A stretch of 64,000 bases of DNA from Lama guanicoe. Its lineage: Eukaryota. This document shows, piece by piece, positions 1 through 64,000 of this stretch (position 1 is its first letter; the number at the start of each line of letters is the position of its first letter). The notes beneath the pieces are model-generated. The model ran no database searches and was not told the DNA's origin. It worked only from the letters and a program-made list of their open reading frames with translations. The stretch covers positions 12,247,413 to 12,311,412 of the forward strand of contig MU053934.1 of assembly GCA_013239625.1 (NCBI GenBank). The letters run 5' to 3'. The position numbers and the translations under genes are program-made.

Positions 1-389
1 CACCTGCGAGGCCGAGAGCTTCTGCTTGTCCTCGCACGGGCTGTCGGGGTCCTGCACACGGCGGAGGAGGGTCTCCCCGCAGGCGAGCAGGGTCCACGTG
101 GAAGGATGCGGGAGGAGACGACACCCTGGAGCCAAATGGAGTCCTTTGTTTCAGTGTCATCGTCACAAAACTTAGGTTTTTTTAAAGGGGTAGAAAGAAA
201 TCTTCTTAGCAGTTTTTGTTACATGTTCTTCATTTTCGTTATGTCTTAAAAGGTAGGACCTGCGACTTGGGCAGAGGGCTGTTGAGTAAATCAAACAAGC
301 AGGATGTTCGTGATTGTTTAGATTTACACTTTAAGCCTGTGTGGACACAGCTTGCTTTTGAAGCCATTTTTCTGCACGATCATTCCTAG

Positions 390-9359
<8,970 letters not shown>

Positions 9360-9873
9360 GCCCTTCCGTCTCCCTAAAGGGTGAACGCTGGTCCTGCTCC
9401 CCAGGCCCACCCTCGGCCTTGCAGGGCGGAGCAGGGTCTGGCCTCATGGGCTGCGGCGGCCACTCTCCATCCAGATGACATCTGGGGTCAGCGTCTCCCC
9501 TGCCCACACAGCTTCACAAATAACTCTGGTGCCCCTCGGACCACGTTGGGGAGGGGGGCCAGCCCCAGCCCCACTGCGGTGCTCGCCATGGGGAGCCCTA
9601 TTCACCAGCCCCTGGCCTTCCTGTGTCTGCAGCCGTGTGAGGCCCCCCTCCAACCAGAGCCAGTCCCTGAGGGGCCGGACAGGACTGCCCGTAAAGGAGG
9701 GCCAGGGCCTGTGCCCCTCCCCCCAGGGACCGCCATCTGTGCTGCAGCCCCTGCTGCGCGCCTTATCCCACAGCCTTGGCCACGAGGAGGCCCCAAGCCT
9801 GCCGCCTGCTCATGCTGCTGTCAGCCCTGCGTGCCAGCCGGCGCCTGCCCCTGGGCAGCTACTCCATCACTGA

Positions 9874-9879
9874 AATAAA
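9874..9879 (+). terminator. MOV10L1 polyadenylation signal AATAAA
   Basis: AATAAA about 500 nt after the last conserved coding exon, followed by GT-rich sequence (ctcactgtgtgg). Confidence 0.75.
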
Positions 9880-12800
9880 CCCTCGAGTGGCTCACTGTGT
9901 GGCCTCCACCTCAGACGCGTCCGTGCCAGAGGCTGATTATGGTTCCCCGTGACCTCTGGTCCCTGCTGGCACTGGAGCCAGCCTTCCGTTAACGTGCTAG
10001 CCACGCGAAGCCTGGGGCCCTGGAGGCTGCCCAGGGAGGGGTCAGCACCCTGCCCACCTGGCCCGGTGTCCCGCACAGGTGGAGGGCGCGGCGGGAGGGA
10101 CAAGGCAGAGGGTGTCACATGGGGTCCTGAGGCCCCTTCAGGACCCCACGGCCTGTCCCTTTGTTGGTAGCCATAACACTGGAAATGCCATCTGCTGGCC
10201 CACAGGTGGGAAGCTGAGGCCCCGGTGGCCCAGCCCGGCCACACTGGCTCCCACGTAGGGTGAGGGTTGCTGCTCTCCCACCTGCAGGCCCGCCACAAAT
10301 GGCTGTTGTCGGTCAGTTAGCCAGGGAGGGGCTGGACCCGGAAACAGAGCTGGTGGCTGGTCTGAACGTGTGGAGACTCTGGTCTTGGTGCTTCGGGAAA
10401 TGCTCGCCCTTGGCCGCAAGCGTGGCAGTCCCAGGATGGTGGCCAGGTTGCCCTGAGCAGCCTCTTGCCCCCGGCGGAGTCTCTGGAAGTCAGGGTGCCA
10501 CCCTCCCCCTCAGTCTGAACCCCACGGCCCGCTCCGTGCATGGCCCCCCTGGTCTCCCCGTGGCTGTGGCCCAGCCCAGCCCCCTCCACCGTCCCATGCC
10601 TCCCTCCCTGAGCAGTCTCGGGGAGCAGACCTCTGATATCAACTGGTGACCAGTGGAGCCCCGAAGAGCCCTAGGGGAGGGAACCAGTGCTGGCTGAGCA
10701 CATGGCCAGGTCCCCCTCCACCCTCGGTGGTTTGTGACAGGATTTGTCTCAACTTCCACCAGCCCTGAGACTGCATGTCCAGTGCTGGGGGTCACAGGGC
10801 TCTGCCCGCACGTCCCTCAAGACTATGACCGCACCGCAGCCCTGTACGCAGCTTGTTGGCCTGGCTCTGGCCTTGGTGACTGGATGTCCCAGCGCCCGGG
10901 AGAGGTGGCAGGTGTGGGGCACACCTTGGGGAGGTAGGCAGTGCCACATACCAGGGAGGAACAGCCGGGTCCTGTGGGCAGTGGGTGCTGAGCTGGCACC
11001 CAGGCCAGAGGACACCGAAGCAGTGACCCAAAGGTGTGTCCAGGGTGACAAGAGGCCCGGCAGCGGGGTTCTGTGCAGAACTTGGGCTGTCCCCTGCACT
11101 GGGGCAGGAGGGTGCCATGCATCTGGGCAGGGCACAGAACAGGCAGGGGCCGCTGTGTGACCTTTGGAGGAGGGGAGAGAGAGGCCAGTGACCAAGCCAA
11201 GTGCTGCTGACCATGGGCCAGAGTGCATGGGGCTTGCCCTCAGAGGTCAGAGTCTGTGGAGTCCAAGCCACCCAGACCAGCATGGACACCTGGGGAGCAG
11301 AGGGAAGAGGCTCCTGCAGGCAGCTGAGGCCCCACTTGGGTTGGTTCACTTTTGTGTTTGGAGATCCCCCAAAGGAACTTGAGAACTTTATCCCATCACT
11401 TGTTTTTAAGTTTCCAAAATTTTTCTCAATTTTTTAAAGCTGTGCATCCCCAACATGTTCTAAATGCTGCATCGTAAAGCACAGCAGTATGGCAGCCTTT
11501 TTGGTGTGTCTGGGGCAACCAGAATGCCGTTGTGACTGGCACTCACCCTCGTCCACTTAAAAAGGACTTAAAAGGCAAGCTGTCCCCTCATGGCTGGGCG
11601 CTGTGCGGACTCTTCCTGCCTGCAGAGCCTCGCCCACAGGGCTGCCCCTGGTGTAGAACACACTGGGTTGAAGTTTGAGGGCAGCACAGTGTGTTCCCCT
11701 CCAGGGCACATGGCCCTGCCGGGCGAGAGACGCGCCCGCAGGAGTGACAAAGGGGACAAGCAGACCAGCTTGCCGGCTCCAGGTCCTCCACCAGATGCCT
11801 GGCCACCCGGGGGTGGTGGCTGCCCGTCCCCAGAGAGGACTGACTGGAACAGAGCTCCCAGCCCACCTGCCATCCAGGTGTGGGATGAAATGATCCTGTG
11901 CTGTTTCATGCCATTGAGAAGCGGGGCTGCAGGTCCTGCAGCGCCACCTGGCCTGGCCTGTCGCCACCTCAGCTGCTTCTCCCAGAGGAGCACACACAGC
12001 ACCTCCAGGGGGTCCTTGGCCTTAATCTGAGGGGCCCTGAACCTGGTAACAAGAACTTGGTCTGGGTGGTTCTTACCGAGTCGTTAAGTACGTACTTAAT
12101 CAGTGATGCACAGATTTGCAAATTTTCATGGAGAACTAAACATGGAAGTAAAATTGAAAATGCATCAGTTAATGAGCTGTCCGTCTTGGTGGGAGAATAT
12201 CACTTAGGGCTGAAATGGGATAGGACTCAACATGACGTGGTTTTTTTTTTTCTATTTTTCACTTTCATTGATATGAGAGCTGATAAAACTTCACGTAAGT
12301 AGAGACGAGAATAAAAGCTTTGCTATAGCAGAGTCACTCAACCTTTTGCAATCCATGTGTCAAAAGGCACGTGTGAGTGTGTTGCCGCGGGAGAGGACAA
12401 GCTGCTCTCCCAATGCTGTCCTTCCCCGGAGGCGGATTTGGGAGTGTATCCCTCCAGACTGTGGCGTGGCCCCCGCGCTCCACCCCTGCCCCAGCACTCT
12501 CTGGGTGAGGGCGAGGGCGAGGGAAGGGGCTGGGGTCCAGGGTGGCACCGAGGACGTCGGCTCCAGCCCTCCCCATCCAGGCCCCTCTGGGTCGAGGACA
12601 GCGTCGAGGGGGCTGCTGCAGTGTGGGTGCAGGGGTGGCCTTCGATGAGAGGGCAGCTGCTGGCGGCTTCCCGGAGCGTGCTGGACCACATGCGCACACT
12701 CCACCAGCATTCATCGTGCACCCACAGTGCTCCAGTGGCCATGCTGCCATGCCACATCACACTCCAACTCTGAGATCACATCAAGACCAGCAGTGTTCCT

Positions 12801-13899
12801 CTGTACCAGACTGACCAACTGAAAAACAGAAAGCAGGGTTCCGCTTACAGAGGAGCATCAACCATGACGTGAGCAGGAAATGACAGCAAAGCGGTGCCAC
12901 CAGGCTTCATGGAGAAGTCACTGCGATTCCACGGCAGGAGACAAAGGGGTGCATGAGTGCAGGATATGCTGCGTTCAAGGAGGGGTGACTCAACACAGCA
13001 TGGACCCTGTTTTCCCCAGTCCTCCAAGATGTCCACGGACAAGTGCAGGCCATGAACTCTTAAGTCATTATTGAAAAGGATGGTGGGGGACCCTGAAAAG
13101 CCATAGGAAGGAAGGCGTGCTGCGGTGGGGGAAAGGGCAGACCCGTGACTCGAGGTGCCTGGGGGGCTAGCTGGGTTGTCTGGAGGTGTCTTGGTGGGTA
13201 TCTGGGTTTTCGAGGGTGGGGGTCGGGGTTATTTGAGGTGGGAAACTGGAGGCAGCCCAGCTCCCTCAGCAAGTAGGAGACAAGTCAAATGGACTGGAAG
13301 CTAGGGATGGGCAGCATTCAGAAACATGCATGAACCTTTTAAAGAAACTTTTTTTTTTAAAGTCTGAAGCTCAGGCTTGGTATAGGACATCCTCCTTTCT
13401 GAGCGCCCCCGCCCCCACACACACACACAGAGAGGGGGAATTAGCTCACAACTGCCACCAGAGGTTCTGCAGATACGGATGCTCGATGCTCGAGACAGAC
13501 TTGTTGGATGAATTACTGAATTAAGTTGAAACTCCAACTATGCTAAATATTCCACAAAGACGGCACGTGTATGTTCTGCTACAGGGGGACAGGGACCTGC
13601 CGGGAAAATAAAAAGTGGAAAACCGCAGCGAGTCTTGCAGGCAATTGGCATGAAGGTGGCAGCTGTGCTCTTCGCTTGAGACCAAGCCCAGTCCTGCGCC
13701 GTCGTGCCTGGGGGAGGGGGTGACAGCTGGGACCGTTGGGCACTGGGGGTCGGAATGCAGGAGGTAAAGGTCAGGAAGGTGGCAGGGAGCCAGGCCAGAA
13801 GCACGGGACCCCAGAGATTGCCCCCGGAGCTGGCACGGGCCTCCGGAGAAGGCTGTTGACCGAGGCAAAGCAATGGGGTGATGGGGAGGAGGTGCAGGG

Positions 13900-15080
13900 C
13901 TGGAGAGGAAGAGGGCCGCGTGGAGGTGATGCGGGGGCCCCGGCGGTGGGTCAGGGGGCTAGACGCCAGGGCCCCATGGCCGCCCTGGAGGGGCGCTGAG
14001 GAGACGCCCCGCAGTGTCCGCCTGCCCGCTGCCCCAGGGAGGGGTGCCAGTCCGCGACACCGGGCGGGCGGGGGCCTCGGCGCCCACAGTGGCGGCCAGG
14101 CTTTGGTAGGGAGCAGAGAGCGACTGCGGGAAGCGGGCGAGGAAACCCCTCTCCCGGGGCGGCTCTGGGACCACGCGCCTGGAAGAGGGGGGCCCGGGAC
14201 GCCGCAGGTCCTAGGCGGTCTCCACCGCGTGCGGCCGCCCCCGCGCCCAGGGCGAGGGTAGCCCCCGGCTCAGCCACCCCCGCCTCCCCACCCTGAGGAC
14301 GTGGAGGGACCAGTCATTGTTCATTCATTTTATTTAATTTAAATATTTTTTGCAAAGTCATCGTCGGCGCCGCATCTGCGTGCGGGGAGGGGGGGGCGGA
14401 GCCACGGCGCGAGTTGCCGCAGGTAAACAGCCCCCTCCCCGCGGCGGGACAGCAGCCGCCGCCCGCCGCTCGGGGCGGGGGTCCCGCCGCCGCCCCCGCC
14501 GGAAGGACACGCCTGGGCCGCGCCGGGGCTGCAGCCGAGGCGGGGGCGGCGGCCCCAAGCGCCCCCCAAACGCCCCCGGGCGGCCCGACCCCTGCCCGCG
14601 GGGCGGCGGCGGAGCGCCCCCCCACCGCCGCCGCGGGCCCCGCGCCCCCCGCGCCCCCCATGCACCACCTCCTGGAGCAGTCCGCGGACATGGCGACGGC
14701 GCTGCTGGCCGGCGAGAAGCTGCGCGAGCTGATCCTGCCGGGCGCGCAGGACGACAAGGCGGGCGCGCTGGCCGCGCTGCTGTTGCAGCTCAAGCTGGAG
14801 CTGCCGTTCGACCGCGTGGTCACCATCGGCACCGTGCTCGTCCCCATCCTGCTGGTCACCCTGGTCTTCACCAAGAACTTCGCAGGTGAGGCCGGGGGCA
14901 CGGCGGGAGGGGCGCGTGCTCTCTCCAACACCCTCGCAGCTGCAGCCGGCCGCGGGCCACCCCGCTGGAGCCTGCGAGTGAGGGCGGTGCCCGGGTCTCC
15001 CCGCAGACCCTCCGCACTCCACCTGCCCCCACCCCGTCCCTGCATGGGTCGCCGCGGCTGCCTCCCAGACGCCTCTCCTC
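13900..15080. promoter_or_regulatory. CpG island / PANX2 promoter and exon 1
   Basis: Very high GC and CpG density with multiple GC boxes surrounding the PANX2 start codon. Confidence 0.85.
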
Positions 15081-18000
15081 CGATTTACTGATTTCACCTT
15101 CCATTCGCTCACCGTGAGCAGGGGGCTGGGGGGACTGCCTTGGACCTGGTGGTCCCAGGAGAAAATGAGACTTTGGCTAGGGAAGAAGAGGGGACCAGGA
15201 GGGGGAGTGAGCAGGGTCTGAGGGAAGGAGTGGCCAGTGGGGACCAGGAGAGGACGTTACAGAGGATGAGGACACCCATGCTGCTGGGCCACGTCCTGGG
15301 GCTGGACATGGGGTGAAGACCCCTGAGAAAGAAGTGGTCAGATTCTGGTCGGCTACTGGGGTTGCCAGGGAGCCTGGGAACGTGGTGGGCAGATGCCTGT
15401 GAGGCCAGGCAGGGCCTGGAGGAGCATCAGGCAGTGGTGGGCTGAGCAGGAGGCCCGGAGCCTGTGAGGGCTTATGCAGGTAGAAGAGGGAACTGGACAA
15501 GGGCAGTGACCAGAACAGAGTGGACGTTATGCGACATGGAAGCCTTACGTCAACATACACGGTCCTGATTAGATTTTGTGCATCGTGGGGGCACCTGGAG
15601 GGCCTCCTAACGAGGAGTGACCCCAGGTGAGGCAGGAAGGTGGACAGAAGGTGGTGAGCCAGCCAGTGATTCCTGGGGACATGGAGGAAAGGGAGGGCAC
15701 TCCCGGGTGCCACCGCACTCCCCACGGGTCGGGGCGTGGGGACAGGAAACCCCCCCACCCAAGGGGTCTCAGAGCCCAGGTGTCTAGGGAGGTCCCTCCA
15801 CAGCCGTGCTTGAGGCCAGGGGCGCCAGCCAGGGGCAGAGAGAGCCCCTCAAGGAGGGAGAGGTGCGGACAGATGGACAATCGAGCAGACGTTCTCGCAT
15901 CCTGCACTGAGTCTTTCACAAAGGACTCACATTTTAGGGTCCCTATGACCTGGGGGTGCCAGACCTGGGGTGGACAGGCTCCTTGTCCCTTTGCTGGGGC
16001 CAGGACACGCCGGGTAGCACACTCCACGGGGGCCCGGGTGTAAGTCCAGGTGTGCACAGATGTCGCCGTTTCCTGGGGCGAGGAAATCTTGTTCCAGGTC
16101 ACAGAGCAAAGAGGGGGAGCAGCAGCTTCACGAGTCCTTAACTTGCTGATGTCCTGCAACTGCACTCACTCCTGATTCCCGCAGTTTGTGGGAGTGCCTC
16201 TTGCTCTCCTGAAGCCGAGTCCCTCTACCTGGCGCTCCTTAGCCTCAAATGCCTCTCACAGAACTCGGAAGTCCCAGGGTCTCCTCTCCAGACACGAGGG
16301 CAGTGGGGGACTTGCAGATGGGAGCCACATGTCCACAGGGTGGACTTCCGGGGTGGCCCAGCCTACAGGTGGGGATCCCTAAGAGGTGGCAGAGCTGCAA
16401 GGGGGCAGCAAGGTCAGAAGCTCTGCCCCTCAAGGGGCACGGGAGGGCCTCAACCTGCCTCCCCTCCAACAGGGGCACACCGGCCCTGGCCCCTAGGCCC
16501 GGTGTCAGCAGCTGCCTTCGAGGGTCAGAGCCCAAGAATGGGGTCCCGCGTGTGTTCTGCCCCTGCCGGAAGGGTCCATGCCCATCCCCTGGGAGCCCAG
16601 CTTGGATGGAGGGGTCCCAGCACTCACCCCCAGTGCGCAGGACAAAGTCCACCCCTTCTGCCCGTTGGAGACCTGGGCTCGCAGCAGCTGGCCGGCCAGG
16701 TTGTGGTGAGGGGCCAGCCAGGTGGCACTGGCGTTCTAGCCTGGGTCCTCCCTGAACACCAGGGCCTGGGCATGGCCCCAGGCTGGATGGTGGCCAATGG
16801 CGGGAAGACCCTGGTGGCTCCTGGCCAGTAACAGGGGACAGAGGAGAGCTGAAGGATGACCGGGTTCTGTGGACAGTGTGTGGGCCCTGGGCCGAGAGGA
16901 CCAACAGTTGCTTTTTCCTAAGATGGCCGAATACAGGCAGACCTCGTTTTACCGCGCTTCAGGCCCTGCGTTTCTCACAAATGGGAGGTCTGTGACCGCC
17001 CGGCATTGAACAAGTCTACTGGTGCCATCTTTCCAACAGCGTTTGCTCAGTTCTCACAATATTCTCACAATATTTCAAACTTTTTCATTATTACTGCACT
17101 TGTTACAGTGAGCTGTGATCAGTGATCTCTGACCTGACTATTGCAAAAAGATTACTACTTGCTGAAGGCTCAGAGAATGGTTGGTATCTTTTAGCAATAA
17201 AATATCTTTTAATCAAATTATGTATTGGTTTTTAAGGCTTGCACACAGTATGTAGACGTGGTCTAGTGTAAGAGTAATTTCTGTTTGCACTGGGAAACCG
17301 AAAGTTTGTGTGACTCGCTTTATTGTGCTACTTGCTTCTTTGTGGCGGTCTGGACCGGCCCTGCAGTGTCTCGGAGGCCTGCCTGCAGTGGGTGCCCTAC
17401 GGTCATGAAGGGTCCCCGAGGTGTGCTCACCCCAGCTCGGGAGAGGCAGCGAGCACTTTGCCCGCTGAGGACTGGTGAGCTGCGGGTCCCTGTGCCAGTG
17501 GGTTCCTGGGGACCCAGTCTCCAGGGTGGGTCTTTGAGAAGTGAGCCCCCTCCCCACCTAGCCAGCTCAGGAAGAGCTGAGACGGCCCCCCGACCCTGGG
17601 GCAGCCCAGGACCCCCCCCCTTTGGTGGCCTCTGAGGGTCTCCTCTCCCTTCTAACTCTAACTTCTAACTCGCTCTAACAAATGACCACAAACTTAGTGG
17701 CTCAAAGTAGCAGGAATTTATCATTTACGGCTAAGCAGCTCAGAAGTCTGAAGCGAGTCAAGGTGTGGGTGTAGCTGGCTGTGGAGGCTCCAGTGAGAAG
17801 CCAGCTCCTTGCCTGTCCCAGCTTTGAGAGCTGCCCCTTCCCCAGCCCCTCCTCCACCTCCAGGGCCACTGAACACATCTTCTCTTCTCTCTGTCCCCTG
17901 TTCCATCCTCATGCTCACTCTCATTCTCACCTTCCTGCCTCCCTCTTAGAAGAACCCCTGTGCTCACATCAGGCCCACCCAGATAATCTAGAACCATCAT

Positions 18001-21000
18001 CTACCAGCAAGAACCCTAAGCTAACCCCAGTCTCTGTGGAGAGCTACCTAGTTGCAGGGTTGGGAAGCTGGCCAAAGCAGCCTTGTGGGGTCTGGGAAGG
18101 GTCTGGACCTCGCCCGGGGCGGGGGGCTGGGAGGAGAAGAGGGGGGCCAGGAGCCAACTCTAGGGGTGCCTGAGGCAGGGTTCTGCCAGCCCGAGGAGCA
18201 GCCTCGGCTGAGCAGGGGGCCTAAGAGGCGGCTGCCCCCACCACGTGGAACAGGGGCTGGTGTGGGCAGGATGGCGCAGGCAGCTCCACGTCTGGAAGGG
18301 TCCTCGGGATGTGCGGGTCGGGGAGCCAACTCAGAGGGGGTGGGGCCGCTGCTGTGGAGGGCCGGGCCAGGCCTGATGGGAGTAGCGCAGACTGGTCCTT
18401 CCTGAGGCTGCCCTGGCCCGGCTCTTCCCGCTTTCCCCGCGATGCCGTCGTTGGCCCTGTGCACTCAGTGGTGGGGTTTCCAGGGGCCCCAGGTCTGGAG
18501 CCCCACAGTGCCAGCCTCTCAGGAGAGGTGCCCTCGGCAAGTTGGCCAGGTCTGCATGTCCCCATCAGACATCTGTGCTGTCACCACTGTGTTGGAGCAC
18601 CCTGCACTGGGGTCCCCTTGGCTCAGCGGTTGGCCCCACCCAGAGCCAGGCCCAGCGCGCAGGCCCCTGAAGCGTGAGCCGGGACACGCAGCCACAGCTT
18701 CTCCTGCCGTGTGCACCCTGAGCGCCTGCAGGCAGGACGGGTGCCGGCTCTGCCGGGCTGTCGGGGTGCCGTCTGCTTTGCAGGCGTAGGCAGATGGAGG
18801 AAGGACAGAGACCCCAGAGATGTGCCCACGGGGTCCCAGGGCTGGGCCTCTCCTGAGCCAGGGCTCGTCCCTCCTCCCCTGCCAGCAGACACAGAGGCGG
18901 CAGACGTGAGAGGATACGGGGAGCCCGTGGGGGCCCTGCTCCTCTGTGCCTGCAGCATGGGGTACAGGCCCCCCACGCCCCAGAGCTGGGGCCTGCGCTC
19001 GTGGTCCAGTGGTCCTCCAGGGCGGGCATCCCACCGCCCTGTCCTTTTCCCCTAGTGGAGAGCGTCTGCCCTGGGGTCGGCTGTGGGGACAAAAGTAAGT
19101 GAATAAAATGCCATCTTCTCAACCACAAGGGTTCAGTCATGTCCCTCTTCCATGTTTCTCTGAGCCCAGCTCACCACTCGGTCCCAAGTCTGTGTCCTCG
19201 TCAGGGACCTTGAGCTGTGGGTACCGGCTCTTCGTGACCTGCCCATCCGTGGCCAAGCCCCCATCTCTGTGCCCATGGCAGCAGCTTCCTCATAGATCCC
19301 CTTGACCACCCCCAACTGTGTCTGAACCAAGCTACCCTGCCCACCCACTTCTGCCCCTAAGCCCTCCGGGACTCCCCAGTGCCCTCTAGGTGGAGTCCGA
19401 GGGCCAGCTGCCATAGCTGTGGGACCATGCCACCTGGAACGCCCAGGTGTGGGGCTGTTGTGCTGGTGGCAGTGCTGTGGGGTCTGCACGGGTAAGAGGC
19501 CAGGCGACCTCCCAATGCCAGGGCCGCAGGCACTTGTGAGGTCTCTGGCCAGATATGTAGCCAGCCGCCGTCCCTAGCCCCCTCGGCCCCTGCGAGGTAC
19601 AGCAGTGACTGTCTGCCTCTCCCAGCCTCAAAGGCCAGGCTCAGAGTGGAGCAGGCCTTGTGGTGGGGGTGGGGCCTGCACAGACAGGCATGGGAGTCCC
19701 TGCTGCTTCCTCGTGTCAAGTCTTGGATGTGAGAGGCTTAAGCTGGGGCCGAGGGAGACTGAGCAGACCTGGGGGCCTTCTTTGGGATGAGACAGAGTCC
19801 AGGCTAGGGCCACAGCATGTGGGTGGGGCGGGGGGGATGACCTCTTGTCAGTGGGACGGTGTCGTTGGGCTGGGGGCCCAGGGCTCTTGGCTGCCAGGAG
19901 GTCACGTGCCCCCTGTCCATAGTGAGAGGGGCTGGAGTCTGGCCAGACAGCGGCGTGGCCCAGCCTTGAGGGGCCGTGAACATCCTGCACTAAGGATGGC
20001 TGGAGCCTGTGAAGCTCTCCCCCCCGGAAGTGTTCAAACATGAGACCCATCGTGGGGCCCGGTGCCTCACATGTCCTCATCTGGGAGGGAAAGCAGTTCC
20101 GTGATGACCGTCTTTCCTGCAGTTGGAGAGAGCATGCCCCCGGCACTGTCTCAGTGGCAGACACTGCAGTCCCACCGGTAAAGGCTTCCTGTTGGAGCCC
20201 AGGGCCCCCAGGCCTGCCCTTCCTAGGACAGTGCGGGTCCTGGGGAGACTCGCCTCCCCTCTCAAGGTCTGCCAGAGCCACGTTTGTTTTCCTTTGGTTA
20301 TTTTCACCAGAACTGTCTCTGGCCAGGTAGGACCTGTCTAGGACACCTGCACTCCTAAGGATGGAGCCCGGGGCAGTGCCAGGCCAGGGGCTAGTCCAGC
20401 TGTGTTGATGGAGGAGGGACCCTGGATGAGTGGTGTGGCTTGTCCTGTCCGCTTTGGGACTCAGTTTCGCGGTGTGTACCCGGAGACTTTACGGCATTTG
20501 GAGAGGGGCCTGAGGTTCCAAGGGCAGGTTGGTCCCCAGGGCTGGGGTAGGCATGACTGCACCCTCCACCCTCAACCCACCTCTGCCTGTGCCATAGCTG
20601 ATAACGGCATGTACAGGGCGAGAGGGGAGCCAGGGTGAGATCTCTCATGTCTCCTTGGCTGAGACAGTGAAGGAAAGCCACCTGGAGCTGGAGGGTTTGT
20701 TACCCGGACAGCAGACCCTGTGCAGGCTGCTGTGCTGGAGGGGGCTCAGGGCGGGGCAGAAGGGAGGGGCCTGATGCCCCGGCCCCAGCCCCCTCTCCTC
20801 TCTGCCCCTAGAGGAGCCCATTTACTGCTACACACCGCACAACTTCACCCGGGACCAGGCGCTGTACGCCCGCGGCTACTGCTGGACGGAGCTGCGGGAC
20901 GCGCTGCCGGGTGTGGACGCCAGCCTGTGGCCGTCGCTGTTTGAGCACAAGCTGCTGCCCTACTCGCTGCTGGCCTTCGCGGCCATCATGTACGTGCCCG

Positions 21001-23000
21001 CGCTGGGCTGGGAGTTCCTGGCATCCACGCGCCTCACCTCAGAGCTCAACTTCCTGCTTCAGGAGATCGACAACTGCTACCATCGGGCGGCCGAGGGCCG
21101 CGCGCCCAAGATCGAGAAGCAGATCCAGTCCAAGGGGCCCGGCATCACGGAGCGCGAGCGGCGCGAGATCATCGAGAACGCAGAGAAGGAGAAGAGCCCT
21201 GAGCAGAACCTGTTCGAGAAGTACCTGGAGCGCCGCGGCCGCAGCAACTTTCTAGCCAAGCTCTACCTAGCGCGGCACCTGCTCATCCTGCTGCTCAGCG
21301 TGGCGCCCATCTCTTACCTGTGCACCTACTACGCCACCCAGAAGCAGAACGAGTTCACCTGCGCGCTGGGCGCAGCCCCGGGAGGCGGGGGCCCGGCGGT
21401 GCGCGTCAGCTGCAAGCTGCCGTCCGTGCAGCTGCAGCGCATCGTGGCGGGCGTGGACATCGTGCNNNNNNNNNNNNNNNNNNNNNNNNNNNNNNNNNNN
21501 NNNNNNNNNNNNNNNNNNNNNNNNNNNNNNNNNNNNNNNNNNNNNNNNNNNNNNNNNNNNNNNNNNNNNNNNNNNNNNNNNNNNNNNNNNNNNNNNNNNN
21601 NNNNNNNNNNNNNNNNNNNNNNNNNNNNNNNNNNNNNNNNNNNNNNNNNNNNNNNNNNNNNNNNNNNNNNNNNNNNNNNNNNNNNNNNNNNNNNNNNNNN
21701 NGACAACGTGGTGCGGCAGCTGCTGGCCGCTCTCGCCCAGTCCAACCACGACGCCACGCCCACCGTGCGCGACGCGGGCGTGCAGACCGTGGACCCCAGT
21801 GCCAACCCCGCCGAGCCCGACGGCGCCGCCGAGCCGCCGGTGGTCAAGCGGCCCCGCAAGAAGATGAAGTGGATCCCCTCCAGCAACCCGCTGCCCCAGC
21901 CCTTCAAGGAGCCGCTGGCCATCATGCGCGTGGAGAACAGCAAGGCGGAGAAGCCCAAGCCCGTACGCCGCAAGACGGCCACGGACACGCTGATCGCGCC
22001 GCTGCTGGACGCGGGCGCGCGCGCCGCGCACCACTACAAGGGCGGCGGGGGCGACGCGGGGCCCGCCCCAGACAAGAAGCACGCCCGCCACTTCTCCCTG
22101 GACGTGCACCCTTACGTCCTGGGCACCAAGAAGGCGAAGCCCGAGGCCGTACCCGCCGCGCTGCCCGCCTCCCGGAGCCAGGACGGCGGCTTCCTGTCCC
22201 AGGCGGAGGAGTGCGCGCTGGGCCTGACCTCAGCACCCACCGCAGGTAAGGGCGGGCCGAGGGCGGGGCGGAGCCGGGTGGGCGGGGCTGGAGCGGAGGG
22301 CGGCCCCTGGAGGCCGCAGGGAAGGGAGGACGACCCCAACAATGCTCCCCAGACGGCTTGCACCTGGGAGCTGTTTGAAAGACGTTAAGGACTGAGCCAG
22401 CTGGATGGAAGCAGGGACGGGCAGGCGGGACCCTGGAGGGCCCTGTGAAACAGACGGGATGAAGGCTGGGCCGCGGGCTGGCGGGGACACAGTAAGGTGG
22501 TAACGTTGAGAAGGTTCTGGAAATGGGCGCTGCTGCTCCTGGGCGAGTCCACCCAGCCAGGCCGCTGAGTCCCAGCCGCCCAGGTGAGGGGAGGGGACCG
22601 GAAGGCGGGGTAGAGAGGGAGGCCTGCACAGGCTCTGTGCTCTGGGCTGTTTGCAGACGCGCCCTTGCCGGAGAAGGAAATCCTGTTCCCAGCAGAGCCA
22701 GCCCTGGCCGCACTTCCCTCGGGGGGCCCTTTTCACGTCTGCTCGCCCCCTGCAGCCCCCGCCACGGCCCCGCTGTCCCCAGCCAGCCTGAGTAAGGCTG
22801 ACCCTCTGGCCATTCTGAGCCGCAACGCCACCCACCCGCTGCTGCACATCAGCACCCTATACGAGGCCCGGGAGGAGGAGGACGGGGCCCCACGAGCACC
22901 TCCGGACGTGGGCGGCCTCATCACCATCCCTCCCCCACAGCAGATCCTCATCGCCACATTCGACGAGCCAAGGACAGTAGTGAGTACCGTGGAGTTCTGA
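14660..23000 (+). CDS. PANX2: Pannexin-2 (large-pore channel)
   Basis: Exons 14660-14885 (MHHLLEQSADMATALLAGEKLRELILPG...FTKNFA), 20812-22245 (EEPIYCYTPHNFTRDQALYARGYCW..., interrupted by N run 21466-21701) and 22657-23000 (DAPLPEKEIL...DEPRTVVSTVEF*). Canonical splice sites with phase 1/1 introns. Confidence 0.97.
16934..17385 (+). mobile_element. Non-autonomous Tigger1-derived DNA transposon (TcMar-Tigger; Tigger1a-type internal deletion)
   Basis: Terminal inverted repeats caggcagacctc / gaggcctgcctg, preceded by TA and followed by CA (decayed TA TSD). The interior matches remembered Tigger1 5' (caatatttcaaactttttcattatt, tgtgatcagtgatc) and 3' (gctgaaggctcaga, gcactgggaaacc, tgtgactcgctttattg) ends. 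Confidence 0.85.
17670..18005 (-). mobile_element. MLT1 (ERVL-MaLR) solo LTR fragment
   Basis: taacaaatgaccacaaacttagtggctcaaa...gaatttatcat...cagaagtctgaa...ggcccacccagataatc is characteristic of MLT1 LTRs. Confidence 0.7.
21466..21701. other. Assembly gap (236 N) inside PANX2 exon 2
   Basis: Run of n characters; the reading frame is preserved across it. Confidence 0.99.
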
Positions 23001-23875
23001 GGGGACGGGGCTGCCCAGGCCTTCCATGCCCCTCTGCATGATCGCGGTGTGCCACTGACCCCAGCTGGCCCCGCACATACACGGCCTCAGCTTCACCCAG
23101 CACTGCCCACACCCCCCGACCTCCTGTCCGCATGCCATGGGGCTCAGCACCTCTCCCACCCGGCCCCCTAGATGGCATCCTTGGGGCGCTGGCTGGGCCA
23201 GGGGCTGGCCGTGACCCCAGTGGAGCCCCCAGCCAGAAAGGCCTGGAGCCACCCTCTCCCTTGCATCAGGCGCTCGGCTGCAAGATGAAGAATTTATTTT
23301 TTTAGTTGATTTTGTCTTGCCTGGGGTGGGCATGCTGGCCCGCGAGGGGCAGGGCGGTGGCAGGATGACTCAGGAGGGGCTGGGGCTGGCGGCACCTCTG
23401 GGGCTTGCCCTCTGCAGACACCAGGACCCCTTCATGGGAGGGGCTGGGGTCCGCCATCCAGTCAGAGATCAACATGCACTTTCTCCTTGTTCCCGACACC
23501 CCTGTACTTCACTACGATTACTGTAACTAGTGAGTGTGCTTACTATCAGGAGGCTCAGGATGCATCCCAAAGGATGGCCTGTGTGAGTGTGCGTGAGTGC
23601 GAGCGCGCGGGCGTGCCAGCGGCCGTGTGCGTGACTGGGTAAGCGTGCGAGTGTGTGTGCGAGTGGGCACAGGGTTGAGGCCGGGAGTGGGCGCCAGCGT
23701 GCCCATGAGGGAAGGAATCCAATGCAATAACTACGTCCCCTCCAAGCCACCAGCCCCCAGCCCGAGGGTCCACGGCGCTCTGTGGGAGCCCAGGGCCGGC
23801 GCTGGGCGGGTCTATCCCTATTACCTCAGCCACGCGACAACGTGACAGTATTAACAAGGTAGCACCGAGCATATC

Positions 23876-23881
23876 AATAAA
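23876..23881 (+). terminator. PANX2 polyadenylation signal AATAAA
   Basis: AATAAA at the end of an AT-richer 3'UTR block about 875 nt after the stop. Confidence 0.8.
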
Positions 23882-26199
23882 TACTATTCTGATACCCCTG
23901 AGTCCTGAGTGGTCCATCCTGCTGGAGCCTCCTGCATCCAGGGCCCCGCCCAAGCTGCACATCTGGGGAGGGCTGCATCCACGGCAGAACAAGGGCACAC
24001 GGCTGCCACTTGCAGCTGACGTTGTGGCCTCCTGGGCCCCAGGGGAATGGACACAGCCTCAGTGGAGAGGAATGCATCCCCCCCGGAAGCCGACATCTCC
24101 ATCAGATGTGGTGGGACGGGGCTGCCAGGTGCCCTTGGGGGAACAGCAAGAGCTAGCAGGACTCAGGAAGGCTCTCCGAAGAGACGCCCTGAATGTGGTC
24201 TGATGGTGCTCACGTCACCAGGGTCAAGAGTAGGGGGGGCCTTCCTTACCAGGTCAGGATGCAGGTGGAGATGAGGCTGGTCCGTGGATGCACCAAGGAG
24301 TCACACACCCCGCAGGCCATGGAAGGAGACCCCAAGGGTCTGAAGAGAGGCTCCTGGGGACGGGGACCTGGGGCAGCTAGGCCAGAAACCCTTGGGGGCT
24401 AGAGCAGGTGGGGTGCAGGCCCAGATCAGTGCGGGACCACCTGCTGCACCACGTGGAGGCCTGACTGGCTTGGCCTCCTTGAGGCCCCACTGCAGGCCCC
24501 GCCTGGGGCAGCCGCAAGCTGGGCAGGTAGGGCTTCCCAGCAAGGGGGACGGCCTGCACCCTAACTTGTGCTTTAAAAGTTGGTCTTTTATCATCACTCA
24601 AGTACGGTGAGGCCAAGAGATAAGGAGATGACAGCCATTATAAAGATAGTTTATCAACGGCTCCCGAGAGGCGAGGCCGCCATACCACGGGGGCCATGCA
24701 GGGAGGCACCAGGGTGGTCGGGAGGAAGGGAGAAGGGACACGTGGGCAGGAGCCTTTCCTGTGGTTTCTCAGGAAGAAATGCAAGGCTGGGTGTGCAGGC
24801 TTGGGCCCGGCTAGCCAGAATAATCTCGGTGGGCTGCACCTAGCTGTGGGGTGCCTGGCCTGGGCGATTAGGGCCCGTGGAGGGTAGCCCCAACGACATA
24901 CAGTACCCTGTGGAGGGGGGGCAGGCTGGGGTCTGGATGGCTGGTTGGTGTGTGAAGTTACTTGTTGTCTCTAGGAATTGGCTGGCTTTGGGAGGGGCGG
25001 TCTTTCCAGGGTCAGCACAGACCCAGACGGCAAAATGGGACGATTAGTACACCTGGTCCCCAGGAAGAACCCATCCTCAGCAGAGTCAGGACACTCTCCT
25101 GGGACCAGCATCTCAGGTCACGTGGCCACTGCCCCTTGGGCTGGCGCTCCCCATTTCCACGTGCACGGGGAAGGGACCCCACAGGCCCCAAGGGAGCTGA
25201 CCGGGGCTTGCAGCGCTCCTCTCGGTCCCTCGCAACCAGCCCTGCTGTGATGGTGAGCCAGGCACGGGGCCAAGGGGACCCTGTGGGCAGGGTGGCCGTG
25301 CCCACCCGGGGACCCCAAGTTGTGCTGACCTCAGGCATTTCCACGGCCCCTCTGCCACTCCGAGCGGAGCTGGAGTCCAGCCCGGCCTTCCCTCCTCTGC
25401 TCATGCTGGCACGGTGGCTCTGCTCAGAGTGGAGACAGTCCCAGAGCCCTGCAGAGGGGTGTGTGCTGCCCGGCACTGTGGTGACTTCCGAGTGCTGCTG
25501 GCCACAGAACTTCCAAACTTCCAAACGCACAGAGGTCCAGGTGGGGCTGGGCCGCGCCAGCCCCTGAACCCCGGGCTGTGTCTTTGGCAGGATGGCTCTG
25601 CCCAGGCCTGTCCCCTGAGCCAAGGCCTGGCAGGACATTTCAGACCCGGTCTCATGCAGAGGCCTGTTCCTTGCAGTAAGCATCTAGCCCTTGGTTTGTA
25701 AACTGACTCCTCGCCCTTGTTTGCTGGAGAACAGAAGGCCGCAGGTCCAGGTTCCACAGAAGCAGGCTTCTTTCTGCAGGCGCCAGGGGACGCCGCCTGC
25801 CCAGTGAGTGCAGGGGCCACACCATGTGCTCAGTGTTCTTTTGATACACCGTCCAGCCCTGGACAGGGCCAGGGGGTTGCTGCCCCTCTCCCACAAGGAG
25901 GGGCTCTGGGAGAACCTGGCACCCTACCCCAGACAGCCAGGTCGGGCACCCAGGCCTCTCTCCGTGCCCACACCAGCTCAGCATGGGCGTCTCAACCAGA
26001 CTGGCTCTAGCCCAGGGCAAGAGCCTAGAGTGGACGACAGCTCTCCTGTGTGAACCGCCAAGAGGTCAGGAGGGCAGAAGTGATCTGCGCTGGCACTAAG
26101 GAAATGAATAACGGGAACTGGACAGAGAGGGCTAGACCCGGCAGTGGACCAGAAGCGACGCACATAAGCGTCAGCCTTGAGCCCAGCCGGCTGGCCAGG

Positions 26200-27390
26200 T
26201 GCCTTCCCCGCACGAGGGCCACTCCCGGACTCAGAACTTGGGGGAGTCTGGGACCTGCACGGATCACCAGGGCTGAGCCAGGCACCCCCTTCCTGGAACC
26301 CGAGGGGAGGCCCGGCACCGAGATCTGACCGCTAGTGGGCTGGCCCCGCAGGCCCAGACTAGGCAAGGGCCGGACATCCCCCGGGGCTTGGCCGCCCCAT
26401 CGCCCCCGCGAACTCCAGCCGCTAGACCAACGGGTGGTCGGAGCGCCCGCACTGGTGCAATCCGCGACCCAAATTCTGCTCCCCGCCTTGCACTATCGCT
26501 GTCCCTTTCGGGCAGGATTGACAGTTTTGTATCATAGTACGTAAAGCCATCCCGCAGATGCTGTATGAACGGCAACCCCCTTTTACAGACTGAGAGCTGC
26601 GGCCAGGGAATTTTAGTGCGTTTCGCAACCACCCTCCACTTGGTTGGCAGGCCTGGGACTCGAACCCGCGTCCCATAGCTACCGCCTGAGTCCTCGGATC
26701 GAGGCGCTGGATACTAGGCGGGGCGGGGCTTCTCACGCGCGGCCTCCTGGGAAGTGGAGTCCGCGGCCGCTCGCGCGCATCCCCCTGGGAACTGTAGTCC
26801 TTGGGCGCGTACTGGGCGCACTTCAAGAGAAGGCAGACGGCGCGCTGAACTACGCTTCCCGGCATGCCGCGCGCCGCCCGGCCTCCCAGCCCCGGCCCGT
26901 CCGGCCGCCCCGCCCCGCGGCCCCGGTCCGCCCCGTCCGGTGGGGCGACGAGCCGCATGGAGGCCGGCTGAGGAACGCCGCCCAGCCTCGGTACGCCGCG
27001 CGGCACGGGCTTGGGGCGGGGGGGCGGCGCGCGGGGTCTCCAGCGGGTCAGGGTCAGATCGAGGTCGGGGGCCACCGCTCTCCGGGCCGGGCCCAGCCAG
27101 CCCCCAGCGTGGGGTCGCGGGCCGGAAGGGGAAGCCCCGGCCTCCGAGGAGCGCGCGCTGGGTCGGGGTCGACGGCGAGGGTCGCAAGGGCTGGAGCTCT
27201 CGGTGGTGCAGCCCGGGGGCGGGGCCTTGGAGGCGGGGACTAGAGGCCGAAGTCGGGGGCCGGGGGCCAGGAGTTGGGGTCGAGGGTGAGGCGCGGGGTC
27301 CCCACCTCCCCAGGCGGCGGCCGCAGGAGACCCTGGGCTCTTCCGCGTGCTGGAGGCCTCCGCCCTTCAGGCCGAGCGAATGAGGCTGCC
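26200..27390 (+). promoter_or_regulatory. CpG island / TRABD promoter and non-coding exon 1 (candidate donor after 26990)
   Basis: High CpG density, GC boxes, three ZNF143-type ACTACA..TCCCAG-like motifs, and candidate donor cctcg|gtacgc. It is the only CpG island between PANX2 and the TRABD coding exons. Confidence 0.75.
26575..26675 (+). mobile_element. MIR SINE remnant
   Basis: cccttttacagactgagagctgcggccagggaa...tggcaggcctgggactcgaacccgcgtc resembles the MIR core. Confidence 0.55.
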
Positions 27391-28393
27391 ATATGGGCAG
27401 AGTAGACGGAACTTCGAGGCTCTGTTGGCCCCTTGTTTGTGCGAACAGCTTTATTGAGACATACCTTGCATGCCACAAAGTACCACAAAGTTCACGTATG
27501 TGCCTTGGTGAAAACTGTCCCGGGAGGGGAAGCCAAGGCACATGGGAGACAACGGGAACTCCTCAGAAGTCCTGGGCTGGCTTGGGACATCAGGACACCT
27601 TTATCAGGAAATTGGGGGTTTCCAGGTGGACTTCTGCCTTTCCGGGAGCCCCTGGAGAAGGATATATACAGGCCACCAGCTCACTGTGCTCCGGTCTAGG
27701 CTCCGCTCTCCTTGGTCCTCTGTCCCTTTTGCCGCTGCTGCCCCCCTTGTTGTGTGACTGGGAGGGAGCCCTGACCTTGGGGCCCCGGTCAGCCTTGCAG
27801 GATGGCCGTGATGCTGTGGTGTCTGAGGCTGCCCGGCAAAGCTGCCAGGAGACAGCCCAGCATGGTGGGCAGGCAGGCCCCTCCACTGTGCCCTGCAGTG
27901 GTGGTCAGTGTGGGGACCTGGCACCAGGCAGTGCCCAGGTTCCAGGAGGGTCGGCCAGGTGTGCTGGACAGGAGTCATGTGGACCTCCAGCTCAGGTGTG
28001 AGTTGGCATGTGCCCTCTACCCCAGTTCTGACCTTTGCCCCACCTCCATAGAACAGCGCCCATCAGACCCAGGAGGTTCTCCTGTTTCAGGCTCGGGCCG
28101 GGAGCCGGGAGCGCTCAGACCCCAGGCTTCAGAAGTGGGAGTGGGGTGGGAGTCAGGGCTTTGGGCTACACTCTGCTGCCTCTCAGTTAGTCATTTCCTT
28201 CTGCAGCCTGTGGTCCAGTTTAGGACCCTTGGATTTCTGAGCAGACGTAGTGGGTTAGTTGGGAAATGGGGGTTTTCTGGAAACTCCATCTGGTGCTGGT
28301 CAGCTCTTGGCCAGCAGTGGAGAGCCACGGTGGGGTCTTGAAGGCAGTTTCTGGCTTCCTAATTTTTAAGAGGGGTGAGGGGAAGAAAACGGC

Positions 28394-28744
28394 TGTCTCA
28401 GTCTGCTCTGGGGCCGTGACAAAATACCATCGACGGGCGCTTAAACATTAACAGACTGCTTTCTCAGTCTGGAGGTGGGGAGTTCGAGATCACGGTGCTG
28501 GCTGCTGTGGTTGCTGGGAAGGGGTCTTTCTTCCTGGGTTGCAGACAGCTGGCTCCTTGCTGTGTCCTCACATAGCCACTTCTCCTGTGTCTCTTCCCAC
28601 TGGGGCTCCAGTCCCACTGTGGGGCCCTCTCAGGACCTCATCTACCCTTAATCAAATCCCAGAGACCCCACCTCTTAAGTTCATTACGCTGGGGCCAGAA
28701 CTCCAGAAAGTGAATTGAGTGGAGTCACAATTCAGACCACAGCA
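28394..28744 (-). mobile_element. MLT1A-type (ERVL-MaLR) solo LTR
   Basis: tgtctcagtctgctctggggccgtgacaaaataccat...ctggaggtggggagttcgagatcacggtgctggc...tgtgtcctcacat...cacaattcagaccacagca. Confidence 0.75.
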
Positions 28745-31700
28745 GTGGGACCAGGAGAGGGGACAGCTGCCTGGGCTGGGCGGGCGGGAGCCTCTGGCCA
28801 CTCGCACTGTGACTGTCTGGTGTGCTCAGGTCTGCCCTGTGCCGGGCCCCCAGCAAATCGTGTTCTGTGCTAATTCCTCACCCAGTGAGGAATGTGTTCC
28901 TGGGGGATCCCTAGCGCCAGTGGGGCTCCCCCTGCCCCGTGAGCAGGTGCATTCTCTGCTGAACCTGCTGAGGTGGGTCCTCTCAGGGATGTCGGGGAGT
29001 CCCTCAGATTTGGTGTCTGTTTTCCTGGGAGCATGTGGGCACCACTTCTGTCATCTGCGGGGCCACATCATAGCAGCGTCCCTCCACACAGAGTCCTGGG
29101 ACCAGGCTGCCGGTTCTTACCATGCCCTGTGGGCCCACCACCCTGGAAATGGGAAGCCCAAAGAGGTCTAGAGGCCTTGGGCTGGAGTGACCCCGGAGTG
29201 TGGCGTGCTGTGGGCCTGCTGGGCGGCTGCTCTCACCCCTCGGCCCTGGAGGCAGGAGCTGAGAGCCCCAGCAGGTTACAGCAGCCTGCCCAGGGCCACA
29301 CAGCACTCAGTGGTGGACTGAGATCTGGCCAAGCCTGTGGCCGTACCCGCAGCACGGTTGATGGCAGCTGGCCAACCAGCTGGCCTCTTGGCCAGAAGGA
29401 CTGGGCTCCGGCAGCCACACTCAGGAGGCAGCTCCCACCGGTGTGCCCAGTGCTCCTAAGGTCATGCTCTGGGGACAGTTTGGCTCAGTGGTGACAGCTG
29501 GTTGAGGAGAGGGAGGGGCCCCTGGGCCTGGCAAGACCGTCGTCCTGTTTTGTGCTGAGCTCCACAGGGTCTGAGCGTCGGTGGCCGCAGCATGGCCTGG
29601 CGCCTGGCTCCCTGGAGCTGTGCTGCTGGTGGGGCTGGATGTAGGAGGGGGCGTTGCTGCAGGGTGTTAGCTTGGGGTCTGTGCTCCCTGCAGCATGTGG
29701 CGGTGTGGTGAGCTGCTGGGACCATCGTCCAGAGATTTTGTGGCCAGAAAGCGGACCTGCGGGCACTGGGTCCCAGGTGCTGTCGGGGTGGGGCCTTTGG
29801 TCCCTTCCAGGCAGCTAAGAGAGGCTCGGATCCCCGCTGTAAATATTTGCAGATGCTTCAAGGTGAGCAGGGTGCAGGGAGGAGGGATTGAGAACCCACT
29901 GAAATTACATCCTGCAAGGGTATGGCGGGGCCAGGCTGAGGTTGAGGGGACCAGAACAGGGGGTGTACATGGCTGTGACAATGTCAGAAAGAGACGCTGC
30001 TCAGAATCATGGATTCTTGGCATGGAAGGGGCCTCGGTGGCCTTCCTGCCTGCCCCTTCCCAGGCCACGTGCCCTCACTGGGGCTCCTAGGGGACCTGGG
30101 TCCTTGTGCCACAGTTGGTGGCCCAGCCATCTCGGGGCTCAAGGCTTGTCTGCCCCCTCTCCGTGGGCACAGGCTTCCTCCTGGCTGGTAGCGGGGCGTC
30201 TAGCCAGGCAGTGCCCAGAGGGTGGGGGACTGGCCCAGAACTGGGGACACCACACTGGTGGGAGGGAGACGGAGGCCACGGTGGCCTCACTCTTGCTGAC
30301 TGTCACACAAGGCTCCCAAGACAGCATGGATGTTTCCTGGGGCAGTTTTCTAGCACCTGGGCAGCCTTGTGCGAGGCGGCTGAGGTGGTCCGTCTGGGCC
30401 AGTGCGGGGCCTGAGGCGGGCAGCCCAGCCCGCCTGCAGACGCGGCTTCCTGTTTCTGTGTCGGGTGTGCCCTGTGTCACTGCATGCTTCCATTTGTGCA
30501 GAGGGAAGGAGGAGGCCCTGGTGAGGCCAGGTGAGCTGCCACCCACTGGGTCAGCCAGAGGCCTGTTTCAGGCTCGGGCCCGGGAGCCAGGAGTGCTCAG
30601 ACCCCAGGGCCGCTCCCCTGCCCCCTGCAGAGGCCCGTGGGCTCTGAGTGCCACCCTTCTGGGCCAGCTGGAACCCCCCCCCCCATGGGGCCCCGTTACT
30701 TCCTTTGGCCTTAAGCCAGTTTCTCTTCCTGACCCTTCCCTGACCTCCTTTCTTCCAGAGGCCCAGCCATCCTTGGGATGGGCTGCCCCCTTCTAGGTCA
30801 GCTCCCGGGCGCGTTGGTGTGTCTGGGCATTTGGTTATGTGGCAGGGAGCTGCCCCTGCTCTGAGCCACCTGCCCGACAGGTCCTCCCAGCTGTAGACAG
30901 GAAACGGGAGCTCAGAGAGGAGCAGTGGGTACTGGGCATCAGTTTGGAACAGAGCCCAGATTGGGGTAAGGCTTAGGGTCACAGGGTACAAAGCAGGGAG
31001 GAACCTGACGTAGCTTTTTGCTTATTTTATTATTTGCTTTTCCTCTTTGTAACGGAAGTTGCGAAAGCGTGCAGCCCAGCGAGACTGATGCGAGCCCTGG
31101 GCGTGCTCTGTGGCCTGTGTGGGGCCGGCAGGGCCGGCGAGGCTCTTAGGGCCCCAGCTGCTGCCCACGGAGCACAGACTCTGAAGCAAAACCACAATGC
31201 CCTGCCGCAACTCAAAACAAACTAGAATCGCTCCCTGTTGCAATGTCTGAGCGAGCTCGTCGTTTTAAGCAGCTCCTTGGCCGCTGTGGCTGAGCCTCTC
31301 CTGGTGCCCACGTGTGCCAGGCACCCTGTTCTTTGGTGGCAGGACCCCGGCTCGACACTCATAGGTGGCCCCAGAGGTGGAAGCAGAGGCCCTGTCAGAC
31401 TCTGGCTTGAACTTCCCACGGCATCTGGGGATCTAGTGACGTCCAGAGCCCAGTGTCCTAACATGGCCCCAGCCGAACCCCAGGCCCCAGTAGCTCTGGA
31501 AGTCTCGATGGCCCATCTTGGGCGGTTTTCTCTCTCTGACGAGGACAGCCTGGGGGCTCCAGGCCCCAGCCCACACCCTGCCCCCGCCCCCGCTCCGCTC
31601 CAGGCTTTTCTCCAAGGTGGCACCTGCCCAGACAGTCTCAGTTTCTAACTCAGCTTCTTCCAGTTGGCATCTTTTTTCTCAAACCAGGAGTCTCAGCCCC

Positions 31701-32271
31701 CAAGGTGCCTCCCCTAGCCCCTCCTCTGCTCCCCGAGTCTGCTGACACGTGTCATCACGGCACGTGACTCCAGAACGCGGGGCAGAGGCCCCAGCCCGGG
31801 ACAACGCCCGCCGGGGACTTCCACGCCGGCCCAGCGTGCAGATTCCCTTTTCCCACTCGGCTTGCTCTCTTGAGGGAATTCTGTAAATTGTATTTTGCTC
31901 CAAATTCAAAAAGGAGACGTCCAGGTCTGGCTAGCGGCCTGAGGGCTTCTCCGCTGGGCAAGCTGGAGGTCGGGCAGCACATCCTGCCCTTGGGTGTCTC
32001 CATGTCCTGCAGTCAGCCCCCGCTCTGCAGGGCTCGAAGGGCTCGTGGCCAGGGTCTCCCACCTGCTGTGCCCGGGCCTGGGGAGCCTGCGCTTCAGCGG
32101 CCCCAGACTGACCAGGGGCCTGATGGGCCGAAGTCCTGCCCAGGGTTCATTCAGGGCATCCAGCTCCCCATGGCACACTGACCCCTGTTGTGACCCTGGG
32201 CTCCAGGTGAGGACACTGTTCCTGTGTCTCCTCAGGCTTCACTCATTGGTGTCAGGAGCTGCCGCCCAGCT

Positions 32272-35200
32272 ATGGACGAGCAGGAGGACCAGCCACCCCG
32301 CGAGGTCAGGGGCCTGGGCCGGGGCACTGGGTCTGGGGTGGCTGTGGGCTCAGGGCTGCGCCAGCTGCCTGCAAGCATGGGGTTCCCCCCCACCATGGCC
32401 TTCCTGGGGTCACTGGCTTCTGTGCATAGAAGAGCTCCACATTCTTGCCTGCGGTGCTCCTGGGCCAGCCCAGGGGACCAGGCCGGGCACCTTGAGAGTG
32501 GGCCGCATGTCAGGTGGTCGACGTGGGGAGGCCTTTAGTCCCGGGGCACGTGGCAGATGGGTCCCAGGAGTTCCAGGCATTGGAAGAGCCACCAGGCAAA
32601 TCCCGGGCTGACCCCGGAGAGGGCGGTCATCCCAGCTACAGTGTTCCCCTTCTTTCTGCAGGCTGACCCAGAACCCGTCGTGACATCAGGGGGTTCGGAG
32701 GTGGTGCCCAGGGTGCTTCCTGGAGAGCCCCAGAACCTGTGTGCGTGCTCCCTGAGGTCACTGTGCTGGGCGGGAGGGGCGGCAGCTTCCCAGCCAGCTG
32801 GGGCTCAGACTGGGTGCCCTCCCGAGTTTGTGGTGAACGAGGGGCCCCTGGCCTGCCCTGGGGTGTAGGGGAGGGGGCTCTTGAGCACAAGTGGTCCTGA
32901 GGCTCAGTCCTTCAGAGCCCCCCAGGGCCCCCAGCAGCCTGGGTGCCTCCTCGGGGGCAGAGCTTGCCAAGGCCCAGGCCCCTTTCCTCAGGGAGGGGCC
33001 AGGAGGGACCCCCTGCGTGTCCAGGTTCCACAGGGCAGCACGGCCCCACCCAGTGCCCAGGGAGCCCCGGCTGCTCGGCGGCGGGCGTCCCCGAGCTGGG
33101 CCTCGCTGTCCCTGCAGCTGACGTGGACGCCTTCAAGCTGCTCCTGGAGATGAAGCTGAAGAGGAGGCGCGCGCGGCCCAGCCTGCCGCGTACGGTGACC
33201 GAGCTGGTGGCCGAGGATGGGAGCAGGGTGTACGTGGTGGGCACGGCCCACTTCAGCGATGACAGCAAGAAGGACGTGGTGAAGGTGAGGCTGCCACGCC
33301 CATCTGACCTCAGGCCAGGCCCTGACAGCCTTGGGTGTTCTCCTCCCTGGGGACGAGCAAACCTGCTTAGTCATTTCCGCTGATAGTTGCCTGAAGCCCT
33401 GAGTTGTTGCAGCAGCAGCTGAGTTGGTGGCAGGGCCGCCCAGGGGGTGGGGGCCTCTGGGTGTGGCGTGGGCCCTGCCCGCAGGGCCGTGGGGAGCCGG
33501 CATGTCCCTCGCAGACCATCCGGGAGGTGCAGCCCGACGTGGTGGTGGTGGAGCTCTGCCAGTACCGTGTGTCCATGCTGAAGATGGACGAGCGCACGCT
33601 GCTGCGGGAGGCCAAGGAGCTCAGCCTGGAGAAGCTGCAGCAGGCCGTGAGGCAGGTGCGGCCCTCCCAGCCGGCTACGCCAGGCTGGGCCTGTGGGGGC
33701 CTGGGGCGTGCCGGGCTCTGCCCACCTGGCAGCCGCACAGCCCCCTGGGCACAGGGCCTGGGGCAGGCCTCGCCTTCCCAGCGGTACAGAGGCATCCCGC
33801 TCCCTGGGCTCTGTCTGGTCAAGGGCCGTTCCCCCTGGCTTGTGGGACAGGGGCAGTTTTCAGACCCGGGAGAGAGAATGGATGACCCCCTACCCCAAGG
33901 CAGGAGCTGACCAGGGGCCCCGAGGACCCCGGGTGTGCTGAACAGGTCACTAGGGGTGGGGGTGGGGGTGGGGGTCTCGGGATCATGTGGCAAGGCCTCC
34001 TGCCCAGAGCTGTCACCCCCACGGCATCTCCCTGGGTACAGGACCCGAGTCCACTCACAGTGACAGGTGCCCTGAGGAGGATGTGGGCAGATGGGGTGGG
34101 AGTCTGGGCTGGAGGGGTGAGAGGGGAAGGGGCATCCATGGGGCAGAGGCCAGGCAGCTGGTCCAAGATGGTGTGGCCCCAAGGTGGCCCAGCTCTGGGA
34201 AGTTTGTTCAAAAGGCCTCTGCGTATCCACAGTGTGTGGGCGCCCACTGCAAGGCCCTGCTGGACGTCGGCACGGCCCTCACTAGCCCCTGGCTGTGGGC
34301 ACTGGGCACCGTGCTGCTGGCTGACTCAGGCCCGCTCTCCCTGCAGAACGGGGTCATGTCTGGACTCATGCAGATGCTTCTGCTGAAGGTGTCAGCCCAC
34401 ATCACTGAGCAGCTGGGCATGGCCCCTGGCGGCGAGTTCAGGGAGGCTTTCAAGGAGGTGGGCCTGGGCCCGGCCGGGGAGGGGGCTCCACCCTCGGGAG
34501 CTGCCCCTGGGGCTCAAGGCTCCCCAACCGACACCAGCCTCTGCCCAGGCCAGCAAGGTGCCTTTCTGCAAGTTCCACCTGGGCGATCGGCCCATCCCTG
34601 TCACCTTCAAGAGGGCCATCGCCGCACTCTCCTTCTGGCAGAAGGTCAAGCTGGCCTGGGGCCTGTGTTTCCTGTCGGACCCGATCAGGTAGGACCACTC
34701 AGCCTCCTGACAGGCGTCCCTCTTTTTCTTGGGCTGAACCTCCCCGCCCCTTCCTTCTGCCCTGATCCCAGATAGAAGGTGCCCCCGCCCCTGCCCGGGG
34801 CCAACAGCACCAGTGTCCTGCTGGCCGCTGCGTCCCCACGGGCTGGCAGTGCCCCTCTGCCCCCAGCAAGGATGATGTGGAGCGGTGTAAGCAGAAGGAC
34901 CTGCTGGAGCAGATGATGGCAGAGATGATCGGCGAGTTTCCGGACCTGCACCGCACCATCGTCTCTGAGCGCGACGTCTACCTGACCTACATGCTGAGGC
35001 AGGCCGCCCGCCGCCTGGAGCTGCCGCGCGCCTCCGATGGTGAGGCCCGGCTGCCGGGCGGGCCTCTGGGGATGGGTGGGACGGGCAGTCACTGAAGGGT
35101 TGCTCCCCCTACAGCCGAGCCCAGGAAGTGCGTCCCCTCCGTGGTGGTGGGTGTCGTGGGCATGGGCCACGTCCCCGGCATCGAGAAGAACTGGACCACT

Positions 35201-35522
35201 GACCTCAACATCCAGGAGATCATGACGTGAGTGCCACCCACCCACTCCTCGCGCCCCCACACGCAGAGCTGGCAGCCGTGCCCAGACTGGGGGCTGGGGA
35301 TCACGCATCCCCGAACCAGGCCCAGCCCACCCTCCCTCCCCCAGCGTGCCCCCGCCGTCCGTCTCCGGCAGAGCGTCCCGCCTGGCCCTGAAGGCTGCCT
35401 TCTTGGGCCTCCTGGGCTACGGCCTGTACTGGATGGGGCGCCGCGCCACCAGCCTGGTCCTGTCTCTGCCCGCCGCCCAGTACTGCCTGCAGAAGGCGTC
35501 CGAGGTCTGGCCGCGCAAGTAG
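32272..35522 (+). CDS. TRABD: TraB domain-containing protein (about 377 aa, C-terminal membrane anchor)
   Basis: Exons 32272-32304, 32662-32740, 33118-33284, 33515-33655, 34347-34457, 34549-34688, 34867-35039, 35115-35226, 35345-35522 (1134 nt, all phases consistent). TraB motifs VYVVGTAHFS, VVVELC, LGDRPI, IVSERD and VVGVVGMGHVPGI are present. Confidence 0.96.
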
Positions 35523-35654
35523 GAAGGACAGAGGGAGCCACCACACCCGAGAGGACCGCCACAGTTGCTCCGGTGTCACAGCCAAGGGGCTCCTGGGTGC
35601 CACCTGCCATGGGGGTCCAGTCCTAGCCTCGCCTGCCCTCCCTCAACCCACCCG

Positions 35655-35660
35655 AATAAA
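35655..35660 (+). terminator. TRABD proximal polyadenylation signal
   Basis: AATAAA about 130 nt after the stop codon. Confidence 0.7.
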
Positions 35661-36647
35661 GAATTATTTAATCGTCTGAGCGCAGGCTTCCCAGAGCCCC
35701 CACCGCCCCCTCTGCTCAGGGCCCTCAGGAAGGTCACGGCGGCAGGATGACCTGGCGGGAGAGGGGCTGAGGCTCCCCCACACCCTCTGGCCCCAGGTAG
35801 AACGTGTGGGCCACAGCCGGCCATCGCTCACCTCACTGTGCCTTCTCTCCGCCAGTAGGGGCTTCTCATGGTGGGTTCTGGGCCAGCATGTTGGGAAGGG
35901 CAGGGTGGCCCCACAAAGCCTTTGGGTGCGGCTCCTCGGGGCACCCCCCGCAGAGGGTGGCTTGGCCAAGCTTGGCGGCCCTGGATGTGCGCCAGCAAAG
36001 CTCTGTCTGCAGAGATTGTGTTTTTGGCTTTTAAAAATGTCTGAAACTTTTTTACTCAGGTAATTTTAACTTAAAACAAACTGAAGCAAATGTCAGGAAA
36101 TACAAGCCTTAACTCCACTTGGGGCAAAGAGAGCATCTTTGTCTTAGAGTCTCAGCTCCAAGAGGATGAGCGTGTGGAGAGGGTCGGCTTGGGCCGCAGG
36201 GAGCCAGGCCGGCCTCCTGGCAGTGGGGCCGGGGTTGCAGCCCTCTGGGGCATGCGCCCGCCTGGGCCGCGGTGGATCGAACCTGCTCCCGGTGCGTCCG
36301 GTGGAGGCACCTTGGGTCGCCCCGCCCTCAGTGGATGGACGGCCAGTGTCCTCGGGGCCCTCCACCGTGCATGTGAGCCCACCTTGGGCTGGGACTGGTT
36401 GGCCCAGGACCAAGCTGGCCCCACACAGCATTTCCACCCATTCATCGCCTGTGTGCGCAGTCTCCTGGTCACCTGTTTACGACGAAGCCTCTGCACCCGG
36501 TCTGGGGCCCAGGGTTCACATCTGATTGTGTTTGTGTTGACTCGGTGTCTGCCTGAACCCGGTGAAGCCCACAGCATGCGCTGGGGGGCCTCGGGCTGGA
36601 CCGTGACTGTCGTTCGCACGCTCGTGTGTGCGCCTCTAAGAAGCTGA

Positions 36648-36653
36648 AATAAA
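36648..36653 (+). terminator. TRABD distal polyadenylation signal
   Basis: AATAAA followed by U/GU-rich sequence (tttggaagcctgtttggtgacgtgtg). Confidence 0.7.
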
Positions 36654-37616
36654 GCCTACTTTTGGAAGCCTGTTTGGTGACGTGTGCAGATGGGACTCAG
36701 TGGCAAGGGCAGGGCTCCCCAGGCCGTGGGCCCAGGCTGGGCGCACCCGCGCCCTCACCCTCGGTCCCCGCCCTGCTCAGCCCCCAACCCTGGCATGTGG
36801 GAGGGGAGGAGGTGGCGAGTCCAGCAATCTAGACGAAACTGTGGGGACCAGTGGCTAAGGTTTTCCCAGGAGGACGACAGCGAGCCTGGAGTGGGGCGTG
36901 GGCCGTTCCAGGGGCGCAGCAGGAGGCTGGCGGGGCTGGGGGCCCCTTCACCGTCTCTGCCCCAGGAGGCCCAGCTCTCCCTTCATGCTGGGTCTTCCGC
37001 ACTCTCCTGCCTCCTCTGCCCTGGGCCAGCACTGATGGCTCGCAATGGGCAGGGGGCTCCTGAGCCTCCCGAGACTGAGGTCCTCTCCACAGGTCCAGGC
37101 GGCGCTGCTGGAACCCTGAGGCCTGGCTACATGCATGGGAGAGGGAGGGCCGGCAGGCACCCACAGGTCTGCACCCTGCAGGCCTCTCCTGGCGAGGACC
37201 CGCCTGGGTCCCTGCCCCCAGTGGTCTAGGGAGGAGGGCAGAGGACAAGTCCCTTCCAGTCCCATGTTAGGAGAGGCCAGCTGGGCTGGGCAAGAAGGCG
37301 GGACAGCCCAGGTAGACACTCCAAGGGCAGCAGGTGAGATCCACGTTGGACCCATGGGGGAGAGGGGGTACCTGGGGGCAGCAGGAGGAGCCAAGGAATC
37401 AAAGGCCTGGCAGAGGGCTGGGGGCTGGCACATGCTTGGAGCCCAAGGGACAGCCACTTCCAGAACAGATGAAGCCTGAAGTGGGTATGGCCTGAGGTGA
37501 GGCGACAGTGGCTGGCCGACAGTTTATTTATCATCTGCTGGACTGTCCACTGGCCCTTCTTGGGCTCTGGTCCCGGTCACCTGGAGAGCACTGACCTCCT
37601 GGGACGTCTCTTACAG

Positions 37617-39216
37617 GGAGGGGCTGCTCTCAGATCTGGGTAGAGAACCAGAGGGGCCCCAGGGGTGTGTCCACCGTCCAGCCAAGGGAGCCAGCACCGC
37701 TTCCAGGTGAGCAGCCTGCAGCGTGGGGGCTGCAGAGACAGCTGGCATGCCGCTGTGGCAGAAACAAGACACTACTGTTCGAGGCTGGCAGGGCAAGGGC
37801 CAGGCCGGGCACTTGCCTCCCAGAGGCCATCCTCAGCCCACTCACACCTGGTAGGGACATGTTCTCTGAGGTTGTCTACAGTCAGGAAGAGCGAGGGGAA
37901 ACTCAAACGTCCACCTCTAAGGGAACAAACAAAGACGCCTAGGACACAAGTTAGGTACAAAATTATATGCATTGAATTGTGGGCCACTGGCCTGAGGCCT
38001 GGGGAGTTACTTTGATATGCACCCTATTTCTGAGAATTGGAATTTATTACAATGCAAGTTCGTATTATAGTGACAAGCAGAAAAACAAAAAGGTTTCATT
38101 TTTTCAAATACACAAAGTGCTTAGGGGAGAGTGGACACCTCTCTCCTTTTAGACAGGAGTGGAGGCCTGCATGATGTGCCCAGGCACTGCCAGCACAGAT
38201 GAAGGTGACGTGCCGCCCCTGCCCCCAAGTTTCCTGTGACGTGTATGACAGTGGTTGGACAGTGATTCAGTCGCGGACAGGGGAGGCTGCTGGATTTTGA
38301 GAGGTGCTGGCAGGAGTACAAACAGCTTCAGAGACTTGGGAGGGAGGAGGGCTGTACTGCCTGAGGGGAACAGAGAATGAGCGGCCAGGTATCCCAGGCC
38401 TTGTCCTAGGGGCCAGAGCTTGAGCCCCACCAAGAACACAGGGCAGGGGTGGCAGGAGGCGGCAAGGGACTGCCAGCAGGTGCAGACCTGAGCCTGGGTG
38501 CCTCTCTCCTGCAGGTGACCACTGGTTAGGGCTGGCGCACATCTCGGGCCTGACCACCCAGCCTGGCCTGCACACCAAGCTGATGGTGGACCTGCGGGAC
38601 ACGGACAACACTGTGGGCCCATTATGACAAATTCTGCGTGGACACGGGAGACCAGTTGTACAGGCTCATTCTCAGCCTTTGCTTGGCACCGCAGGTGAGT
38701 GCCTGGGGGCTCTCGGGCAACCTCCCCGTCCCGCCCCCAGGCACCCTGCTTTGCTGACGTGTTTTCCAGGCAAGGGGCTAGAGGGAAGGAGGGGACCCAG
38801 AGACTCCAACTTCCCAGCCCACACCTGCCAGCCTTCATTCTCTGGGCAAGGATATTGCACCTCCCTTGGAGGTCCCTCATGGCTGGGAAACATCATGGGG
38901 GCGCAGCGCCAGAGGAGTCTCTGCCCACGCTGCCCCACGCGCAGGGGACGCGGTCCCGGATTTGGGCCGCAGCGACAAGCAGGAGGGCCGCGGCTTCAGC
39001 ACGCTGGACCGCGACCTCAACAGCGGCGCCCCTGCGTGGACGGCGCGCACACCTTCGCCAGCTGTAGCCGCGATCGCTCGGGCGCCGGCGGGTGGTACAG
39101 CGACCTCGGCCAGGCCAACCTCAACGCGCAGGGGCCGACTCAAGCGTGCGCTTTGCCCCAGCCGACCACCCACCGGCCCTGCGCTCCGCGCCGGCCTCAT
39201 TAAATGTTAAGCCCGG
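37617..39216 (+). pseudogene. Unprocessed (intron-containing) fibrinogen C-terminal domain pseudogene, ANGPTL5-like
   Basis: Four collinear exon remnants (/ = frameshift). 37617-37706 GRGCSQIWVENQRGPRGVSTVQP/GAST/FQ; 38229-38342 VSCDVYDSGWTVIQSR/QGRLLDFERCWQEYKQ/FRDLG; 38515-38694 GDHWLGLAHISGLTTQPGLHTKLMVDLRDTDNT/WAHYDKFCVDTGDQLYRLILSLC/GTAG; 38945-~39216 DAVPDLGRSDKQEGRGFSTLDRDLNSG/PCVDGAHTFASCSRDRSGAGGWYSDLGQANLNA.../ALRSAPASLNVKP. Intact splice sites at 37615-16, 37707, 38513-14, 38695 and 38943-44. Multiple frameshifts and lost Cys/Trp residues. Confidence 0.88.
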
Positions 39217-39679
39217 CTGCCTGGGGGTCGTCTTTGTGGGGAGGGGCCAGGAAACGGCGGAGCTCAGCTGCAGAGGCACCTGCCCAAGTGGGACGGGCCA
39301 AGGGAAGTCTGGGAGGCCGGGTAGCTCAGCAGCGAGGCCACAGGCAAGGCTGCCAGGGCTGGGAGGGTCATCCCCGCAGTGCTGACCTGCTGGAACCCTT
39401 GAAGCCCACCAGGCGTCCCCTCTGGCTGTGAGCTCATTGAGGGCCCTCAAAAACCTAGTCCCACCAGATTCAAAGTGTGGGTAGGACAGCAGAGTCAGGG
39501 GGCAAGGTCAGGAGGGCCTGGGCCTGAGGAAGAGGGAGGGGTGACACCAGGCTCAGGCCTGGTCTCCTAGGCAGTGAGGAAGGAGGCTGGGAACAGGGTA
39601 CTCCGCCAGCAGGCCAGGTGGGGAAGACACCGGGTGGGCCCAGGTGGAAGGGAATCCATCAGGCTGCAGGGGGCATTCC

Positions 39680-40290
39680 GGAGTGCTGAGTACCTACCAG
39701 GACCTCACCACGTTGTCCCCGTTGTCTGTGTCACCCTAACCCCACACAGAAGGTAGTCATCATTTTTTATTTTGGGGTTTGTTTTTTTTTTTTTTTGACC
39801 GATAGGACCTCCAGGTGGTCCTCAAAAACCTTTATTGGATGGTTCTTTCCAGAGAGGGAGATGCAAGCCAACGGACGGGGCTGAGGGCAGGCATGGCTTC
39901 CAGGTCCCCACACCAGGGGGGACAAACGGTGGGCAGGACGCTGTCTGCTGTGTCCATGTCACTTCTCCAGGGGCACGCATTGAGCAGCTTCTCGATCAGG
40001 CCCATGTGGGCCAGCAGCATGTGGCAGCAGCAGTAGCGCTTCAGGCCCAGCGCTTCCAGGGCATTCCCCTCGGTGTGCTCGGCCTGCAGCAGCCCCAGGT
40101 AGGCCTCCCACTTGTTGCCACAATCTTGCTACACGTGAAACAGCACACAGGGATGATCAAGGCGGCAGCTGAGCAATCAGCTGACCAGCTTGGTAGAGTC
40201 ATTGTTTATCTCAGCAACGAGGACCCCAAGCTGGAGGCAGCTGAGGGGTTCCCCGAGGTCACACGGCGACAGGGGCAGAGATGGTTCTCA
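39680..40290 (+). mobile_element. MIR SINE split in two by the POLR2L retrocopy (about 39680-39770 and 40192-40290)
   Basis: Left part ...caccctaaccccacacagaaggtag and right part ...tttatctcagcaacgaggacc...ccccgaggtcacacggcgacaggggcagagatggttc join into a continuous MIR-like sequence. Confidence 0.55.
39782..40191 (-). pseudogene. POLR2L: Processed pseudogene of RNA polymerase subunit RPB10 (POLR2L)
   Basis: Minus strand 40160-39959 reads (TTG)[64 protein letters not shown], versus RPB10 [67 protein letters not shown]. No intron, ATG changed to TTG, two 1-nt deletions, AATAAA (39831-39836, minus strand) and poly(A) remnant (T run 39782-39796). Confidence 0.93.
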
Positions 40291-41496
40291 TGAGGTCTGG
40301 GAAGCCTCGTTGTGGCCCCAGGAGAAAGTTCAGAGGCGGCCCCTTGAAGGTAGGTGTGGAATCGGGGCTCCTGGAAGAAAGAGCAGCGCCAGCCAGGAGG
40401 GAGCTGGAGAGTTTGTCAAGGGTCTCGGGTTTCAGTCTGAGCCCACATGGGCAGGGGATTGGGAGCCCCTCCAAGAACCACTCTTTCCATGCAGGCATCA
40501 GCGGGGTCACCTAGTGGGGAGGAGTCTCCACAAGGCTCCTCTGAACTGAATTCGAATCATTTTGCAACACTGACTTGCCCCACCTCCTCACCTGGGGGCC
40601 CCTTCAAGGCCAAGCTTGACCATCCCCACCCTGCGCCCACCTCAGCCTCCTGCACATCTCCAAGGAGTTTCTCTGGGCCAGGAGCTGCTCTGGGGAACTG
40701 GTGCCCAGATCATCAGAGCTCCTGCTCTCGCAAAGTGAGGGTGAGGAAAGACATACAAGAAACAGGAAAATAAGGGAATGAGCTCATTTCAGAGAGAAGT
40801 GCAAGGAAAAACACAGGGTGACAGGAGGCACGGCGGGCAAGGCAGGCAGCAGGGCGGTACGGGATCTAGCATGCCTGTGCGGAATCGCGCTCCAGGCGGG
40901 GATAGCGCAGGCGCAAAGGCCCCGCACTAGGGAGGCGCCCGGCCCGGGGCTGGCAGGCTCCAGGCTTTGGCCTCCTCCTCGGGCTCTGCCTGGCCCACAG
41001 CTGTTCCCATGAATTCTCCCAGATCCAGACAAATGTTGTCCTCTTTCCCTCCTGTCCTGTGCGCGGCTAGCAAAAACACAATCCAGGTCCAGACCCTCAG
41101 CACAGCGTAGCGGTGGGGCTGCCCTTGGCTTCCCCCCCGGAGTTGGGGGCACCCTGGAGGTCCACTGGGGACGTCATTCGGCACAGTCACCGGCTTGGAG
41201 CGCTCAGCCTGGTCTGGCAGGTGCCTCCCAGGGCGGACTTCCAGGGACCTGACGGCTGCGGCGCAGGGCAGTCATTCCGGACTGCCCTGTCTCAACTGCC
41301 CACTCCAGCCCTCAGCCGCAGCTCCGCGGAACCGGCCCTCGCAGTCCCCCGAGGCGGGACCTGGCGCAGAAGCGGACAGACGGTGCGACCAATCAGAGCT
41401 AGGCTTCCGGGGCGCGGCCCACGACAACTGGGCGGCGGGGAGCAGGGCGGGGCTTCCTGTCGGGGCAAAGAGGCTTCCGCCGCAGCGGCGCCTCGG

Positions 41497-54083
<12,587 letters not shown>

Positions 54084-54149
54084 CTGCCGGGGGCCCCAAG
54101 GCCCCAGGTCCTGCTGAGTCTGCGAGGGAGCGCCCAGCCCACAGACAGA

Positions 54150-54220
54150 TGCCCATCTCTCCATGACGGCAGAGATGTCCAGTCAGGACCTGACCCGTCT
54201 CTGTCCGACGCGGACTCAGC
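54150..54220 (+). promoter_or_regulatory. SECIS element (form 2, CC in place of apical AA) in the SELENOO 3'UTR
   Basis: AUGA core at 54163-54166; 10-bp helix GGCAGAGAUG/CGUCUCUGUC; unpaired CC at 54179-54180; mini-stem GUCAG/CUGAC; 3' GA of the quartet at about 54207-54208. Confidence 0.9.
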
Positions 54221-54221
54221 A

Positions 54222-54252
54222 GCCCAGCCCAGCCCAGCCCAGCCCAACCCAG
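54222..54252. repeat. (CCCAG)n pentamer microsatellite
   Basis: gcccagcccagcccagcccagcccaacccagg immediately 3' of the SECIS. Confidence 0.7.
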
Positions 54253-54378
54253 GCCAGCCCTGCCCTGCCGCTCCTGTGACCTGTCGCTTTGCCCGAGGAC
54301 AGCTCAGCAGAGGGGACCAGCCGGGTTGGCACACGACCCCCCCACCCATCCAGCCTAGGCGGGGAGGCATGGTCCCCA

Positions 54379-54384
54379 AATAAA
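54379..54384 (+). terminator. SELENOO polyadenylation signal
   Basis: AATAAA about 295 nt after the TAA stop. Confidence 0.8.
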
Positions 54385-54476
54385 CCAGCAGCTTCCTCAG
54401 TCCCGTGTGGTCATCGTGCCCCGGCCAGGCCCAGGCCCTCCCCGAAGAGAGAGGCGCGGGGTCAGGGGGCAGCACC

Positions 54477-54482
54477 TTTATT
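54477..54482 (-). terminator. TUBGCP6 polyadenylation signal
   Basis: AATAAA on the minus strand, 5 nt after the TGA stop. Confidence 0.8.
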
Positions 54483-54487
54483 CAGCC

Positions 54488-57400
54488 TCAGGCGTCCTGG
54501 TAGTAATTGTTGAAGTTGATGCGCAACAGGAAGTCCTCCAGGTGGGGCTGGTAGCCACGGTTCACCAGCTTGCTCACCACTGGGGGGAGGGCAGTCAGTG
54601 AGCAGCGCAGCCGGGCCCCTGGGCGCCCCCAGCCCGCCCAGCCCCGGGGACGGGCACCTTTGAAGAGGAAGTGGGAGTAGTACTTGAAGGTGCTGTAGGA
54701 CTGCTGCATGAGGGCGAAGTTAGGGTGCTCGGCACCCCGGGGGCCGCTGGCTGGGCCCCAGGGCTGGGAGATGAGCTGACTGCGGAACTTCAGGACCAGG
54801 CTGAAGATGCTGTGGATGACGTTCATGACGGGTGCCGCCTTCTCTGTCAGTAGGCCCCTGGGGAGTGAGGTGGGTGCTGCGGCAGACACGCTGGGCCCCG
54901 GGATGCAGCACCGGCACCCATGCCTCGCCCTCACCTCACCTGAAGATAGCTTTGTGCAGGTACTCGGCGTGGGCGCGCTGGATCTCCTCCAGGTCACCCA
55001 CCGAGGCCAGCCTTGCCCGGAACTCACGCCAGGTGACGTGCAAGATCTGGTTGGCAATATAGCCCTGGGTGACCTTCACGAAGTGCTGCATCTCGTGCTT
55101 GAACAGCTGCAGCTGCCGGAACTGCACTGAGCCGGCTGCCTGGCTCACCCGGGCTGCGAAGAGGTCGGGGGTGAGCCAAGGCCGCGCGCTCAGGGGCCGC
55201 TCGGGCTCCCGCCATGCTCACCTGTGCGCTTGAGGTGGCAGCAGATGTCCTTGAGGGTCCACATCATAAGCTTCAGCTGCAGCAGGAAGGAGAAGATTCC
55301 GCTGTACCGGCTCAGGCAGCTCTCGGTGACCACGATGTTGAGGGGCCAGTCGACCTATCAGGGAGGCTGGCTCAGCTCGCCCTTGTCCAGGACAGCCCCC
55401 CGCACCCACTAGGGGGTCCTGCTCACCTTGTACCTGAGCTCCAGGCAGCTCAGCACGTCCGGGGCATTGGGGGCAAAGGCCTCAGGCAGGAACTTGAGGG
55501 CAAAGGAGAGGTTGGCGGCGTGCGGGGTGTGGCCGTGCAGGCTGTACTGCAGGGCCTTGCTCAGCACTGCGTTGAGCGCCAGTGGGCTGAGAAGCTCCCC
55601 GGGCGTCTGCCCCGCCCCGAGCTGCCAAGACAGAGAGCACCAACGTCCCAAGGTGTCTGGACTCCGCCTGCAGCCCCGGCCCCTGCTGGCTCCCCACCTA
55701 GCTACCTTCTCAAAGAGCAGGTCGCTGAGGGATTGGGCAAACTCCCCGTCCTCCATCAGAAGGAAGTGCCGCAGTGCCTCGAAGTGTGCCCCCAGGCGCA
55801 GCTCCACGAAGAAGTAGTCAACGGCTGCTCTGTTGACCAGGGAGACGCTGGCGGGCGGGAGGGGCCCGGAGTCAGGGCCCGACAGGCAGTCTGGACCTGG
55901 CGGGGGCGGGGGCGGGCAGGCAGGCAGGCACTCACTGGGCGGCCAGAGGGGCAGTGATGGAGTGCTTCATGAGCACGGGCAGGGGCAGCAGCTCACTCAG
56001 CTGCACCGCGGTCTCATCCGCGTCCGACTGGACCCGGGCTTCCTCGGGGAGGGTAAAGGCTCTTGGAAGCCCGTGGTGCAGGAGGCGGGCGATGGGAGGC
56101 TCTGCTGCAGGGGTGACACAGACCGCTGTCACATGCCAGGGATAGGCCTGCCAGGCTCCCACCCGCCATGGCCAGCCCACTCACACATGGCCTCAAAGCT
56201 GTCCGGGTACCGCTCCAGGCAGTACTGCCCCGCCAGGCCTGCCAAGTAGGCCTGCTCCTGGCCCCAGCGCTGGACTGCCTCCTCGCCAAGGTCTGGGCTG
56301 CTCTGGGCAGCCATGCCTTCCTAAAATGACCCGGCTTCAAGGAATCAGCCCCTTCCCCTCATGTGAAGAGGAAGGGGATCTCACCGCCCCCCAGGTGTTG
56401 TGGGTCTCAGGACAGAGCCCTCATTGCCCACAAAAGGCTGGGGTAGGAGGAACCAGCAGAACATGCTCCCCCAAGCTCTGACCACGTCCACCCTGACCTG
56501 GGAGCCTGGAGGGCAACTTGGAGAGAGGTCTTCAGTGTCCCCGCTCCTCCCTGGGCCTGAGTGGAGCAAGCAGGGCAGGAGGGGGCATCAGGGCCAAGTG
56601 CCCTGGGGCCCGAGGGCAGCAGACTCCTCATCCCCCTCCCCCCTCACAGCCCCAGACACTCTCAGTAGCTGAACAGCTCTGGGGACCCCACAGACCTGGC
56701 TCCTCAGGCGTGCCATCTCCCAGGGCAGCGGGCGCAGCCCCCTCAGAGAACGAGGACTGGAGGCCACTCTCCTCCAGGCCAGAGCCGGAGCCAGCCATGT
56801 GCACGCAGGACCTGCCTGAGGCTGTTTCTGTGGGCGGCTGGGGCTCATGTTCCTGGGCAGGGCTCTGGGCCCCCAAGCTAAGATCTGACTGGGACCTATG
56901 ATCAGGGGGCGTCCAGTGGGGCCTGGGCACATTAGACTCAGCTTCCCCTGGGAGCATCCCTAGTGTTACATGGGACTGAGACACGTGTCCGTGGACATTC
57001 CACCGTGGCCGGGAGGGGGCCACGTCCCACACATTCTCCCCGACCCGGATGCTGGCATCAGACACATGTCCGTGGACATTCCAACGTGGCCGGGAAGGGG
57101 CCACGTCCCATACGTTCTCCCCCACCCTGATGCTGGCATCAGACACGTGTCTGTGGACATTCCACTGTGGCCAGGAGGGAGTCATTCCAGAGGCGTAACC
57201 CCCTGTGGGAACACCACCCTCTGACACCTGCCCAAGGAGCTGCCTTGTGGCCTGGCTGCTACCCTCCTGGGGGGAGGTGTGCCTGGGGACCTGCCCAGCC
57301 GGGACACACATGTCCAGCTGCGTGTGAGTGTCCTCCCACAGCTGCTGCCCCTCACTGCCCAAGCCACCTCCTACTGTCTGGAGGAACCCTGGGGAAGCTG

Positions 57401-60400
57401 AGGCGGCCATAGCCGGCCTCAGGATGGTTCTGAAATCGTACTCCTGTGGCCCAGAGGGCCCTGAGCCCACCAGTGCAGATGGAGCCACCAGAGGCAGGTC
57501 TGAGCCAATGGTCTGCAGTGCGTCCTCCAGGACGGGGGCCGAGCAGGGGAACGCAAGCTGCTCAGCCCCCGGGGCCATGGGCAGGAAGTCCTGGATGCTG
57601 AGGCCCACAGAGAATGGCTCTGGCCCCTCTGCCTGCCCCAATGGCAGGCCCGCTCCAGGCTGTGAGCCGCAGGCCCCCACTGCTGGAGACTGGAGGGGCT
57701 TCGGTGTCAGCACACTCTGGCTATTGGAGCAATCCCAGGCAGCCTCGTGCTGCTCTGCACGCCCAGAATCACTGCCGCTGCCTCTGGCTGGGTGCTGGGG
57801 GCCCAGGAAGGAGGCCTGAAACACAAGTGCACATTAACCCCTCCAGTCATCTGACTCTAACCCCCAGTTCAGTTCTGCAACTGGCACCAAAACCCATGGC
57901 AGGATGGACACAGGCCAGGCTGGCACCCACCATGCTCCCAGGGCAGTGCTGGCCTGGGGCACCCAGCTGAGATCCCCTCCCTGCCCCCAGCTGCGCACCC
58001 TGGATCCTGCCCCAGGACCTCACCTGGGAGTCGGCACCAGAGAGGGCAGCCAGCAGCTCCAAGGGTTTCCCCTCAGACACATCTTTCAACATCTCCTGCG
58101 GTTCAACCAACAGGATGTAAGGCAGCAGCTGAGCGGAGAGCAGTCACAGCCCCCGCCCACAACTGCCAGCCTAGGACAGGTAAGGTTGTGTGGCACTGTG
58201 CTTGCGGGGCAGTCCCATCCGTGCTGTCCGAGGGCAGCACAGCCTCTTCCAGTCACCTCACCTCCGAGCCACCAATGAGAGCATTACCCACCCTCCTAGG
58301 CAGGAACACAAGTAGCTCTGCATGCTGCTTCAGGAGATCATGAGACCCCGAGAGGCCATGGAAGAACCCCCATCTAAAACCACAAGATACCTGAATCTGT
58401 TTCTGATCGTCCAAGAGAAAGCGAAGCCGAGCGCTGGCCAGTCTTCGCCTCTGGACCTTCCACAGTGCCCTCTGCTCCCGGCGAGCAGCCTCCGCAGACA
58501 GCTGGCTGTAATGGTCCACCAGCGCCTGCCTGCAGCCACAAAGGACTGGTCACCACGGTCAGCGCACTGTCCCACCAGTGCCCGTGGGCTGGATGGCTCT
58601 CCATGGCACAGGACCCTAATGGGCAGTTTGATGGCGGGCAGCTGACCCCCTGGGCCCCCACCACACCTGCGGGGGCCTTGCTGGGCAGGCGCCCATGGTG
58701 GAGCAGGCATCGGCTGAGTGAACACCCAGATGTGTTCCCACACAACCGGAAGTGAAGGGACTGGCAGGGCCAGGGCTGCCTGGGCCTCGGGGGTAAGGCC
58801 TCGTTCCCTGAGCTGCATGAGAGGCATCTTTCCGTTCTGCTGGTGCAAAGCCCACAGAACCGAAGATCAACACAAAAAGGTAGACAGTGCACATCAACAT
58901 TTCATCAGCTTAATTCAGAGCTGGTCTGGTGAGTTACATCCAGTGATTCTGACGTTCTCACCAGCAGGAAACTTGTTTCAAACCTGGACTGGCTGTTTTT
59001 AATTCAGCTGCCACAGGCCAGGGGCATAGCCTAGACACCTAGTTTTCTGCACGCGTAAACAGCCCAGTAACATCCCCCACATGCGCGCGTGCACACACAC
59101 ACGCGCGCACACACGCACACCCCCGACAGCATGGATGCACACGCACAGGCACACAGGGCCTCTTCACTCGCTGAGCCCGTCACAGCTCCACAAAGTCCCA
59201 TGGGTCAGAACAACTGGGACCCCGAGATGATAAGCAGGAAGTGACAGCCCCTCCCACCAGGGTCCCCCTGGAGACACCAGCTCTGCCACCTCTTTGGGGC
59301 AGGACAAGCTGAAGACACAGCAGGAGAGACTCCAGGTCGCTGTGCTGGGTGAATTCCCGTCTCTCAGGCTAACAGGTTCAGGAATAAACAAATAACTTAA
59401 AAGAGACCAAGAGACAGAGAGGGGACAGGAGCAGAGCGTGCAGACCGAGCCCAGATCCCAGGCCACACTAACTGGCCGCGAGGAGACATCCTGGCACAGC
59501 CGAGGACACTTGGATGTGGCAAGCCTGGTGGTTCTGAGCTGAGACCTCCTCCCACTGGAACGTACACGTGAAAGGTTTCAAGATAAAAGTAAACGACCAT
59601 CACAAAGATCCAACAGCTGTGATGCCCACGGCACCCGCCGCTCACCTCGCCTTCCTCTCCAGCTGCTCCTCCAGGGCTTTCAGCCTCTTCTCCCGGTCCC
59701 GGAGCTCACGAGCGTAGCTGAAGTCATCATCCAGCTCCTCCTGCCTGGCCACCCGGCGTCGCTGCACAACACCCCCACCGGCAGCCTGGCTGCTGAAGCC
59801 GACTCCCCGGCCTGCTCCCCGGCCTCCCCCAGGCCAACCCCACCCACCTCCTGGTCCTTCTCGAACTGCTCCTTCAGCCTCTGAAACTGCTCTCGCTTCC
59901 GGGCATCCAAGGCCATCCGCACAGACATCTGCCGATCTGCAGTGACAGTGGGGTTGCTGCTGTGAGAGGCCCAGCAGGCAGCCCCCAGACACAGGGCCGG
60001 GGGTTGGAGGGACACGAGCCACACGCACCACTGAGCTCACTCAGGACCCTGGACGCCGCTTCCCGGGCATGGATGATTAATTCTTGTTTTGCAATTTCCA
60101 TTCGTAATTCCTGAAAAAGACCACCAGTGATCAATGCATTTAATCCTCTGTCCCCTTCCCTGGAATGACCTGGGAAATGGGGCTGCTCAGACCCCGGGTA
60201 GGCTCTCCAGGGACAGTGCCCAGGCTCTGGAGGTGAGGCACCTGTCCTGCAGAGTGACAAGGTTGGCTCCCAGGGCAGCAGACACTCTCACAGAGCGACC
60301 TGGAGCCACGACCCCAGGCCTGTGTGTGCCCACCCTAGAGAGGATGGGCTTCCCTGCAGGGATGGAGGGTCAGGCCCAGGCTACCCAAACAGGCCAGCCC

Positions 60401-63400
60401 CTCTCCACCTCCAGCCCCCGCCTCTCCACCCCTCCCACTCCCTTCTGTGGGGTCTGCTGCCCACCTGGTGCCAGGCCAGGAAGAACCCTCATCAACCCCT
60501 CTCCAGTACACAGGATGCTCAGAGCTCAGGCTCTGGTACACCTACCCCTTCCGAGCAGGAGAGGAGCTCAGAGGCCACCGAGTGCAGGAACCTCAGGTCC
60601 TGCTGCCCTGGGGCTACTGCTCAGGCAGGACCTGGCTGTCCGCCATCCAGCCAGCCCCATAGGAGAGAAGGGAGGGAAGGGCAAGGAAAGGCCCCGGAGC
60701 CCGAGGTGCCCCCACACCTTCTCCTCCTTGCTGATGGAGCTGTGGCGCGCCACCCTCTCCATCCGTCCCACGTAGATGGCACAGTCCTTCTCTATGTCCT
60801 TCAACTCCTCCAGGGAGAAAATCACCGAGATGCGAGGGACAGGAACATCAGAGCAGCAGAGGTAATGCTGCTGAGCAGGAGAACCTGCAGTGAGCCCAGA
60901 GAAACTTGGACCCACATCCTGCTCTGCCTCCGTTTCTGGTGACCGGTGTGTACGCCGGCTTTCTTAGAAAGTGCATTCCTCACTGCCATCCTCCACAGCT
61001 CTGAGGACACCACAGACAGGCTGTGCAAGGTCTCTGCCCAGGCCAAGGCTGCCCTGTGGCAGAGGTCACGTCTGCCTCCAAGTGACTCTTCAGAACGTGG
61101 GACACGCCCACACCCACTCACTGAGGCCCACCCAGATTGGACAGGCCCACCGCCGGCCTCTCCCCATAGCTGAGCCCCAATATGTAGCCCCACCCTGCCC
61201 TGGAGCCCCACTTCCCGACAGCCAACCTCCCAGAGGCTCCTGAGAGCCCACCAGCATCAGGCCCTTCCCTGCACCTGCTGCTCCCACCTGGCCCTGAGCC
61301 TGTCCTGGCTGCTCCAGTCTGTTCTCAGCCCCACACTCGGCCAGCTGCTGCCCCAGATCTGGCCTGTACCTGGGTATTCCGCTGCCTAGAACCCGTGTCC
61401 ACATGCCCCACCCACCTCCTTCTGCTGGGGCATCAGGCAGCACCTCCTCAAAGGGCCAGCCTGTCCACAGCCCATCACAGTCACCTGGCCTTCCTCCACC
61501 AGGTCTCAGCCACATGGACACCAGTGCAGGCCTCTGTTCCAGAGCACAGCCAAACCCTGTGACCCCTTCACAAGTGCCCCCCGGACCAGGGGGACATGAT
61601 TCCCTAAACAGCCACATCCATCTTCCCGCTGACACAGCCCACCCCTGTTGCACTGGGGCATCTCCAGGGTGGAGGAGGTGGGGAGAAGCCCACTGCCCCC
61701 TTGGTCTCTGAAATGCCTTCAGCTTCTCTTCTGGTCTTGGAAAGAGCACTCAGAAACTCAACAGAACTACTAGTGAAACTCCAGGGGAAACTGAGGTCAC
61801 CACAACCTGGTCCAGCCCAGCTGACCCAGAGCTAAGGACACCCGGCCAGGCCGCAGGGGGTGGGGGGAGGGCACACGCAGAGGGGCAAGAGGGGCAAGAG
61901 GGGCGGGGGGGATGAGACGGCACACTGGGTGGTGCAGGGCAGCGCCCCCTCACCCGGGGGCAGCAGAGCTTCAGCAGGTTGATGGTCTTTCCGCAGACAT
62001 ACACGTCATGAGCAACGTGTTTCAAGAACACGGGCACGCAGTCCTCCACCTCTTTGGAAATGAGCACGTAGCCATGGGTCCAGTAAAACTTGTCTACACG
62101 TGGGACCAGAAACATAAGATCTGTGTCCAGCGACAGCCCTGACCCACCCGAAGGCGTGGAGGCCCAGCCTGAACGCCGGCCACCACCTACCTCTGAAGCC
62201 CAAGTACTCCTGGTTCACCTGGATCATGAACTCTCCATAAACATCTCTGAAGACCCCACTGTACACCCAGTCGTGAATGAACCTGCGGGGTGGGCGGGCC
62301 AGCAGTGAGGTGCTTGGTAGGCAACCCGGGCAGGAGCGTAGGAGCGCGGCAACGAGGACAGAGCGCAGCCCCACCCCTCGCCCGGCCCCACCCCAGGCCC
62401 CACCGCGTGTAGGGCTCGCAGCTGGTCTTCAGCAGAGACAGCAGCACCGGGTAGTGTTCGTTGCTGCAGTTGTCCAGGGCCTCCTGGTAGAGGTAGGAGA
62501 GCAGCTTCACGCCCTGGAGACGACAAGGAGAGGGGCTCAGCACACACAACACTGCAGGATCCAGCCCCCCACCCATCCTCCAAGCTCAGCCACTGCCCCG
62601 CCCCCCAACAGGGGCTGCCTACTCAGGAATCCCGAGCTCACAGTGGGGAAGGCAGCCGCAGCCCTGGGCTCCCCTCCACCAGCGCCCGGGAGTGCAGTGC
62701 CAGTGCCGACACCACAGAGCTCAGCCAGGTACCTAGACACAAAGGCCGGTGAGATCAGGCGAGCAGGACGTGTCCCAGGTCCTCCTCTGCCTGTCTGCAT
62801 GGTCCAGCTTTAAAACCACCTGCACCTCAAGGACCTCAGACTGGAGCCTCCTGACAGACTCCTCCCAGGGCGCCCACGCATCGCCACCTCCTTCCCAAGT
62901 TTGGCCAAGACTGCGTCCCGGAGTCCACAACCCTGCCCCAACCCTGCAGCTCTGCCCTGAGACCTCTCCAGCACTCACCACCTCGCCCAGGTCACCACCT
63001 CCTCTGTCCTGGATGGCCCCTAGCCCCCTGCACCCCGCTGCGGCACAGCCCCTGACAGCACCCTCCAGAGCTCCCCAGGCTGCCTACAACAACTCCTCTT
63101 GAACTGAACCCACCTCCACTCAACCCTAGCCCATCATTTTCTGGCTCCAGATGGCACCTGCCAGCAGACACACTGCCTGGTGTTCACTAACCAGCTTGTG
63201 GGTGCCAGGGGCCAGGTCTGTCTATAGGGAGGAACCCTGTGTGCCTTTCAGGCAGGAGCCGCTGACCCAAGGCAGGGCCCGCTTGGTGGGCTGCCAACAG
63301 ACAGCACCTAGCCCCTCATGAACTCATCTGGGTCAAAGGCTATCCAGACGCCCAGCAGCAGGGCTGCTTTCATAGGCCCGCCACCGCCCAGCAAGCCCCA

Positions 63401-63566
63401 TGCCCGCCCCTGTCCAGCCATCACACCGCCATGCTGAGGCTCACCTGAGCTGCCGGCCCAGCTTCTTGAAGAGGAAGCCAATGGTGAGGAGGCTCAGGGT
63501 GGGCGGCGTGGAGAGGACGCAGGCCCGGTAGTACTGCAGGTACCTCCTCAGGCCACTGGTGAAGGC
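54488..63566 (-). CDS. TUBGCP6: Gamma-tubulin complex component 6, last 21 coding exons; the 5' end lies beyond the window
   Basis: Phase-consistent exons (5'->3'): 63566-63445, 62732-62642, 62513-62404, 62282-62191, 62093-61954, 60867-60718, 60110-60029, 59936-59848, 59761-59646, 58529-58391, 58095-58024, 57815-56696, 56556-56498, 56320-56185, 56104-55936, 55847-55706, 55621-55427, 55354-55222, 55153-54940, 54857-54658, 54579-54488. GRIP motifs CGKTINLLKLC, LRHFLLMEDGEF, YKVDWPLNIV and C-terminal LEDFLLRINFNNYYQDA*. Confidence 0.96.
56980..57180 (-). repeat. 81-bp (27-aa) coding tandem repeat of TUBGCP6, about 2.5 copies
   Basis: Units start at 56980, 57061 and 57142; peptide PSRPRWNVHGHVSDASIRVGENVWDVA. 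Confidence 0.92.
59081..59120. repeat. (CA)/(CG) alternating purine-pyrimidine microsatellite
   Basis: atgcgcgcgtgcacacacacacgcgcgcacacacgcacac in a TUBGCP6 intron. Confidence 0.7.
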
Positions 63567-64000
63567 CTGTGGGGCAGGGGCTAGGAGGAGGGCGGCCGAG
63601 CACATGGACCCAGCCACTGAGCTCAGACCAGAGAGGAGAAGCCAGTGCCAGGGAGAAGGCTGGGCTTCCACCCCCAACCCTGGGGCTTCCTTTTCCAAGG
63701 AGTGGGCATCTGGGTGTGACACCCAGACACTCCAGCCCAGCTGGAAGTCCAAGGCCCACTGCAATCCTGTCCCTGCAGCCAGGACCAGCTACACCAGGAC
63801 AGCAGACCCTGCAGACCCTGGGTAGCTGGACTCTGTGCACAGACACCAACTCTGAGAGGGTTTGGCCGCTCAGACCACTGGAGAACACTCCAGAACCAAT
63901 ACCAGGCACCCACCAGCAAGGAGACAGCTATCCCAGCTCACGTCCCAGACACCCGGCACGACAACCCGGTCTTGGTTTCCTTCTGCCCTCCCGGCTCCCC

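What the first reader, a model, noticed from the sequence alone, without database searches (positions are those of the whole stretch)
37617..39216. Hidden ANGPTL5-like fibrinogen-domain gene relic between TRABD and SELENOO
Seen in sequence: four exon-like blocks in order on the + strand, most with intact AG/GT sites, whose frameshift-corrected translations cover a whole fibrinogen C-terminal (FReD) domain. The motifs are CSQI...P.G...VQP.GAS..FQ | VSCD...GWTVIQSR...DFERCWQEYK..F.DL | GDHWLGL.HI...L.VDL.D....WAHYDKF.V...YRL.L...GTAG | DA...FSTLDRD...PC...SCS...GGWYSD.GQANLN...LRS...L.VKP. Established knowledge: these are canonical FReD motifs. Compared with remembered human ANGPTL5 ([64 protein letters not shown]), the last exon shares the distinctive insert with an extra Cys (RP-C...SCS). 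Inference: this is a distinct ANGPTL5 paralogue, not ANGPTL5 itself, now pseudogenised (at least six frameshifts, in-frame stops such as 38298-38300, lost Cys/Trp, degraded exon-2 splice sites). I know of no such gene at the human locus, so it may record an angiopoietin-like secreted-factor gene that was lost in some mammals and is intact in others. No single ORF in the track shows it.
Basis: partly seen in the sequence, partly recalled or inferred. Interest (0 to 1): 0.92.

Follow-up and report, generated by a model that had tools for sequence, protein, structure and literature searches.

The report
Dead ANGPTL5-like fibrinogen-domain gene relic
Between TRABD and SELENOO this (camelid-like) genome carries the decayed remains of a small secreted fibrinogen-domain gene, a little-known relative of ANGPTL5 that is still predicted intact in carnivores, where its product is an abundant dog saliva protein of unknown function.

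Summary
Four collinear + strand blocks (37617-37706, 38229-38342, 38515-38694, 38945-39214) cover positions 38-261 of a 273-aa protein. That protein has a signal peptide and a fibrinogen-related domain (FReD), and NCBI names it "angiopoietin-related protein 5-like" (here "L").

In a six-frame scan of the whole window with an L profile, the eight best hits are exactly these blocks, in order. They sum to 214 bits, against 33 bits for a true-ANGPTL5 profile.

Apparently full-length L proteins are predicted in Carnivora, pangolins, lemurs, tree shrew, afrotherians, a marsupial, a frog, ray-finned fishes and sharks. True ANGPTL5 is their nearest known family and shares the two-cysteine insert. The dog protein (LOC607055) is abundant in saliva, with function "not reported".

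The window copy is dead:
- 7-8 frameshifts
- both splice sites of one exon destroyed
- the stop codon lost
- 10 of 40 positions invariant from shark to mammal changed, including a disulfide Cys, a Trp and a Ca-site Asp

Fourteen DNA runs hold 97-100% of its 31-mers, so assembly error is unlikely.

This is a unitary pseudogene of an uncharacterised gene, of moderate interest.

The parts
36974..37122 (+). Possible relic of exon 1 (signal peptide). 'SPFMLGL..' lies at 36974-37022. 'PQVQAALLEP' lies at 37087-37116 and is followed by TGA where intact genes have Gln-Gly and the donor. This part is weak.
   Evidence: hmmsearch of an N-terminal profile against 15 upstream segments: best E=0.008, ending exactly at LLEP. 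Frameshift-aware DP scores are not above shuffled controls.
37617..37706 (+). AG (37615-16) and GT (37707-08) are intact. Two 1-nt losses lie near 37685 and 37699. The exon is 90 nt where 92 are expected.
   Evidence: L-HMM 38-62, E=7e-5.
38229..38342 (+). Exon 3 relic (block 2): 'VSCDVYDSGWTVIQSRTGEA.LDFERCWQEYKQ.FRDLG'. About 8 nt are lost near 38289 and 2 nt at 38326. The in-frame acceptor reads AA (38227-28), and the only AG lies 1 nt downstream. The donor is GG (38343-44).
   Evidence: L-HMM 69-88 and 88-105, E=3e-3 and 4e-6.
38515..38694 (+). Exon 4 relic (block 3): 'DHWLGLAHISGLTTQPGLHTKLMVDLRDTDNT.WAHYDKFCVDTGDQLYRLILSL.LGTA'. AG (38513-14) and GT (38695-96) are intact. About 5 nt are lost near 38613 and 1 nt near 38680.
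   Evidence: L-HMM 106-144 and 143-170, E=2e-13 and 1e-5.
38945..39214 (+). Exon 5 relic (block 4): 'DAVPDLGRSDKQEGRGFSTLDRDLNS.RPCVDGAHTFASCSRDRSGAGGWYSDLGQANLN.AGADSSVRFAPADHPPALRSAPASLNVKP'. The AG (38943-44) is intact. A 1-nt loss near 39025 removes the first insert Cys. About 16 nt are lost near 39126. The ancestral stop is not preserved, and the frame runs on to 39385.
   Evidence: L-HMM 172-204, 202-244 and 237-261.
33165..36653 (+). Upstream neighbour: TRABD-type exons at about 33.1-35.3 kb, with AATAAA at 36648-36653.
   Evidence: Exon translations such as 'VYVVGTAHFSDDSK', 'TIREVQPDVVVVELCQYRVS', 'FCKFHLGDRPIPVTFKRA', 'SERDVYLTYMLRQAA' and 'VVGMGHVPGIEKNW'. There is a weak Atlas lead to the TraB/ChaN clan. 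Pfam is silent on the single exons.
41494..42072 (+). Downstream neighbour: SELENOO exon 1.
   Evidence: Pfam SelO E=8e-16; translation; named SELENOO hits.

Best explanation
The stretch is a unitary (unprocessed, in-place) pseudogene of a five-exon gene. That gene encodes a short secreted protein made of a signal peptide and one fibrinogen-related domain, with no coiled coil. Databases call it 'angiopoietin-related protein 5-like'; the dog gene is LOC607055.

Its exons 2-5, and probably a remnant of exon 1, still lie in order with their introns between TRABD and SELENOO. The reading frame is broken in every exon, one exon has lost both splice sites, and residues essential to the fold are mutated. 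The copy therefore cannot make the protein.

Shown here:
- homology, collinearity and subfamily
- the list of disabling lesions
- relaxed constraint

Inferred:
- The window comes from a camelid. Its SELENOO exons are 98-99% identical to Camelus bactrianus.
- The locus is orthologous to the predicted intact carnivore genes.
- The ancestral product acted as a secreted, saliva- or mucosa-associated FReD protein.

Subfamily:
- the 3-residue insert before LDFERCW that is peculiar to mammalian L

Introns retained with consensus AG/GT at 6 of 8 sites:
- this shows it is not a retrocopy
- the raccoon-dog isoform P0008, which reads through the exon 4-5 intron, also aligns across the window's intron, which indicates DNA-level orthology

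Lesions:
- 7-8 frameshifts, AG>AA, GT>GG, and the stop lost

Relaxed constraint:
- 18 of 94 columns invariant in 12 placental L proteins are changed. Intact members show 0-4% (tenrec 9.6%).
- 10 of 40 columns invariant in all L plus ANGPTL5 are changed. These are D41G, S54R, Y57S, M74V, G108R, G179D, D199N, W223G, C228L and W249F.
- The end branches are long, 0.58-0.68.

Reproducibility:
- 14 DNA runs from at least 8 studies hold 0.97-1.00 of 203 sampled 31-mers of 37400-39400
- seven or eight false indels would remove roughly a tenth of the words

The intact gene is real:
- Pfam Fibrinogen_C 173.7 bits
- AlphaFold pLDDT 82.6, with best PDB match the ANGPTL2 FReD at TM 0.87
- dog protein identified by mass spectrometry in saliva and enamel pellicle (PMC3652036, PMC5766244, PMC9388946, PMC7222850)
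Against: - No read-level check of each indel was possible.
The only hint is that dugong L and dugong SELENOO both list the same 192.7-Mb record.
- A few RNA runs hold 7-10% of the words, so some transcription through part of the stretch is possible.
- Whether another intact L copy exists elsewhere in this genome was not tested.
Confidence: 0.9

Rival explanations
1. The gene is functional in this species, and the frameshifts are assembly or consensus errors in a GC-rich region.
For: GC-rich subtelomeric-type sequence (about 62% GC) is prone to indel errors. Six of eight splice sites are intact.
Against: - Runs from at least 8 studies and several organism labels hold 97-100% of the sampled 31-mers.
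- Beyond the indels, two splice sites are mutated.
- Ten universally invariant residues, including a disulfide Cys and the GWW Trp, are substituted. Indel errors cannot explain substitutions.
Confidence: 0.03
2. The relic is no longer a protein gene but has been taken over as non-coding sequence. It could be part of a TRABD read-through or antisense transcript, or part of the SELENOO upstream regulatory region about 2.3 kb away.
For: RNA-labelled runs hold 7-10% of the words of 37400-39400. The stretch sits between a poly(A) signal at 36648 and the SELENOO exon 1 CpG-rich region.
Against: - No evidence of conservation beyond what neutral decay of coding exons would leave.
- Substitutions hit constrained and unconstrained positions alike.
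Confidence: 0.06
3. It is a decayed copy of true ANGPTL5 or of another FReD family (FIBCD1, ficolin, FGL1, angiopoietin), not of the short ANGPTL5-like gene.
For: The best solved-structure hit of one piece is FIBCD1, E=0.0026. NCBI names some partial isoforms 'FIBCD1-like', 'angiopoietin-2-like' or 'angiopoietin-4-like'.
Against: - Profile scores are 214 bits (placental L), 99 (non-placental L), 33 (true ANGPTL5) and 29 (other FReDs).
- All exon rows sit inside the placental L clade, support 100.
- No coiled-coil exon lies upstream.
Confidence: 0.01

Closest known systems
'Angiopoietin-related protein 5-like' genes predicted by NCBI. Examples: dog LOC607055 / UniProt F1P931, grey seal XP_035969662 (P0004), panda, otter, hyena, meerkat, mouse lemur, tree shrew, elephant, tenrec.
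   Same: - The same protein, exon by exon: 55-80% identity per exon.
- The same 3-residue insert before LDFERCW and the same C-x2-C insert.
- The same lack of a coiled coil.
   Different: Those genes are predicted with open frames, and the dog product is detected in saliva. The window copy has 7-8 frameshifts, two dead splice sites and mutated core residues.
ANGPTL5 (angiopoietin-like 5, about 388 aa)
   Same: - It is the nearest characterised family: 40-43% identity and 176-196 bits, against at most 132 bits for any solved FReD.
- It shares the insert with two extra cysteines in the P domain (PMC5237311).
- The two together form a clade, support 97.
   Different: - ANGPTL5 has a long N-terminal coiled-coil region that L lacks.
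- It forms a separate clade, support 100.
- The true-ANGPTL5 profile gives the relic only 33 bits.
- From memory, ANGPTL5 also lies at a different locus.
FReD-only secreted lectin-type proteins (FIBCD1 ectodomain, ficolin heads, tachylectin-5A, MFAP4, FGL1)
   Same: The fold is the same. The intact seal orthologue superposes on FIBCD1, ANGPTL2, FGL1 and M-ficolin at TM 0.85-0.87. The architecture is likewise a signal peptide plus a globular FReD.
   Different: L and ANGPTL5 read C-G after the second P-domain Cys. From memory, FIBCD1 and the ficolins have C-H there, the His of the acetyl-binding site. The placental L C-terminal P domain is shortened and modelled with lower confidence, pLDDT 65-87. 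Ligand binding was not tested.

Membership tests
Fibrinogen C-terminal / FReD domain (Pfam PF00147) | Significant match to the family profile over the whole domain | tested here: met
   Single relic pieces fail Pfam's cut-off; the best is 15.5 bits, E=0.016. Eight collinear pieces match an L-family FReD profile for a sum of 214 bits. The orthologue P0004 scores 173.7 bits on PF00147, covering profile positions 2-203 of 221.
Fibrinogen C-terminal / FReD domain (Pfam PF00147) | Four canonical cysteines (two disulfides) and the Asp-rich Ca site of the P domain | tested here: not met
   C42, C72 and C214 are kept. C228 is Leu. The Ca-site D199 is Asn, and W223 of GWW is Gly. This is expected for a dead copy.
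True ANGPTL5 | N-terminal coiled-coil region encoded upstream of the FReD exons | tested here: not met
   The full-length ANGPTL5 profile gives no hit outside the FReD blocks anywhere in the window.
True ANGPTL5 | Placement inside the ANGPTL5 clade | tested here: not met
   The exon rows fall in the placental L clade (100). The ANGPTL5 clade is separate (100).
ANGPTL5 + ANGPTL5-like group | P-domain insert with two extra cysteines (C-x2/3-C) before the canonical SCS/NCA Cys | tested here: met
   The insert has the same length in the relic. The second Cys is kept ('RPCVDG'). The first falls in the 1-nt deletion near 39025. The feature is described in PMC5237311.
Short 'ANGPTL5-like' gene (LOC607055 type) | Sequence placement, the mammal-specific 3-residue insert before LDFERCW, and five-exon signal-peptide + FReD architecture | tested here: met
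   The exon 1 remnant is only weakly supported.
Short 'ANGPTL5-like' gene (LOC607055 type) | Same genomic position (TRABD-SELENOO interval) in species with the intact gene | not testable with these tools
The only hint is that dugong L and dugong SELENOO both list a 192,749,609-bp record.
Unitary pseudogene | Unprocessed copy (introns kept) with multiple independent disabling lesions | tested here: met
   Introns of 522, 172 and 250 nt are present, with 6 of 8 splice dinucleotides intact. There are 7-8 frameshifts, two splice losses and loss of the stop.
Unitary pseudogene | No functional copy elsewhere in the same genome; lesions confirmed in reads | tested here: inconclusive
   The genome-wide search was not possible.

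The most novel reading that the evidence does not exclude
The short ANGPTL5-like gene is an old gnathostome member of the angiopoietin-like/FReD repertoire that family reviews have overlooked, because no intact copy was found in haplorhine primates or rodents. It survives as a major salivary protein in carnivores and in a patchwork of other mammals. It has been inactivated independently several times: here in a camelid, and apparently in other ungulates, bats, rodents and haplorhine primates. Relics like this one would allow each loss to be dated and related to diet or oral ecology.
Probability: 0.55. Interest if true: 0.55.

Novelty: new member of a known kind. Interest (0 to 1): 0.42.

Why it matters
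This is an ordinary kind of object, a unitary pseudogene, but it points at a gene that has escaped study. The gene encodes a secreted fibrinogen-domain protein that is sister to ANGPTL5 and is conserved from sharks to mammals.

It is among the most abundant proteins in dog saliva, where its function is listed as 'not reported'. It is present in IgE-reactive saliva spots. It was not found among predicted proteins of several large mammalian orders.

The 2017 review of ANGPTL evolution (PMC5237311) treats ANGPTL5 as a single lineage and does not mention a second mammalian gene. The relic gives a dated, locus-anchored record of one loss. It is also a concrete reason to annotate the TRABD-SELENOO interval in other mammals.

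Tried and rejected
- Pfam on eight single pieces: one sub-threshold hit only.
- PDB sequence search with three single pieces: weak hits to FIBCD1 (E=0.0026) and FGL1 (E about 1), plus noise hits to antibodies and a kinase.
Those places were not sent to any search tool afterwards. They were masked in the later BLAST and HMM scans. One local motif scan read the unmasked window and discarded any match within 30 bases of them.
- Looking for fusions of L with TraB or SelO domains in over-long predicted isoforms, as a proxy for synteny: none found.
- Pfam on TRABD exons: no hit. The Atlas gave only a weak TraB/ChaN lead.
Self-BLAST showed almost no young repeats. SELENOO exon identity then pointed to a camelid.
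- Exon 1: frameshift-aware alignment was not better than shuffled controls. A profile search gave one marginal hit.
- The apparent 'EG.AAP.QV' match upstream of exon 3 was judged a chance match in a C-rich tract.
Exons were handled one at a time by reference, or in scripts with X at each break.
- A full tree with ANGPTL1-4, 6 and 7, FIBCD1, ficolins and tenascins could not be built, because their sequences could not be obtained. Bit-score comparison with solved structures stands in for it.

Full report
**Observation**

No mechanical ORF spans them.

Single pieces are too short to be convincing:
- Pfam gives one sub-threshold Fibrinogen_C hit for 38502-38624 (15.5 bits, E=0.016).
- PDB sequence searches give FIBCD1 at E=0.0026 for the same piece and little else.

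The decisive step was an exhaustive phmmer of the 38-residue piece 38511-38624 against 1.84 billion representative proteins. It returned nine proteins of 62-78% identity, with E down to 2e-8.

These are predicted mammalian proteins. NCBI names most of them 'angiopoietin-related protein 5-like'. They come from grey seal, dingo, raccoon dog, mink and giant pangolin.

**Collinearity and significance**

tblastn of the 273-aa seal protein P0004 against the window gives HSPs in protein order over residues 39-261, switching frame seven times. They lie between 37616 and 39190, with E down to 1.6e-17.

I built a profile of 11 placental members and searched it against all 2327 stop-free six-frame segments of the window, with places 40036-40150 masked. 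The eight best hits all lie on the + strand, in 37613-39190. They follow strict profile order (38-62, 69-88, 88-105, 106-144, 143-170, 172-204, 202-244, 237-261) and sum to 214 bits. Every other segment has E>1.

**Anatomy and lesions**

A frameshift-aware alignment, run block by block against four intact proteins, together with the raw sequence, gives the following.

Exon 2, 37617-37706:
- AG and GT are intact.
- Two 1-nt losses lie near 37685 and 37699.

Exon 3, 38229-38342:
- About 8 nt are lost near 38289, and 2 nt at 38326.
- The in-frame acceptor reads AA at 38227-28.
- The donor reads GG at 38343-44.

Exon 4, 38515-38694:
- AG and GT are intact.
- About 5 nt are lost near 38613, and 1 nt near 38680.

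Exon 5, 38945-39214:
- The AG is intact.
- A 1-nt loss near 39025 removes the first cysteine of the insert.
- About 16 nt are lost near 39126.
- The ancestral stop is gone, and the frame stays open to 39385.

A fifth, upstream exon encoding the signal peptide is probably represented by 36974-37122. There 'PQVQAALLEP' at 37087-37116 is followed by TGA where intact genes read Gln-Gly. The support is marginal.

**Relaxed constraint**

Of 94 alignment columns invariant in 12 intact placental proteins and covered by the relic, 18 are changed. Intact members in a leave-one-out control show 0-4% (tenrec 9.6%).

Of 40 columns invariant in all L proteins plus true ANGPTL5, from shark to mammal, 10 are changed. 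These are D41G, S54R, Y57S, M74V, G108R, G179D, D199N (Ca site), W223G, C228L (disulfide) and W249F. The relic's end branches in the tree are also long, 0.58-0.68.

**What family**

A word-indexed search with P0004 shows a coherent group of roughly 260-300-aa proteins, each a signal peptide plus one FReD. Members come from:
- many Carnivora
- two pangolins, mouse lemur, a second lemur, tree shrew
- elephant, dugong, tenrec
- a dunnart and a frog
- gar and several teleosts
- two cartilaginous fishes

True ANGPTL5 (about 388 aa) comes next, at 40-43% identity.

Similarity scores point the same way in both directions:
- P0004 scores 176-196 bits against true ANGPTL5, but at most 132 bits against any solved FReD. 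The solved families include ANGPTL2, tachylectin-5A, angiopoietin-1/2, FIBCD1, FGL1, MFAP4, ANGPTL4/6, tenascins, ficolins and fibrinogen chains.
- Elephant ANGPTL5 scores 184 bits against P0004 and at most 129 bits against the solved set.

The alignment shows that L and ANGPTL5 share a P-domain insert with two extra cysteines. PMC5237311 singles out this feature for ANGPTL5. L lacks the ANGPTL5 coiled-coil region.

In a quick IQ-TREE analysis (47 rows; relic exons 3, 4 and 5 as separate rows with X at each break):
- All three relic rows fall inside the placental L clade (SH-aLRT 100).
- Two of them fall in the carnivore+pangolin subclade (98).
- ANGPTL5 is its own clade (100).
- L plus ANGPTL5 are split from the other FReDs sampled (97).
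- Monophyly of L relative to ANGPTL5 is unresolved.

Profile scores of the relic are 214 bits (placental L), 99 (non-placental L), 33 (true ANGPTL5) and 29 (other FReDs). No coiled-coil exon hit appears upstream.

**The intact gene is real**

- P0004 scores 173.7 bits on Pfam Fibrinogen_C.
- It folds with mean pLDDT 82.6, above 90 over the A and B subdomains and 65-87 over the P subdomain.
- It superposes on the ANGPTL2, FIBCD1, FGL1 and M-ficolin FReDs at TM 0.85-0.87.

The dog product (LOC607055, F1P931, nominal 31.7 kDa) was identified by mass spectrometry:
- in four of five IgE-reactive 2D-gel spots of dog saliva (PMC3652036)
- among the most abundant proteins of healthy dog saliva, with function 'Not reported' (PMC5766244)
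- in the acquired enamel pellicle (PMC9388946)
- in a saliva/serum proteome study (PMC7222850)

I found no paper on its evolution, function or loss.

**Context and species**

SELENOO exon 1 lies at 41494-42072, and further exons follow from 48.1 kb. TRABD-type exons lie at 33.1-35.3 kb, with AATAAA at 36648. A MOV10L1-type helicase exon lies at about 9.0-9.5 kb.

Per-exon identity of SELENOO is 98-99% to the Camelus bactrianus protein, against 74-91% to pig and peccary. The window is therefore from a camelid, probably not that species itself. No L-type protein from any artiodactyl, perissodactyl, bat, rodent, lagomorph or haplorhine primate appeared among the hits. This suggests, but does not prove, further losses.

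**Is it an assembly artefact?**

Fourteen DNA-labelled runs hold 0.97-1.00 of 203 sampled 31-mers of 37400-39400. They come from at least eight studies and six organism labels. Seven or eight spurious indels would remove roughly a tenth of the words, so at most one or two lesions could be assembly-specific. Substitutions at invariant residues and at splice sites cannot be indel errors.

Those places were sent to no search tool afterwards.

**Limits**

Orthologous position and intron phases in species with the intact gene are therefore inferred, not shown.
- The hints for orthology are two. A raccoon-dog isoform that reads through the exon 4-5 intron aligns across the window's intron. Dugong L and dugong SELENOO both list the same 192.7-Mb record.
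- A tree with every vertebrate FReD family could not be assembled.

**Verdict**

This is a unitary pseudogene of the short ANGPTL5-like FReD gene. As an object it is ordinary. Its value is as a pointer to an unstudied, patchily retained secreted protein.

Noticed in passing
window 45914-46369 and 47180-47569 (+), within the AT-rich block at about 44-48 kb: L1 ORF2-like stop-free translations inside SELENOO intron 1. This is the only clearly AT-rich stretch of the window (GC 0.43 against about 0.62).
   Followed up: no
whole window: Almost no young interspersed repeats. Self-BLAST gives 6 HSPs.
   Followed up: partly
window 41518-54071 (+): SELENOO exons are 98-99% identical to the Camelus bactrianus protein, but exon 1 is only about 94% identical. 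The genome is a camelid, probably not that species.
   Followed up: partly
window 38201-38225: Just upstream of relic exon 3, a C-rich tract translates (with two shifts) to 'EG.AAP.QV', which mimics the end of exon 2. It is either chance or a tiny duplication.
   Followed up: no
They lie outside the relic and were left alone.
   Followed up: no
window 21466-21701: A run of 236 N (assembly gap or mask) in the PANX2-side part of the window. It was not touched.
   Followed up: no
proteins P0010/P0015, P0011, P0006 (Logan assemblies, species unknown): Short ORF products carry L-type exon 3-4 sequence with odd substitutions (for example 'GDRWPGLEHI') or intron read-through. They may be further relics of the same gene in other species.
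   Followed up: no
window 61753-62585 (-): Translations typical of TUBGCP6 exons on the minus strand ('VDKFYWTHGYVLISKEVEDCV', 'LYQEALDNCSNEHYPVLLSLLKTSCEPYT'). They were recognised by eye only. Pfam was silent on the one exon sent (62190-62585).
   Followed up: no
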